DNA of 63,878 nucleotides, filler included, from Perkinsus chesapeaki ATCC PRA-425 (lineage: Eukaryota > Protista > Perkinsozoa), in NCBI GenBank assembly GCA_013115145.1. It is 8 parts of 8 records of this genome, joined end to end, with 100 filler letters (N's around TTAATTAATTAA, not from the genome) between each part and the next. Parts side by side here need not be neighbours in the genome. Positions count along the whole stretch, not along the records: positions 54,911 to 59,064 come from JAAPAO010001310.1; 7 more parts are not named here. One strand, 5' to 3'. Under the pieces are notes generated by a model. The model saw nothing but the letters and a program-made list of their open reading frames with translations. It was not told the DNA's origin and did no database searches. A program made the translations under genes and the position numbers. Shown piece by piece: positions 1-63,878 of this stretch; positions within the stretch are counted from its first letter, which is position 1, and every line of letters starts with the position of its first letter.

Positions 1-73
1 CACTTCAATATACCCTGGGAGGTGGTAGTGGTAGTGGTTTAGTATCGGCCACTTCAATATACCCTGGGAGGTG
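1..73. repeat. 46-bp minisatellite, left part (split by the LINE insertion)
   Basis: CACTTCAATATACCCTGGGAGGTGGTAGTGG...TTTAGTATCGGC matches the unit at 4965-5176; ends in the TSD TGGGAGGTG at 65-73. Confidence 0.9.
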
Positions 74-204
74 TTGTTGTTGTTGTTGTTGTTGTTGTTT
101 GGAGTTTAACGTCAAACGCCGAAACGGCTTAGTTTGACGACCTGCTCTCACAGGATTATTCCTGTGAGACTTTCCCTGTAGACGCACAACATATCCCAAC
201 TATA

Positions 205-3200
205 TCATTTACTTATCATGTTACAGAAGTGAATAATATCCACTACCCGTTTCTTAGAGACTACTAGCTGTGCCAGCGTACCATCAGTATTCACCCAAGT
301 CCGCCTCCACTTTGCCCTAGCTGTTGCCATACACCTTAGGAGACAATGCACACAATTATCTAACTGTAGACAATCTTTACACAATAGGGTGTGATGACGG
401 GGTCGGTAGTGGTATGAGTTTAAGGCCTCTGAGTGCCCGCTCAGAATTCTACACAGACTCATACTATCAGTTCTGTGTATCACAGTTTCCGTAAGGCAGC
501 GCCTTTGGTGATGGCTTCCAAAAACCCTTCTCAGCTCTTCTGGAAGTCTTTCAATTCTTCCACATAAGTCTTCTTCCATTTTAATATTAAGAATCTTCTT
601 TGTAGCAGAGCTTCCACAGGGCAGAGAAATAATCGTTTCCAATTGACGAGCTTCATTTGCCAAGCAATCTACCATTTTATTGCCTTGACAAGATGAGTGC
701 CCAGCCACCCACTTATAATGACATACCACATCTCGCTCTTTTAAGATCTTGTCAAGACTTCTCACTTTCTTTGGGAGATAAGATGTACTATCAGATTTCA
801 ATAACAGTAAACCGGCTCTACTGTCGGAGAAAATGGATACCTCACCATTATGTATATTACCACTAGTAACAGCCCAATTTAAAAACATTATTATACCATA
901 TAACTCTGCCTGCATTATAGAAGCGGTAGCATGCACACGACTGCCTCTACTACTGCAGAAATTATCTGGGCCACACGCATAAAAGGCAGCACCAAATGAT
1001 ATCACTTCTTTACCAGGGCCTCTTTCCATAGAGCCATCAGTGTAGACCTTCCAGCCTGTCATAGTGCTCGCCTCGTTAGTTAAACTCTCCTCTTTACTAT
1101 CTGGAATACAAATTCTATCAGTGAACTCCTTATCTTCGAAAGGATATCTAGATAGAATATCACCATCATATGAAGTGCCAAAACCATTATCACTGAGTAG
1201 AGTTTCCCATCTCGACTTCTTTCCTTTGGCACGGCGTCCTACATAATTAAGGAGGGAGCCTTTGTGATAATGCGCAATAATAGCCTTGCTTATCAGAATC
1301 TGGCTAAGGGGAGGTCTGCCTGATAGGCTATAGATATAGTTCACCGGGGTCGATCTTCTCAATTTAAAGGCCATCCTCATAAACGCATTTCCAATTCTGT
1401 CTAGATAATCCCTGACATAGCTACTAGCCAAGGCACTTCCATAGATTTCTATTCCATAACACAATCTCGGGACAAACACTTTGTCGAAGATCTCCAAACA
1501 TCTATAAGGGGTCAAACCAATAGATTTCTTCACATACCGAGCCGTACCGTGCATAATCTGCTGCGCCAAGAGAGCCCTTTCCTTGATATGAGGGAAGAAG
1601 TTTAGTCTCGCGGTTATACACATACCCAATACTTTAAGCTGAGATACCATACCAGTCATACCGAGCGAGTTCAGTTTCATATCATTAGTCAGCATCTTGC
1701 ACTTAGATCGTTCCAAGTGTAAATCCGCCTTTTCACAGGCATTCCTGATAATCCTATATATCTTCTCAATTGTCGACCTCATAACCTCTGGTTCTTGGTG
1801 CTTTTTCCAACTTAATAAGAGATAGGCATCATCCGCATATATAACCCATCTAACTTACGGAAAGAGTGCCTCTAACTCAGTCACCACTTCATCATATATA
1901 CCATCAGTACCAATTATAAATAAGATGGGCGAGAGACCTCCTCCTTGAGGGCAGCCACGATTGGGATTGCCTTCTCTATCACAGGTCTGACCAGCATAGC
2001 TTACCCTAGCGCCTCTTTCTTTCAACCATCTACTGATCCAGCGAAGAAGGTAAGGTTCCTTGACACTCGACCTTAAAGCTGTCAAAATGCTCTCGTGGGA
2101 GATTTCCCCAAAAGCATTTGAGAAGTCAGTACTAAGAACAACCCATTTCCGTTCTGAATTGATCCACTCACAAATCGAGCTAATAACATTTAGAGTTGAT
2201 CTACCTCTTATAAAGCCGTATTGAACCCCTTTGTCATAAAAACGTTTAGAGACACAGTTTAGACGTTCTATAACAAGGAATTCACAGACCTTACAAAAGA
2301 CACTAGTAAGAGAAATAGGACGGACCGAGTCGGTCCGACCGACTTAATATTTTTCGGGTCCTTGCCGATCTTATTTAAGAATACAACTTGAGAATATCTC
2401 CAAGCAGGAGGAATCCAGCCTGTAGTAAACGAATAATTTATAATAGTCAGGACTGCATCTAAAATGGGATCTGGCAAGGACGCAAAAAAGCGTAGGCGAA
2501 CGCCGTCAATTCCTGGAGCTTTATCATAAGAACTATGACGCCTTTTCAAGATGGCACGAAGGTCGTCTAAGGAAAAGCTAACGAAGTCTACATCAAAAGT
2601 CTCGTTATTCGAGCTACCATCATCTGATATAAAGAACTTATCGGTGTCCAAAGGTATGGGGCTGACATAATGATCGGCCAAACGATTCAAAGATTCTGTC
2701 GGATCTCTGTCTCCTTCGAACAAGCGAGCCGGTACCGGTTGGCCTTTTTTAATTCTTCTATACAATATATTATCAGTTTCTTGAGCAACTTCAGAAATGA
2801 ACTTATTAAAGGCATACTTCTTCTTTTCCACTATCTTGTCTCTATAGGAGTTTCTTGCAAGCTTGTAGTCAGCAAGGCGTCCTTGTCTCAGAAATCTCTT
2901 TGTAGTCGCCCTTAACTGTCTTAATTCAGTGTCCCACCATTTAATAGATCCATTATATCTAATGTCCACTTTCTTTTCTACAGTAGCTTGAATAAAGGCT
3001 CGTTGCATCAGTCCAATAAGATCACCATATCTTGCGGTAGCTTCTGCATGATCCTTTATAGGGTTGGTCTTGATCTCATTTTTCTGGTCGAGCAAAAAAC
3101 TTGTATACTTGAGCCAATCACAGCGACCATAAGAATAACCAGAGAGACTATTTCCAGTGTCTCTTGAATGTAGATATGCATTATTATCAATTGAGACTTC

Positions 3201-3822
3201 AAATAAGATCGGATAGTGGTCTCCAATACCATTGTCAGGAAGTACTCGCCAGTTTTGACAGCTAACCGCTCCTCCCGAAAAGGTTACATCGATACAAGCC
3301 TTGCCTCCATTCCTGTTACTATTAGCAAAGGTTGGGTTGAAGAAAGTAGGAGAGTCTCCAACATTTTCACATATCATACCTCTTGATATTAGCTGCTCAG
3401 TAAGATAATCGCCACGTAAGAGTTGGTCAGGGGAAGCTGTCAGGCCAGTATTATCCCATAAGGGGCTCGAAGCATTCGAGTCACCTCCTAGAATTACTGC
3501 ATCTCCTTTTACCTCATCTAGAAGATCGAGGAAGGCAAAGTCTTCCTCCCCCGTAACAGTGGGTGAGATATAAAAGGAGGCAATTACCAGGTTTTTATAC
3601 AAAATCATAGTAAGATTCTTGCAAGAGGCCAGAGAGAAGACACAAGCATAACTAATATTGGTATTCACCAAAATAGCACAACGGCTCTACAAACATAAAC
3701 TTGGGGGGTTCAGATATAAGAATGACATCTACCAGTACATTTTGTTCTTGTAGAGAGCCAACGAAAGATAATAACACGTTATTAGAGTTCCTTGCATTAC
3801 ACTGTAAGAAACTTACAGACAT
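205..3822 (-). pseudogene. LINE ORF2 (endonuclease/reverse transcriptase/RNase H) with three lesions
   Basis: ATG at 3822 overlaps the ORF1 end; frameshift near 3690, 14-bp insertion at 2329-2342, in-frame TAA at 1855-1857 just before YADD; remaining motifs intact. Confidence 0.88.
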
Positions 3823-4931
3823 ATATACTTAGATAAAGGACCAGAAAAAGCCGGACCATCCCGAGTATAGTCAATACGGTCGAGTCGTGCTCTCATAGCC
3901 TCCAACTTCTTAATACACGGAGGACCATTGATAACACAGTGACCGTCTGCATCACATAAGGAACAATGCATATCTCCCACCTTCTTAGTAGCCTTGAAGG
4001 GACAATCAGCTAATTTATGATCAGCTGCGCAAAATAAGCACTTCTTTTTTATAGAACAAGTACCATTTTTACCATGCAACCCACCACAGTCATAGCAATA
4101 ATTTATTGAAATAAAATCATGACATCTCAGCTTTTGACAGTTTACATATACACCATCATTCCTGATTAGAGTATCTCGGTCTTCTGTAGGCATACGGAAA
4201 ACGACAAATAACTCCTTATTCGTCACCACTTTCCAGCTCTCAACCGATAGGTTATTCATAACTTTAGAACATTGATTCATAATATCTTCCGGAGTCAGAC
4301 CTTCTTTGCGAACTAAGACCTCCGGTAGAAGCTTCTCTTGTGTGCGAACCGCATACCCACCGCCCCGTGAGGTTGTTTTTAACGCAGTAGAAACTCTTTC
4401 ACTGTCTTTGTCCGCCACCAAAACAGCTACATCCGAATTCCGAATGAAAACCTTATTAACTGGGAGTTGTGCAGTCATCAGGTGCTCGCAGACTTTAGTT
4501 TTAATTTTCTCCAGAGAACTCTCCATACTGGTTTCAGTAGCAGGTAAAGTGCCAGTCTTCTTCACCGATAGAAGTACATTCTTAGAATTAGGCCTCGAAC
4601 TATTGCTGGGTAAAGGGATACCAGATAAGAGGGTATTCTTGTAAGAGCGTCCCAAGTTTCCGTATGGGCCCATAGTTGAGGGAGGCATTCTATCAGCCTT
4701 CACCCTCAGGGCTCTGTTTTCTTCTAAAAGACCGATATAAAAACTCTTCATACTGCTTAGTAAAGACGTAACACTATTAGTGAGAGCGTCACCAAAGTCA
4801 TAGGCCTTTATGGTTTCTAGCATTCTGTCGCAGCATTCGTCGAAGTTTGAAGCATCTTCTTCTTCATCATCCGGGTCAGCCCAGCTACGGGAGGGATTAC
4901 TGCTACCGCTGGGAGAGCGGGAAGGGGGCAT
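3813..4931 (-). CDS. LINE ORF1, gag-like nucleic-acid-binding protein
   Basis: Open frame; C-terminal CYDCGGLHGKNGTC, CLFCAADHKLADC and CSLCDADGHC knuckles; likely start MPPSRS at 4931 because the upstream part of the predicted ORF reads through the minisatellite. Confidence 0.85.
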   Translation of the reverse strand: MPPSRSPSGSSNPSRSWADPDDEEEDASNFDECCDRMLETIKAYDFGDALTNSVTSLLSSMKSFYIGLLEENRALRVKADRMPPSTMGPYGNLGRSYKNTLLSGIPLPSNSSRPNSKNVLLSVKKTGTLPATETSMESSLEKIKTKVCEHLMTAQLPVNKVFIRNSDVAVLVADKDSERVSTALKTTSRGGGYAVRTQEKLLPEVLVRKEGLTPEDIMNQCSKVMNNLSVESWKVVTNKELFVVFRMPTEDRDTLIRNDGVYVNCQKLRCHDFISINYCYDCGGLHGKNGTCSIKKKCLFCAADHKLADCPFKATKKVGDMHCSLCDADGHCVINGPPCIKKLEAMRARLDRIDYTRDGPAFSGPLSKYICL

Positions 4932-4964
4932 TATGGGATTAAGATGAAGTAAAATAAAACAACT

Positions 4965-5176
4965 TGGGAGGTGGTAGTGGTGGTTTAGTATCGGCCACTT
5001 CAATATACCCTGGGAGGTGGTAGTGGTGGTTTAGTATCGGCCACTTCAATATACCCTGGGAGGTGGTAGTGGTGGTTTAGTATCGGCCACTTCAATATAC
5101 CCTGGGAGGTGGTAGTGGTGGTTTAGTATCGGCCACTTCAATATACCCTGGGAGGTGGTAGTGGTGGTTTAGTATC
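4965..5176. repeat. 46-bp minisatellite, about 4.6 copies
   Basis: Unit CCACTTCAATATACCCTGGGAGGTGGTAGTGGTGGTTTAGTATCGG starts at 4995, 5041, 5087 and 5133. Confidence 0.95.
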
Positions 5177-5399
5177 TCAGGTGGAAGTACTCATGTCATT
5201 CAGTAATGAAAGGGTGAGCTTTTCAGAGGTGTATGTGGTTAGCTCTGAACGAATCGCTCTGAAACTTCGAGGGTATAATTGTTATGCATAGGGAGCTTAT
5301 ACCTGGGTCATTCATTGATTAGCGCACCTTAATTGTTCCCAAATCCTAAAAAAACACAACTTGCTAAAGTTTTGTTGCGCAGTGTATGTTGACCTTCCT

Positions 5400-5860
5400 C
5401 CAGAGAGTCCTACCGCGCAGTTCTCACTCAACATTAAGCCGGAAAACAAAACGCCAATGAAAGCATGCTTACCTGCTCGTTCTGTAATACTACCATGACA
5501 AGTTGGATACAAATAAATGCCAATGCAGCTGCCAAAGCTTGAGTGATGAAGGCCACCCAACCAGCTGTAGTGAACGTGAACGGGATGGAGAGAGCTTGAG
5601 ATATAACAATATTGCAGCATATGAAGAAGAATGTCCTGGAAGCACGAAGATGTACAATGCAATAGCTTACATAACATGTACACAGTGTTTGATTTTGAGT
5701 AGTTAGTCCCAACTGGAAAACGTCATAATTTCATCGATTCAGCTATCGAGAACATTACCAAGTCCAAAAATAGTTTGTATAATGTCATTGTCATAATCGA
5801 TCACGAACCGTTACAAAGGTAGGGCGATCGAAATATTTAACATCCCTGCGCACTGTCCAG
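5400..5860 (-). pseudogene. Degenerate multi-pass membrane protein fragment
   Basis: Hydrophobic frames (AGWVAFITQALAAALAFICIQLVMVVL; GMLNISIALPL*RFVIDYDNDIIQTIFGLGNV) with an internal stop; family not recognised. Confidence 0.3.
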
Positions 5861-6844
5861 TGTGGAGACAGTATTTTTGTTCTAAAGAGGACGACAGCAT
5901 TCGGTACTCCTTTGTCTAACTACGACGATTAACCTTCTTACGATGTTGGTACAGTTTAACAACTACTAATACTTGTCAACATTCATAGATAACGCTACGC
6001 TAAGTAGTCGATTAACCTACAAAGACCTTACAAAAGTTGTATTTTTCCTCATACTCTATATGACGAGTTTGCGTACTGTTACGCCAGATTAAATAGTCCA
6101 AACATGTTTGTTTGTTTGTTTGTTTGTTTGGGCGGCCTTGTTAGTGCAGAAACGGTCGTTTACCTCAGGGAAATGCCTCGATTCATATGAGTCGTCACGA
6201 CACCGAATGCCTTCTCACGTGGGGACGGCTACAAGTCGTCTAAGGTTTCAGTCGACTCCACGGACATCTCACAACAAATACCCTTATTCTAAAGAGTCAA
6301 CAACGGCAGCCGCACCGAGCGACACTTATTGCCCTGTGAGGCGATAGAGATTGTGGAGATACCTGCTAACACTGGAATTTACTCGTTAACGATCATCTTG
6401 GATTCTAAGATCATTCTTGAGGAGTTTTTCTTTTTAAGACTTGAAAAAACAATTCCCAAAACCCGAAAATCGCAGAGTCAACCATGAGGTTTTCGATGGG
6501 TCATCAAACTGCAGACTGTTGATCTGGTACTCTACAGAATGGTAAAGCGAGCTCGAAGCAATGAATCCGCCGGCAATATAAAATTCAACTTAGTGATAAT
6601 CTGACGAGCTGAATGTCTCCCCGTTGCTGATTCCCGTCATTCAACCGCGCATTCCTCCGATTGGGATACTGAACACAAAAAAGAGAGAGATCGGGCACCA
6701 AAGTTAGTTTTGATAATGTGTGCTTAAATGTAATGGTCCACTAGAATGGTACTAGTATTACAACCAACGGAACGGGTCCGGCTTATAAGTCCAAATTTCG
6801 GATAGGTCTCAACAATCTTAATAAAACTTAACCACCATCACCAA

Positions 6845-8724
6845 TCACACGTCCGCCCAGATCTGAATGATGCTAAATACGGTACCGAGGATGGCCGATG
6901 CTGACGCGACAGTGATGCCGATGTAAAGACTCACCACTACAGTCGAACTTGACGGTTTCATCATGATAAGATAGAATGCCAGTGGCATGATGAATAATAA
7001 GGCTGAAAAGAAAAGACGCAGATAAGGTTGATTCGAGTGCACCCGAAATATGGGAGGAAAGTTTTCAGAATTAATTAAAAAAGGCTTCAAGCAGAGACTC
7101 TCAGTTCGGAAAATATCAGTCCAGCTAGGGAATCATCCTCTAAATCGAAAACTAAGGAAATGAGAATGAGCCGATTTCCAATCTACTCGGTAAAGGGGCC
7201 GATTTTCCCGGGTATAGACGGTTTACAATCTCATACCATAAATTCCTCAAATCTTACCTATAGTAACGCTGCATCCCATGATGGCATACACTTGGGGCAA
7301 ATGGTTCTGCAATGCAACTGCGAGACCACAAACAACTAGCGTTACAAAAGCTCTGTATAATATACGTAATTTCACTGACGCCGTTTGGACCTGATGAAAT
7401 ACATATTGGTAATTGAATTCCCAAATAGAATCTGAGCTGGAGTTTTCCTACCACGCTGGCCTCGGTCATCGCCATCAAAGGGGTCATCAGCACTGGAATT
7501 GCCGAGAAGCCATAAAATATGTAAATAATATAAACAATGACAAAGCCGCCATATGGTATACCTGAGGATCGAACCAACGACCCTAAGCTTCAGAGAATAA
7601 CATCATAACCAACTCCTCTACCTCTCTGATAGTTCTCAAGGGCGGTCAAAAAGTTAGGGGGGCACTCGCTGCTTCCACAAAGATGCATTCCCAAGATCCC
7701 CACCACTAGCATATACAGCAAAGCACATCCGAAGCCGACCAGCGAACATAGGAGGAAATATTTCCTCCGAATTCTGCCTCGCCGACTCGTGATCGACTTT
7801 GTAATTTTCGTGGGTTCAACTTTCTCTTTAGCATCTTCCTGCGTCGCCTCGCTCGTTGCTGCCGATATTCTCGTATCGTTCACTTCGTTTGACCGCTCTT
7901 CGGAAATGCTCTTACTTCCACTTGTCGGATCTGAGGGAGTAAAACGATCAACTCAGACTAATTGAAGAAACATTTCAACGTAACTCCCAGAGCCCTCGGC
8001 GTTCCTAAAGCAGCGGTAGACGTCGACCGCGGAATACTGCCAGGCATACAAAAGCGCTATAATAATACAGTACGTCCCTTCTGACTAGTGCGACATTCCG
8101 ATCAGTAATGGAGATGTAGCCCGAACGTTCAGGTTAGAATGAAATGCAAAACTCACCAAACTTACCAGTTGCAGCAATGCCGGCGAAAACCGGCAAAGCG
8201 AATGCGTTGGAGAAAGCGTGAATGATAACTCCAAAAAGTACAAAGAAGTCACCCGCTCCAGCTTTGTTTGAATAAAATGGCATACCCACCAGTCGGGAAC
8301 GTGGAGGCTCCACCAGAAGAGCGATCGATGACGCCGCCTGACAGGAACGGTAACATTATTAATATTATAGAAGGCTTACCAGCGCAATCAAGCCAACCAC
8401 CAATGTGATAGGGGTAATAATAGAAAACACAGACCTGGCTTGAGAATAGACCGGTACCACCGATATAGCGAATGAAATGAAGGCAAATATCAGCACGCAG
8501 AATCCATCTGAGAAATAAACAAGAATATCGGAATGCTCACAAGCGCATGTGCAAAGTAGTCGCCTAGAGCTCCCTCGGATGAGTTGTATTTGTAATGAGT
8601 CTATTAAATACGATTTTATAGGTTGCCTAAAGTGACCGGGTCGTCGTAAAGATGCACAGCAAACGAGCTTCCCAACGCAACACATACGAATGAAAAGTCC
8701 TTGTTGAGGTCTCAAGGACTCCAT
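6845..8724 (-). CDS. Multi-exon polytopic membrane transporter (loosely equilibrative nucleoside transporter-like), possibly pseudogenised
   Basis: Series of hydrophobic exons (FFVLFGVIIHAFSNAFALPVFAGIAATG; YFLLCSLVGFGCALLYMLVVGILG; FVIVYIIYIFYGF; LFFSALLFIMPLAF) around a central hydrophilic loop; family call from topology only. Confidence 0.4.
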
Positions 8725-9066
8725 GTCACCGCGACTTAGACTTTCTAGCAGTTCGAGCGCGGATTAGCGCAGAGAAGCATGTATTATAGTCCCTAAAACT
8801 ATCGACGTCCGGAGAATATTTCAATTCATATTTCCTTCCGTAACCCATTTTCCATCGGCATTTGGAGTCCATTTCGGGCATTCCTTCTCGTTTTCTGATT
8901 GCCGATGGTAAGTCTGGACAACATACTCATTCTGGTGGTGAATGCATGCCCGAGTCAGGGAGTTATCCAGCCACACACAAATGAGGCCCTCGAATATTAA
9001 AATGAGTTTCTCATACGGGACCATGAAGGTTCAAGAGCAAGGACATCTTCCGCGAAATAAAATAAG

Positions 9067-9136
9067 GACACTTTGGCCGAGTGGTTAAGGCGGCGGCCTG
9101 CTAAGCCGTTGGGCTCTGCCCGCGAGGGTTCGAATC
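9067..9136 (+). tRNA. tRNA-Ser(GCT), 3' end cut by contig edge
   Basis: GACACTT-TGGCCGAGTGGTTAAGGC, anticodon arm GCGGC-CTGCTAA-GCCGT, long variable arm, GGTTCGAATC. Confidence 0.9.
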
Positions 9137-9236
9137 NNNNNNNNNNNNNNNNNNNNNNNNNNNNNNNNNNNNNNNNNNNNTTAATTAATTAANNNNNNNN
9201 NNNNNNNNNNNNNNNNNNNNNNNNNNNNNNNNNNNN
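9137..9236. other. Artificial contig linker (N-run + TTAATTAATTAA six-frame stop + N-run); same linker at 27625, 41479, 45240, 54811, 59065, 62521
   Basis: Identical 100-bp structure seven times. Confidence 0.97.
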
Positions 9237-9600
9237 ACTTACATCGTGTTTTGATGGTACTAGTTGAGCTGTCAACTTCGGAGGCTGATTATTCATGATA
9301 GCATTGCGAGTCTAGATATATATAGCTGATCGCGTTCTTTTGACTACTCAAGCGTATATCTTCCGAGGTATGGGGTAAAGCATGGGTATAAAATTGAGAC
9401 TCAACTCGAGAATTCATTCAACCAGAGAATGTCTGACTAATGAGATGTAGAGCCTCTGTGTCGAAGTGTGGAGATGAAATACGGCATGCCTCTGCGAAAA
9501 GCAGCCCTTTTATCCCTTGACATTCGCTACCATAATGGAGATGTGATAATGAGAAGAAAGAAGTGTAGCGTAAGACCAAATGAGCAGCGTAGCTAAGCGA

Positions 9601-11922
9601 TCAGGAATCATCTAGACGAGCAAAAGATATCCTATGTGACGAACCGTCAAACTGGGTATAATAGTTCCTGAAATAAGGCTTACCAAGGAACCACTTATCC
9701 CCATGTTCCTGATTCAGAATTTCGCCAAAGAGAACCCTGCAAGTACCACAATCAATAGTACTAGGAGCTGTATAATCTTCTGGTTTGAATGTAATTGTGA
9801 CCTCACCTCCACCATAACCAGGTAACACTATGTTCACCTCCGGTAACTTCTTAATATCTTTGCATAAAACCGACCACCCTTGCTTAGCGTCTTTAACTTC
9901 TAGCTTATCCAACGTAGCCTCATTCAGAGCACTGGCCATCTCATGTATGAGGTCATCAAGAGCATCTGTTGGAGCATATATTAGTGGATAGGCACTGGCG
10001 AACCCAACCGCTCTGAAGTCTTTCACCTTACCAAACGGTGTGGATTGCCCATTTCTAGTAGTATAACCTCGTATACCATTGACCCTAGGCCATGAGCTGG
10101 GCTCAAGTGCTCTTCGTGCACTCATCAGGTCGCCTTCTGTAAGTGAGCGAGGGAGTCTAAACCCACCGAGAGAAAGGACCCCGAGGGTGTCAGTGGGCGA
10201 ACGTTGACCATAGATAGAGAACTGTTTATGATTCTCTAGAGGTAGCTTACTCATTTGAGATAATAGTGAGGGTCCAAGTAGAGGATATTCTGGGGAGGCA
10301 AGTCCAAGAGACTGGTAACCATTAGGATAGGCGCTGGATCCAAACTCTAGAATCGAAATTATCTGAGTCTTCACCGAAGTTGCTCCAATGTTCACGTAAG
10401 TGCCCTCGAGCGAATAAATATTACGTTTGGTTAACATAGGATCTGTGTATTGTATTGATACCTTATTTGGACAGTCGTGACTGTTGAGCGCTGCCGTGCA
10501 GTCGTAGCACTGCTCGGGCTGGTGACACCCTTTCAAAGCCAGGCTATTGTTATCCAGTAGCATGATGGAGTCCACCGAAGTATCAGCAACAACGTTGAGA
10601 GGTTGACGATCCACTGTTAGAATAGTTACCATGTCGTAGTCCAGAGCAAGTTGGATAACGCCGTAGAGGGACGACGGCTTGGACTTCTTGATGAAGTAGA
10701 TCTCATTCTTTGGTTCGTGCGTGAACGCCATATTATTAGCCCGGAATGCCGGCCAACCCAAAATGACATACGGCCTGTTATTGTCATTATCCAATTTGGT
10801 CAAACTAGCATCTTTAGGAGCACCGAATAGCCATCTACACCTACCATCGGATTTGTCGCCCAGAGGCATGACAGTCGCCCAATTCGGGATCAAGATGCTG
10901 CTTGTGGTTTGTCTGTGCTTGAAGAAGATGAAATGGAACTCCCAGTCTGGTAATTTGTCCACCAATTCACATGGAATAGTGTACCCTTCGATGGCATCTT
11001 CGACCGAAATCTTGGTCAAAGAGTGTCCTGTCCCTTTGAGAGCATCATTCACAGCCATAATATATTTAGATTGTAAGTCCTCATCTCTGACGTAAATCAG
11101 CGGTGCCCCGGAAACGACACCACAGAATGGGGCAACGGGTCCGTGGCTCCATCCAGAAGCAGCATATAATGTCTGGGAAGTGCCGCCATATTTGGCATAT
11201 ACAGAATTAGTCGAACCCATGAAATGACTTTGGCGAGTATCCGTGAAGAGTTTCCTAAGATCGTCGTGAAAGTCGAATCCGTCTTTTGAGTCGAAGTTCT
11301 CCTCAATGAAGTCGAGGCCATATGTTACCCTTCCCGGTGGACCAAGCGGAGAGTCGGCCGAGAAAATGCCAAATGCAAGATATTTACGAAGCTGGCCGGG
11401 CAAATCATGTAATTGCTCGGCAAAAATCCCATCGGCACTTCTTTCTTTTCCTTGTACGCCAGCGAAGCCAAGACCAAACCTAGTGTCAACAGGGCTCTCA
11501 ACCCCCGGTCTTTTGTCATCAGGCTCCAAGTATACGATATGCTGTAGATTCATACGCTTTGTTTTTTTACCATCAAACGATACTTCTGCGGTAGTATCAG
11601 CAGACCGTTGGTCATAACCATAGTACCCATGATAAGTTGCTGCAGTAACTGGAACTTGGGGGCAACTCTCATAACAGTTATAACACTTGTCGCCCGAACA
11701 AGTACGTTCGTGAATGCCGAATCCTCGTGGCTGATGGGTATAAAGCCTCACCGAAGGGACACCCGTATCGACAGTCCCAACAACAACCTGACCGTCAAAT
11801 ATGATGGTCGAACGGAAATCATAGGTTAAAGGCAAGGATACTTGGCAGTCTACCAGCAGCATCAATGTCGAACCACATAAAAGATACCAACACAGGGTGA
11901 TAGAGTAGAATGAGCGTCCCAT
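9601..11922 (-). CDS. Secreted pepsin-family (A1) aspartic-protease-like protein with two tandem protease units
   Basis: Intronless 773 aa; signal peptide; VDTG (unit 1) and ADTS (unit 2) first-lobe motifs; LGWP.F and LGKPYFRNYYTQFD...RISFA C-terminal pepsin motifs each occur. Confidence 0.8.
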   Translation of the reverse strand: MGRSFYSITLCWYLLCGSTLMLLVDCQVSLPLTYDFRSTIIFDGQVVVGTVDTGVPSVRLYTHQPRGFGIHERTCSGDKCYNCYESCPQVPVTAATYHGYYGYDQRSADTTAEVSFDGKKTKRMNLQHIVYLEPDDKRPGVESPVDTRFGLGFAGVQGKERSADGIFAEQLHDLPGQLRKYLAFGIFSADSPLGPPGRVTYGLDFIEENFDSKDGFDFHDDLRKLFTDTRQSHFMGSTNSVYAKYGGTSQTLYAASGWSHGPVAPFCGVVSGAPLIYVRDEDLQSKYIMAVNDALKGTGHSLTKISVEDAIEGYTIPCELVDKLPDWEFHFIFFKHRQTTSSILIPNWATVMPLGDKSDGRCRWLFGAPKDASLTKLDNDNNRPYVILGWPAFRANNMAFTHEPKNEIYFIKKSKPSSLYGVIQLALDYDMVTILTVDRQPLNVVADTSVDSIMLLDNNSLALKGCHQPEQCYDCTAALNSHDCPNKVSIQYTDPMLTKRNIYSLEGTYVNIGATSVKTQIISILEFGSSAYPNGYQSLGLASPEYPLLGPSLLSQMSKLPLENHKQFSIYGQRSPTDTLGVLSLGGFRLPRSLTEGDLMSARRALEPSSWPRVNGIRGYTTRNGQSTPFGKVKDFRAVGFASAYPLIYAPTDALDDLIHEMASALNEATLDKLEVKDAKQGWSVLCKDIKKLPEVNIVLPGYGGGEVTITFKPEDYTAPSTIDCGTCRVLFGEILNQEHGDKWFLGKPYFRNYYTQFDGSSHRISFARLDDS

Positions 11923-12660
11923 TGGTGGTAGAACCAGAGTTGAGAACTAAAAAGGGACGCGCTTGAAGTGCGACACTTTATTACAAAGTCTTTTTACTGT
12001 ACAAATTGCTAAAGCAGAGTTCACCGCGAAGTTGCGTAGCTTTCTTGAAGCTTGCTATTACCCGTAAGTTCCTGGCCGTAACGCGTGCCGCGCTACGGAG
12101 AGTCATCATAGCTCAGCAGCTGAGACTATAGCTGCTATAGTATATTCAGTTCTTCGCCCAACCCGCGCCAAACCGCTAACCTGATGGTATCAGGCTACCA
12201 CAACATCGCCATATTGGCTAGCGAGTCATCTAGTGATTTATATTTTGCAGAGTTCAAGCTAACGGGTCGTTGCTACTCAGAAAACACTGTACAACGCAAG
12301 ATAAACACTTTACAGCTCTGTGACGCGAAAGTCTGCTCAATCTTGACTATCAACTCACTAGTCGCAGCTCCCGCTGGTAGTGTTTTCCTCGAGATTAATT
12401 GCTTGTACAATCGTTTGCTACTGTCTGTAGTATAAAAGCTCTGCGTATGCAGAGCGAGTGGAGCGAAAGCTCTCCGCTCGGGTTAACATCCGAATCAGTT
12501 TCACGTTGCTGGAGCTAAGCTGTGGAGCTCGCGGAGCTCTGCATGAAGCAGAATCGATACGTGTGCATACGTGTCGATTGCGTGAAAATGCTCGCCCGGC
12601 TACTGAATGAGAATCCAAGATGTACAACTACACCACTGGTGTAACACCAGTGTAAAACCT

Positions 12661-13659
12661 GTCCAGCTAAGCTGGATGTGATATTGCCGGGGCTTATGTT
12701 TTGAACCCAACATGCAACTATACCTCCATCCCTCTTTGAGCGACCCTCAATTTTAGCTAAATTTAGCCGCGGAGCATGATTCAAGCCTCCTTTCGAATGC
12801 CATGTATTCGGAGAGTTCGCGCCATGTGTGAACTGCCCGTTAGCACGGATTTCACGCGCTGTATGAATCACAAGGGAGGACCCTATCGTATAGTGCAAGC
12901 TCGCACAACGCCTGGTCGTGAAGCCCTTATTCGTACAGTCGCAACACATACAGTTTCGACTTGAAACTTTTGAGCCGTGCAGTTGGCAACTGCCAGTTGC
13001 GATTCGTACAGTATCATATGATCTTTTTGCTCTTCGTACAGTGCAAAAACATACAGTATCAAATCGTACAGTTCCCAGCATACATGTTATTCCGTACAGT
13101 ACAAGCAAGTAGTTTGTCAATTCATACAAGGTTGATTCGTTGCGGTAACCATAATACGCTTGATACAGTGCCAATTCGTACAGTAACGATTCACAGTGCC
13201 AATTGGTACAGTGATATCGCGTACGCAAACATTATCGTACACTTCGTTTCGATTTGTTAGCGGTAAATCGGCGGGCCTACTGCGGTCCGGGGGCTAACCT
13301 TCAGAACCCTAAGAACCCCTTTTCAGTCACCTTGGATCGAACCTGATCACCTGATTCGAAGTTATCACCCATTAAACCATCCTCTAAAACATACCTAATA
13401 ATGACATCATCGCCAGCGTTAAGTGGATTACACTCGATTCCAAATGAGTCTCCAGGTTACGCGGCAAAACTGTCAGTGACAGTGCCACACTGTTCCCATA
13501 ACAAGGTTCCAGTGAGGCCAAGCAGACGTCTGTCATGCCACACACTATGCTACGCATGTAGCGTCACGTAACCATTGTCGTAACCACCTGCCAGGTGGCA
13601 CCTGGGCAACAGTAAGGACTGGAGTCCACTGGAACCCCTTTCATCCAGCTTAGCTGGAC
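12661..13659. mobile_element. Candidate non-autonomous element bounded by 18-bp perfect inverted repeats
   Basis: GTCCAGCTAAGCTGGATG (12661-12678) is the exact reverse complement of CATCCAGCTTAGCTGGAC (13642-13659); no TSD or coding capacity seen. Confidence 0.35.
12931..13243. repeat. Degenerate ~15-bp tandem repeat with core TCGTACAGT
   Basis: Core or close variants near 12931, 12947, 12975, 13004, 13034, 13050, 13064, 13092, 13161, 13176, 13205, 13235 (multiples of ~14.5 bp). Confidence 0.75.
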
Positions 13660-13991
13660 TGAGTCCAGCCCCTGGACACGCCTCTCTGAGTCGTCAAACC
13701 GTTAAGTTCATCACTGTAAGGTTAAGGGGCTATCCGACTATAATCTGAGCCGCCTTTACCCATACGAGCTTGGTAAATCTTCCGTTGTAAAACTCAAGAC
13801 CTTTAATTAGTTTACACAGTTGGGCTCGACTGTTCCACGAGGGAGACTGATGAAAGATAGATTATGAGAATCTTGAACAAGGGGGACAGCATGTTGTGTG
13901 ATGAAAGATTGCCTCTTCGAGTGTCTCTTTTACCTATTCTTGTGTTATAGTTATGGACCGTCTTGAATGCAAAGCAGTAAACTCGGTTTAA

Positions 13992-16606
13992 ATGGTTTCT
14001 TCTGGTCCTCTCTGTGCTGCAAGTACGGCTGATGCGAGCGGTGCGGCCACTGTGGCGGCTGCCGCGGCGGGACAGGATGCAGCTTGTCGATTTGGCGTTA
14101 TTGCGGACGTGCAATACGCTGATAAAGATGATGCATACAATTTTGCGAAGACAAGGCTCAGGCAAGTGCCCACCAGCGGCTGGGCGAACCATAAGGTTGA
14201 GGCTTCTTTCTTCATTCGTTTTTTTAAGTGGCGGGTGTCTTTGTAAGGCTAGCTGCTCCGGTTATAACGAATGAGGAATTGATTCGTAGCGACGCACAGA
14301 GTAATTGCCTTGGCAGCATCCAGTGTGTGAGTATTGTCTCACCATCGATCTCTGTATAGGCACTACCGTAAAACTGCGAAGACTTTGGGGAATGCAGTGG
14401 AATGGTGGAACTCATTCCAGTAAGTCATGATACATGTAACTTCAGTTAGTGTTTCTCTCGTTCAGGTCTCCTAAGGTTGACTTTGTATTGAATTTGGCTG
14501 ATCTTATCGATGGCCACAACAGAGGTACCAATACTCAAAAGGAGGCAATGGCGACGGTTCTGCAAGAGTTAGATAAGCTGGACTGCCGGGATAAGGTGGG
14601 CTAGCTCACAAGTTGTGGACGAATGAGAATTCCTATTTTTATCATCGAACTCGGTTTCTCTTCGAGGAGAACGTGCTCTGCTAGGCACACATTTTCTAGG
14701 GGGCGTGCCATCGCGGCGGTTGGCAGACTTGCTAGGCCTAGGGGGACGAATTCACTCAGAAGCTTCATGGATTTCGAGGCGCGCAGTCATGGAGGTTTTG
14801 CTTGTCTTTTTCAGCTTGTGAATATGGTTGGCAACCACGAGCTTTATTGCTTCACCAGGTGAGCTCGGCGCGGGTTCGATTCCTGGTGGAGACATCTTGT
14901 CTTGTTTTCAGATCTGCGTTATCGGAACCGCAAGTATTCCCGCCAAGTCATCTCCCCTATTCCTTAACAAGGCCAGAGACTCTTCCCGACTCAGAATACC
15001 CCACATGTAGACCGAAACTGTTCGGATCTTTTCGCTCAGCGTTTTACTTCGTGACCTAGGCGACCCTTCAACGTTTTACTTCTCGTTCGTGGCCTGTCCG
15101 GGATGGCGTGTTGTTATCTTGGACCCTTACGATCTCAGCGTTATGCGTGAAGGTGGAGGCCGACACGGTATCGAGCTCGTAAGCCATACCGCTCCCATCT
15201 TTAATCTACGACTTCCTCTGTGTTTTAGCTCAAGGGTAACGGCCTCGACCCTGAAGGGACAGCTCTATGTCAAAGCCACAATCCTAATGATATTGGTAAG
15301 TTATAGTTGACAGCTTTTCCTCTTCAAGGCTATCTGATGCGTCATCAAGAATTATTGTGTCTCGCCGTATTACAACTGCGGCTCCTTGGACTTTAAGGTT
15401 CTGTCCTTGTCGTTTCATTCGATCACCTGCGTGCCACGGTGAATCATGATGAGAAATTAAACAGGCAGTCCGTGTTGATTGGATCGCCAGAACTAGCTGT
15501 GAATCAGCCTCACGGGTGTGACGATGCTGTGATGACGCGTTCAGGTATCCAAAAAGACTTCTTCCAAGGGCTACAGGGGCTCGATTCTCGATGGGTTCCA
15601 TTTAATGGCGGTTTTGGTAAAGAACAGATTGCATGGCTGAGAAACCTTTTAAAGGGCTGTCATGAAAGCAACACTAATGTAAGAGACTCCCTATTTAACT
15701 CCATCAAGTTGAAGTATACAGTCTGTAGTCCGACTCCGGGCCAAGTGGTGAAATTAGGCTATCTTGTCTACGCGCATTTTCCGATAACGTAGCAGCCTTG
15801 CACCCGAATAAGGCTGCAATTGTTGCTATAAACTCAAGCAGTAAAGCCAGTTCTTGTACATAATCGATGAATACAGATCACTCGGGCCATTCCTTCAAGC
15901 ATTTTTAATATCTGCGGTAGAAGTTTTGGACAGCTCAATAATACATTTCCGCACAACCAAAAATATTTGTCCCCCCTTTCTCGAGTGCACTTACCACTCT
16001 TCTTCTATATCAGGTTATAATATGCTCTCATGTCGTCATACATCCTGATGCTACCTTTGACAGCAACTGTCGTACACTGGCGTGGAACTACGATGACGTT
16101 CTTAATGTGAGTTCACTGAAACGCAGGTTGGAAAACAGTGTATGAGTTTCGAGTCCAATACTGGTCTATACGATGCAGTTGAACTACTCCTACAGGGGTT
16201 ACTAGAATAGGGATCGGTGATCCTTGAAACATTATCTCCGGTTGCTAGGAAGGAGATACCGTTGTGTAGAAATTACTGACAATTACAAACATACTACTCG
16301 GCGAGCACACAATTTTTGTCCCCTTCAGGCCATGTACGAGTATCCATGCACTAAATTGGTTTTATGCGGTCACCTTCATAGAGAAGTCTATCACTGTGAT
16401 GACCATGGTCAGCCGCAGTCTCCTTCTACCTCTCATCACAGTCTGTCTTCTCTTCAGGTATCCACCATTTGTCCTTGCCGAGCCCTATGGAGTGGGACGC
16501 CGACAAATGTGCAATTACTTGCGATATACTTTCCTCTGGCAATGTTCAAGTGTTCGGATCTGGTGGTGTCAAGGACCGTTACTTCGACTGTCACAATCAG
16601 AGTTGA
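13992..16606 (+). CDS. ADPRM: Mn-dependent ADP-ribose/CDP-alcohol diphosphatase (metallophosphoesterase), paralog A, multi-exon
   Basis: Exon motifs FGVIADVQYAD, NLADLIDG, VGNHELYCF, LDPYD, NGGFGKEQIAWL, LWNYDDVL, LCGHLH, GIHHLSLPSPME; stop at 16604-16606. Confidence 0.85.
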
Positions 16607-16767
16607 CTCAATTCATATTCCTTTCAATAGTGCTGCTGCTTCTGTGGACTGCGGCAGATACTGTCCGCTTAGTTGTCATCAAATACTTTCCTCTACTACC
16701 TCTGTCGTGTTATCCTTGTCCACCCTTCTAGTACCATACAGCACATGCTTGATACCGCTCGAAACAC

Positions 16768-16938
16768 CGGTCCTAGAATCGCCTTCTACGTGTTAAGGTC
16801 GGTCCTAGCATCGCCTTCTACGTGTTAAAGTCGGTCCTAGCATCGCCTTCTACATGTTAAAGTCGGTCCTAGCATCGCCTTCTACGTGCTAAAGTCGGTC
16901 CTAGCATCGCCTTCTACGTGCTAAAGTCGGTCCTAGAC
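16768..16938. repeat. 32-bp tandem repeat, about 5.3 copies
   Basis: GGTCCTAGCATCGCCTTCTACGTGTTAAAGTC starts at 16769, 16801, 16833, 16865, 16897, 16929. Confidence 0.95.
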
Positions 16939-17365
16939 TCGCCTGGATTTGCTATTGTGGTCTAATTAAAGTGTTTGGCCATGATTACGATACTCTTTTG
17001 GTATGAGTATAGGACTAACCCTTCCGTACACACCGTAATAAGGTCTAGGAATATACCCTCGAGTCATATTACTTCCCGCTATATTAAGTATCTCCATCGG
17101 GTAGGAAACCGTCACACGCTTGGGCGTACTTCCTCCCAAGTGAGATAGTGAGGGGCTTTCTTATGGGTGCACTCTATGGTGGTGAGGAGCCCGAATTACC
17201 AAGTGTAGGAGCTCCATCGTAGTGAGGTTGTCCATAACAGTTGCTGAAATCGAGTAAGTTAATATGTATCGCAGATCAGTAACTTCAGCCCTGAAAAACT
17301 CACGTAGTCGTAGTCGCATCTCATATGACGCGTCCAGCAATGTTTTTCATTCGTTCCCTTTTTAT

Positions 17366-20257
17366 ATGAAGACTGGTTTGCGAAGTTGCAGCCATCTCTG
17401 TGCTGCTGCTGCAACAACACCCTCTACATCCTCTGCCATCTCAGCCTTATCAACGACAGCCACTTCGACAGTTCTGTTCCGTTTCGGTGTAATTGCTGAT
17501 GTTCAATATGCTGATGTTGATAACGTATTCAACTACAGCCATACCAAGACCAGGTCAGAGCCACTGTATGCATGCTCGTCATTGGAAATAGAATATCCTC
17601 CTTTGTTCGATGCAAATTCATAATATCAATCGAAGAAGTCCAGAAATGATAGACCAACGGACGGAATGGATTTTAGAAATTTCCGGGTCTCATCGATTTA
17701 AGTAACCGTCTGCTATAAATGGTGAAGGTTCGGTGCGGCCTTAGCAACTAAGAAATCAACAGACATCCCATATATGTTTTTCCAGATACTACCGTCGCTC
17801 GGCAGGTGCCCTGAAGCAGGCCATCGACTGGTGGAACTCTTTCTGGTATGGACGCAGCGCTATGTTCCAACAGCAAACTCTTCTCAGTTCCCCTCCGCTC
17901 AGTTTTATCGTCAACCTTGGTGATCTGATCGATGGGCGCAATAAAGGGTTAGACTGTCAAGACGCGGCCATGGGGAAGGTCATGCTGCAGGTTGACGCAC
18001 TTAAATGCCCGAAGGTACAGTCCGGGAAATCTGCAGTGCCGGAGGGGGAGAATCTCCGTCAGCGTTGAGAATTTTAAATCAAGTTTTGTGTACTCGATTG
18101 CCCATAAGTCAGGTTTGCTCGTTTCGGAAAATTTCTGAAAGTTTCACGGAAAATAATTTTTCGTGTAAAGTCGTTCAAGGCTGCTCCGTCTTCAGGTCGT
18201 GCATATGATTGGTAACCATGAACTCTACTGCTTCACTCGGTAAGTGGGGTGGGTTACCGTAGCATAGTTAGCTCAACCATTGGTAGATATGCATGTCTTA
18301 ATATGTCACCATTGCCACCTAGCAGCTCCGCGCCTCCTTAGGGAGTTTTCAGTTCAGGTCTGACTTATCCAAGCCACATATATTCCCACCGAGCCGTTCG
18401 CCTTACTGTCTCAATCGCTCCGCTCAACTAGGTTGTGATGAATATCCCACTAGTAACAAATCACACCAAGTCTGACGAGCACTCCGTTCCCTTCAGAGGA
18501 GCCCTCGTCTTTCTATTACTCCTTCAAACCGGCCGACAACTGGCTGGTGGTCGTGCTGGACCCCTACGATACCAGCGTTATGCGTGATGGAGGTGGCCGC
18601 CACGGATACGAGCTCGTAGGCTTCTTTGGGTGTCTTGACGGCGTCTTATTCGTTCGTGCTCAGACCAAGGATCATGGCCTCGATCCTCAAGGCTACCAGC
18701 TGTGTCAAAGCCACAACCCTAATAAAATAGGTCAGTGGTCTCCGGCTTTATAGGAGGCTCATTGTCAGCTTTAGACGGGAAAACAGACTTCTTCGCCGGT
18801 CTCACTGGCCTGGAGTCGCGATGGGCACCTGTTAATGGGGCCGTTGGAAAGGAACAACTCAGCTGGCTACGAGGAGTTCTTCGGAGCTGCCATGACCGAG
18901 GAACTAATGTGAGCATCTCCGCGACGATGGCGGAGACTGTTTCATGGTACATCTAATCTGCACAACCTTATTACATTTATTCATTTCTCGCTGAACTCTA
19001 CTTACGTATCCTATTCCTTGATCACGAGTCTGTTTGACATTGTACTCGATAATTTAGAACTTCTAGTAATAATATTAATACCCTACCGATATTAATATAG
19101 GGTTATAATATTAGTACCCTACCGATATTAATATAGGGTTATAATATTGCAACCCTACCGATATTAATATAGGGTTATAATATTGCANNNNNNNNNNNNN
19201 NNNNNNNNNNNNNNNNNNNNNNNNNNNNNNNNNNNNNNNNNNNNNNNNNNNNNNNNNNNNNNNNNNNNNNNNNNNNNNNNNNNNATTGCAACCCTACCGA
19301 TATTAATATAGGGTTATAATATTGCAACCCTACCGATATTAATATAGGGTTATAATATTACCTACTATATTATTGTAATATAGCAATATAATAGGGTAGT
19401 GTATTTCAAAGTAGAAGTACACTACCTCGCCGGGCAAGTTCCTAGGCCGTCTGCGATGGTTGTGTGCCTCCTCCTCCTCCCCCTCCAGCTCTCCGCCTCC
19501 ACAGGTCATCATTCTGTCTCATGTTATATTACATCCCCAAGCAACTCGGAACAATAACTGTCGAGGGCTTTTGTGGAATTACGATGACGTTCTTAAAGTG
19601 AGGGGCCGATCCCATTGAAATCCATTTTTAATTTGATCTCAGGCGATCTACGACTTGCCCTGCACGCGGCTCGTCGTCTGTGGTCACATCCACAATGAGG
19701 TTTACCATCTGGACAACCATGGTGAGAGCTCGGTTCTCATGGGCTTTGGCTTGGTCACTCCCAACGTACCTTACCCAGAGTTCGGCCATTCCGTGAGGCT
19801 TGTTGGGCAATATGTGAGATTCGCTATTCTGAGGAATATCAGTATTGACTTATTTTCAACGGCCCCTTTTATACATAGATCATTTCATAGTTCGATGATG
19901 CATCATCCAGCACGAATTCTGAAGCACCACAATACTATAGTTTATTGAGCTAGAAGAGCGGGGAGGACATCAGCCGTTGTAACCGTCCATTGGAAATTTC
20001 TCTAGGGCTGGAGAGCTGAGAAGCCTACCGAGGTGTCTATATCTGAGCTCCATCCTTTCCGGCGCAAGTTCGATCCCCAGCAAATGTGATTTCATCGACC
20101 CTACTCAGGCGTTCACCACCTCACTCTTCCCAGTCCACTTGAGAGCCCCACGGACCAGTGCGCCATCACAGCAGAAGTGATGTCCTCGGGAGACATAAGA
20201 ATTGTTCCTCAAGGGCATATCCAGGAACGGCTATTGCGGTGTCAGAAACCAAGTTAG
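17366..20257 (+). CDS. ADPRM: Mn-dependent ADP-ribose/CDP-alcohol diphosphatase, paralog B, multi-exon
   Basis: Same motif series: FGVIADVQYAD, NLGDLIDG, IGNHELYCF, LDPYD, NGAVGKEQLSWL, WNYDDVL, VCGHIH, GVHHLTLPSPLE; stop at 20255-20257. Confidence 0.85.
19068..19400. repeat. 36-bp AT-rich palindromic minisatellite in an intron of paralog B, spanning a sequencing gap (19188-19284)
   Basis: CCCTACCGATATTAATATAGGGTTATAATATTGCAA at 19081, 19117, 19153 and again after the gap. Confidence 0.92.
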
Positions 20258-20554
20258 ACTTTTTTATATGCAAATCCCAAACGATGAAATATCGTGTTCT
20301 TTCTCATCACCGAGGATGATCCAGTGTTGATGTACAGGGTAAAATACCGCACATTTCCGCACCTTTGAGCCGGCGTGGATCACCGCACTTCGGAGGGAGG
20401 GATATCGAGAGCTTCGCTAAAGGAGACTTAGAGATATTACTTTACAGAAAAGGATAGTATTCCGTATAAAGGGTTTATAATAACTTCCTGTCGTTCATCG
20501 CCTCACCACAGTTGCTGCTTTTTATTTAACACTCGGTTTAAGATAAGCTACCAT

Positions 20555-21938
20555 ATGTTGCCCTCCTCCTCCTCCTCTACCTTCACAAGAGAGAGGCTCA
20601 AAGGCTTATGGCGGCCTCTTATACCAATCTTCGTTATCATTTCACTGCTGACGATGCTATTAGTGGAACTAAAGCGCAATCATGCCTGGTCGGGGATGCT
20701 GCCCTCCTTCAGAGAGGTGATGGAAGCTCCAGCCTTCGGGAGGGAGCAATGCTGGTCGTCAGATACTCGAGTATTTAGAATCTTTGTCGACCGAGAACGG
20801 AAGCTGCCTTAAAGAATACGTGCTATTTGGACGTAAGCCGAAAATGCCCTCAAGTGCATGCCCTCACTATGCCTTTAATTATTCAGTAATAGTATTCTTC
20901 TCGACCATTTGTGGGGTACCAATAACCCCAGTGGAAGTCACAGCTGGATACGTGTTGAAATGGTATAAAGGTGGCTTAAGGGTGTGTGATGCTTTCATCT
21001 TCTCCTTTGTTCAGGAGAGCTCTCATTGTGGCCTTCCCAGCTAAAACTGCAGGCAGTACAGCTTCGTTCCTTATGGGAAGATATTTCTGGTCAGCCTTTT
21101 TGTCATTCACATGTTTATTTCTTCTATATCTCCTTTTAGCTTTCATTTTTTTCAACAACCTGTTCAACAACTGTTATTCCCCCTCCAACTGATTCACCAT
21201 TGCTCACCCCTATCAGGTATGACTTAGTCCGGTCCACACTGGAGGGTAGCGAGTACTATAAAGCCCTTCAAATTCTCACACAGAACTCTGAATTCAAGTT
21301 CCTATTCCTGTCTCGATTTATGTATGTAAGTCTCCACTACCTGCAACCCTCTCCCGTGCCAGGCCCTTCATTGACAGGTCCCCATATGGGTCAAGAACTA
21401 CGGCGTGTCGGTGACCTCGGTATCCTTCCGAGGTTTCCTTTTAGCATCGGCCTCCGTTGGCTTCCTCTTTTCGGTCATATTCGTGTACGTCGGAGTCACT
21501 ACAAGCAGCATAGTAGGAGCCATGTCTGCAGAGGTGAGAGCCCAACGTTGAGGAATTGCAAGATAGCAAGATTTATCTCAGTCCGAAGTCGCTAATCCCG
21601 TGACATTAAGTCTACTAGTAATTGGCATTATATGCCTCACTGTTGGCCTGGCCTGGATTTTCTTCGAAATTCGTCGGAAGGTGAGTCTCGCCATAGTGGA
21701 CCAGTGGTAGTTGGTTTTTCAGATCCACCAACTGCAAGAGCTAGAAGTTGACGAATCTGCTGCCCGCTTACTGTCCTCCTCAGCAGCCCAAGAGGAGCAG
21801 GACTACTCCCTTAATAGCGTAACCGCAGCACCTTCATGTACAGAACGTTTTCTCAGTAGCAGTAGTAGAAGTGCAGCCACGACAGCCGCAACAACAACAA
21901 TAACACCGCAGCGAGCACTAATGAACTGTCGACTGTGA
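20555..21938 (+). CDS. DedA/VTT (SNARE-associated Golgi protein, TVP38/TMEM64-like) membrane protein, multi-exon
   Basis: Exons with FFSTICGVPITPVEVTAGY, KTAGSTASFLMGRY, FLFLSRFMY, typical of the VTT domain. Confidence 0.75.
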
Positions 21939-22378
21939 TGATGATTATTGATGTTGTTGATGATTATTAGTATTGCCAATGCACTTCAGAGCCCGAAGTT
22001 GCTCGTTCGAAGATACCGCGGCTTGAGTTTTAGTGGACCTGCTGACTTGCCTTAAGCGACTTAAAAGGCTTCACTGGTAGCCACTTTGAACCTTCAATTC
22101 CTACCAACAGGCGGCCCCTGCTATAGGGAGTTGTATCGCTCCGTCGCACCCAGTGACAGTCATCGGGAAAAATATGGCATGCACTATGCGTTTGAGCTAA
22201 ATCTCCAATACGTGTACTATTTCGAAACTAAAGAAACTTTATGACTCTTGAAGGGATTCTTTTGAAATAGGCCCCTGAGCTTGCAAAAGTAATAGAGCAC
22301 ATCGGTCGAGCTGCTACTACGGCGTTTCGAGGGTCTTTCTTTAAATACCCTCAATAAGGTTTATTATCTCACCGTTTT

Positions 22379-23090
22379 ATGCAGCGACTTTGTCGCATAC
22401 CGTATCGTCAGTTCTCCCTCCTCAGTGAGGTAGCGGCTACTAGGCAAGGATACTGTGATAAGGACTTTTATGAGCTACTAGAAGAGCGAAGGCGATTGAG
22501 GAAATCCACGAGACCGGCAGCTTACTTGAAGCGACCCCTTGCAGACGATACTTTGAGGCAGATAGTCGAGCTCAGAGATGTGCAGCAGAAAATTAATTAG
22601 TGAGTATCCAGATTCACTGAGGTGGTCTCCCGAACGGAGCTTCTTTGTGCGACTTGTGTGGGACAAAGACCCCTCTCGGACTTGCACGAAAATGACCGTG
22701 GTGAGCCTTAATGACGTCATCCTGTTCGTTCAGTCTTCAAGGACGCGCCCATGCTCTAAGCAGCTCCGATAAGGAAGAATTGGAGCACCTGTTGAAACTG
22801 AGAGAGGACATACGAAAGGTAAGTTAGGCGGGATTGGGGAAGCCACGGGATTGCCGGTTGTCAGAAAAAAGTGACGTCGAAGCTGATGGATGAAGTCGGG
22901 GACTTGCGAGCTGACCAAGCGCGGGCGGATCGATCAGATGGGTCTAGGAGTATCAAGACAAACGATGTACATCCAGATGCATCCAGCATGCAGCGAAACT
23001 GATGTTTCCGATTTATGGCCAGCAGCCGATTTTTGTTATATAGTGGACTCGATTGCCCTCGCCGGTCAACGCCTGAAATCTTCCTAGAAC
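22379..23090 (+). CDS. Hypothetical protein (multi-exon, not recognised)
   Basis: Plausible ATG and coding-like frames (KDFYELLEERRRLRK; YPDSLRWSPERSFFVRL); no family motif. Confidence 0.35.
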
Positions 23091-23328
23091 CCCAGTCGGT
23101 GGGTGCAGAGATATCAGAGCGGTCAGAGACAACGGTCTGGAATGAACTCGGGCCATCCCAGTACCGTAAAACGTATGGGGCCACATGAATCTGGTGCTCG
23201 ACTGTTTTTATGTGACAAATTCAATTCCGGAGTTCTCACAGATGCCACTGGCTCACTGTAGAAGATTTTCCTCTTCTGGTAGCTATAATCACTCTGTGTT
23301 AGTTTACTCAGTTCGGTGTGCTTCAGTG

Positions 23329-24333
23329 ATGTCGGCGGCGAGCCCTCAACGATATTGTCCCAAGTGCGCGAAATTCACTCAACTTCTACCATCAGAGTTC
23401 ACTAGGCCACTTGAGACCGTTGAAGTTACTGTTATTGATGTGCCTAAAGGCGAGGCCTCGAAGGTGATGAAGACACTGTCAAAGAAAAGCCCCCTACCAA
23501 GCGAGCTGAGCCATTTGAAGCGAGTCCGCCGTCATCAGGAGAAAGAGGGCATCCTCGAAGTTGTTGTGGGCCCTGAGGGTTGCGCCGTCCCAGTTGAGGG
23601 CTTCACCGTGCGATTGGTCGACGTGCCAAAGCACGCCGCTTTAACCAAAGAGCAGTTCCGGGAATGGAATCTACTGTGGCCGATGGTGTGGCGACGGCCG
23701 GCTCTGGAGAGGGGCGACCTGGCCCTGAATGATCCTAGCAGTGTCAAACGAAAGGAGATCCTGAGGATGATGGAGGCCGCTGGTGAGCTGCATGCATCTT
23801 CTGGTCCAGCATGCTGTCGTTTATAGGCGATATTAAAGTCATTATAGTATCGCCAAACGGGGACATACTAGCTGAGGCGGAGGCGGACGATAGGCATCCC
23901 TTAAGGCATGCTTCCATGATGGCTATCAATCAGGTAAGTAGCGAACAATTCCAGCAAGGGAAACTCGCCTCAGGTTTCTGCAGCGGCCACGCCTCTGCCG
24001 GCAATCCACAGCGGTAAAAGAGCCCGATCACCGGAGTCTGTAGATGAAACGTTGTCCGACAGAGAGAAGTCCAGCTACCTCTGCACCGGCTGCAGCGTTT
24101 ACCTTCGCACCGAGCCATGCATTATGTGCTCAATGGCTCTGCTACACTCGCGGGTTGCCGAAGTGTTCTTCTCTAGCGGAGCGAAGTGCCCAGGATTTGG
24201 AGGTTTTCTAGACCTCGATCCGCCCCTCCATGTTAACCACAGGCTTAACCACACATTTACTGTTATGCAGCTCACCAACGAGTGCCACTGTGGCGAGGGG
24301 GCCGAACCAGCACTGTCGAGTCGGCCACCGTAG
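23329..24333 (+). CDS. TAD3: tRNA-specific adenosine-34 deaminase non-catalytic subunit
   Basis: [16 protein letters not shown]-terminal motifs; HPLRHASM (catalytic Glu replaced), [27 protein letters not shown]. Confidence 0.88.
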
Positions 24334-24407
24334 TGCAAACTTGTACGTCTGTAATTTCGGTTTCGTGTTCGGCTGTTCTGCTCTGCAAATGTGTCGTAGT
24401 TTTCTTA

Positions 24408-25122
24408 ATGGCTACATCAGGCGTCTTCGAATCGTTAAAGGCTCGACTAAAGTCGGACGAGCAATGCGTTGAAGTCAGCTGTGATGACTTCGAAGTGAAG
24501 CCAACCGCCGGGATTGTGTAGGTGTGTCCCGGTCCAATCCGCTCTGCATCGCCGCTGCCCGTATCTTAGGTATCCTCCTAACCGTGCCGAAATAGGGAGG
24601 GCCTATTGGCGGTACATCCATAGCCGAGCTCCGCTTGTGGTAAGAGCCTTGGAAGATAAACGCTTACTGTACCTCAGAAATTGCCGGCTGAAAAGAGCAA
24701 CCCGGAGCCCTCCAAGACTCCGAGACCAACGGAGCTGGATTGGTTGACGTCGCTTATTGAAGTGTATCCTTGTCGGCATTGCTCAGACAGCTTCGTGGAC
24801 ATATGCTGCGAGATTCCCCCTCAAGTAAGGTTATGTTGTCTTAGCTGCACTACATCTCCATCGACAGGTTTCATCCAGCGACGATTACACACTGTGGTGG
24901 TGCAAGGCACATGATGCGGTGAATGCCGACTTGAGCAAACCTCTGTAGGCATCTCTTTCATTTGGGCATCCAGTTACCACCAGAACACTGTGGCATGCTC
25001 CATTTCAAGTATTGTCGCATTTCAGGTATGGCAGCAGATGCTCGTCTAGGTTCCTACCGGCTATGCGAGAGGCAGCCAAGAAAGGATTGACGCTAGATGA
25101 ATTCGAATCCCTTACTAAATAA
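24408..25122 (+). CDS. ERV1: Erv1/ALR FAD-dependent sulfhydryl oxidase, multi-exon
   Basis: EIGRAYWRYIH, YPCRHC redox motif, WWCKAHDAVN..L.KP. Confidence 0.85.
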
Positions 25123-25249
25123 TTGCTTCTGTTGTTACTGCTTGAGTTAGCAAAGTCACAGTTGAAGTCGGCAAGTTGTAAGAACGCACGGTTGACGTCA
25201 CATCTCATAGATTAGGCAATACAAAAGTGCCAAATTAGCCGAAAAAGCT

Positions 25250-25676
25250 CTAATGGAGAGAATTCGCCCATACTCCACTGAACCGGTACTCTCGTAGAGA
25301 GTCTTTTGAAAATACATCTCTCGATTACCAGAAGAATCTCCCAAACACTCAAGTGAACTTTGAGATTGTCGCTGGCATGCTGGATGAGATAAGGCTTGCT
25401 AAAGAATATTTATATTAGGTAGCTGCGATTTTTGACGTCCACGTCGACTTCTCTTCGTACGGTGTGTATAAACACGTGAAAGGTAAAATCTAGGCCCACC
25501 ACGCAGTTGAGCTCATTGCTTGGGGCATGGTCGGGACTAAGGCATATTGGTTGGCAGTGAATAGCTGGAATGAAGAATGGTGCCACAAGGGGCTTTTTGG
25601 GATAGCTCTTGGTGAATGTGAAATAGAACTTGATATCCAATATGGGAATCCTAAACTTGAGTCACCTCGACATTGA
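25250..25676 (+). pseudogene. Cathepsin B-like papain protease C-terminal fragment
   Basis: FDVHVDFSSYGVYKH, HAVELIAWG, YWLAVNSWNEEW...GLF motifs; no CGSCW catalytic-Cys exon found upstream. Confidence 0.7.
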
Positions 25677-26726
25677 GGAGTTCCCAGTTAGTGGTCTTGT
25701 GGTGATCGTTGGTGAAGGTCCTAGTCGGTCTTATCAGTCCTATATCTACTTGAACTTATCAACAAATAGGTAGAATGGTCACCTCAGCCTAGACGGTGAC
25801 CCTTGGTAATGTCAGACTGCCAATTATAGAATATTATCAGTGTTTGATGACCCGTCATTTGAGACCTTGGCGGTGATGTGTTGAGTCCGGGAAGGCAAGT
25901 AAATGACAAGCCTAAATATCTCGCACCAAGTTTTCTGGAAGGGCAGAGAGCTTCTGGTAGCATTTGTGCTAAACTGTGCGGACGCATCATGATAAAGCCC
26001 CTACCATACCAATTTAAACGATGCGACCTTACCTTCACTGAAGTTTCTTCAGAGTTCACGGGTAGAGTCTCTTAGTCCAGCTTTAGTTGCTCGTCGATGA
26101 GATTGAGTTGAGAAGGAGACAGTAACCATGAAGGAACCACGCTATTCAGCTCACGAGAGCTCCATGGTGGGGGCGGCGCGATCTTCGGCTAGCGGGTCGC
26201 TAGAAAACCACGCACGCCTTAAAGTACAATGCTACTATTCCTGAGAAGCACTGAGAGGCAAGCAAACAGTGACTCTCCTTTGACGGTCTGGAAATACTTA
26301 GGCGTATTCTGAATATTCTTGACTCGCAAAGCTCAGCCGTCGGCGAGCTCCCACATGGGGACACGGCGAAATCTCGCGCACACGGCCCTCGGCGCCCGCA
26401 AAAATCTACGTTATCGGGATGCATGCGCTTACTGACAACATCTGATCCAAGAGGTCCGTTTCTCTTGACAAGTCAAACCACGTACAAGCAAATGACGGGA
26501 GTAGAGATAGACAATGCGATGAATTGTCTTCCCTTGCAACAGTAGTGTGTGGTAGGTGGTTCCCTCTGTTGTAAGTGGAGGAGCACGCATGAACATAACC
26601 GATTGTGAGGTGTTATGAGAACACTTGTGTGTAGATGAGGTTACCGTAATGCTTTACACACAGGAGGTATTGAGAATACCTAAAGCGATCGCAGTGCTCA
26701 TTTCCTTTGTGGGTGTGTTTACCTCA

Positions 26727-27624
26727 ATGCGACTTCCGCTTATTATCATACTTGCCTTCATATCCATCAGCGCCGCTTTCGAGTTCTTCGTGTATTACAC
26801 TGACCCGAACGAGATCAAGGCCCTGGACCAAGCTTATTTCGACAACCTCTATGATTGCGGTGTAACGGAGCTTATTCTGGGAGGATTCTCTGTCTCCTCG
26901 ACCGGTGAGGTGCGAAACACCTTCGACGACGAGGATCAGTTGCGTATGGCTCGCAAAGCGGCAGATAACCATACAGCAAGAGTCTCCTTCATGGTGACCT
27001 CGGTCCCCTTCATTGATAACATCGGCGCTTACGCAACCTTTATGAAATCCGTCAACTCTGTTCTCGAGAAATACTCTCTAGATGGTGTTAACTTTGATTG
27101 GGAGTTCCCTTCAAGTCACGCCGAGTGGGTGAAGTATCGTGATCTATTGAGTTTAACGAAGAGTTTCGTTGGAAGGAAAGGCAAAAGTGCTTATGTCACA
27201 GTAGCGTGAGTATTGTCTTTCTAGTCGACGCTTTCTTATTGCTACATCTCAGGGTTGGCGGGGCCTATTCGTTATATAAAGATATTGACCTATGTGGGCC
27301 TATAGACATGTGCTTATGGATGGGGTACGATAATCACAACGACCCCAAAGGGCAATCCAACATACCTTGGGTGAAGCGAATGGTTAATCAATGGGTATCC
27401 CGAGACTTGAGCCCCAAGGCCTTCGGACTAGGAGTGAGATATTTATCCTCTGCTTAATGTGAGAACTTTTTAAGGTACCCTTATATGGCGAGAACAGGAA
27501 TGGCACTCAGATGAGATACAGCCAGCTTGTCGCCAATGGAGCTGACCCCAAAGTGTCACGTACCGTGACGCTGCACGCGTCCCGCAAGTCCGTGAAGATG
27601 CAATCTCGCTCGCCCACGGAAGAT
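26727..27624 (+). CDS. Secreted GH18 chitinase-like protein, 3' partial
   Basis: Signal peptide MRLPLIIILAFISISAA; LDGVNFDWEFP motif; WMGYD in the next exon; cut by contig end. Confidence 0.8.
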
Positions 27625-27724
27625 NNNNNNNNNNNNNNNNNNNNNNNNNNNNNNNNNNNNNNNNNNNNTTAATTAATTAANNNNNNNNNNNNNNNNNNNN
27701 NNNNNNNNNNNNNNNNNNNNNNNN

Positions 27725-27791
<67 letters not shown>

Positions 27792-27821
27792 CCTCTGGGC
27801 CTCTCATGTAACATTACTTAG

Positions 27822-28267
27822 CTTTTTATTTCTGTGTTCTACCTTGCTAGGCACACGCACCTACCGCTTCGTATTCGGTTGGTTTCTTTGCACTCAGGTC
27901 TCGAGTTACTTATCTGTATTTCTATCTAACTAGTACCTTTAACTGAGTAGCAATCAAACCATCGAGAATAACTAGTTTAATACGATGGTATTTAGACCGG
28001 TCGTTCGAAAGGATCGAATACCTCCTATCGATAATGCTTTCAGTCTTTTGCTACTAGTGCGTCAATACTAGCGACCTGACAATTGCTGACCTTAACTTCC
28101 TCTGACTTTGATACTATGAGATCAAATGTAAAGATTCTAATACGTAAGCTACGTGTTTTCGGGTTGCAACTTGCATTAGGGAATCCAGTACTCCTCTTGG
28201 GCACACGTCGCTGTTGTAACTGATGGTAATTGTGTTTGGTTACGTTGTGCATCATTCACACAAGTAC
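27822..28267. repeat. ~440-bp direct repeat, copy 1
   Basis: Near-identical to 30849-31279 (two substitutions seen over the AACTGAGTAGC...CACAAGTAC part). Confidence 0.93.
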
Positions 28268-30576
28268 CTCAACTCACGGGGGAAGCTACCGTCTTAACTT
28301 TTGGTGTCTGGGCCGGTGAACTTATGGCTGTTGCCTCCGTTGGTGGAGGATTCATCTCCGAATATGATAACTGCACTTGTCAGAATTCTCCCAGTCATCA
28401 TACCGGTTATTGGGCAACATTTGCCCAAATGATTTGGGCAAGCCGAGCCCTCGAAGAAAGCTGAGAACTGTTGGTTAAACAAGCCGGTATCCTTCTCCAG
28501 CGGTGAACTAGCTGACCTTCATGGGGTCGTAGACTCCGCAACCCACCTGGGACAGGATGCTCTAGCATGACAGTTCTACGTCATTCATCCCAAGGAGCAT
28601 CCGAATGTATGGGCAGTGAGCAAAGGGCGACTATTCATAAGGGGATTGTGAGGTATAAAAGCTGGACCGATATGAAAGTGAATCTACAGTTTCTTAGCCA
28701 CGACTACTGCCCCGCTTATGGTAATGGCTTCAGTTAAGGAGAGTTGGCCCTTACTTTTCTGGCGTGGCATTATGTATGCCACAGACTCTGTGGCACAGAG
28801 ACACTTGCCACCTTAGTCCAAATCTTAGACGGTCTAAGTTAGACCTTGAATTATTGTTATGCTCTATCTTGATTAGTGGTTCTTGATAGCTACCATGCGC
28901 TCCAAGGTTTTGAAGTTTTCTGAAGCTTGATAGGAAAACGCGTTGTTAAAGCCCCGGAGCATGGCAGTGCTTCTGTCCGCGATATCTATCTTTTTTACTT
29001 GATTTCACGTGTATTTCCGATTGTAGCCAAGAAGCACGCAAATACGTGACATAAATTTAATTGGGTGACTAGGATCGCTGTTCTCTTCGATCCTTACATT
29101 GCCATCTCCGTTGTTCACACTCGAGAAGACTGTGTTTGGTTTCTTATGAGATAGAGTAGCATCAACAGGTACATTGCAGAAACTCAACCGTCTTTCGGGG
29201 CGGTTTCCTTGCAAGTCCTTAGTGGAAATCTATTGTAATTATGACTGAGTGGTCGAGCTGATAGTGGCTAACAGAACGCGCCGACGTCGTCGGAATATTC
29301 ACAGTCCGGCGAAACACAGCAGAACTTGAATCGTTGCATTCTTCCGCGCGATAGCAGAAGATGACCCATCATTAGCGAGCGCGAAGCTTCTAACCTTGCT
29401 GCACTAGGTGAACCATAGCAGGAATGGTTAGAGACTACAACACATACACGTCGTAAATTGGGGCTCATAACTGAACTCTTCAGGGGAGCCATTTAGACAA
29501 AGTTCATGCAACATAATTTGGAAGCCATCTTGCTAAGCTTTGTCTTCACCGCAAGCTTCTAATCCAGCCGCAACCGTTGCGCTAGAAAGGGACTCTTGCT
29601 GAAAGGCAATGCGTATTATAAATGTTTGATAGCATTGAATCACTGTTATCAAGCATGTGACAGGGGCTGGGACTGCTCCACAGGATAACCAGCCGAATAG
29701 CCAGGCCATCTGATTCGGGTGGTATCGTCCTGGTACAGTCGGACTGTATCAGTCTTCATGAGCTGACCATAGAACGAGAATCATCAGCCCTATTGTAAAA
29801 TAACCGGGGGCTGGTCAGACTTCTGGCGAACAACAATCTGGCAGCACATTTGGGCCGTTATCTCGTTTCATCTGATTAGCGCCATACACTGCAGCAGATC
29901 CCGTAATGGCGCGAGGCTCCACCTGGTTGGGTACAATCTCGGTTGGGAGAAAGGTGAAAGAAACCAGGGAGTTAGGGTGTATCCTACATATAGCAACTGA
30001 TAGGGAAGATGGCACTCTTAATAGTATCACCTTCATTGCCTGCAAGTCGGAGGCGAGCCAACCTATTGCAGCATCTTCCTCAATTTAGTGTCCGAGTGCG
30101 CTCCTTGGGTTTGCACACAGCCTCCTTCAGAGGTGCAAACTCGGCAACGTGGATCTGTCATGTACGCTCGACACAACTTGGTGGCGAGCTATTGCTGTGG
30201 TTTAACCCTCTGACTTCAAAGAACAGCTGAGCTTCGATGTGTGATTCGCATAGTGTGAGTTACTAGTATACCTTTCGTGGATAGAGGCTCCATCCACTCT
30301 ATCATGGAGCAAGGGCATACGTGTACACGCATATCCACAGACCATTGCTCCACGACCTCCGGACCATGGTAATGCGCCCCTTGTTCACCCCTATCAGTTT
30401 CGACCTCAGATGAACGCGTAATGATATGCGTTTTCTCCACTGTGGAGAAGGGCGTTCCCTTGCGCCCATCCCTTGATGAAACTGGTGTGTTGATCGACTA
30501 TGGAGTGATTCGATTCTCTCTTCGTGAGCCAGCGTAGCCAGAAGTATGGGAATAATGTCAGTCATTTAATCCATCG

Positions 30577-30795
30577 ATGACTCTGATCGTACGTATCTGC
30601 TGGACCATCTTATTCATTCTTGCCGGTGCCTTTGCTGATATGTGTGGCGGCTGCCCGGGAGGCGGGACTTGTGTCTGCGTTGGTGGGCATTGCAGTACTA
30701 CTATGGAGGAGTGCGATTATGATGACTCTGCTCCCTGCGATGGTGTCTGCGAATGTGACTACTACGACTGCGAATGGCCAGACCCACCACTCTGA
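30577..30795 (+). CDS. Small secreted cysteine-rich peptide (72 aa, 10 Cys in mature part)
   Basis: Hydrophobic signal ending AFA; mature DMCGGCPGGGTCVCVGGHC...CDYDDSAPCDGVCECDYYDC. Confidence 0.7.
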   Translation: MTLIVRICWTILFILAGAFADMCGGCPGGGTCVCVGGHCSTTMEECDYDDSAPCDGVCECDYYDCEWPDPPL

Positions 30796-30848
30796 CCCAG
30801 AGGCTCAGGGCCTATCATATAACATGACTTGATTACGTTACATCACGG

Positions 30849-31279
30849 CCTTTTTTACTTCTGTGTTCTACCTTGCTAGGCACACAAGCATCTGCCGATT
30901 CGTATTCGGTTGGTTTCATTGAACTCAGGTTTCGAGTTACTTCAGTATCATTAACTGAGTAGCAATCAAACCATCGAGAATAACTAGTTTAATACGATGG
31001 TATTTGGACCGGTCGTTCGAAAGGATCGAATACCTCCTATCGATAATGCTTTCAGTCTTTTGCTACTAGTGCGTCAATACTAGCGACCTGACAATTGCTG
31101 ACCTTAACTTCCTCTGACTTTGATACTATGAGATCAAATGTAAAGATTCTAATACGTAAGCTACGTGTTTTCGGGCTGCAACTTGCATTAGGGAATCCAG
31201 TACTCCTCTTGGGCACACGTCGCTGTTGTAACTGATGGTAATTGTGTTTGGTTACGTTGTGCATCATTCACACAAGTAC
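30849..31279. repeat. ~430-bp direct repeat, copy 2
   Basis: See copy 1; lies directly downstream of the Cys-rich peptide gene. Confidence 0.93.
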
Positions 31280-31290
31280 ATTAGCTCGTA

Positions 31291-31322
<32 letters not shown>

Positions 31323-31505
31323 GGCATCATTTTCAAACTGCAACATGCATTGAGGGATCTAGAACCCCATATTAAGGCCGGAAGAATAGCTTATCGCTCT
31401 CTGTGGGGATGTACCGCAGAGAGAGTATCCCGGAAGGAGTCGACTCCCAAGTTAACGCAAGAATCAAAACAAAGAAACAATTGTCTTAACATTTAGTTAC
31501 ATTAT

Positions 31506-32759
31506 TTATTTTTCCTTCTCCTTAATAAGCCGTTTAACTTCCTTTATTTCATCCCTCAACCACTTCTTCCGATCCTCGTCCCCCTCCCCAGAGTCCAATT
31601 CCGTCTGATACTGTTCGAGCTCCAGCTGCAGCACTGCCATGTCTGCTTCATCATCGGCTATTTCCGGCAGGGGGTCGAATTTGATCGCCTCCTGGAAGGC
31701 CCTTGCTCGCTCCACCTGCTCCCGATACGTCTTGGTCACTTCATCAATAAGATCCTGCTTTGCCTTATCCTGCATTTCATCTCCACCACCATGAATCTCA
31801 AAGAGCGCGGAGAGCAATCTAGAGACATCGTTCACGCTGCAGCCCGAGAGCCTCTTTTCGGCATCTGTCCGACCGACACCGTTATTGACAAAGTCGTCGA
31901 TCGCAGCATCACACTTGACGTTTACTTCTTCACTAAACGGGTGCTCTGGCGAGTCCAGCAGGCCGAGAACGTCTCGACAAGTGTCAATAATAAACTGCCT
32001 GCTCACACCTTGCCTGCGCCTGTTGTCTTCGTAAAGGAACCAAGTCGATAAAGTATCCATCATCTCCTGGTTGAGGCTGGCATGGTCCACTTTAGTTTCT
32101 AGTTCCGCTTGGGAAGGCCCCGGAGGAGGGTACAAAGGCCATTGCTCATACCGCTCCTTTAGCAACTCTTTGGTGCGGTCGATGTCGAAATTTGCTTTAT
32201 AAAAGTAATAACTCACATAAAGGATACCAATAGAGCCGACGGTAGAGAGGAGCATCTTCGGACCTGCCCAGAAGTCTGGCTCATTCTTATTTGAATCCTC
32301 GGAGCTCTTATTAGTAGAGCTAGAGGTGTCAGAATCTGCCTTAGTAGAGCTAGAGGTGTCAGAATCTGCCTTAGTAGAGCTAGAGGTGTCAGAATCTGCC
32401 TTAGTAGAGGTAGAGGTGCCAGAGTCTGCCTTAGTAGAGCTGGAGGTGTCAGAATCTGCCTTAGTAGAGCTAGAGGTGTCAGAGTCTGCCTTAGTAGAGC
32501 TAGAGGTGTCAGAATCTGCCTTAGTACTGGTAGAGGCACCAGAAAGATCTGCTGCAGCCTTAATAGAGCTGGAGGTATCAGATACTTCAGTGGTAGTAGA
32601 TGACTTTGTACAGAACATAGCCGCTGTTGATTGTTGTAATGTTATAAACTGCTTCCCTCGCCTCTGTACAGCGTGCGTAGCTATAACGCCGGTAGTATTA
32701 CTCAGCACCTGCAATGGCCTACTCAATAGGCCTATCTTACTAGGGACGACGCCAACCAT
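31506..32759 (-). CDS. Hypothetical single-pass protein with mitochondrial-presequence-like N-terminus and (TKADSDTSSS)7 repeat
   Basis: 417-aa intronless ORF; Arg/Leu/Ser/Thr-rich acid-free N-terminus, one TM segment (LLSTVGSIGILYVSYYFY), acidic coiled C-terminus. Confidence 0.75.
   Translation of the reverse strand: MVGVVPSKIGLLSRPLQVLSNTTGVIATHAVQRRGKQFITLQQSTAAMFCTKSSTTTEVSDTSSSIKAAADLSGASTSTKADSDTSSSTKADSDTSSSTKADSDTSSSTKADSGTSTSTKADSDTSSSTKADSDTSSSTKADSDTSSSTNKSSEDSNKNEPDFWAGPKMLLSTVGSIGILYVSYYFYKANFDIDRTKELLKERYEQWPLYPPPGPSQAELETKVDHASLNQEMMDTLSTWFLYEDNRRRQGVSRQFIIDTCRDVLGLLDSPEHPFSEEVNVKCDAAIDDFVNNGVGRTDAEKRLSGCSVNDVSRLLSALFEIHGGGDEMQDKAKQDLIDEVTKTYREQVERARAFQEAIKFDPLPEIADDEADMAVLQLELEQYQTELDSGEGDEDRKKWLRDEIKEVKRLIKEKEK
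32311..32545. repeat. 30-bp coding tandem repeat, 7 full units plus a partial
   Basis: TTAGTAGAGCTAGAGGTGTCAGAATCTGCC every 30 bp from 32311. Confidence 0.95.
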
Positions 32760-33335
32760 ATTTAACCAGTAGCAGGCTTACCACCAATTCCCACCATGGT
32801 TCTTCGGGCGCGCGCGTAGTTTCGTGGCGCGTGACATTGGCCCACCTAGCGGATCTATTCTTCTCTGTTAGTTTCTGTGGTGGTTCAGATAACGTGGAAG
32901 TCGGTCAGTCGATTAGCGAATTCTCAGCGGTAGCCTTCGAGGTGTTGATTGCCTGTATAGTCGATTTGTCTTGAGGTCAGGATCGGCACGGAAATGGCTG
33001 GAGCCTGGAGTCCAGTTTGATAATGTTCAGAATGATAATTGGGTCGGATGTAGGCTTTTATTAGAATACTAATACGTGGGACATCTACACCCATCAGTGT
33101 CTCTGTATGCTCCATTGTGACTAGTGCTGTCCTGTGGGGTACTTCGGTTGGTAGGAGTATGTTATCGAGTCTAGCAGCAGCGGCTAATCGATTCTGTTGT
33201 TGAACAGCGATCTTATTGTGAAGCATCATTAGTATCTTAGCTTGATGCTAGGTTATCATCTTCGACCTACAGTTAATCAGTGGTCATATAACATTTGTTA
33301 TTGTCGTATTCCTTATTCAGTTTCCTTCCTCTTTA

Positions 33336-35342
33336 ATGTCTATTAATATCACTTTCAAGGTCTCCGGCGGCACGTCCTTCGATCAGGCCTTCGAACCCGA
33401 TACAACTATTGGTGATGTCAAGAAAGGTTGTGTCGAGAAGTCTGGGGTCCCAGCCGAGCAGCAAAGGCTAATCTATAAGGGTCGGATCCTCAAGGATGCT
33501 GATACCATTTCACAACACAAAATTGAAAGCGGCCATACCATCCATTTGGTCAAAGGTGCAGCTCCGGCCGGCAGTGCTCCGGCCAAGGCCCCTGCTCCGA
33601 GCAACCCAGAGCCCGCAGCGACAACTACGCCAGCATCGACGGCAACCCCGGCAGCAGCTCCCACCTCAGCTGCTCCGACACCCGCGCCTGGCCCTACTAG
33701 CGACTATATGCAGCAAGCGATGGCTCAGGCGATGGCACAAGGGGCTGGCATGGGAGGCATGGGAGCTGGCATGAATGCTATGATGCAGGATCCACAAGTT
33801 ATGTCACAGATGATGCAAAGTCCTATGGTCCAGCAAGCCATGCAGGTAGCGGGGATCGAACCTGGGCGGTTGGGTTGTTAGTGCTCATTAGGCTATGTCG
33901 GAGAACCCTCAGTTGTTGCAGCAGATGATGGCATCCAATCCGATGATGCAGCAGATGATGGTGAGGCTGCGTCGCTCCGCTGTGAACTTGATATTTTTCG
34001 TCATCAGGCACAAAACCCCCAAATGGCCGCTATTATGTCCAACCCCGACCTATTGAGATTCTTGATGAACCCTCAGACGATGCAAGCTATGATGCAGCTC
34101 AATCAGGCCATGGTGACGTCTGGCGGGCCGCCTTCGGGGATGCTTTGGACTGTGTTTTGGTCAGGCTGGCTCTCAGCAGCAGCAACAAGCTGGTCACGCC
34201 CCAGCTGCTCCGGCTGCCGCCCCTCCATCGATGCCCGCTGCCCCACCGGTCAGCCCTCAAGGAGCCGCTGGAGCTCCTACAGGTAGTGGGTGGGATAGGA
34301 GGAGTTTTGGTAGTGTGTTGGTAGGCCCGGCCACGTCTGGTCAGCCTGACTATGCTGCTATGATGCAGGCGATGCAGAGCAACCCTATGATGGCTCAGAT
34401 GCTGGGTAAGATAGGAGAATAGAGTGATAATGGTAGATCAGTGTGTGGCATATCTTGTACACGAGGGACATCCAACCTTCTCAGATGCATTCGGGTTTGC
34501 TTATTATTAGCATAGAAATATTATACATTTACTGTCAAGCTCTACATCGTATCTGTTCGATAGGGACAGGTCGTGTGAGGCTAGACGCTCCTCTAAGTAG
34601 TTGAGATCAATACGTATGCGGCTAACTGCAACCAGTCAGGTAGCATCAATGAGATGCTGTGATGGGTTTAGTGGCCTCGGGAAACAGTAGTAGCGCTGAA
34701 AGGCATAGTACCGTTGGGTCGCGACTCCAACGCCGCTGCGGCCTACTCATCGAAGGCTGCGCAAGAAGGGGTTATTTTTGGGCTTTGTCGAATATAGTTT
34801 TTATGTTGCATTATTATATACCGAATCCATCCGGTATGATCGGCAGTCGTGCTTATATAAAACAGGGAAGTAGGTCTAGAAGGAGATGTGATGTGAAATG
34901 CCAGTATTGGGGACTTCTCACGGAACCTCCACCGGTATTGTTTTTGGGGATTTAATTGGTCTCCGATAGACTAATGCATATCACCCTTGCCTTCTTATCG
35001 ACCTCTGTTCCTCTTTTATATGGAAGGGGCTGTATAGACTGGACGAATTCCGAGCTGTTATGTTAATGTATTGTTGACTGTGTGAGCGTTATTGTCCTTT
35101 TTTCAGCTGGAGGCGGAGCTGGAGCCATACCACCACCAAACCAGGCCGAGCTCGAACAGAGATACTCCAGCCAGTTGGAAACACTGCGCTCCATGGGTTT
35201 TGTTGATACGTAGGCTTGATGGTTTTGGAAGGTGTGATTATGTAATCATTTCAGGGCTGCCAATTTGGAGGCTCTTCGAGTGTGCGATGGTAACGTGGAG
35301 CTTGCTGTGAACTACCTGTTTGATATGGGCGCCGGAAACTAG
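33336..35342 (+). CDS. DSK2: Ubiquilin/Dsk2 (UBL-STI1-UBA), multi-exon
   Basis: UBL (QQRLIYKGRILKD...HTIHLV), M/Q/N-rich STI1 repeats, UBA (QLETLRSMGF...ANLEALRVCDGNVELAVNYLF). Confidence 0.9.
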
Positions 35343-35411
35343 GGCACTATTTTCATTAGAAACAACACAAACCATTTTCCTGTATGTCAGCTGAGATGCG
35401 TTCGAAGTCAA

Positions 35412-36414
35412 TCAGCGGGGTTGGATAGTGCGCACTGTGAAGAATTTGAATTCATATGCTGTTCGCTTCTCGAGGGGGTCAGCCTGAACAGAAGGCATCG
35501 GAATCGAGTAAGAGACAACTGGTTTAATGAACAGATGGCACGAGACCAGGTCGCACATTGGCAGCAGCCCCGGCAGCGGCGGTGGAGCCCCCGGCTTTGG
35601 CCAGGCAACGCTCCTTGTCCCCCGCAGGAGGAGGTACTGCGGTAAAATCGTTGTCGGCCATAATACTGCAGGGCCGTCTGCATCATCACCGCGAAGGGCA
35701 TCGGGGAAGGTTGGGCCGCTGCAGGCCAAAGCGGCGGCTACGGAGTTTGTTCTTTGCATCAGCGGTTCGATCGATGGAGCGAAAGTGAGCTGCGAACAGA
35801 TGGTCTGTTGGATAACCCCCGATAGGTGGGAGCGGTCGGCTACGGCCCGTTGGCGGTCTCTTACGCCTTCCACAGCGCCACGCCGGACTGGACATTGGTA
35901 GACTAGCAGCGCGGATAAGCGGATCGATTATTAACCCGAAGGTTCATGGTTCGATCCAAGGCTGCAGTCAATATTCCCACCCGCAAATTGGTGGCAGCAT
36001 CCTTGGCAGTGTAGCTGGGGTGCATACAGACGACCTCGTTTGGAATCTTCCTATTGGTCTCACATATCGATCCAGCAATCCCCACGGTTGGCCTCGGTAC
36101 TGCACCACATGTGTTGCGAAGGAGGCAGTTAAGCTGTCAGATTAATACTAACAATTGAAGGAGACGATTGGCTCGGCCGACGAGTCGTTGTTGGGTATGC
36201 TGTAGTTACAGTCCCGACATCACCAGGTTACTCGTTGAGGGATGCCATCTTGGTAGCGGTCATTGTCAGGGCGCCATGTGCGGACTTCGTTCGTATATCG
36301 ACCATGCAATAGCAATTGGCAATCGAGAGTGATGGGGTGGTTGATGGGCAGTCCCCCTAGACTCAAGGACCCCAGGGTTCTCGCTGGGAATGATGGCCGG
36401 GATGGTGAGTCCAC
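35412..36414 (-). CDS. Hypothetical protein (unrecognised, probably multi-exon)
   Basis: Several GC-rich minus-strand frames converging on the ubiquilin 3' end; no motif recognised. Confidence 0.25.
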
Positions 36415-37918
36415 GCTACCACCAGGATCTCGTTCAATCCTAAGATATTATGGGGGGCACTTTCGTTGGAGCTCAACTGTCAGTGTTCTTGCTGATCAGT
36501 TCTACGAGTGTCATCATCTGGTTTAGAGGTCTCTGTTACGTTCAACATAGCTCTGAAGGATGTAGAAGGAACCGAGTATCATTTCGCATGAACACTTCGC
36601 TTTGGTGTGTTTCATGGATATACTTGCATATTTTGTGTTGGAATAGCGTGATCAACGGTTAACCGATAATCGTGCCGATGTTGTTGGAATGGCTGTAAGA
36701 TCAAAGCATGGAAGTCGTTTCTAATCGTCGTTGATATCGTCTTGTTTATAAAACATCCAAGAGACCGAGAGGAAGCTTCTGTCACCCTTCGCGTGACTTC
36801 TCTTCGAGACTCTAACAGGGGTTCACGATTATGGATTACACTTCAGTTAGCAGCCCAAAGAGAGCGCGCCACAGCGCGGTGTCACTTGAAGAATGGTCAC
36901 GTATATTGAGACATGACGAAACATCCCAATCTCAATACAGTGGCTTGCAACACTTACTCACTGGGCTCACTTCGGTCTTTGTTGAGCCGAAATTGTGGTC
37001 CAACATCGAAGCCATGTCTTCCGGCTGCGTCCTTCACTTTTCATGGCAGAGAAAGCATTCTCGAAGCTACCAACGGCTGGTATAATGTTGACTCCTCAGC
37101 GAGGGACTCTCCAGGATAGAATCGAATAATCACGGAACTCATAAGCAATAGTTGGGAGGCACTGCTCGATCGGTCCCATAATTATATAACAGTATTCCTC
37201 AAAGGAATTCCCTGAATGCCTCCAGCAACATAGGCTATTTTACATAGCCCACCTCAGCCCATTCTAACACCCACACTAACTCTTCGTCAACTACCGGTGA
37301 TACATTGTCCAGGCTAGTAAGACTAGCCACTCCTCACCTTCGTACTGGGTCACGTCCTACAACATCTACTATGGCCCATGAAAAAACCCACAGAGTCTGA
37401 GATGCTCTTCTCAAAGCATTGTCTCCGTTGATCCATCGAGTTAAACTCTAAGATCAACGATTTGGTATTCCCTTGCAACTCATCACTTACTCCCGAATGT
37501 GCTTGCTCCTCTCGCTGGCGCTATGCTGCTCTTTCAGGAGCAAACCGCGTGTTGTAGTGTAGAATCCGCGCATCGATGATGCCCCGTCGCGGAGCCCTGC
37601 GCCTCCCACATGCGCTTAGGTTTTTAGCTCAGCTAAGAAACCCGGCCCATCGCACCTCATTCTCATATATCCTCTCATGGGTGACAGTAACCCTGTGTAC
37701 TTTGTGCTAATAACAGAAAGGAACCCCAGGGAGGAAATATGACAGACTTGTGTTGGGTAGAATTCGGAGACACGTCACACTGTAGGGTCTCTGAAACTTG
37801 ATAACATGTATCTAGTGGCAAGATACTCGTGTCACTATGACATTGTGCATCATAGCCGACCAGATTCATATCGGATTTCGACGCTCGTCCAGTAAGTTGG
37901 TTATTCCTCATCTACATT

Positions 37919-40437
37919 ATGGACAGAAGTTCATCCTTCCCTCCCAAGGCCCCTATGGTTCCCTCATTTAACCTTTACGGGGCTTTATTTGGTACTGTTT
38001 ACATTACCATTGCAGCGACACCCATGATAGTTCTGGGATACTACCACAGTCATTATGCTTATTGCGGTGTAAGTTGCCTGCCATGCGCCTTACGGAGCAG
38101 CTCAGTCATTTTCAGGTTCTGGCTGTGACCAATGCGGTATTTGGCTGTGTGCTCAACTACAACTTCTTCAAGATCTTCTACCGCACCTCGCTCATTGGAG
38201 TCTGGCTCGGTACAGCTCTAGGCTGTTTTGTACATTTTGTTGTTGAAGCTATGGGTGGAGGAGTGTACTACCCCCTAGCAGGCATTGCTCTGTTTATACC
38301 TTTTGTCTTTCTCATTTCCTTACCATACCGAGGCCTGGGTTGTAAGCTCACCCTCGTATGGGCCGTTGAGCCCGTAACGATACAGTCTTTCTCACCAATC
38401 GCCTTCTACAATCATTCCGCTTATACTGAGGCTGTTTATATGGCAACTCTTGGTACGATCACTATTACTGTCACTTTCCTTCTTGTATATATCCTACATG
38501 TAACAAGGCTCATTCCGTATGCTGGACCAAGCCCAGTGGAGAGGTTCGCATTTGCCACAGCTGATCTCTATAGTGCTGCAGTGGACAGTTCCACTACTAA
38601 GGTGAACCAAAGAAGCTTTACTTTGGCATCCCACCAGTTCGATACGGCATTCGGTGGCCTGGTACCCTCCAACTTGCCCATTGAACTGCAGGGCTCAGCT
38701 TGGAAGATAGCCAGTCTTCTACTTTTGTTGAGGAGAACCTTGAACGAGAACCCTCTCGACGAGACATCCGTGGTTCGGTGGTGGAATCCGATTGCCGGAG
38801 ACATAGATCGGCTCAAATGCTCAACTGTGGCAGTTCTAAGGTCTGTCTCACCGAATCCTGGATGTAGGGAAATCCAAGATGATGAAGTTCAAGTTGACTT
38901 AGAGATGCTCTGCAAGCCTCTAAGAAGAAGGGTCTTAGAAATCGAACACAACTCGGCCGGTCAACAAATGTCGGACGAGCTCGTTCGGTTCGAGTCTATA
39001 ATGGCGGCTTTTATTGATCTCTCTTGCGAAGTTAACCAATTTTGCAGAGCCAACAGAAAATGTCAGAAAAACTCTCAGCAAAGCAGCATTGCAAATGTGA
39101 GCCATTCTTGTGTACAAATTGTGACGGTGTTGGTGTGTCAGGTGCCCACCAGAGAGAGACTCCGAAAGTGGTGTAAGAATAAGATTGACTCATCGGTACG
39201 CTTCTGGAAGGCGCCACTGTTCAACAACCTCGAAGACGGTCTTCCTCTCCGAGCTCGTCTATTATTTGTGCTACGCATAAGCCTATGTGTTTCTATCGCG
39301 GCTGCTGTGATGGTTATTATTTCTTGGTACGTCCCAATCGCCAAAACCTACTTCACCTATCTCCTGGCTCCGCTATATATGTGCAATCTGCCAACCGCCG
39401 GAGCAACCCTTGTGAAGGGAAATCTGAGGATTTTTGGCACGTTCGCAGCCTGTATAGTTGTCGTGATCTGTATCGCGGCAAACCCGCATGTTTTGCAGGC
39501 TTGGATCCTCGAGCTGTGGATCGTTTCCTTCATCGGTGTCCTGGTGAGTCTAAATCCCAAGTACGGCTATGCTGGGTTACTATTCGTGTTGTCGTGGATT
39601 TGTGTTGGCTTCATGAACGGTGTCATCACGGACGACTCTAGAGAAGAGATGTTCCTTACGGCTGCTTGGCGAATGGGCCTCACTCTTGGTGGCGTTATTG
39701 CGGCCAATTTGTCGTCTCTGCTCATCTTCCCCCAATACGCATCAGCACAACTAAGGGATTTGTCAGCTAGAGCTATCAAGGATGCCGCGGAGAGCGTGTC
39801 TTATGCAATTGCACTGGTTACTGACCCAGACGAAGATTCAAGTGATAAGACTTTCCGGGGTCGACAGCAACTTGGCCCAAGAATCTTCAAATACCAGTCT
39901 CAAAGGAACTCTCTGAAGGCGGATGCCGCGGCTGAGGTCGCGGTTTACGGCAGATTCCGCATGGTTCCACTCAACTGTAAGAAGGTTTTGGAGAACCGCT
40001 GGAAGATCACTAAGATGACTTCAACAGCAGTGGTGCTGTATGACACTCTTGTAGCTGCTGCGCAAACTGAGCACGCTGAAGTTCAAGATGTACTTGTGTC
40101 GGTTAGACCGGCCATGTTGAAGATGCTGGTAGCGTTGAATACTTCAGCCGCTCGTATTTACGACGAGTTAACTCACACCGAGGTGAAAGCACCGGTATCA
40201 ATACCCCCAGATGAAGACGTTAAGTTGGTTATGCAGGAGTACAGTGAAGTGTTCCATAGCGCGGTCGATAAGCTTCTGGCCCACGAATCTTCAGCCGAAG
40301 AAGGTCACAGTTTGCGCGGTGAGATGATCCAAATGTTGTACGCTCTCTCTCTTTTCGTAGAAGATTGGACATCCTTGGAGGAGTCCCTTATAGATATTGC
40401 TCCTGTTACGGAGATGAAATCTTCTTTGACTGGCTAG
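37919..40437 (+). CDS. ALMT/FUSC-family membrane transporter or channel
   Basis: Long 3' exon with two TM bundles; PTAGATLVKGNLRIFGT resembles the ALMT/FUSC GAT..KG..R..GT motif; short 5' introns (gtaagt...ttttcag near 38070-38115). Confidence 0.7.
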
Positions 40438-41174
40438 AGGTTGTTGTTCTTGGCTTCGAACCATCGCATTCAAAGCTCCATCGTCGGCATGTTCTTCGTA
40501 CGCCTCACCAGCTCTTACGGAAGTTTTCAATAAACAAGCTGCATAGAAGTGTTGTCAATTCAACGGTGACAGTTAGCCCTCGATATACTGCTGTTTCTCT
40601 TCCATGTAGCATCATCAGGGACTTCCTGACAGGCAATCATCATAATACTACAATACCAGACAATGCCAAACATGCCCCTTAACGTATAAGAATCAAAAGG
40701 ACTCCTCAAGATAATCCATTCATAGGGTTTTAGACTAACATCAGATGCATCCTCACCAGAGAAACGAGCATTATTTTGCATGAACCTTGCCTTGTGTTCC
40801 GCAGGCATCTTGCATTTTTTTTGTTGGATTAGTGAGGCCAAAGATTAATCGGCAATGGTGCCGAAGCTGTTAGCATGGCTCGAAAAGCAAGACTTAGTCG
40901 AGTTTTCTGTACTTGATACCTCCGCTGAGACCGTTTTAATGAGACGTCAGCGAGGCTCGAGTTGCAGTTAGCGACCCAAAAAGCACGAAGCAGAGTATGC
41001 GCTATCGATTTGCTGCGGGTTTGTCCCTTGAAGGGTGATCGTAGACTAAGGTGCGACCAAGCATCTCAAATGAGCAGTTGCTTGCAACACTGATATATCG
41101 GGTGTTCGATCGTTGTGTTCCGGTGAACACTCTGTATTGTGGCCGAAGCGATGTTGAGCTAGATATTTATAACG

Positions 41175-41246
41175 GGTTCTATGGTGTAACGGTTAGCACT
41201 CAATACTCTGAATCTGGCGATCTGGGTTCAAATCCCGGTAGAACCT
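41175..41246 (+). tRNA. tRNA-Gln(CTG) with two anticodon-stem mismatches (possible pseudogene)
   Basis: GGTTCTA/TAGAACC acceptor, GTGT/GCAC D-arm, CTGGG-TTCAAAT-CCCGG T-arm; anticodon stem CAATA/TCTGG. Confidence 0.85.
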
Positions 41247-42116
41247 ATACCATTTCGTTTAGTCTGCCATGCAGCAGTAAAAGACTTAAAGGCTGAAGAA
41301 CATACTGTGAAGACATAAAGACAGTGACGCCAAGGGCTCCAGATCGAAAGCTCTCTGTCCCTCAACCTGTCTCTAGGGCGCATATTCGTCTATTCCCATC
41401 TACTGTATTGCTGCTCCATCAGCCAGGTACATAGAGACAGTCACCATAATGTACACGCGTGCAGCTTATTCCCTTGGGNNNNNNNNNNNNNNNNNNNNNN
41501 NNNNNNNNNNNNNNNNNNNNNNTTAATTAATTAANNNNNNNNNNNNNNNNNNNNNNNNNNNNNNNNNNNNNNNNNNNNTAATAATATTAGTTAGATATAT
41601 TTTTTATATATTTCGCTGTCACCACATCACCGGCCAATAACCGTGTATGTAATTTACACAGTGCCGGATTCACACTGACCGTCAACTTGGCACCCAAGGG
41701 CGGTGACACAAGTTATCCTTTGTGTCACAGTGCACAACTTCCCTAGTCTTCCCATACCGAATCTTCGGCGTTCGTGTCAACTTCGCAGAATGACTATGTT
41801 GTGCGGATGAAGGAAGATTGTCCAAAATATGGCTGGGTTGTCAATGGATTGTGAGAAGTTGTGAAGATAGAGGCGCAGCAAACACTAGCGAGGCCTAGGA
41901 CGCGAAGGCCCAGACTCAGGAGTCGGGATAAGTAGCAGGATATGGTGCAACAAGAGAGGATATTGGTGGCTTAAAATGTGCGCAAAATGCGACTCAATGA
42001 TAGCAATCGTGTGCGGCCCCGGTGAAAAACCAAGTGCACGTGAATTCTAGGCAGCTGCGCACTCGCACTGCAGAGTATGCGCGCGTCAAGTGAGCGCCAA
42101 GCGAACGCTCCGGTAA

Positions 42117-42167
42117 TTTCGTGGCGCGCAAGAATTTAATGCTACCCGCACACTATCAACGTCGACC
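42117..42167 (+). promoter_or_regulatory. Upstream elements of SL RNA gene 1
   Basis: TTTCG..GCGCGC, AGAATTTAATGCTAC (-47..-33) and TCAACGTCGACC (-22..-11) recur at the same offsets upstream of SL gene 2. Confidence 0.75.
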
Positions 42168-42177
42168 CCTATAGGTT

Positions 42178-42260
42178 ACCGTAGCCATCTTGGCTCAAGG
42201 TAAATATCCGGTCCACTCGCTAGGCTGCAGCCTAAAGGTGAATGCCAGTGACGACCCTTT
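42178..42260 (+). ncRNA. Spliced-leader RNA gene 1 (canonical 22-nt Perkinsus-type exon)
   Basis: ACCGTAGCCATCTTGGCTCAAG immediately followed by GTAAAT donor, TAGGC-TGCA-GCCTA hairpin and TTTTT about 80 nt from the start. Confidence 0.92.
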
Positions 42261-42296
42261 TTATACTTTTAAGTTGCTATTACTTGAAGTCAGCAT

Positions 42297-42377
42297 TTCC
42301 CCGTTCCCCTGGCCAATGTTGAACTGAAGGCTTCGTTTCACGAATGCAAGCACAACATTGACCAGGGGACCGGGGAA
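42297..42377. other. 81-nt hairpin (25-bp arms, 2 mismatches)
   Basis: TTCCCCGTTCCCCTGGCCAATGTTG (42297-42321) pairs with CAACATTGACCAGGGGACCGGGGAA (42353-42377). Confidence 0.85.
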
Positions 42378-42435
42378 TCTGAATATAATGCACACGCATA
42401 TCACTGTCATACGGTATAATCTAACTGAAATAAAC

Positions 42436-42494
42436 TGCATCATCCGAGAATCGAACTCGGGTCACAACGATGGCAACGTTGTATTCTACCACTG
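42436..42494 (-). tRNA. tRNA-Gly(GCC), 5'-truncated (first ~12 nt missing)
   Basis: CAGTGGTAGAAT-A-CAACG-TTGCCAT-CGTTG-TGAC-CCGAG-TTCGATT-CTCGG-ATGATGC-A; the expected 5' GCATCAT is replaced by unrelated sequence. Confidence 0.88.
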
Positions 42495-44712
42495 TGTATT
42501 GAGCGTTAATGTCTGCATTGTAGTTATCATTCATTTGCATACCACACTGGTGCATCATCCGATATGGCCGAGAATCTTCCTCAACCCCAAGCTGCTGCCC
42601 TTGACCAAGCTTCTATCGCCGCCCTGGCTGATGTTATCCGTACGATGGTGGTTGAAGCGAAGGTCACGATCGACCCTACCAGACCCCTCCAATGCGTGAT
42701 GGCCCTCCAGAATGAGGTTAATGAGGCTATCAATAAGTTACAGGCAGCGACCAATGTGGCCACGGCCAAGAATGAAGTTGGAGGACGCCTCCAGGATCTG
42801 AAGAGTTCCCTGAACAAGTTTAAGGATGCTTGGGAGACCCTTTCATTGACCGAACACCAGAACGCTACTATCTCTGAGGAAGCCTCCTATTCCGGTATCC
42901 CTCCAGCTGAGAGGATGCAACTTCGCATGCTCTCCAAGATGGACACCCTGGTTAATAAGATGACAAGACCCCCGGTGAATCGTTTCAACAACTCTCCCTC
43001 CGGTGTTGGAATGAGGTGTTACAACTGTAACCAGCTGGGCCACCAGGCCAAAGATTGTCCTAAGAAGACTACGCTTCTAACTGAAGGTGCCGTGCTGATA
43101 GTGATGAGGCAGCAATCAGCCGGCAGGAAGAAGCTAAGCCTCCTGATAAGTTAGATATATTGTTTTTGAAATTAGATAAGTTATCCCAAGATATCAGGGA
43201 TCTGAAGACTTCGAAGGGCGCTGAGCCCGAGCCCGATTCTGATGCGGCATCAACTGCAGCGTCTGATGAGGAAACCCCCAACAGCCCTAGGGAAGTGGCG
43301 CCCCCTGGGGACCGTGTCACTTTTGACTGTGATAATTATAATCTACGTTGGGATGATAGTCGAAGTATGTATGTTGTGAAGCTTAAGCAGGGCCCTCCGA
43401 GAGGGAAGGTCCCGCCTAGTGATGGGAGAAGGCAGAGCTACTGCCGTGATGATCAGTTGGTGACTCTTGAAGAAGCCCAGGCCGACATGGTGGAGTACGA
43501 CGCCAACGAAGAGATATCTGAGGAACAACTGATAGAAGAATGCTATCCATTAAGGATGTTTGTACCCCCCGAAGAAGGTCGCCGAGTGAGAGGAGTGTTA
43601 AACCTGATACAATTTAATGAACATTGTGGACAAGGCTCCCAAGCAGAAGCGAATATTAAGGACTTTAAGTCCTGGACTTATTTGAGAAACTAAGAGTGAC
43701 CAATACTGATAACGTGGTGCAGGCAGATTTATCACGAGCATTCTACTCGGTAGCTATAGAAGCTGAAGATGGTATAGCTGTACCATCTTCATACCATCTT
43801 CATCTTCATGTTGTAAGATGGTGAGACTGCCTATGGGCTGGAGATTCAGTATGAAGGTATTGTCCTTATGTGTAGAAGATATCCTGGGAAGATATTCTGA
43901 AGGACAACATCCCCGTTAAGGGAGTGACAAGAGTCGTGCATGCTAATAATATCGTGTATTCATCTGTGAAGGAGAAGAGTGGTATGGTACTTCAGCAGGT
44001 CGAGGACGATGAGAAGATTCTAAACGCTAGAGCCTTCAGATGGAAGCCAGGGAGCGTGGAGCGACTGAGAGACAATCCCGGTGACGCCATGAATGTGCTG
44101 GGTTATACTCTGTCCCGTTCAGATGACTCGTCCATCGTAATCGGCGTGAAGTATCGCACGCTGCCAGAGATATGGAGCCGAAGATCATTGTTACAATGGG
44201 CAGCTAAATGCTACGACGAGCTAGGCATCTCTGGAGCCGGAGCTATCAAGTCTAAGCTATCCAGCTTCGCGATGGCCGGTATACCCACTAAAGCAAGAAG
44301 AAAGTACATGGACGTCCCCTTATCGGTCGCTGAACGCCGAACAGTATGCCCATGGTTGGATGATCTTGTCAAGAAGTCTGGTAAACTAATCTCTTGGGCA
44401 CCCCGCACAGCGTGCGGGCGTGTACGTGCGTACACTGATGCAAGCGGCTCTGGCTGGGGCGTGAAGATCGTACAAGAAGGCCTAGCTCATCCTCTAGGAC
44501 GCTGGAGTGGACGATGGACGCAGAAGACGTATCACCTTGGGATGCCGGCGAAGGAGGCCCTTGGTATCATCAAAGGAGTGAGATACTGCCCATGGAAGGA
44601 AGCCGACATCTATTCTGACTCCAGCACGTGGGGTTTTGACGTGCTGCTGCTGGGGATAAAGATAATAGTAAGGGTAATAGCTGTATATCAGTGGGCACAT
44701 TATGCGAATTAA
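42493..44712 (+). mobile_element. Degenerate gag-RT-RNase H retroelement with tRNA-Gly PBS (5' part)
   Basis: TG..CA segment 42493-42546, PBS 42548-42562, gag 42564-43154 with CYNCNQLGHQAKDC, RT motifs VRGVLNLIQFN, ADLSRAFYSV (43723), RLPMGW (43824), dead HANNIV, VLGYTL, RNase H YTDASGSGWG/KEALG/YSDS; frameshifted; no integrase or 3' end found. Confidence 0.82.
42548..42562 (+). promoter_or_regulatory. Primer-binding site complementary to the tRNA-Gly 3' end
   Basis: TGGTGCATCATCCGA is the exact complement of TCGGATGATGCA+CCA of the adjacent tRNA-Gly; begins 1 nt after ...ACCACA. Confidence 0.85.
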
Positions 44713-47288
44713 TTAGATAATGAGGATACGATGAGTTGCTACAGTGGATTAGTGAAGTGAATTAATCCGAAACCCTTTAATTACGATAAGTGAATTAGTT
44801 CCTGCAGCTCTGCGGCGGAACATAGTTGATTATGGAAGACAGAAACCCGTCTCCGGAGGTTTGGAAGCAGTTTCTGCAGTCTGAGAGAGATTTTTTCGAT
44901 TTGAATGAACTTTCTCACAACATAACGTATGAGTAATATGCAAAGTTCATGGCTCTTCCAGGGAAGTGGATAGGTTTCATCGAGGTCAGGGCGACGGCTG
45001 AATATTCGAAGAACCGAATTGTGGTCCGGTCAGATGGCTCAATACTTAAAAACGGTGCCAGATATCGCTCGATAGAGTAATAAACTTGCCAAATGCCACG
45101 AAAAATCATCCAGGAGTCCTCGGATGTGAATTTTCTTTTGTTAAAGAAATGTTGAACTTGTTCATGAATCGAAGATAACTCGTTATCGGATGTTAAATAT
45201 CCCTGGAGTGACCAGGGCTTGCTATTCAAGTGGCTGTGANNNNNNNNNNNNNNNNNNNNNNNNNNNNNNNNNNNNNNNNNNNNTTAATTAATTAANNNNN
45301 NNNNNNNNNNNNNNNNNNNNNNNNNNNNNNNNNNNNNNNAGAGAAGGTCACTTGACGCTCACTGTGCATTTTACCTAGCTGAACACTCTCAGGCGAGAGT
45401 CTTCAACTCACAAAATAAGTCACCACGTCCGATTCATACTCAGTATAGAGTTTGCAGAGTCCGTACTTTTAACATGAAGCTTGAGTGTATACATTCAATC
45501 TTAACATTTATAATCTATATATTCGATAGTATCACACTTGAGTACGAGTTTGGCGAGCTTAGGACTAACAGTTGTGGTGTCGAACTCGTGTAGCATATTG
45601 AGTTCCTTGCGTGCGACATAGTAAACTGTTTGCCATGGTGTGACAGTCACGAGCCATCTCAAGTGTCATCTCTTTTTGCCCTGGAAAGTAGTACATACTA
45701 TCAGTGGAAGTTTACTCTCCAGCGGGAACTATTGTAACTAATCATAAAGCGGGTGTTAATGTATTTTGTGCATAATCTTGAGTTTGATCATTCTCAAGCT
45801 GACTGCATACCTGCCAATCGGAGGAAGCTGATTCCATTCCGGAACCCGCACCAACCCCATTGTCAGCTATCGTTCTGTTACTACACCCGTCTTTACATTT
45901 GTTACGCTTTCTGACGGTTAAGGTTCGACACTCCCACTCTCGCAATCGTTCGCATGGTTTGAGTATTCAATCGCCGTAGTCGTTCACGTTTGAGGCCAAG
46001 CCTGGCAGCCACTCTAGCCCACTCGATAAACGCAAACCTTTCCTCTACACAGAACACCAAAGCCGGTAATAATGGTAAGTCGATATCGATGAACATAAAC
46101 ATGATCACTTATTCATGATTCGCTGGAAGCTCGGAATATCCGGCTGGGACACACTCTTGCTTAGCAGCCTGAAAGGCTGTTTACGAAGCCACGCCATGAA
46201 TGCCCTACCTTGCCGACCTGTCACTCGAGGAAAAGCTCCTGTGAGACCTGCTGCCAACTGTAGACCTCGATCGGCGAGAACTAGGCGGGAGGCCCTTTGG
46301 CTCCCTTTCGGTGGGCGGCGGTCGACTCTCAAATGCTGAAAAGAATCTTTTGCACCTTACAAGCTCGGCTCGCTGCACTACGACTAGCAGACTTCTCAGT
46401 GAGATAGAAGCATTGCTTTCCTGCTGGACTCGTGTGGAGCTTGCCCAGTATAAGCCATGGCTTGGCGAGGAAGTCAACCTGACGACGAGCAATCATGATA
46501 GATGTTAAACGGTATTCGGTTACTGATGTGGTGTTAAGGCCTTCGTAAGTTGGTCTTTCCACGCGAGTGTTGAGAGGGTGGTAGTAGTGCTGCCACTGCT
46601 CACGGCCGATGCACTCTCTCCAGTATTGATCCTAAGATGGATGACAGATATCTTAGCGAAGCATTCTTCTTGGATTAATAGGGGTTAGAAATGGATCGTT
46701 TTTAGGCTTCACCGCTCAGAGCTTTTGGAGTCCGCTTTTATGCGACACAAAGTGTATCACCCACCGGGAGCTATCAAAGACAAAGCATAGTGTTTTAAAA
46801 CATAAAGTGGTAGATAACGTGCACTAGTTTAATCCGACCTGCGTCCAAGGGACTGCTTCAATAAGAAAGTTAGAGTGTCCACAGCGAGCCATGGTTTGGA
46901 AAGGGCGCTACTGACACAATACTGAGCAAATAAATATCAGACTACATAGAGGGACTGGTCAAGAGAGCCATTACGGAGTACTTGGTACTCTACAGCTCAA
47001 TGCTATTCCAAAATCGGCTAGAGGTGTCAGAATCTTCAGAGGGACATACTTCATTCTCGAGAGAGCGCAGGTTGATATTCTATAATCTTTAAGGTATTGA
47101 AGTTCGTGATAATAAAGCAAATCAATCGAAACGTAGTTCTGGAACTTCCCAACTGAGCACCATTTTCGTCAGGGAAATAATACCTATTTTTGGGCGCGCG
47201 CCAAACAAGCTGCGCTCCTCTTTCATTTAATTACGGTGGAAATCATTTTTCTTTGTAACTATGGGACTGTCTTTTGTCAGTGTTATTA

Positions 47289-48235
47289 ATGCCATCAGCC
47301 TCGAGTGGAGGAGGTAGCGTCTCATCTATCTCATTGGTGGCACTTGGCCTTCTGGTCCTATTGGGATTGGGCATATTTGCTTGGACCAGCTTTGTAGACC
47401 TCAAACCGCCTCGAACGGTGCGGAATTGGATGCTTTCCGTGTTGGCCGTCATCACCTTCTTCGAAGTAGGTTTTCATTCTAACCTATTTTGTATCTTTTA
47501 TCAGGTATACCTTTACCTAGCTGACTTGGCTTCATGTCAATGGTTCAACTTCCTTGCCGTGACCTTCGTTTGTAACTTCTGGGGCCTTCTAGACGTCATT
47601 CGAACCTTCCCCCGAATCCGCGATCTCGATTCTTGGCAATCTGCCAAGCTCACCAGTAAGCCATCTCTTCCTCCTAGCCATCGCCTGTCACGGTTCCCCT
47701 CCAGTCTTGCTTATGTTGAAGACCTTCGTCTATTGCCTTTGTCTAGCCTATCATCCCAATAACGCCGTTCTGTTTATGGTCACTACCTTCACCAACGTCT
47801 GGCTTTTGCCTATTATGTAAGTTCCATTGTATAGTATCATAACTACTTTATTATAGTGCCTCATCCATGGTATCTCATAGGTTCCTAGTAGCTCTGCCAC
47901 ACGGTTATGAGGTCACCGATGGGCCTCGGCTAGATGATTCCTATACCGAGGACAGTAAGTCGTCATTACACTCCTTCCCCTCGTACGTATCCTATAGTCG
48001 CTCTATCTCTCTGGAAGCTACTGAGCAGCAGATGTGCCAGAGAACAAACATGGCGAATTGTGTACGAATGTCTGGCAAAGGAAGGCACTGCTTTAATGAG
48101 GCTTTTCCCTTTACCTTGCCAAAGGTATATTTCTTATTTCTTCTAGGCTGTGATGACGATCTATCTTTCAGATGGCTTTCTCAACGTAGCGGCTATATAG
48201 ACTTTAAGCTGTGCGTTGATCGTCGGTGTGTTTAA
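47289..48235 (+). CDS. Hypothetical multi-pass membrane protein, multi-exon
   Basis: Hydrophobic exons (LVALGLLVLLGLGIFAW; WFNFLAVTFVCNFWGLLDV; LFMVTTFTNVWLLP) separated by short GT-AG introns. Confidence 0.6.
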
Positions 48236-50388
48236 CGCACTTAATGTAACAATTAGCGATTCACCTTGTGTATCCCTTCCATGGAGATGAAGCCATTGCT
48301 CATGTTGCTACCTTACCCCTATTGCGTTACATATCTCCTATACCCTTTGTTCAGTTTTATCGTATAATGGATCACACCGACTGCACATCATTCATGACGT
48401 CCACCAGGGCTTTGGTTAGGCCTGTGGACCCTCGGCCAGGCAGTCTGTAATATCTTAAGGGACCCTGCGTAAAAGAGGCATAGTCTTTCTATGTTACCAC
48501 TATGAGAAATTTCAGCGCTCGAAACACGATTTTTCGAAGCATTCCATATGCCAAATTGAGGGATAATTTTGGCGCTCTTCTGAAGGCCAGCATGATGCGC
48601 TAGCGCTATTTGTTCTTTTGTGACCTACATTATGTAAGTGTCATTATTTAGCGCTAGGAAATGGTATTTGTTTGGTTATAGATTATGGTAAGAACGTATA
48701 TTACTGTACATTATAAGTGGTGTTATTTAGTACCATAAGTAAATATACGTAAGTGCATTTGGTACTGTCGCCTATACTGCTGTAGCTAGTATTTGAGGCA
48801 GCATTGTATGGCCCCAGTGGGCGAGCAATTGGGATGGTGTTCAGATATGGTTTGAGGACATGTGGGGTGAGCTCGACAGGGCAGCTGTTCCCCAGACCAC
48901 AGCGAACTAAAAAGTACGATGTGATGAGACCGGAGGGGTATGGTGATTTTTCGTCAGCCATTTGGTTAAGTCGATGAGCTCTATTATGTCAAGCGCATGG
49001 TGTCACCCTAAGTCCAGGATATCCTGTGCAAGGAACTCGGATGTTAATGAGATAACGGAGGGTTGGACTTATGATGGTAATACTAGGGAAGGGTGCATAC
49101 CTCGCAAATATGATCAAATTAGCTTAGCATCGAAGTGTGACGCTTGCGTCATCTCCGCCCCTTTACGGTGGGTTTCCAACTCTGCCACTAGAAAAAATGC
49201 ATAATCTGCAGTGAGGTTGGTAGGGATATATACCTATCAATTTTTGAAAATTGAATATTTCCATGAAATGATTTCTAGAGTTAAAACTGACTTCAGAATC
49301 GAATCCAGCGACGTTGGTTTCATAAGTTCAAACAGCTCACCTCGGCCACTGTGTCCATCTCAGCGCCAAAGATTTCCACCCGCCTATAGGGAGTAAATTT
49401 GGAGTCGAATCTTCCTTATGTGGCTCTATTTTTCGAAATTGTATTAGTAGACGGTATCAGCTGGTAGAACTGCTTAGTTGTTATGGGTCGATATTGCTCT
49501 TAAGGTGGCTTTGATGATATAACCGATATTATGGAGCCGTGGACTATAACTCACAAGCGGCTGGTCAATCGCGGCTTATACGAAGGACAGAATAAATGGG
49601 CGGCAGAAGGATTTGATTTACTTCGACCGAAACATACGGATGTAATACCGTAGATCGGCTTGAAGAGATTTAGGGGTAGTTACCAAAACGAGGGAAGTCG
49701 CCTCATTGGGCAGTTTCGGAGATGGGCTCTAAACTGGTAGGGGAATGGGCTGGTCTGTTCGGAAAGTCATTATAGGATACCCTTCGGACTAGTGCGGCTA
49801 CGAAATGGTCGTGTGGTAGTGCTTATGATATGCATAAACCAACGGCAGTGAGGAAGCCAGTGTGGTGGAGCCATAATGTGTATCCTCGAGCTAAGTTGAC
49901 TACTGCACTTACCATGAGCCGATCACATGTTCAATAGGTGTAATAAGGATATGTTGAGTTAATAGTATGCATGAGAAGGAGGGCGTGATGGCATTGGTAT
50001 TGGGTTGTATTCAAATATAAGCTACTTCATGTAGGCATTCGTAATAGACTTACCTAAAGCTGTTCTAATGTACTATAGTGTAGGGGGCTCTTGGGCTGCT
50101 ATTATGCACTACCTATCCAGGGTGCTGTGATAAATGGGTTGTGAAATTTATACTTCAATACTTCCAGTGTTGGAGTATAGAGCATGGGTATGCTTTAGAA
50201 CTACACGGTCGTCTCCTCAGTTTCAAACGTGTGCAGACTTCCTTTTCAAAGTTTTCCCAGATTCTAAAGTAAACTGGCTAGATGGATATTAAAAACAGGG
50301 AATTCCTCTTCGCTTGTGATAGATGAAACGGTATCCGAAATGATTGACTTTAAAAAGTGATGTTATGGGGGTTGTCTAGTTTACATTC

Positions 50389-53300
50389 ATGGCACCACGT
50401 AAAAAGCCAGGGCCGAAGCCGGGAAGTAAAAAGCCTTTAAATGCCACCAGTCAGCCTGACGACGATGGCTATGCTCCCTTTCACAAACTAGTCAGCCATC
50501 CCCCACTTGTACCCTCCTCAGCTGTAATAGGGATGCAATAGGGATATATGCAATCATGACCTTTCAGGTATATGCCACGTTTTCGGGCATGGAAATGGGA
50601 TCTGATACGGAGAATGCACGCAAGTAGTAGGGGTGGGGTTGGGACTCTCCGTTTTGGGTGGTAAATTGTCGAAGTTTAACGGGAATTTTTGCTAGCTGAT
50701 ACCTTCCGCGCCGCGGAACCCGCGGTATGGACGATATGGAAGAAACACGCCAATACGTCGAGTTTGTGTCCCTCTTGCGCTACCGCGTTGAAATGCGTTT
50801 TGCACAATGTAAGAAATATCTTGCCCTCTACGTGAAGCGTGCAAGGGGTTTAACAGTTTTTCCCATAATACGGGGTATCTTGAGTGTTGATATGATCATC
50901 ACTATCTGCATTCCACTATTATAGTGGCACTTCATGGTTTCACCCTCACTATCTTCACCAAGTGCAGAAGTTGCAGAAGTTTGGAAGGTATTTTTGTACA
51001 TGCTTAAGTACTACGAAGCACAGGGCCTGAGCCTGAGTAGACTACCCAGGGTTGTCATGAGGAAAAATAAATCTCCAGAGAGGACTGTAATGTCGTATAC
51101 GTTATGTTCTATATACTGTTACGTACGCGTTTATTTTAGTATGATGCACTCAACAACTGTGTGATTGTTGAGGACATACTTTGGTCCAACTCCAGCACCG
51201 AGCACTGCTAAGGTCGGTACCGTAGCGACGGGGCGAGATTGACAAGTCCGGCATAGTTATCATATCGCCGAGACTGTTGAATCGCGCCCGCATTTACACT
51301 TCATTGGGTCTCCCAGTCTGGAAGTAGATTACAGCTTCCAGAATATCGCACTCGCTGACCTGACAGTACCGCTGGTAGCCTGACCACCGGCCTTAGGCTG
51401 GCACTGATGAATGACCAGTGGTGATTTTAATAAAATTATTTTATGCTCCCTACCTCAAGGAGAAAAGCCCCTACCTATCGGTTTAGGCTTAGGGGATAAG
51501 GAGTGGGGTCTCGAGCATGGTCTCAACCAAGATCTGATGTTTCAAACCAATCACCAGACGGGCAGTTTCCGTGCGATCGACGTCGGACGGGCTATCAACT
51601 ACTTCTTGAAAGTGGTCAGTTGCAACGCTGCGAGGTTCAACTTAAGCTCGAACTATTCAACCGATACGTCGTAGGGTGGGGTTTCATTGCTGGCGGCGAT
51701 ATTCCAGATGATCGTAAAGTTTTCGGAGGACCTCTGGATGTCCTGGATACCATACAGGCTACAAGTTGCGTGCAGATTGTGCGGCGGTGCAGTGCCAGGG
51801 TTGTTGTTTAGGTTGCTCTAGCTCAACCTCCTTTGTCGTGTTACGTACTACGAAGCTCAGGGCCTCATCCTGAGCAGTCATGGAAAAACAACTTACCATT
51901 TACTTCCATACGCGTTTTATTTTATCACGAGAATTCGATCGCTATGTATATATTTATATAAACTCTCTAGAGAAGATTGATAGCTAGGCACTGTCTAGTA
52001 GGCAGTTGAACTCCTCAGGAGTTACTCCTATATGAGTTCTCATGAACTTCAGGCGAACCATTGGCGCGTTGTGCAACATCATAGAGACCACAGACCTTCC
52101 CCAAGATGAGGCCGATGCTATAATGTCGGTGATACTCAAATCAATGATCAAAGTCCCCGATCCGGTACTAGCCTTGAATAAGGTATTCAGTTGAGTATAT
52201 GTTAGATGCGGGGGGATCCACGTGTGTTCAATTGCTTTGAGGCTTGGGCACAAAGAGAGATGGCAAAAGCGAAGGATAAGGATAGAGAGAGGTGGGAAAT
52301 GGGACATCCAGTTGCAAAGATTTTCGGAGGAGAATTTTAAAGTTGATATTTATCCCGAACGTGCCATTTCGTAGCTTCTACGCATATGCAGTATAATGTC
52401 ACCGTCTTTCGAACCTCTCAGATATCAAGCAATAGTGAGCGCTCTTATGGAGATATATAGTAAAAAGCTGAACAGGACATATCCTAAGTAGGCCACTCCT
52501 GGAGCAGTGCCAAAGGAAAAGTGTCTCAGGCTTATCCGAGATCCTGGTGCCGAACATGCTATTTTTCGGTCGGCGTTAATGCATTATTGTGCGACAGGGG
52601 ACATGTCAGCATGGTAAGGTTGATATATGAGATGTTAGAATAATTGAAGTTAATGTTAGCTTGCATGATTTACAGAGAAAAACGCGACAGTGGAACATGT
52701 TACCGAAACGAACTAATAAGAAGACAAAGCCCGAAGATGGTAGGGAATGTGCGACTCATCAACGTTTCCTTCGAGGGTCTTTATTAGCGCTCTATGACCC
52801 TGTGGAACTTTATAACTGGCTTTATAGTATGATCTTGCATTCGTGTGGGGGTTGGCTTATCCAGACTATTATAGCCGTTTCAGATGTGGAGATGTCGAGC
52901 GGGTCGTATAGCTCTGGATCGATGAGCTCCTATGAGGTTGATGATAATGGGGACAACAATACTCAAAAGAAGGGCCTCTGGTCAGTTAGGTGAGTGCTCA
53001 CTTCAGCGTACGTGAACCATTTAAGCTGGGGGCTATTAATCCCTGTCTATTCCGGATATTGTCAAACAGCCAAGTGTGATATTATCTTTGTTTGTTTATT
53101 TAGATATAGTGAAGTGGCTGCTGAATGGAACAGAGTGCTTCAACAGGCTGTTCATCCGGAGAAGTACCCTTCAAGTGAGCTGTGGGACCTCCACTCTCGG
53201 GCCGTATGCCAGCACAGCTAAAATGATGCTGACTTCAATAGCAAAGCATCGATTACTTTGTACTCGTAGTTGAGTTTCGTTACCCTGATTTTACTGCCTA

Positions 53301-54393
53301 TCATTATAACTATTTGTTCGCAGTATACTACATTACGCATATAACAAGAATCCTGCGCTATGCAGCGCAGTTCTTGCTTGTACTGTTCCATAACTTCTCC
53401 ACACTGTAACGTGTACGTGAAGGCTGCTTGTGGTTTTCATAAAGAGATATTTAACATTTCTTCGGTTCAGAAGCGGATCCTGACGAGCTGCAACGTCAAG
53501 TGTTTTTGATGGGGGAAGAGCCTTGGCGAATAACCCAGTTTGAATTAGTCAAGGTGAGAAGCGTTAAGAAGCATTTCTCGAGCTGTTCAAGCCGATTGCT
53601 TGCAAATAATTCTCCAGTTTCCCGTCTCTGTTTCCCTCCATACACCCCTGATATGCTTTTCCTGATGGCGGGTTCCAATTTTGCTCTCAGATTCTGAACT
53701 CCGCTGCATCATTGCCTCGAGAAGAGGCCCTCCGAATAGAACTGCCAGAATGGTTCCTGGATGAGTTGACGCTGTGGACGCCAGATAAATACGAATTCGA
53801 GGGTTATGTAAACACGTTACATAAAGTAAGGTCGATGCACTAGTCTCTGTGGGTATTCTCCTCTCAGCTTCCAACGTTTAACGTCCACAGGGAGCTCTTC
53901 ATGAGAATCCAGCACTGCGAGAGCGAATCGGGGAGTCTAGAGGAGATGACCGACATGATCAATCTGCTGGTTCGGGCACATGAGCAGTTTGCCGCCGATC
54001 CGGCAGCTCCTAAAGGGTACCACTCCGATACGTCACTTGGCTTCTGAGCCTTCTCTCAGAACATCTTATGGCGAAGTTAACGGTCTTGTATTTGAGCCCG
54101 ATCGAGTGCGAATGTGGTATAATTTATTTTGGTGTCCCTCGGCCCTGAAACTTCGGCCGCATGCTGTCTGTCGGCTAAGCATAGCTATCTTGCTCGAATT
54201 CTGTTCCAAGAATTGGAGGGCTGCACGGATGCCTGGCGGTGTGGCGAACATGGCTGCTGAGGTGTTGAAGAATACAGCATCAGCTAAAGACGCTGCCTGG
54301 GAAGGAGTTTATGATAGGGACAAGCTGGTTGGTATAATGCGGAAACAACGCGCCCTTGCCAAGGAGTCTAAGCTTGATTTGGATATGTGGTGA
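50389..54393 (+). CDS. Possible multi-exon gene(s) of unknown function, partly degenerate
   Basis: ATG with MAPRKKPGPKPGSKK, scattered coding-like exons with a Cys-rich piece, and ORFs at 52661-52993 and 53980-54393; no family recognised. Confidence 0.3.
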
Positions 54394-54910
54394 TGATTAT
54401 AACTGCATTACCATCCACTGTTGTCGACTCCACGTACAGTATTTACAATTGCTCAGTTTCTCAAACACTAAGAACTTCGAGTTGTTAGTTTGAGCCAAGA
54501 GATATTACAAGAGACCAATTAGGAGATACCAGAACGAGGAGGCGCCAAAGTCCAACAAATCGCTCGAAAAAGGGAACCTTTGTTCGGCGTAGCCTGTGCA
54601 TCGCTTCTCGCGTTGTCGATCATAGCAATGAGGGTTGACGCAGCTGGCCAAGTTTACTCGAGATGACTGCAGGGTTCTGTGACATGGATTCTTTCGAGTG
54701 CGATGAGGTCGGGCGGGCAAGTTGGACTGCCGCCCACCTTGTCAGGACTACGAATAAGACCCGACCCAAAGATGTACTGCTAAACCCAAGAACAACCAAG
54801 ATATAGACACNNNNNNNNNNNNNNNNNNNNNNNNNNNNNNNNNNNNNNNNNNNNTTAATTAATTAANNNNNNNNNNNNNNNNNNNNNNNNNNNNNNNNNN
54901 NNNNNNNNNN

Positions 54911-54983
54911 CACACTACATTTGTTGCCTTTCATACCGTTTCTCACCCAATCGAATTAAATTAGTACTATTACATTGTGGTTG
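54911..54983. repeat. 73-bp direct repeat, copy 1 (at contig edge)
   Basis: Identical to 56771-56843. Confidence 0.95.
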
Positions 54984-55483
54984 ATTAGTGAAGGTTGTGA
55001 CTTCACGAAAAGGCTAATCTGTTCGAGGTCAGTTGGATTAAAGATGATGGGCGAGTGATAGTACAGCTGGCGAGATGAATCAGGCAACACAGTGCGCGAG
55101 AGAGGAGGCGTAGAGATGAGTGAGTGCGCGTTAGCGAAATGAACTTCAAGAGTATAGGTCTCATGGGTGCACGCAACCAAAGCTAACCGAACGAAGGAAA
55201 GTGCGCAGCTGACTACGAGTTCTCAGTGAGAGCTTCTCACCGACTCAACGCCAAGCTAGCTAGGATTCGGTGCCGCGTAAAATGAAGAAGCCGGGCGCCG
55301 ATACCGGAATCTCTTGCATGTTAAGCGTTCTAGCCAGCCTCCGTAACTAGTCCCTGTTAGACCAGCGTGCACCGCTTATTTGCTGACTGGTGAGCATTTT
55401 CATTGCAGCCCCATACCCCTGAACAATGTTGAAAGCAAGGTTCGATTGTAAACAACATACCTAGGCAGGTATTCGGATGTGCT

Positions 55484-55557
55484 GGTCGTTTAGCTCAGTC
55501 GGTTAGAGCATCGTGCTAATAACGCGAGGGTCGCAGGTTCGAGCCCTGCATCGACCA
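55484..55557 (+). tRNA. tRNA-Ile(AAT)
   Basis: GGTCGTT-TAGCTCAGTCGGTTAGAGC-A-TCGTG-CTAATAA-CGCGA-GGGTC-GCAGG-TTCGAGC-CCTGC-ATCGACC-A. Confidence 0.9.
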
Positions 55558-55962
55558 TCGTTTTGCTGAGTGATCTGCTCTTTCAGGCCCGCTTGAAACC
55601 CGAGTGCAAACTTGAATGCAAACGAGAGTAAATCACAAACTGTGGCCAAGTAGTCGTGTGAGGCTCCAATAGAGAGTCTGGCTAAATACCACTGAACAAT
55701 GTTGAGGAAACACTAACGTGCGGATCACTGGGGCATTCATGAGTCACAACCAAGCAGCAATAAGAACGAGTCGGCCAACATTGGACAGGGGGCATCGGGG
55801 TTGTTCTATGTTTGGTCCATTCTTTTCCCGGACCAGGCTCGATTGTCGGCCACCAAGTAAGTGATCGTATGTCCTTTTTCTACGATTTACTCTGAAATAT
55901 GCCCCGCGTGCTTGAGGACAAACTAACTTCATGGACTACAAAGAAGGAAGTAACTTATAGCA

Positions 55963-56034
55963 TCCGCGGTAGTATAGAGGTTAGTATTCCTGCCTGTCAC
56001 GCAGGAGACCCGAGTTCAATTCTCGGCCGTGGAA
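55963..56034 (+). tRNA. tRNA-Asp(GTC)
   Basis: TCCGCGG/CCGTGGA acceptor, CCTGC-CTGTCAC-GCAGG anticodon arm, CCGAG-TTCAATT-CTCGG T-arm; discriminator A rather than the usual G. Confidence 0.88.
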
Positions 56035-56149
56035 TTTACGTTTCGCTTGAGAACGTATCAGACCCGCGCAACATTACGAATTGTAATGGACCATCAGGAT
56101 ATGCCAACTTGCCGGCTGACGAACACTCTTTTTCGGTTCGCATTTCTCG

Positions 56150-56215
56150 TTCTGTCTCCGGGATTCGAACGTTGACCTTCACTGCGAGAGACTGCAATTC
56201 AAACCAATGACACTA
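56150..56215 (-). pseudogene. Degenerate tRNA-like sequence (possibly Glu CTC)
   Basis: TAGTGTCATTGG...CTCTCGC...GTTCGAATCCCGG; stems largely unpaired. Confidence 0.35.
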
Positions 56216-56294
56216 TTATCACCTCAGTTATTGAGGTACTGCAAAGGAGTTCTGGTGGCTGCGAGCTGCAACTGTAGAGTTGCTTTACATACAT

Positions 56295-56377
56295 AAAGGT
56301 CTTTGCTCCTGAGTGCCAAGCAGATTCCGAGTGCAAGCGCACCATGTATATTTACCTTGAGCCAGAGAGGCTACGGT
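56295..56377 (-). ncRNA. Spliced-leader RNA gene 2 (variant exon)
   Basis: Minus strand ACCGTAGCCTCTCTGGCTCAAG then GTAAATAT donor; 58 nt to the first T-run, the same as gene 1; shared upstream boxes. Confidence 0.82.
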
Positions 56378-56387
56378 GGCAGATAAT

Positions 56388-56438
56388 GGTCGATGTTGAA
56401 GCGCGCTCAGTAGCATTAAATTCTCGCGCGCACCGAAA
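56388..56438 (-). promoter_or_regulatory. Upstream elements of SL RNA gene 2
   Basis: TTTTCGGTGCGCGC, AGAATTTAATGCTAC (56424-56410), TCAACATCGACC (56399-56388). Confidence 0.75.
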
Positions 56439-56770
56439 AACTCATTGCCATACCAGATTTCCCACGACTACTTCTCGAACAAAGTGGTGACAGCCCATCC
56501 GTTTCCAGACGTTGAATCACCGTCATGATTCCACATTCACAGTGAATTGGAATGCAGAAAAGGTGGGGGCATAGACAGGACGGCAACTGGTGATTCAATC
56601 AAGTATTATAAAGAATAATTAATATATACTATATTTTAGTATAAAATGCTATCACCAGTCACCGTTGTACGACGGAAGGAAACGTCATCGAAGAGGTTGC
56701 GAAGGTGAATGTAGCTGAATGAAGGCATACTGATGCGGTGATTCACTCTCAGCTCGCGACTTCAACATGT

Positions 56771-56843
56771 CACACTACATTTGTTGCCTTTCATACCGTT
56801 TCTCACCCAATCGAATTAAATTAGTACTATTACATTGTGGTTG
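56771..56843. repeat. 73-bp direct repeat, copy 2
   Basis: Identical to 54911-54983; truncates the integrase ORF. Confidence 0.95.
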
Positions 56844-58700
56844 TGATCGCTTCTTGAAGACTTCCCGGCGAGCTTAGTAAGATACGCATTAATGATACAT
56901 GAAGAGTCTACCGGTTCACAAAGCGGAAGCAAGACAGTGAATCGGGTATAAGCACAGGTTACAGTGAGCACCGCAGACCGATGGAGATTGAACTCAGCCT
57001 CAAGCTCTCGAACCAACATAAATATATCAGATCCCACAGCAAACCATGGCAAAGGAACTTGTAGACATTGTCCTGATATTGACACAGATATGTCAGAAGC
57101 ATTCTTCGCTGAGCTTTGGCATATGGCACATTGTCGAACGAAAAGTTTACAGTCCTTACGTACAGATGGCCACCAATAAGCTTGCTGTATCATTCCACAT
57201 AGGAGTTGAGCTGATCCATGAATCGAAAATTCATGAACTCAGCCTCAAGATCTCGACCCAACATAAATATATCAGAGCCCACAGCAAACCATGGCAAAGG
57301 AACCATGGCATCTCCTTGAACGTCTCGCCATGACTTGCACAAATTGGCATTATCATTAAAGCCAATAATCTTATCGCATCGCAAAGCGTCTAGATTATCA
57401 GACACTCACATTTGAGCTCCTCGTTCACGTAGAGCTCCGAAGCTGCTCTCTCCTTTTCCAGGCACCACCACAAAGTCGAACTGGCAGAATCCTATACACT
57501 TGACTATTCTACGCCGGCAGCAAGTCGTCGCCCGGACCAATCTTATAGATTCTTTCCTCTAGTTAAGGGAACAGAGAGGGACAGGCAGTTCAGGCATTAA
57601 CAATGACCACCCTAAAAGAACACCGTACCACGATTCTACATAAAAATCCGCCGCCACAGTCGTGGCAGCACAATGTCCTTAATTAAGAGGTGTTAACCCT
57701 TATGTATAACTCTGGGCAAGGTCGTGCCAGGCATTAGAAATATCATCCCAGTGGCGTCATCGGCATACTCGTCATTCTGCAACTTCTTGACCATACCATT
57801 TAAGCATCGAAGGGCCTCTCGTTCCTTGACCTCCAACTAATGGCTAAACTACTGAAAGTCGCCAGCCCACGGAGAAACCTTAACTTATAAGACTTGCATT
57901 TCTTCTCAAATAGTTCCCATTCCGCTTCAAAAGCAGCAGAAGAAAGATCTCGGCGTTGTGTCGCTGAAGTAAGCAAAGGAACACCACTCTGGCAGCCAGC
58001 AATAAGATAACCACAGAAAACCAATTTATCAGTTGCTCTTTGAGCCTTAGAGTCTCTACATTCGAAACAATACTTCTGCACTTCATCAATCAGTATAGTC
58101 AAAGCCAAGTTTACAGTTTCTTCATCTGGCCCTGCCACAATGACATCATCTTGTAAACTACGCAGGCTGCAGTCTACATTGGTTCTTTCAAGGCAGATCG
58201 CGCATCTACCAGTATTGTTTCTACTGCCCTACCAAATAAGATTGAGGATTGCTAATATCCCATAGGTAACCGTTTCCAGGCGAACAATACTTTTTCATTG
58301 CCCTCGTCATCAAGTACTCTAGTGGCCATATGCTTTTGCATTTCGGAGCTGATATATACTCCATGAAAAGCATCTCGCAAGTCAATCCTCCCAAAATAAG
58401 CACCGTGGCTGAGAGGCAGTAAACGAATCAAGTCGTTGACACCGTATTAAGATAGCCTACTTTCCTCATCTTGCTTCGAAGTGGGCGCACTAGTACCAAT
58501 CTAATTGACGAACCGAAGATCTAGAGTCACACTAAAATTTCCCAACAGTTTTTCCGCGTTTTTCTCCTAAGATATCGGGTAGAACCTTCCAAGAATCGGC
58601 ACTTTTCTTAGCTACTAACACTACTTCATTAACCGTCCAAGCTTCTCCTGCATGTAGTCGGGTGACTTTATCTTTCTTAATCTCTCCATAAGGCAGAGTA
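56844..58700 (-). mobile_element. Degenerate Ty3/Gypsy pol (RT-RNase H-integrase N-terminus)
   Basis: GYLWDISN, LQDDVIVAG, KLVFCGYLI (RT); FDFVVVPG (RNase H end); YWWPSVRKDCKLFVRQCAICQ and WFAVGSDIF (integrase); many stops and frameshifts. Confidence 0.8.
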
Positions 58701-59164
58701 ACTTATGGTCTTCTATTCGTAGAGGTAGCAGCCACACGGGCCGTGGCCACGGCCTCTCTCCTTTCAATGCTTTTTTAAGAGCCCCCCTTACTAGCACTGA
58801 AGCTGGCTATGATACTGGGAAGTTCCAACTCTCTTTTGGTTGGTCACCCGGGAATCTCATTAGCAATGTGCAGCTTATCCCAGTTAGCCATGTTTGCTTA
58901 TCGTCTTTGCGCTTTCGTTCTCCCTCACATTGTCAACAGGTGTTAGTTGTTTTCCTCCTCCTCCCCCATCAAATGTCCCAGCCCCTATCCTCCCGCTCCA
59001 ACGACCCCCCGACTGAAGCCGAGATGCGCGCCGCTGAGAAAGCCGTTACAGCTGCCGCCATGAANNNNNNNNNNNNNNNNNNNNNNNNNNNNNNNNNNNN
59101 NNNNNNNNTTAATTAATTAANNNNNNNNNNNNNNNNNNNNNNNNNNNNNNNNNNNNNNNNNNNN

Positions 59165-59234
<70 letters not shown>
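59165..59234. repeat. (ATT)n microsatellite at contig edge
   Basis: About 23 perfect ATT units. Confidence 0.95.
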
Positions 59235-59235
<1 letters not shown>

Positions 59236-59449
59236 CAACAATAGCAGGCCTGCTGAGTTTTTTAACTCATGGAGATGGTATAATTTATTAGTACCTGATC
59301 AATTATGGCTTGCTATGGGTTTATATCGATTACTTAAAGGTAATCATCATCATCCTCCTAATACCATCATAACCTTATTATTATTAGGTCTTTATCATCC
59401 AGGAGCAGCATTACCGCCAGATTCCTCATCCACCTCTAGTACACCTCCC

Positions 59450-60574
59450 TCTAGGATGCAATTACTATGGACATTATGTCGGTATGTGGACTAGTATTAC
59501 ACTATTTACTATTAATATCCTCAATGTCTTCCTCCTCTTCCTTCAGAGTAGACCCTGTAATTTTCGTAGCATGGGGTCTTACATTCATTGCCGAGCCTGC
59601 TTCACGACTTTTCGTAACTTATAATGCTGCTGGCGGCGGTGGTGGTATTAATGATATAGGTAAGGGGATTGGTGATGGTAATATCATATCCTAACTTATC
59701 AGAGTACGATGATGATGAAGAAGGAGATGATACTACTGATGAGATGCGTGTAGACGTATCTTCTGGTGATGCTAGAATAGCTTCCGAGGTAAAGCATAGC
59801 CATGACCTATCATACTCGATGAATATTATTTATTAGGAAGAGCGGCAGCAGCAAAGCGGCAGTGACACCAACAGCAGTACAGATTCATTTGTATCACTTC
59901 CGCGTAGCTCTCTATCACCTTGTAGGAAATGTCATAAAATAGGCACCGAGTAGTGATGATGATGATGTTGTTGTGTACTTCCCTTTTCAGTGATCCTGGA
60001 TATATTCTAATACCATGCGGTCATTACCCATACTGCCAGTTTTGTATAACATCATCCATAGACTCCACTGGTGGCTTTGTCTGTCCACAATGTGAAAAGT
60101 ATTGTATGGGTCGTAGCCAATCAACAACAACAACAACAACTAGAACTAGAAGCGGTATATTATCATGGCTGCTACCAAAGTGGTTGATTACCACCGCTGG
60201 TACAGTAAAGCAACAACAAGATCAACAAACCACTGTACCATCGACACCAGCAAAGGATATAATAAGGCTCGCTAGTAAATAGATATAATGATAATGATTA
60301 GGTGTTATCTTAGGCCCAGAGCTTTGTAAGAATGCTAAAAAGGTGTGCCCAGTATGCCAGGAGAGGCCTGGTAACTTAATACTAATGCCTTGTGGTCATC
60401 TTGGATTCTGTGGTGTATGTGTTGCTGCATTCAAACAAAGGTATATATAAGGATCCGTCTTACAGCATTGTAGTTATTGTTATTATTATTAGATGCCCTT
60501 ACTGTCGTAAAGGTATATCACGTGTCGTTAGGGGTTATGACACCCGTACTACTGATGATGATGATGATGAATGA
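59450..60574 (+). CDS. Protein with two C3HC4-type RING fingers (E3 ligase-like), multi-exon, 5' uncertain
   Basis: PCRKC...IPCGHYPYCQFC...CPQC and CPVCQERPGNLILMPCGHLGFCGVC...CPYCRKGI. Confidence 0.7.
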
Positions 60575-60756
60575 TAATAATACTCTTAGTCATTTATATA
60601 CATCAATAACATTATTATTACTAACATATCCTATTGTGTTATATTCATCGTACCTCCTCCTCCTCGTCCTCCTCGTCCTCGACCATCTCCACTGTTGTGC
60701 CTTTAATAGCAAGCCTGTTAGCAAGATTGTTAATAATGCTACATAACAGAATGCAT

Positions 60757-62015
60757 ACTAATTACGGAACGCGGGGGCAGCAGCATCAGCAGCAGCATCA
60801 GTTCAGCAGCAGCAGTTTCCATCATAGTTACTCTAATAACAGTAATACTCCATCCAGCTTATGATGATCGTTATCTACTAGGTCACCACCAACATGATGT
60901 TGATGATGTTACCGATTATGGTTATGATGATGGTGGTGTTGAGGTAGGGTCCCTCTCCCCATGCTCGGCAGATGCTGCTGGTGGCATCTCTGTTAAGTAT
61001 CTAAACGAAACAACATCATGTAACAAGTGCTCTGCTCTGGTGTTTAAAAATTATCTTAACTCAGATTGTTCTATAGTGGCTGATAAGCTTACACAATATG
61101 AGCATGATACCATGGTAGGATATGCTCATACCGACACACCCGCCGCCGCCGCTACATCATTATTGAATAACCATAACACCCCTCCCCCAGTTAAACGTGA
61201 TGAATCTATTGATGCTACTACTACTGTGACTACAGCAGAGGAGGAGGCAGCAGCAGCAGTGAGAGATGAGCTTGAAGATCCAAGAATAGCATCATCATCA
61301 TCATTATCCCATCCATGTGATGCTTGCCCTGGGTGTGACGATGTAAGCTGCTGCTGCTGCAGCTTGATAAGCCTGCCGATCCACACTAGGTTTGGTATGA
61401 TCAGGTTTGCTCTGCCGGCGATGCATGTATGACATGTCGAATAAAGCAGCTGGGAGAGTCTCATGGTAGTAGTGGTAGTAGTGATGGTTGATACATGATA
61501 TGTTATTATTCTTGCAGGGGCTTCTTCAACGTCGTCCTCGACTAAGGGTAGTTTTGGCGCTGTAAGGTCCCTTGGGTCTTCCAAATCCTCTGTTCCTACT
61601 CGACAGTTTACAACCTGCCAAGTCCTCCGGCATAATAAAGTTAATGACTGTTGGATATGCGCGCATGGCAAAGTGTAAGTAGTCTTCCACTTCTGAGTCT
61701 GATGGCAATGGGCCTTAGCCGCCTTCATTACCCTATGCAGATATGACGTAAGTGAATTCATGTTCCAACACGCTGCGGGCATTCGCCCTTTAATGCAGCG
61801 TGCTGGTGGTGTTAGAGATGCTACTGTAGATTATGATTTTCATTCATCGAAGAGTCGCAATAACGGTAACATTCCTCGAGGATTAGTTTTCACGTCATCC
61901 CTTAGAATGGAAACGACTGTGTATTGGCCGAGTCGTCCCATGTCCTCTACGTGGTGATCCATTCGGAGTAACAAAGGCTTCCTCATGTGATGGCGGCAGC
62001 TGCGGCATTATGTGA
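60757..62015 (+). CDS. Cytochrome b5-like heme-binding domain protein with Cys-rich N-terminus, 5' uncertain
   Basis: QVLRHNKVNDCWICAHGKV-YDVSEFMFQHAAG...DATVDYDFHS...WKRLCIGRV; predicted end SCGIM*. Confidence 0.78.
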
Positions 62016-62620
62016 ATTTTTGCTGGTGCGTCGTCGTCAACGGTGCGGTGGTCTCTCAATTATTTTTTCATTAGATACTCAGCATTCCCACAGGCCCGTG
62101 CCACCATTCCTACTGCTACTAACGCTACACCCTAAACCTAGGTCTATTGAGACCTTGCCTGTCAGCAAAGTGCTAACACCTTTATCTGTTCCAAGTTAGT
62201 ATCGATTCTGTATATCCCTTAATAACTAATACTAGCGTTGATTAAGACGCATAACTGTTAATATCTATAGACACGATGATGACACGTTATATCGGCCATA
62301 AACTTCCGAAATAATACAGGAAGACCTCCCTACAAGCGGTCTCTCATTTTCTGTTATTCAGCAACATATACTGCAGTGCATACGGCAGTGTTGAGCGCTT
62401 AATGACTGATAACATTTTTTCGGCCACTCTGGTATCGTTAGTTCAAGACGAAACCGTTTTATAGTGTAGCAGAGGCGGTCTGTATCCGTATTGGTCTATT
62501 AGCATTGATGATTCCTGCTTNNNNNNNNNNNNNNNNNNNNNNNNNNNNNNNNNNNNNNNNNNNNTTAATTAATTAANNNNNNNNNNNNNNNNNNNNNNNN
62601 NNNNNNNNNNNNNNNNNNNN

Positions 62621-63878
62621 TTCAGCCCGTATTATTTGATGTATGGACGTGAACCCCCAGCAACGACATTCCCTACTTTGGCCCGGTATTCAACCTTGCT
62701 GTACGACCCTGATAGCTATGCAGCTTATTTGGCCCGAGCACGTGCAAGAATTGCGGACCTTGTGGACGAGTGGGTAACTGCTGGTGGAGCCGCTCAACGA
62801 AAGGTAGCTGAGCAACAACAGGCTCTTCGACGACATTTTGTTGGTCAACGAGTCCGAATGAAGGTGTTCCACGGTAACAACACGCCCGGTTATAAGTTAC
62901 TTCCTAAATGGCAAACTGACTGGTATATAGTTAAGTTCCTCCCTGGTGTGCACAATAAGACTGTTGTGGCTCGACATTTCCCGGACTTGCGAGAAAAGGT
63001 TATTTCTACGGATTATTTATTGGTGGACCCCATTCAGCCCGAGATGATTCCGGCCTGTCTTAATATTCAACGTGGGCCTCCGCCTGAAGTGGATACTCCG
63101 TCTGTGCCGACCTACCCTTTTGAGGAAGCCCTTAATGTTGAAGCCCCGGTCTCGAGATCACCTTCGGCGAGTTCAGTAACTTCTATGGTGGCTAACGATG
63201 GTGCTTCATTATCAGAGGCTCTTGGCGACGCCTATGATCCTGCCGGATTGGATATCCCTAAGTTCCCTTCGGCCCGAGCAGCGCGACAACAAGCCGATGG
63301 TGTTGCTTATGATGTGGTTTTAACTGTACCTCGTGCTGCTGGTGTCCCTATGGATTATGATGTGGCTCAGGAAGTTGCGTCCCCTCGGCAAGAACCTGTC
63401 ATGGCGTCTCCAGTGTATTCAGAGGAAGCTGGTTCTGAGTCTCCTCTAAGTGCTGTCGCTAAGGTTGATGGTGAACCGGTGCAACCTGCGGTAATTGTGC
63501 ATCAACAAGATTCTCAGCCTTTGGCCCCTTTGGAGGATTCGGTTTCTTCAGTGATAGCAAGATCTGCTGGTTCTCATGTGGATGCGAGGTCTACGGGTTC
63601 GGCCCGTTCCCTCTTGTCTATGCCCGGTTCGGCCCCGGCGAGAATAAGATCTACTGAGTCTGTTTTAGGTAGTCCTCCTTCGGAGGAGGCCTCCTTCAAC
63701 AGCCCCTCTGGTTCTCTTCGAGAATTGGATGAAGTCTCTAATGGTTCAGCTCGCCGTTCGGTTGCTTCATCGCTGCCAAGAACTTCTCCCTCGAGAGGAA
63801 GTGGTGCCCGGTCACTAGAACAACGACAGGAGCAGCCTGTTCAATCTGGCCCGTTCGCTGGAAGGCTTCCCTGTACTA
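62621..63878 (+). mobile_element. Ty3/Gypsy integrase C-terminus with long Ser/Pro-rich tail (open frame across the whole contig piece; absent from the ORF track)
   Basis: Frame from 62621 reads FSPYYLMYGREP...KLLPKWQTDWYIV, no stop to 63878. Confidence 0.8.

Follow-up and report, generated by a model that had tools for sequence, protein, structure and literature searches.

To our knowledge, every spliced leader (SL) RNA promoter mapped so far, in trypanosomatids and nematodes, is built of short blocks within ~70 nt of +1, and in every studied system we know of SL RNA is made by RNA polymerase (Pol) II. The PSE of small nuclear RNA genes, usually found near -55 with a TATA element near -30, is defined by its being shared among the U1, U2, U4, U5 (and U6) genes of one species, together with SNAPc binding. 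The trypanosomatid SL promoter comprises a bipartite element at about -60/-30 and an initiator, is served by tSNAPc, TRF4 and TFIIA, and directs transcription by Pol II with termination in a T-tract (cited in part in PMC2699521).

In perkinsids and dinoflagellates, every nuclear mRNA, or almost every one, is thought to be SL RNA-dependent. The 22-nt L-type Perkinsus spliced leader, PmaSL1, has been printed in PMC3101222 and PMC9399869, and 3' RACE of P. marinus SL RNA placed 83% of mapped ends on the first three T of the tract, giving RNAs of 80-83 nt; in the fold published for them, two stem-loops form, the donor GU is base-paired and a loop holds AUCUUGG (Zhang et al. 2011, PMC3101222). An SL RNA band of >72 nt was reported in both Perkinsus species, and L-type SL RNA was detected in P. 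chesapeaki with an exon probe that is not locus-specific, while P. marinus intron probes gave no signal on P. chesapeaki RNA (Zhang et al. 2011, PMC3101222). Upstream sequences of P. marinus L-type genes were described as uniform and those of S-type genes as diverse, only some of the latter resembling the L type (Zhang et al. 2011, PMC3101222); the S-type diversity argues against any one upstream motif being shared throughout the genus. In the literature searched, outside which lie Hearne and Pitula 2011 and Zhang et al. 2007 and 2009, we found no SL RNA or snRNA promoter from Perkinsus or a dinoflagellate, in agreement with an earlier note on this DNA, whose author knew of no described Perkinsus SL promoter.

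Here, we report the analysis of one L-type SL RNA gene of Perkinsus chesapeaki and of the sequence blocks directly upstream of it. From the one gene read, we consider the chance that the blocks at -61..-11 are, wholly or partly, the upstream promoter of a functional gene to be a little short of even. Once mapped, a 60-nt promoter of this kind would show what drives the most heavily transcribed small RNA gene of perkinsids and dinoflagellates, would allow comparison with the independently evolved SL systems of trypanosomes and nematodes, and would provide those who study Perkinsus with a cassette for expressing small RNAs in routine genetics.

A complete L-type SL RNA gene in P. chesapeaki

The window, i.e. 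the whole stretch of DNA analysed, is 63,878 nt long including filler, and its positions 41579-45239 are the entire 3,661-nt contig JAAPAO010001371.1 of the P. chesapeaki assembly GCA_013115145.1. This contig carries a complete L-type SL RNA gene on the plus strand. Box positions are counted from the first base of the SL exon, the A at 42178, as +1, and the features of the gene and its upstream region are as follows:

42117-42129 (-61..-49), plus strand: distal GC-rich box TTTCGTGGCGCGC, located by reading and script, with a putative function
42131-42145 (-47..-33), plus strand: box 1, AGAATTTAATGCTAC, with the A/T-rich core AATTTAAT, located by reading and script
42156-42167 (-22..-11), plus strand: box 2, TCAACGTCGACC, with the overlapping palindromes ACGT and GTCGAC, located by reading and script
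42169-42175 (-9..-3), plus strand: CTATAGG, just 5' of the presumed start T(-1)A(+1), listed for its position only
42178-42199, plus strand: SL exon ACCGTAGCCATCTTGGCTCAAG, 22 nt, Perkinsus L-type, identical to the published PmaSL1
42200-42262, plus strand: SL intron, from the GT donor to the T5 run (42258-42262), with a predicted RNA of 81-83 nt

The presence of an SL RNA gene, as called in the earlier note, is borne out by the identity of the exon, by a GT splice donor at 42200 directly 3' of the 22-nt exon ACCGTAGCCATCTTGGCTCAAG, by the T run, which a script places from RNA nt 81 onwards, and by a predicted two-stem-loop fold. This minimum free energy structure (-33.9 kcal/mol at 27 C) is predicted to pair the donor GU and to expose the Sm-like AUCUUGG in a loop. 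The gene thus shares with P. marinus PmaSLRNA-L an identical 22-nt exon, a GT donor, two predicted stem-loops and a T tract at nt 81-83 (PMC3101222). The two introns begin alike: that of P. chesapeaki starts with GTAAATATCCGGTCCACTCGCTA, and the pattern GTA.ATATC.GGTCC.CTCGCTA is common to both, whereas comparison with the P. marinus L-type primer sequences shows three substitutions in the first 23 bases. The P. chesapeaki intron agrees at 17/20 positions with the sequence that the P. marinus L-type intron probe targets, in keeping with the report that this probe gave no signal on P. chesapeaki RNA.

Rfam holds no family matching the SL RNA gene, and an Rfam scan of the contig returned no U snRNA gene. 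Exact look-up of ten open reading frames of the contig gave no record, and a 50-aa peptide translated through the SL RNA gene, when used in a word search, yielded no candidate for reading frames called over other SL loci. Judged by every sequence-level criterion, the gene belongs to the Perkinsus L-type family, and the copy at 42178 is regarded as intact.

Sequence blocks upstream of the SL exon

The coordinates that the earlier note gave for box 1, box 2 and the GC-rich box upstream of this gene are all exact. Each of the three boxes has one exact copy in the 3,661-nt contig, in which neither box 1 nor the GC-rich box has a second match at <=3 mismatches; box 2, TCAACGTCGACC, has five other matches, all with 3 mismatches and thus at chance level. 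The comparison loci (six metagenome contigs, L001-L006, among them L006 = Ga0209712_10041088, and the P. marinus contig GG684761.1, L007) contain no match to any box with <2 mismatches, and none to box 1 at <=3. In the literature searched, the box sequences matched only unrelated primers. The presumed start is a pyrimidine-purine step, T-1/A+1.

Where SL RNA and snRNA promoters have been mapped, they fall in the region spanned by the blocks at -61..-11, and a gene of the SL RNA kind must have a promoter close by. Read by eye, the SL gene contains no tRNA-type B box and no B-box-like GTTCNANNC; as it has no internal B-box promoter, it needs an upstream one. Two to three short upstream blocks within ~70 nt of a small, capped, T-tract-ended SL RNA gene are reminiscent of trypanosomatid SL genes, although the P. 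chesapeaki boxes, known from sequence alone, have no sequence similarity to the trypanosomatid promoter and lie at other positions. The arrangement also recalls the SNAPc-dependent PSE/USE of metazoans and plants, i.e. an element outside a small nuclear RNA gene, placed upstream at a constant distance from its +1, but box 1 is centred near -40 and the usual PSE near -55. At best, therefore, the boxes can be likened to an snRNA/SL RNA upstream promoter; membership of the PSE/SNAPc class cannot be claimed from one gene.

Much of the interest in these boxes stems from a second SL gene in the window, for which the earlier note reported diverged spacers and introns next to unchanged, equally spaced boxes; gene 1 alone was read in the present analysis. 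The gap between box 1 and box 2 is 10 nt in gene 1 and equals the gap implied by the coordinates given for gene 2 (56388-56424). The earlier note gave 15/15 identity for box 1 and 11/12 for box 2. If the 15/15 identity at equal distance from the exon is right, it is far beyond chance (~4^-15 per placement), and a block of this kind at a fixed offset would imply common descent of the two upstream regions, without thereby showing selection.

Common descent is also what would be expected if the shared boxes are remains of a recent duplication of, or gene conversion between, the two SL copies, the boxes being stretches that have not yet mutated, or the margins of a conversion tract that extended outward from the exon. 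We regard this as the main alternative, with a probability well below even. Between only two sequences, identical runs of 12-15 bases are expected if overall identity is high, and the fragmented state of the assembly, as suggested by a contig of 3,661 nt, makes it plausible that copies or alleles sit on separate short contigs. The uniform upstream sequences of P. marinus L-type genes are as expected of a young or homogenised family (PMC3101222); the same published statement is compatible with a conserved L-type upstream element. The reported pattern of diverged spacers and introns beside unchanged, equally spaced boxes speaks against recent duplication or conversion. Moreover, the SL intron is itself constrained, so that age alone could hardly account for upstream blocks that had changed less than the intron.

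An upstream promoter of the snRNA/SL type appears to us the likeliest reading of the boxes, held with slightly less than even confidence. It is favoured by the completeness of the gene and its match to experimentally characterised P. marinus SL RNAs, by the uniqueness of the boxes in the contig, by the uniform upstream regions of P. marinus L-type genes and the L-like upstream regions of some S-type genes (PMC3101222), and by the block-wise identity and equal spacing that the earlier note described in the second copy, gene 1 being the copy read here. Reported Perkinsus RNA sizes fit a start at +1, in which case the boxes would be untranscribed upstream DNA. Against the promoter reading stand the positions of the boxes, -47..-33 and -22..-11, which are off the usual places of PSE (~-55) and TATA (~-30), the described diversity of P. 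marinus S-type upstream regions (PMC3101222), and the lack of boxes at an SL-like gene with the same exon on metagenome contig L006, described below. With two copies, one of them verified here, the boxes constitute a reasonable lead.

Under the promoter reading, sequence-specific factors would bind box 1 and/or box 2, candidates being a SNAPc-like complex and perhaps TBP on the A/T-rich core of box 1. The bound factors would then place the polymerase such that transcription runs from the exon A, 42178, to nt 81-83 within the T5 run. It is conceivable, if rather unlikely, that the three boxes represent the first SL RNA promoter defined in Dinozoa (perkinsids plus dinoflagellates), common to the U snRNA genes of Perkinsus and read by a divergent SNAPc-like complex; the parasite would then have a compact (~60 nt) small-RNA promoter.

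SL genes beside tRNA genes and the choice of polymerase

Downstream of the SL gene lie two further features:

42290-42385, no strand assigned: long imperfect palindrome/hairpin of ~90 nt, ~30 nt 3' of the SL T run and before the tRNA-like gene
42436-42504, minus strand: tRNA-Gly(GCC)-like gene, found by ARAGORN; Rfam tRNA score 28.0 bits against a gathering score of 29

The palindrome is seen by self-BLAST at 42297-42377, and its DNA fold of -27.7 kcal/mol (z -6.9) was equalled by 0/200 shuffles; it may represent a small inverted-repeat element, or serve to block transcription. In the tRNA-Gly(GCC)-like gene, probably a pseudogene, three acceptor-stem pairs and two D-stem pairs are non-standard. 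The 3' half of this gene is intact, and the primer-binding site of the neighbouring retroelement matches it.

Other SL loci were sought by a pattern scan with both exon types followed by GGT at the exon-intron junction. Six metagenome contigs matched, while the same pattern had 0 matches in bacterial and archaeal genome contigs and 0 in viral contigs. Five of the six metagenome matches start with T and run into unrelated sequence, and are thus SL relics of retroposed genes. The remaining one, on marine metagenome contig L006, is an SL-like gene at 1361-1418 with a Perkinsus L-type 22-nt exon starting with A. It resembles the P. chesapeaki gene in its GT donor, T5 terminator and tRNA gene neighbours, and differs from it in a much shorter intron and a dinoflagellate-sized RNA of ~54-57 nt. 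Upstream of this SL-like gene none of the three boxes was found, only GCGCGCAA at -25..-18, a different distance from the exon. The tRNA genes of L006 lie at 77-150, 628-699 and 1650-1723, the SL-like gene being embedded in this same-strand cluster, and the contig provides a second, independent case of an SL gene beside tRNA genes.

Such neighbours raise the question of whether the boxes belong to an upstream-type (U6-like) Pol III promoter, in which T5 would be the terminator and the role of a TATA-like element would fall to either the A/T core of box 1 or CTATAGG at -9. Consistent with Pol III, the P. chesapeaki gene ends in a T5 run and adjoins a tRNA-like gene, the SL-like gene on L006, which shares the exon and the T5 end, lies amid three clustered tRNA genes, and in dinoflagellates SL genes frequently occur in linkage with 5S rRNA genes (PMC3101222). 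Linkage to Pol III genes is, however, no evidence of transcription by Pol III, and a T tract also terminates the Pol II-made SL RNA of kinetoplastids (cited in PMC3101222). Of the features of Pol III type 3 genes, the T5 terminator is present and there is no B box, but the A/T-rich stretches are found at -45..-38 and -8..-5, away from -30, where there is none. Furthermore, the SL must carry a cap that is passed on to mRNAs. Taken with these points, we consider a Pol III promoter improbable. Because the SL donates the mRNA cap, Pol II would be the most likely enzyme for the proposed SL promoter.

A degraded retroelement downstream

Beyond the tRNA-like gene, the contig contains the remains of a mobile element:

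42548-44712, plus strand: degraded short retroelement with primer-binding site, gag, frameshifted RT and RNase H-like part
42548-42562, plus strand: primer-binding site TGGTGCATCATCCGA, 15 nt, 43 nt beyond the 5' end of the tRNA-like gene
42564-43154, plus strand: gag ORF with a CCHC knuckle (Pfam zf-CCHC, 3.8e-08)
43924-44712, plus strand: RNase H-like part (Pfam RT_RNaseH, 1.5e-03, a weak match)

The primer-binding site consists of a 12-nt repeat plus TGG and is exactly complementary to the 3' end of the tRNA-Gly(GCC)-like gene plus CCA. A protein of the retroelement is annotated as FOL47_001537. Within the RNase H-like ORF, an Rfam match to TCL6_1, a human lncRNA region (43968-44080, plus strand; 28 bits against a gathering score of 60, without structure), was dismissed as a chance match.

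The only relative of the retroelement found is in P. marinus, at 538-2329 of contig L007 (GG684761.1), with a gag 65% identical and an identical primer-binding site. No LTRs are visible in either the P. chesapeaki or the P. marinus copy. The P. marinus contig, reached through the retroelement proteins, has no SL gene and no boxes. Beyond it, these proteins led back to JAAPAO010001371.1 itself and to no other Perkinsus contig. Homology between the two copies begins only at 42518, after the tRNA-like gene; the SL gene is therefore not part of the retroelement, and that possibility was ruled out.

These observations bear on the idea that conservation of the boxes has to do with something besides initiation, whether they lie in a 5' extension that is transcribed and subsequently trimmed off, as proposed for Fugacium, or belong to an abutting repeated element. 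The contig is rich in mobile-element remains, and SL transcripts of Fugacium kawagutii have been reported with sequence upstream of the SL (PMC6616646). The retroelement, however, begins ~330 nt 3' of the SL exon, after the tRNA-like gene; the P. marinus relative of the element lacks both SL gene and boxes. As for a 5' extension, the size of Perkinsus SL RNA is as expected for a start at +1 (PMC3101222), and the transcribed upstream sequences of Fugacium showed no conservation (PMC6616646). We therefore hold a non-initiation role to be very improbable, more so than transcription by Pol III.

In P. marinus, positions 1-537 and 2330-2772 of contig L007 consist of tandem ~268-nt units, each with a tRNA-Asp(GTC) gene, and the array is interrupted by the 3'-truncated retroelement. 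This retroelement family may land beside tRNA genes.

What the first reader, a model, noticed from the sequence alone, without database searches (positions are those of the whole stretch)
42436..42576. Retroelement that is primed by tRNA-Gly and sits inside a tRNA-Gly gene, with an apparent 52-54 bp LTR
Seen: a tRNA-Gly(GCC) gene on the minus strand is broken in its D-arm/A-box. At the break starts TGTGTATT...ATACCACA (TG..CA, imperfect terminal inverted repeat), then 1 nt, then a 15-nt PBS exactly complementary to the 3' end of that same tRNA, then the gag ATG. The codons after ATG (CCGAGAATC) resume complementarity to the tRNA T-arm. Known: Ty3 and Dictyostelium elements target tRNA gene flanks, and from memory (verify) Dada DNA transposons of Perkinsus insert in tRNA A-boxes. 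Inference: this may be a tRNA-gene-targeting retroelement family with unusually short LTRs whose primer and target are the same tRNA. Alternatives are a longer LTR that captured tRNA sequence (Cassandra-like) or nesting in a Dada end.
Basis: partly seen in the sequence, partly recalled or inferred. Interest (0 to 1): 0.85.

Follow-up and report, generated by a model that had tools for sequence, protein, structure and literature searches.

The report
Dead mini-retroelement inside a tRNA-Gly gene
A decayed copy of a small Perkinsus retroelement that uses tRNA-Gly as its replication primer sits inside one copy of a highly repeated tRNA-Gly gene, but its relatives carry the same primer site elsewhere in the genome, so the match of primer and target looks incidental.

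Summary
The piece is a complete 3,661-bp Perkinsus chesapeaki contig. A tRNA-Gly(GCC) gene on the minus strand is cut between nucleotides 13 and 14, in the A box. At the cut start 54-55 nt of retroelement leader, then 1 nt, then a 15-nt primer binding site (PBS) exactly complementary to that tRNA's 3' end plus CCA, then the gag ATG. Contigs from two studies span the junction, and other gene copies are intact.

The same 15-mer precedes gag in four further independent copies in P. marinus and P. olseni, although gag is only 24-65% identical, so the PBS is functional. The family is found only in Perkinsus. It is tiny (about 2.7 kb): gag-UGA-RT/RNase H, no protease or integrase, and an approximately 80-bp terminal repeat in P. 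olseni.

The window copy is a single-copy, frameshifted, 3'-truncated relic with no 3' LTR. The missing tRNA 5' piece is also absent.

Targeting is not established. Only 2 of about 9 loci lie in tRNA arrays: tRNA-Gly here, and a tRNA-Asp array spacer in P. marinus. Primer equals target is not a family rule. The youngest copy has circularly permuted LTR ends, which suggests integrase-independent integration.

The parts
41579..42435 (.). High-copy genomic repeat on the 3' side of the tRNA gene. Next to the tRNA 3' end it reads GTTTATTTCAG in tRNA sense, a weak Pol III terminator-like T-rich stretch.
   Evidence: Summed contig depth is in the thousands, against 9/141/92 for the element body. Sequence.
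42436..42493 (-). tRNA-Gly(GCC) gene fragment, nt 14-73. There is no encoded CCA. The 5' 13 nt are missing.
   Evidence: The intact 5' part is seen in other copies as the loose end behind 42493.
42493..42547 (+). Retroelement 5' leader or short-LTR remnant (TG...CA plus 1 nt). It contains the family-conserved (C/T)AGTTAT box about 30 nt 5' of the PBS. The T at 42493 is shared with the tRNA.
   Evidence: Homology to the leader of P. marinus L001 (p about 0.006 against shuffles) and weaker homology to P. olseni leaders.
42548..42562 (+). Primer binding site, an exact complement of tRNA-Gly(GCC) nt 62-76 including CCA.
   Evidence: The identical 15-mer sits at the same place in L001, L002, L003 and L007/L008.
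42564..43154 (+). gag ORF (196 aa) with a CCHC zinc knuckle at 43014-43064. Its C-terminal end is frameshifted.
   Evidence: Pfam zf-CCHC 3.8e-08. It is 65% identical to P. marinus P0001.
43079..43090 (+). Relic of the conserved gag-UGA-pol readthrough site (AACTGAAGGTGC). Here it is out of frame with gag.
43160..44694 (+). Decayed pol: RT and RNase H in several frames with many stops. Motif C reads HANN at 43939-43950. The end of RNase H is missing.
   Evidence: tblastn against relatives, Pfam RT_RNaseH, and 32 in-frame stops.
44695..45239 (.). Low-copy sequence unrelated to the element, with another repeat starting near 45167. There is no 3' LTR and no tRNA 5' piece.

Best explanation
The locus is a dead, single-copy relic of a small retroelement family known only from Perkinsus.

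**How an intact member is built (P. olseni).**
- A terminal repeat of about 80 bp, then 1 nt, then a 15-nt PBS for tRNA-Gly(GCC).
- gag of about 186 aa with a CCHC knuckle.
- A single in-frame UGA that is presumably read through.
- RT-RNase H of about 560 aa.
- A 3' UTR of about 255 nt, then the repeat again. The unit is 2,612 bp plus one repeat.
- There is no protease and no integrase.

**How it most likely works.**
- Replication is primed by tRNA-Gly(GCC) annealed to the PBS. This is inferred from the exact, conserved complementarity.
- Without an integrase, copies most likely enter the chromosome by illegitimate end joining of linear or circular cDNA at DNA breaks. This is also inferred.

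**What happened here.** One such fragment landed in one member of a very high-copy tRNA-Gly(GCC) gene family, between tRNA nt 13 and 14. It then decayed through frameshifts, stop codons and loss of its 3' end.

**Why primer equals target.** The identity is most likely indirect. A strongly amplified tRNA gene is both an abundant primer and a large, harmless target. A looser preference of this subfamily for tRNA gene arrays is possible but unproven.
For: - **Origin.** The piece is the whole contig of P. chesapeaki protein KAF4649995.1.
- **Exact PBS.**
- **PBS conserved.** The identical 15-mer lies directly before the gag ATG in 5 independent copies from 3 species, with gag only 24-65% identical.
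- **Restricted family.** An exhaustive HMMER search returned only 10 clusters. All strong hits are Perkinsus.
- **Retroviral-type RT-RH.** Pfam RVT_1 and RT_RNaseH give weak hits. A family profile hits HIV-1 RT at 8e-06. The Atlas model of P0006 aligns over residues 16-497 with LTR-retrotransposon pol at TM 0.72-0.80.
- **No protease or integrase fits the unit.** gag-UGA-pol fills it. Contig L003 closes on itself with 73 identical terminal nt, giving a 2,612-bp period. L002 shows the same period.
- **Non-canonical ends.**
  - L002 has intact ORFs but runs from LTR position 52 through a full unit and a full LTR into 'ACT' plus LTR positions 1-36. That is the product expected from an LTR-LTR junction opened inside an LTR.
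  - L005/L006 carry an inverted 3' UTR+LTR fused to gag.
  - L001 ends inside pol and is joined to the body of a tRNA-Asp gene with 89 bp of the array unit missing.
  - The window copy ends inside RNase H.
- **Repeated target, unique element.** The tRNA flank is repeated and the element body is not.
- **Same PBS, different places.**
Against: - Two of about 9 independent loci lie in tRNA gene arrays, which are a small share of the genome. That is more than a random scatter would give (roughly p = 0.01 if arrays are 2% of the genome). Both belong to the same subfamily, so some Pol III-gene preference may be real.
- The break is in the A box, where Perkinsus Dada transposons insert (PMC3706591). 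The left end starts with TG, as an integrase-processed LTR would.
- Whether the 54 nt are a complete LTR cannot be settled. Alignments to relatives place its start 6 to about 30 nt inside their repeats.
- The closed contig L003 could be an assembler's path through two LTRs rather than a circle or tandem.
- An integrase supplied in trans is not excluded.
- The sample of copies is small and mostly decayed.
Confidence: 0.6

Rival explanations
1. This is a retroelement family that specifically integrates into the gene of the same tRNA that primes it, for example because primer tRNA or tRNA-derived sequence on the cDNA guides it to the homologous gene.
For: - The primer and the disrupted gene are the same tRNA here.
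- The left end begins with TG exactly at the break.
- Relatives carry an exact 14-nt copy of the tRNA-Gly T arm (nt 48-61) directly 5' of their 3' repeat. The family therefore holds more tRNA-Gly sequence than the PBS alone.
Against: - The P. marinus copy with the identical PBS lies in a tRNA-Asp array spacer. Other copies have no tRNA gene nearby.
- The tRNA piece lacks CCA and runs on into genomic repeat, so it is a gene and not copied primer.
- Read-through of the primer would place tRNA complement 3' of the leader, not 5' of it.
- A crossover through the PBS homology would split the gene at nt 61/62, not at 13/14.
- Only one junction of one decayed copy exists.
Confidence: 0.1
2. General Pol III-gene or tRNA-array targeting that is independent of tRNA identity. 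This would resemble Ty3, DGLT-A or TRE elements. Alternatively, cDNA could be captured at breaks that Dada transposases make in A boxes. The tRNA-like A-box and B-box modules in the element's 3' UTR might tether it to TFIIIC.
For: - Two of about 9 loci lie in tRNA arrays.
- The break is in the A box.
- Dada families that cut tRNA A boxes exist in Perkinsus.
- There are three B-box-like motifs and one A-box-like motif in the 255-nt 3' UTR of the P. olseni element. One such motif is conserved in a P. marinus subfamily.
Against: - The positions are inconsistent: inside the gene at nt 13/14 in one case, and 48 nt 3' of one tRNA-Asp gene and 147 nt 5' of the next in the other.
- Seven loci have no tRNA gene nearby.
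- Arrays may simply preserve dead insertions better than other DNA does.
- Short repeat-rich contigs may be over-represented in fragmented assemblies.
Confidence: 0.22
3. The retroelement is nested at the end of a Dada-type DNA transposon that had already inserted into the tRNA-Gly A box. On this reading the 54 nt are a Dada terminus.
For: Dada-tG_PMar exists and Perkinsus Dada elements target A boxes.
Against: - The 54 nt align from their first base with the leaders of relatives that are not in tRNA genes.
- Dada-tG_PMar is reported for tRNA-Gly-GGA, not for the GCC anticodon.
- The contig holds no transposase.
- Dada termini were not available to compare.
Confidence: 0.04
4. The junction is an assembly artefact that joins a tRNA repeat to an unrelated element.
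For: The left part of the contig is highly repeated, and repeats invite misjoins.
Against: Unitigs from runs of two separate studies cross 42493/42494 with no mismatches (records 7, 16 and 24).
Confidence: 0.02

Closest known systems
LTR retrotransposons of the Ty3/gypsy and BEL/Pao type
   Same: - gag has a CCHC knuckle.
- RT-RNase H is of the retroviral fold.
- The PBS is complementary to a tRNA 3' end and lies 1 nt after a ...CA end.
- There is a short terminal direct repeat.
- The nearest non-Perkinsus sequence hits carry Pao peptidase and integrase domains.
   Different: - There is no protease and no integrase.
- The unit is only about 2.6-2.7 kb, with terminal repeats of about 55-80 bp.
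- RT motif C is YADN, not YxDD.
- No copy with canonical LTR-TSD ends was found.
tRNA-gene-targeting retrotransposons (yeast Ty3, Dictyostelium DGLT-A and TRE; PMC5006619, PMC6101501)
   Same: Two copies lie in tRNA gene arrays.
   Different: - Those elements integrate at fixed distances upstream or downstream of tRNA genes, using their own integrase or ORF proteins bound to TFIIIB/TFIIIC.
- Here the positions vary, one insertion is inside the gene, most copies are elsewhere, and no integrase is encoded.
Dada DNA transposons of Perkinsus marinus (Dada-tG/tI/tL/tY_PMar; PMC3706591)
   Same: The host genus is the same. The target is a tRNA gene broken in the A box.
   Different: - Dada elements are DDE transposons of 4.7-11 kb that leave 6-7-bp target-site duplications.
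- This element is an RT-encoding element with a PBS.
- Dada-tG is reported for tRNA-Gly-GGA.
Pararetroviruses and their endogenous copies (Caulimoviridae, Hepadnaviridae)
   Same: - There is no integrase.
- A tRNA PBS is used, as in caulimovirids.
- The unit-length contig closes on itself.
- A short terminal redundancy is present.
- Integrated copies are permuted, inverted and truncated.
   Different: - There is no protease, movement protein or envelope gene.
- No episome has been shown.
- The sequences are not detectably closer to those viruses than to LTR retrotransposons.
Cassandra TRIMs (Pol III gene sequence inside the LTR)
   Same: Relatives carry tRNA-like A-box/B-box modules, in sense orientation, next to the terminal repeat.
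   Different: - In the window the tRNA is antisense and is a genuine genomic gene whose other copies are intact. It is not part of the repeat.
- Cassandra elements are non-coding.

Membership tests
LTR retrotransposon (order LTR) | RT and RNase H of the retroviral type | tested here: met
   - Pfam RVT_1 and RT_RNaseH hits are below the curated cut-offs.
- The family profile hits HIV-1 RT at 8e-06.
- The Atlas structure aligns with TM 0.72-0.80 to LTR-retrotransposon pol.
LTR retrotransposon (order LTR) | PBS complementary to a tRNA 3' end next to the 5' LTR | tested here: met
   An exact 15-nt match that is conserved in five independent copies from three species.
LTR retrotransposon (order LTR) | Two direct long terminal repeats flanked by a target-site duplication | tested here: not met
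   - The window has no second copy of the 54 nt.
- P. olseni L002 has an 80-nt repeat, but its ends are permuted and there is no TSD.
- L003 closes on itself.
LTR retrotransposon (order LTR) | Protease and integrase in pol | tested here: not met
   gag-UGA-RT-RH fills the 2.6-kb unit, and no such domains are found.
tRNA-gene-targeting retrotransposons (Ty3/DGLT-A-like) | Most copies at a fixed position relative to tRNA genes | tested here: not met
   Two of about 9 loci lie near tRNA genes, at different positions.
Dada DNA transposons | DDE transposase, and a family-specific small-RNA gene target with a 6-7-bp TSD | tested here: not met
   - There is no transposase.
- The 54 nt are homologous to retroelement leaders.
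- Dada termini were not available for comparison.
DIRS-order tyrosine-recombinase retroelements | Tyrosine recombinase ORF, and inverted or split terminal repeats | tested here: not met
   - No recombinase is present in the unit.
- The split or inverted repeats seen in L002 and L005 differ between copies.
Pararetrovirus-like episomal retroelement | Circular unit-length DNA genome replicated through a terminally redundant RNA, without an integrase | tested here: inconclusive
   - A self-closing 2,612-bp contig and a permuted integrated copy fit this model.
- No test for extrachromosomal DNA was possible.
Cassandra-like LTR with a captured Pol III gene | The Pol III gene sequence lies inside both LTRs | tested here: not met
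   The tRNA fragment continues into genomic repeat, and other copies of the gene are intact.

The most novel reading that the evidence does not exclude
Perkinsus harbours a previously undescribed lineage of integrase-less and protease-less retroelements (gag-UGA-RT/RH with a YADN catalytic motif). On this reading they replicate through a circular or terminally redundant form, like a minimal pararetrovirus. They carry tRNA-Gly mimic modules next to their terminal repeat. They enter the genome at breaks in Pol III genes, possibly breaks made at A boxes by Dada transposases.
Probability: 0.15. Interest if true: 0.8.

Novelty: new variant of a known kind. Interest (0 to 1): 0.5.

Why it matters
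**If only the best explanation holds.** The locus is an ordinary dead insertion. The primer-equals-target coincidence should not be read as a mechanism.

**The family behind it is unusual.**
- It keeps gag, RT and RNase H but has no integrase or protease.
- Its terminal repeats are among the shortest known.
- The conserved tRNA-Gly PBS abuts the start codon.
- Motif C of the RT carries a conserved Asp-to-Asn change.
- tRNA-like modules sit next to the terminal repeat.

**What it could be used for.** The family offers a compact system for asking how a retroelement persists without its own integrase. It also bears on whether tRNA gene arrays, greatly expanded in Perkinsus, act as landing pads or as graveyards for mobile DNA.

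Tried and rejected
- **3' LTR or missing tRNA half in the contig.** None found.
- **Primer read-through or copied mature tRNA as the source of the tRNA piece.** Rejected. There is no CCA, the flank is genomic, other copies are intact, and the piece lies on the wrong side of the leader.
- **Crossover through the PBS homology.** Rejected, because it predicts a break at tRNA nt 61/62.
- **Assembly chimera.** Rejected.
- **The CCGAGAATC 'resumed complementarity'.** It is not present in any relative.
- **tRNA genes near the other copies.** ARAGORN and Rfam find none. A tRNA-like stretch at L002:3760-3850 and T-arm-like motifs in L004 are not recognised as tRNA.
- **Public collection scans.**
  - The metagenome scan with PBS plus TATG gave two hits.
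  - The viral-collection scan with the PBS alone gave 75 hits.
  - None of these shows tblastn similarity to the family proteins, so I treat them as chance hits.
- **Family searches.** The word-index protein searches and the exhaustive search gave only Perkinsus family members plus weak BEL/Pao-like hits.
- **AlphaFold model of pol.** Built from 8 sequences, it was poor (mean pLDDT 51) and was not used for fold search. The Atlas model was used instead.
- **Literature.** Searches found no description of this family or of a YADN reverse transcriptase.
  - No RNA run holds the locus.
  - Look-up of the window's own gag found no exact record.
Full report
**What the piece is.** The range 41579-45239 is a complete 3,661-bp contig. 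Its annotated product is Perkinsus chesapeaki KAF4649995.1 (P0002). No further context exists in the assembly. The exact-protein look-up of the window's gag found no record.

**Checking the observation**
- ARAGORN calls a tRNA-Gly(gcc) at 42436-42504 on the minus strand.
- Rfam's tRNA model gives 28.0 bits against a gathering score of 29. The non-canonical pairs lie only in the acceptor and D stems.
- The anticodon arm, variable region, T arm and 3' acceptor strand are good tRNA. The first 13 positions are not.
- Region 42548-42562 is an exact 15-nt complement of the tRNA's last 12 nt plus CCA. The gag ATG follows one base later.
- Between the tRNA part and the PBS lie 54-55 nt that begin with TG and end with CA.

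**Read evidence.** I laid Logan contigs of three runs from two studies on the contig.
- The stretch 41579-42562 has summed depths in the thousands. The element body 42563-45145 is covered by a single unitig at depth 9, 141 or 92. The flank is therefore highly repeated, and the element is unique at 90% identity or more.
- The unique unitigs start at 42464-42479 and cross the junction without a mismatch. The join is real.
- Other contigs leave the reference just behind 42493 and continue with AGACCAATGATGC.., the complement of a proper tRNA 5' end (GCATCATTGGTCT).
- Intact gene copies therefore exist, and this one is broken between nt 13 and 14, inside the A box. One T is shared at the joint.
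- The tRNA piece has no CCA. It runs on into a T-rich stretch and genomic repeat. It is a gene, not a reverse-transcribed primer.

**The element is a relic**
- gag (42564-43154) has a CCHC knuckle.
- The rest matches relatives only in pieces, with 32 stops in the gag frame.
- The RT active-site motif is degraded to HANN.
- Homology stops inside RNase H near 44694.
- The contig holds no second copy of the 54 nt and no tRNA 5' piece.

**Relatives**
- The only close gag homologue is P. marinus PMAR021230 at 65% identity.
- An exhaustive HMMER search with the P. marinus pol ORF found ten clusters. The strong ones are all from P. marinus, P. olseni and P. chesapeaki. The weak ones are BEL/Pao-like.
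- I fetched twelve loci.
- The exact 15-mer TGGTGCATCATCCGA lies directly 5' of the gag ATG in:
  - L001 (P. marinus);
  - L002 and L003 (P. olseni subfamily A);
  - L007/L008 (P. olseni subfamily B, one locus seen in two isolates).
- gag is only 24-30% identical between these subfamilies. That conservation shows a functional PBS.
- The leaders share a (C/T)AGTTAT box about 30 nt 5' of the PBS, and most end in CA plus 1 nt.
- The window's 54 nt align from their first base with the P. marinus leader (p about 0.006 against shuffles). They belong to the retroelement, not to a foreign transposon end.

**Anatomy of an intact member.** In P. olseni L003 and L002, gag (186 aa) and pol (RT-RNase H) are in one frame, separated by a single UGA.
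- The context AAY-UGA-MGG-KGC is conserved in L003, L001 and L007. This suggests readthrough.
- The window keeps the motif at 43079-43090, but out of frame with gag.
- There is no room for protease or integrase, and no domain of either is found.
- Contig L003 (2,685 bp) has 73 identical bases at both ends, a period of 2,612 bp. L002 shows the same period.
- In L002 an 80-nt repeat (6478-6557) follows a 255-nt 3' UTR. At the 5' side only its last 29 nt remain (3917-3945). After the 3' copy come 'ACT' and then the first 36 nt of the repeat again.
- That arrangement is what an LTR-LTR junction (a two-LTR circle or a tandem) opened inside one LTR would give. It occurs in a copy with intact ORFs.
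- L005/L006 carry an inverted 3' UTR plus repeat fused head to head to gag, with the PBS lost.
- L001 ends inside pol and is joined to the body of a tRNA-Asp gene, with 89 bp of the array unit missing.
- No copy has canonical LTR-TSD ends.
- Together with the missing integrase, this points to integrase-independent, illegitimate integration. That step is inferred, not shown.

**Is there tRNA-gene targeting?**
- Of about nine independent loci, two lie in tRNA arrays:
  - the window, inside tRNA-Gly;
  - L001, in the spacer of a 268-bp tandem tRNA-Asp(GTC) array. The insertion is 48 nt 3' of one gene and 147 nt 5' of the next.
- The other loci show no tRNA gene by ARAGORN or Rfam.
- Two in nine is more than expected if arrays are a percent or two of the genome. 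Both copies belong to the same subfamily, so a loose preference, or better survival in arrays, is possible.
- The rule 'primer equals target' fails in L001.
Dada-tG_PMar is reported for tRNA-Gly-GGA, and three other Dada families duplicate TAGCTC in the A box (PMC3706591).
- Capture of cDNA at a Dada-made break is an attractive conjecture, but it is untested.

**Mechanisms linking primer and target that I considered**
- Read-through of the primer would put tRNA complement, starting with TGG, on the 3' side of the leader.
- A crossover through the PBS homology would split the gene at nt 61/62.
- A template switch onto a tRNA molecule would give sense, not antisense, tRNA.
- None of these fits the observed order: gene complement 73 to 14, then leader, then PBS.

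**Classification**
- The RT-RNase H is of the retroviral or LTR-retrotransposon kind, but it is very divergent.
- It lacks the genes and ends that define LTR retrotransposons, DIRS elements or Dada elements. See the membership table.
- I found no paper describing the family. Repbase could not be consulted.

**Verdict.** Same-tRNA targeting is not supported as a family property and remains a single, probably incidental, event. The family itself is an unusual variant worth a proper census.

Noticed in passing
L003:768-2357; alignments A3/A4; window 43939-43950: RT motif C is YADN instead of YxDD. It is invariant in every family member across three species at 30-40% identity, and is degraded to HANN in the window. 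I found no literature on such a motif in reverse transcriptases.
   Followed up: partly
L002:6464-6477, L003:2602-2615, L005:388-401 (minus strand), L004:11658-11671: An exact 14-mer, CCCGAGTTCGATTC, equals tRNA-Gly(GCC) nt 48-61 in sense orientation. It lies directly 5' of the start of the terminal repeat in P. olseni subfamily A and P. marinus subfamily B. It ends exactly where the PBS complementarity (nt 62-76) begins. Its function is unknown. It might be a primer mimic, an aid to strand transfer, or a TFIIIC site.
   Followed up: partly
L002:6235-6330: The 3' UTR of the P. olseni element starts with a degenerate tRNA-like unit. It has an A-box-like TTAGCTCAGTACGGAGAGC and two B-box-like GGTTC(G/A)ATTCC motifs, in sense orientation.
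   Followed up: partly
L003:657-686, L001:1146-1175, L007:1615-1644, window 43079-43090: A single in-frame UGA lies between gag and pol, with the conserved context AAY-UGA-MGG-KGC. This suggests programmed readthrough.
   Followed up: partly
L002:3337-3415 and 7047-7123; L002:3430-3620 and 6800-7040: The L002 copy and about 0.5 kb on each side are bracketed by direct copies of a 36-bp minisatellite. The inner flanks carry multiple TTTCGTCCA / TGGACGAAA motifs in inverted orientation, as in the subterminal repeats of a DNA transposon.
   Followed up: no
L005:316-653 and L006:110-446: An inverted copy of the element's 3' UTR plus repeat is fused head to head to the gag start, with the PBS lost. 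About 100-bp tandem repeats lie upstream in L005.
   Followed up: partly
L001:1-540 and 2330-2772: P. marinus contig GG684761.1 is a tandem array of tRNA-Asp(GTC) genes with a 268-bp unit, interrupted by the truncated retroelement.
   Followed up: yes
window 42297-42320 and 42354-42377: An imperfect 24-nt inverted repeat (about 22 of 24 complementary, 33-nt spacer) lies inside the high-copy flank of the tRNA gene. I saw it directly in the sequence. It falls below the seed length of the repeat tool.
   Followed up: no
window 45146-45239: Depth rises about tenfold and loose ends appear at 45167-45170. Another repeat starts at the right end of the contig.
   Followed up: no
L004:9294-9782 and 1364-2027; L004:3549, 7734, 7960, 9070 (minus strand): About 70-bp tandem repeats abut the 5'-truncated P. 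marinus copy. Several T-arm-like motifs followed by T runs lie upstream on the minus strand. Rfam does not recognise them as tRNA, and they may be a tRNA-derived short repeat.
   Followed up: no

Follow-up and report, generated by a model that had tools for sequence, protein, structure and literature searches.

A locus in the genome of Perkinsus chesapeaki ATCC PRA-425 (GCA_013115145.1) raises the question of whether Perkinsus carries a third kind of spliced leader (SL) RNA gene or whether the locus is a decayed copy of a known one. It lies in a window of 63,878 nucleotides, in which eight genomic parts are joined by filler, within the part taken from JAAPAO010001310.1 (positions 54911-59064). 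Only two leaders are on record for SL trans-splicing in Perkinsus, and the centre of the exon is the only candidate Sm-binding site. In P. marinus, PmaSLRNA-S has a 21-nt exon, ACCGTAGCCATCTGGCTCAAG, with the centre ATC, and PmaSLRNA-L has a 22-nt exon, ACCGTAGCCATCTTGGCTCAAG, with the centre ATCT (Zhang et al. 2011, PMC3101222). A third multi-copy leader altered at exactly the Sm-like site would be a natural test of the importance of this motif. Multiple SL types and many unvalidated variants are already documented in Perkinsozoa (PMC9399869), and the kind of gene is therefore known; the TCTC exon centre found here appears to be an unreported variant. The leader string was absent from full-text papers, where the one match was an unrelated human primer. 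The exact leader also gave zero matches in JGI metagenome contigs, GTDB genomes and IMG/VR; these collections are without Perkinsus genomes, and the absence therefore says little about other Perkinsus species.

The gene unit read in positions 54911-59064 is 83 nt long, lies on the minus strand and consists of a leader, a donor, an intron and a T-run. The 22-nt exon, ACCGTAGCC-TCTC-TGGCTCAAG, located at 56356-56377, was recovered both by reading the sequence and by a pattern search, and the complete leader is ACCGTAGCCTCTCTGGCTCAAG, running from 56377 to 56356. The donor GTAAATAT begins at 56355, immediately 3' of AAG (AAG/GTAAATAT), and the GGTA motif is present. The donor opens a 58-nt intron (56298-56355). 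It is followed by TTT at 56295-56297 (RNA positions 81-83) and then by A at 56294, and this T-run is the likely 3' end or terminator. The layout proposed by the sequence-only reading, namely a leader with a TCTC centre and a 9+9 nt match, a donor and a 58-nt intron, was thus confirmed on the minus strand. The upstream flank (56378-56480, minus strand), in which contig differences were recorded, is the presumed promoter region without a defined element; it showed weak similarity alone, to motifs located 5' of tRNA genes. The pattern CCGTAGCC-N5-GGCTCAAG matched once in the window and in 0 of 100 dinucleotide shuffles. Compared with the L-type leader of P. marinus, both 9-nt flanks are exact and 18 of 22 bases are equal, the central four being different. 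The TCTC centre can also be derived from the 21-nt S-type leader (…CC-A-TCTGG…) by replacement of A with TC. At the Sm-like site the exon reads CUCUCUGG, and the A at position 10 is lost, so that the Sm-like A-U-rich-GG motif (AUCUUGG or AUCUGG) is missing. The T-run of the gene is located at the right place but is only CT3A.

The intron was compared with those of P. marinus, which were rebuilt from the 3' RACE primers given in PMC3101222. The first approximately 17 intron bases were homologous in the alignment to the starts of both the S-type and L-type introns. The intron starts with GTAAATAT-ACATGGTGC in the window copy and with GTAAATA-CATGGTCC in the major paralogue described below, and the aligned start of both forms combined is GTAAATA(T)CA(T)GGTCC. 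The length to the T-run is 81-83 nt, compared with the published 80-83 nt for Perkinsus SL RNAs (PMC3101222). In P. marinus, the SL RNAs are 80-83 nt long with the 3' end inside the T tract, and the SL RNA of P. chesapeaki is approximately 83 nt long (PMC3101222). With E values up to 10, Rfam detected only the two tRNAs described below, both in the piece as a whole and when two sub-regions were scanned, and nothing matched the SL region. Judged from its sequence, the feature is a genuine homologue of SL RNA genes and not an exon relic, since the start of its intron can be aligned with those of both P. marinus types and it retains the exon hairpin and the paired donor.

The surroundings of the gene and its number of copies were examined with four sets of DNA contigs aligned to 55400-56770 at 80% likeness. 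Two of the sets, X1 and X2, come from independent DNA studies of this organism, and X1 contained 62% of the words. Positions 54911-54983 are repeated exactly at 56771-56843, with a spacing of 1860, and an X1 contig links 56770 to 55400 via 489 letters, which equals the length of 54911-55399. The exact repeat and the 489-letter junction indicate that the SL gene and two tRNA genes form a tandem repeat unit of 1860 bp (54911-56770). The tRNA genes are tRNA-Ile (AAT) at 55483-55559 on the plus strand (64.7 bits) and tRNA-Asp (GTC) at 55963-56034 on the plus strand (61.8 bits), the latter being convergent with the SL gene. The spacer at 55560-55962 had no Rfam match. A decayed pol fragment of an LTR-retrotransposon (56844-59064, minus strand) interrupts the next unit at 56844; it lies 470 bp from the SL gene and carries stops and frameshifts. 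It contains Integrase_H2C2 (38.5 bits; integrase zinc domain at 57238-57100), a weak RVT_1 match (16.5 bits), the RT box LQDD near 58150 and a 70-nt internal duplication at 56989/57234. The sole protein relatives of the pol fragment were from P. chesapeaki (78-85% identity) and Perkinsus olseni (67%), and its relatives in DNA comparisons were one contig of P. chesapeaki at 78% identity and one of P. olseni at 67-74%. No SL gene was found in the P. olseni and P. chesapeaki contigs carrying these retroelement relatives.

The presence of this element bears on the idea that the exon is a relic of a retroposed trans-spliced mRNA or a fragment mobilised by the adjacent retrotransposon. The genomes of Perkinsus and of dinoflagellates commonly contain SL relics (PMC3101222), and a retroelement does lie nearby. 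However, relics are without an intron, whereas this locus has a GT donor, approximately 17 nt of homologous intron and a T-run at the canonical distance. Moreover, the leader begins with A, whereas most relics begin with T and stand in tandem (PMC3101222), and the SL gene is situated inside the tandem unit and outside the retroelement. A relic origin, already contradicted by the intron homology, is therefore considered very unlikely.

Several other elements were observed in the tandem unit. A tRNA-like relic occupies 56160-56236, 59 nt downstream of the SL gene and, like it, on the minus strand; its B box (GTTCGAATCC) is nearly perfect and an A-box-like sequence (TAGTGTCATTGG) is present, but acceptor pairing is absent. 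Neither ARAGORN nor Rfam called it, and relaxed ARAGORN settings gave junk calls alone. The contig depth at this relic was 10-18 times that of the unique parts of the unit, and it may be a tRNA-derived repeat. A 20-nt motif, ATACC[C/A]CTGAACAATGTTGA, occurs twice on the plus strand, at 55413-55432 and 55686-55705 (19 of 20 bases identical). One copy is 51 nt 5' of tRNA-Ile, and the other precedes a stretch of approximately 150 nt with a T5 end (55875-55879); the two copies may reflect a small duplication or a promoter element common to both downstream sequences. The stretch itself (55727-55879) was dropped as a small RNA candidate on the basis of a fold z of −0.5 and no Rfam match. Perfect 9-nt inverted arms, ACTGGTGAT and ATCACCAGT, were found at 56587-56658, 210-280 nt upstream of the SL start, and flank 54 nt of nearly pure A+T. 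The bin containing them had the top contig depth among the non-tRNA parts of 55400-56770, about 29,000 in X1, which indicates that the element is highly repeated in the genome. A 14-nt inverted match between 55648-55661 and 56460-56473 was not used because it is at chance level (about three are expected in 4 kb), and a bacterial promoter and terminator scan was set aside as irrelevant to a eukaryotic source. In addition, an X1 contig with a depth of about 200 joins 56038 to 56349, connecting the end of tRNA-Asp to the SL donor and leader. This joint omits or replaces 310 nt and points to another arrangement or to a truncated SL copy elsewhere.

The number of genomic copies had been set beforehand as a test of the sequence-only reading. 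The depth of X1 was approximately 670-710 over the exact-match parts of the unit, and the sole X1 contig across 56228-56365 had a depth of 3344, approximately five times the value of about 680 for the exact-match flanks. These depths are relative values from which an absolute copy number cannot be derived. This major contig differs from the window copy at 56310, 56322, 56332 and 56340 and at several flank positions, those in the upstream flank being 56379, 56382, 56398, 56403 and 56423. It also lacks 2 nt at 56347-8 that are extra in the window copy. The X1 majority letters at 56310, 56322 and 56340 recurred in X2, together with another intron variant. Among the best 40 of 73 difference rows, no difference was found inside the leader (56356-56377) in X1 or X2, and the leader was spanned by contigs of both studies at depths of approximately 1170-3540. 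Thus, at least three intron variants share the TCTC leader in X1 and X2. Because the leader occurs in a deeper, well-folded paralogue and in further variants, it is not single-copy; it was multi-copy in two DNA studies. The TCTC leader is a family trait and not a one-off decay, and the window copy is a minor member, with approximately one-fifth of the contig depth of the major form.

The same contigs bear on the possibility that the gene is canonical, with ATCT, and that faulty sequencing or assembly produced its TCTC centre. The window letters at 56310, 56322 and 56340 are absent from the X1 contigs, and the assembly and the contigs do differ. On the other hand, contigs of both studies show no difference from the window across the leader among the best 40 of 73 difference rows, and four adjacent base changes are atypical of errors. 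Contigs are also known to drop minor variants, and the loss of rare variants probably explains the absence of the window copy's own letters. An error in the leader is thus hardly credible.

The divergence of the window copy from the major paralogue was approximately 6.5% and was uniform in the upstream flank, the intron and the downstream flank. Zero changes in 22 leader bases against this background have a chance probability (P) of about 0.25. Since this outcome is expected by chance approximately one time in four, it does not establish constraint on the leader. The CT3A tract was the same in the window copy and the major paralogue. The sequence-only reading had taken the TTTA terminator as a sign of recent decay of this copy; its shortness was borne out, but because CTTTA also occurs in the major paralogue, the weak terminator is a feature of the family and not of decay of the window copy alone.

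The folds of the two forms were then predicted, the major form having been rebuilt from the X1 difference table and not read as sequence. The predicted exon hairpin of the TCTC leader had a free energy of −8.7 kcal/mol, compared with −8.5 for the L-type, −8.2 for the S-type and −8.5 for the dinoflagellate leader. The fold follows the architecture published for the exon: the pairing of ACC with GGU spans the donor, and a UCUCU loop, closed by AGCC/GGCU, stands where the L-type of P. marinus has (A)UCU(U). An exon domain with a paired donor GU and with the central motif in the terminal loop was predicted in both copies. The major paralogue, whose intron includes the GGTCCGCTTGCTCTCGG region, folded at −29.2 kcal/mol with a z of −3.2, and only 0.4% of 1000 dinucleotide shuffles were as stable. 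In its predicted fold, an 8-nt linker separates the exon hairpin from a long stem in the intron, and this stem closes directly before UUU. The window copy folded at −19.9 kcal/mol with a z of +0.1, its intron stem-loop being degraded and most of the stem lost. The four window substitutions are all at sites paired in the major fold; three of these sites become mismatches (G·G, A·A and A·G) in the window copy, and one becomes a U·G wobble. In one X2 variant, a C-G pair of the stem is changed to U-G, and the pair is kept. In simulations, four random intron substitutions cost equal or more stability in 13% of cases, and the loss of the fold is therefore not unusual. The data fit a structured major form and an impaired minor copy, as far as predicted folds can tell, without proving selection.

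These results have to be weighed against the view that the whole TCTC family consists of SL RNA pseudogenes, that is, duplicates in which a slip in the TC-rich run at the centre was followed by drift and which are silent, or transcribed yet never used in trans-splicing. Known Perkinsozoa genes have T tracts of CT4-7 (PMC9399869), and the T3 tract of the family counts against function in this comparison, as does the loss of the A of AUCUUGG. The uniform divergence, from which the leader is not significantly spared, and the dead retroelement that adjoins the locus point in the same direction. There are also precedents: variant SL genes without evidence of splicing number 25 in M. nigrum and 5 in P. 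sinerae (PMC9399869), and P. marinus has more than 100 SL-like loci without a product (PMC3101222). However, the deepest form is the major paralogue with a stable two-domain fold, which neutral decay would not maintain, and the X2 variant preserves its stem pair. The leader, the donor and the intron start are intact, and the U-tract of the S-type leader, which does function, is poorer still; the proven S-type motif, AUCUGG, is at least as poor as that of the TCTC leader. Furthermore, Alacid et al. doubt that a classical Sm site exists in Perkinsozoa (PMC9399869). A family made up entirely of pseudogenes therefore keeps an appreciable probability, and it is not the reading we prefer.

On balance, we lean towards the explanation that the gene in the window is a genuine paralogue in a multi-copy family of SL RNA genes with a TCTC exon, in which the major form probably works and the window copy is minor or decaying. 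Because its architecture is intact and its predicted fold is thermodynamically unusual, the major form is probably functional as a small RNA. The P. marinus genes suggest, by analogy, that the major gene would be transcribed into an RNA of approximately 81 nt ending in a U-run. Such an RNA would have three parts, namely the exon hairpin, a short single-stranded linker and an intron stem-loop closing before the terminal U-run, and its 22-nt exon would be donated to pre-mRNAs at AAG/GU. The major form is thus a plausible source of a third type of leader. Transcription of the window copy, if it occurs, would yield an 83-nt RNA with a weak 3' domain, and from its predicted fold this copy is most likely weakly functional or decaying. 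The alternatives of the sequence-only reading, a distinct SL class or a decayed copy, therefore came out mixed: the TCTC centre stands as a family trait and decay of the window copy is likely, but a lesion confined to one gene is not.

That the TCTC leader represents a working third SL class in a Perkinsus species, carried by a subset of mRNAs or used at a particular life stage, is a tentative and rather unlikely proposal. If it were true, the donor would be the structured high-copy paralogue, a parallel to the two SL types of Parvilucifera would exist, and the Sm-like motif of the exon could lose its A and yet function. The leader would also offer a test of whether Perkinsus sorts its mRNAs by leader type, like Parvilucifera. 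A leader in use would also matter in practice, since SL-primed cDNA and PCR methods for these parasites of shellfish would overlook or mis-prime the transcripts that carry it. A dead family would add another example of turnover among SL genes and be of little note.

Among known SL systems, the dinoflagellate leader DinoSL (DCCGTAGCCATTTTGGCTCAAG) resembles the TCTC gene in its exon flanks and T-run terminator, but differs in having a U4 centre, a much shorter intron and an RNA of 56 nt or less. A search of metagenomes with a generic perkinsid-donor pattern gave only four genes, all of the ATTTT type. These genes (L001-L004), located on marine metagenome contigs, are dinoflagellate- or syndinian-type SL RNA genes with an ATTTT leader; they share the donor GTAAATATC with the S-type of Perkinsus, and their short introns end in T-runs. 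The contigs of L002 and L004 are near-identical and come from different samples. The donor GTAAATAT of the TCTC gene is the same in all four.

In the Perkinsozoa, Parvilucifera sinerae has SL-type-1, SL-type-2 and unvalidated variant SL genes, and such variants were also reported in Maranthos nigrum (Alacid et al. 2022, PMC9399869). They offer a precedent in this group for more than one SL exon type, each encoded by its own multi-copy genes and distinguished by the Sm-like region at the centre. In contrast, their exons are 25-28 nt long and A-rich, and their RNAs are 60-68 nt long. In addition, the two Parvilucifera types have been proven on mRNAs, where each marks its own set of transcripts, whereas the TCTC leader is known from genes alone.

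The closest comparison is with P. marinus. The first nine and last nine exon bases are identical, GGTA occurs in both, and the donor GTAAATAT is that of the S-type. The intron start CA-GGTCC is homologous, and the predicted RNA would likewise be 80-83 nt long with its end in a T tract. Both systems have two predicted stem-loops with a paired donor and the central motif in a loop, and in both the genes are multi-copy and partly in tandem. The TCTC gene differs in its UCUC centre without an A at position 10, in the remaining intron and in having only three T in its tract, and it is known here from DNA alone. The P. marinus SL genes are linked to U2/U4 snRNA genes, whereas the TCTC gene is linked to tRNA-Ile and tRNA-Asp. 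An S-type exon probe gave a weaker band of approximately 83 nt in P. chesapeaki, for which the authors suggested an exon base change, and P. marinus intron probes gave no signal in this species (PMC3101222). A weak exon band together with silent intron probes would be the behaviour expected of a TCTC exon with a different intron.
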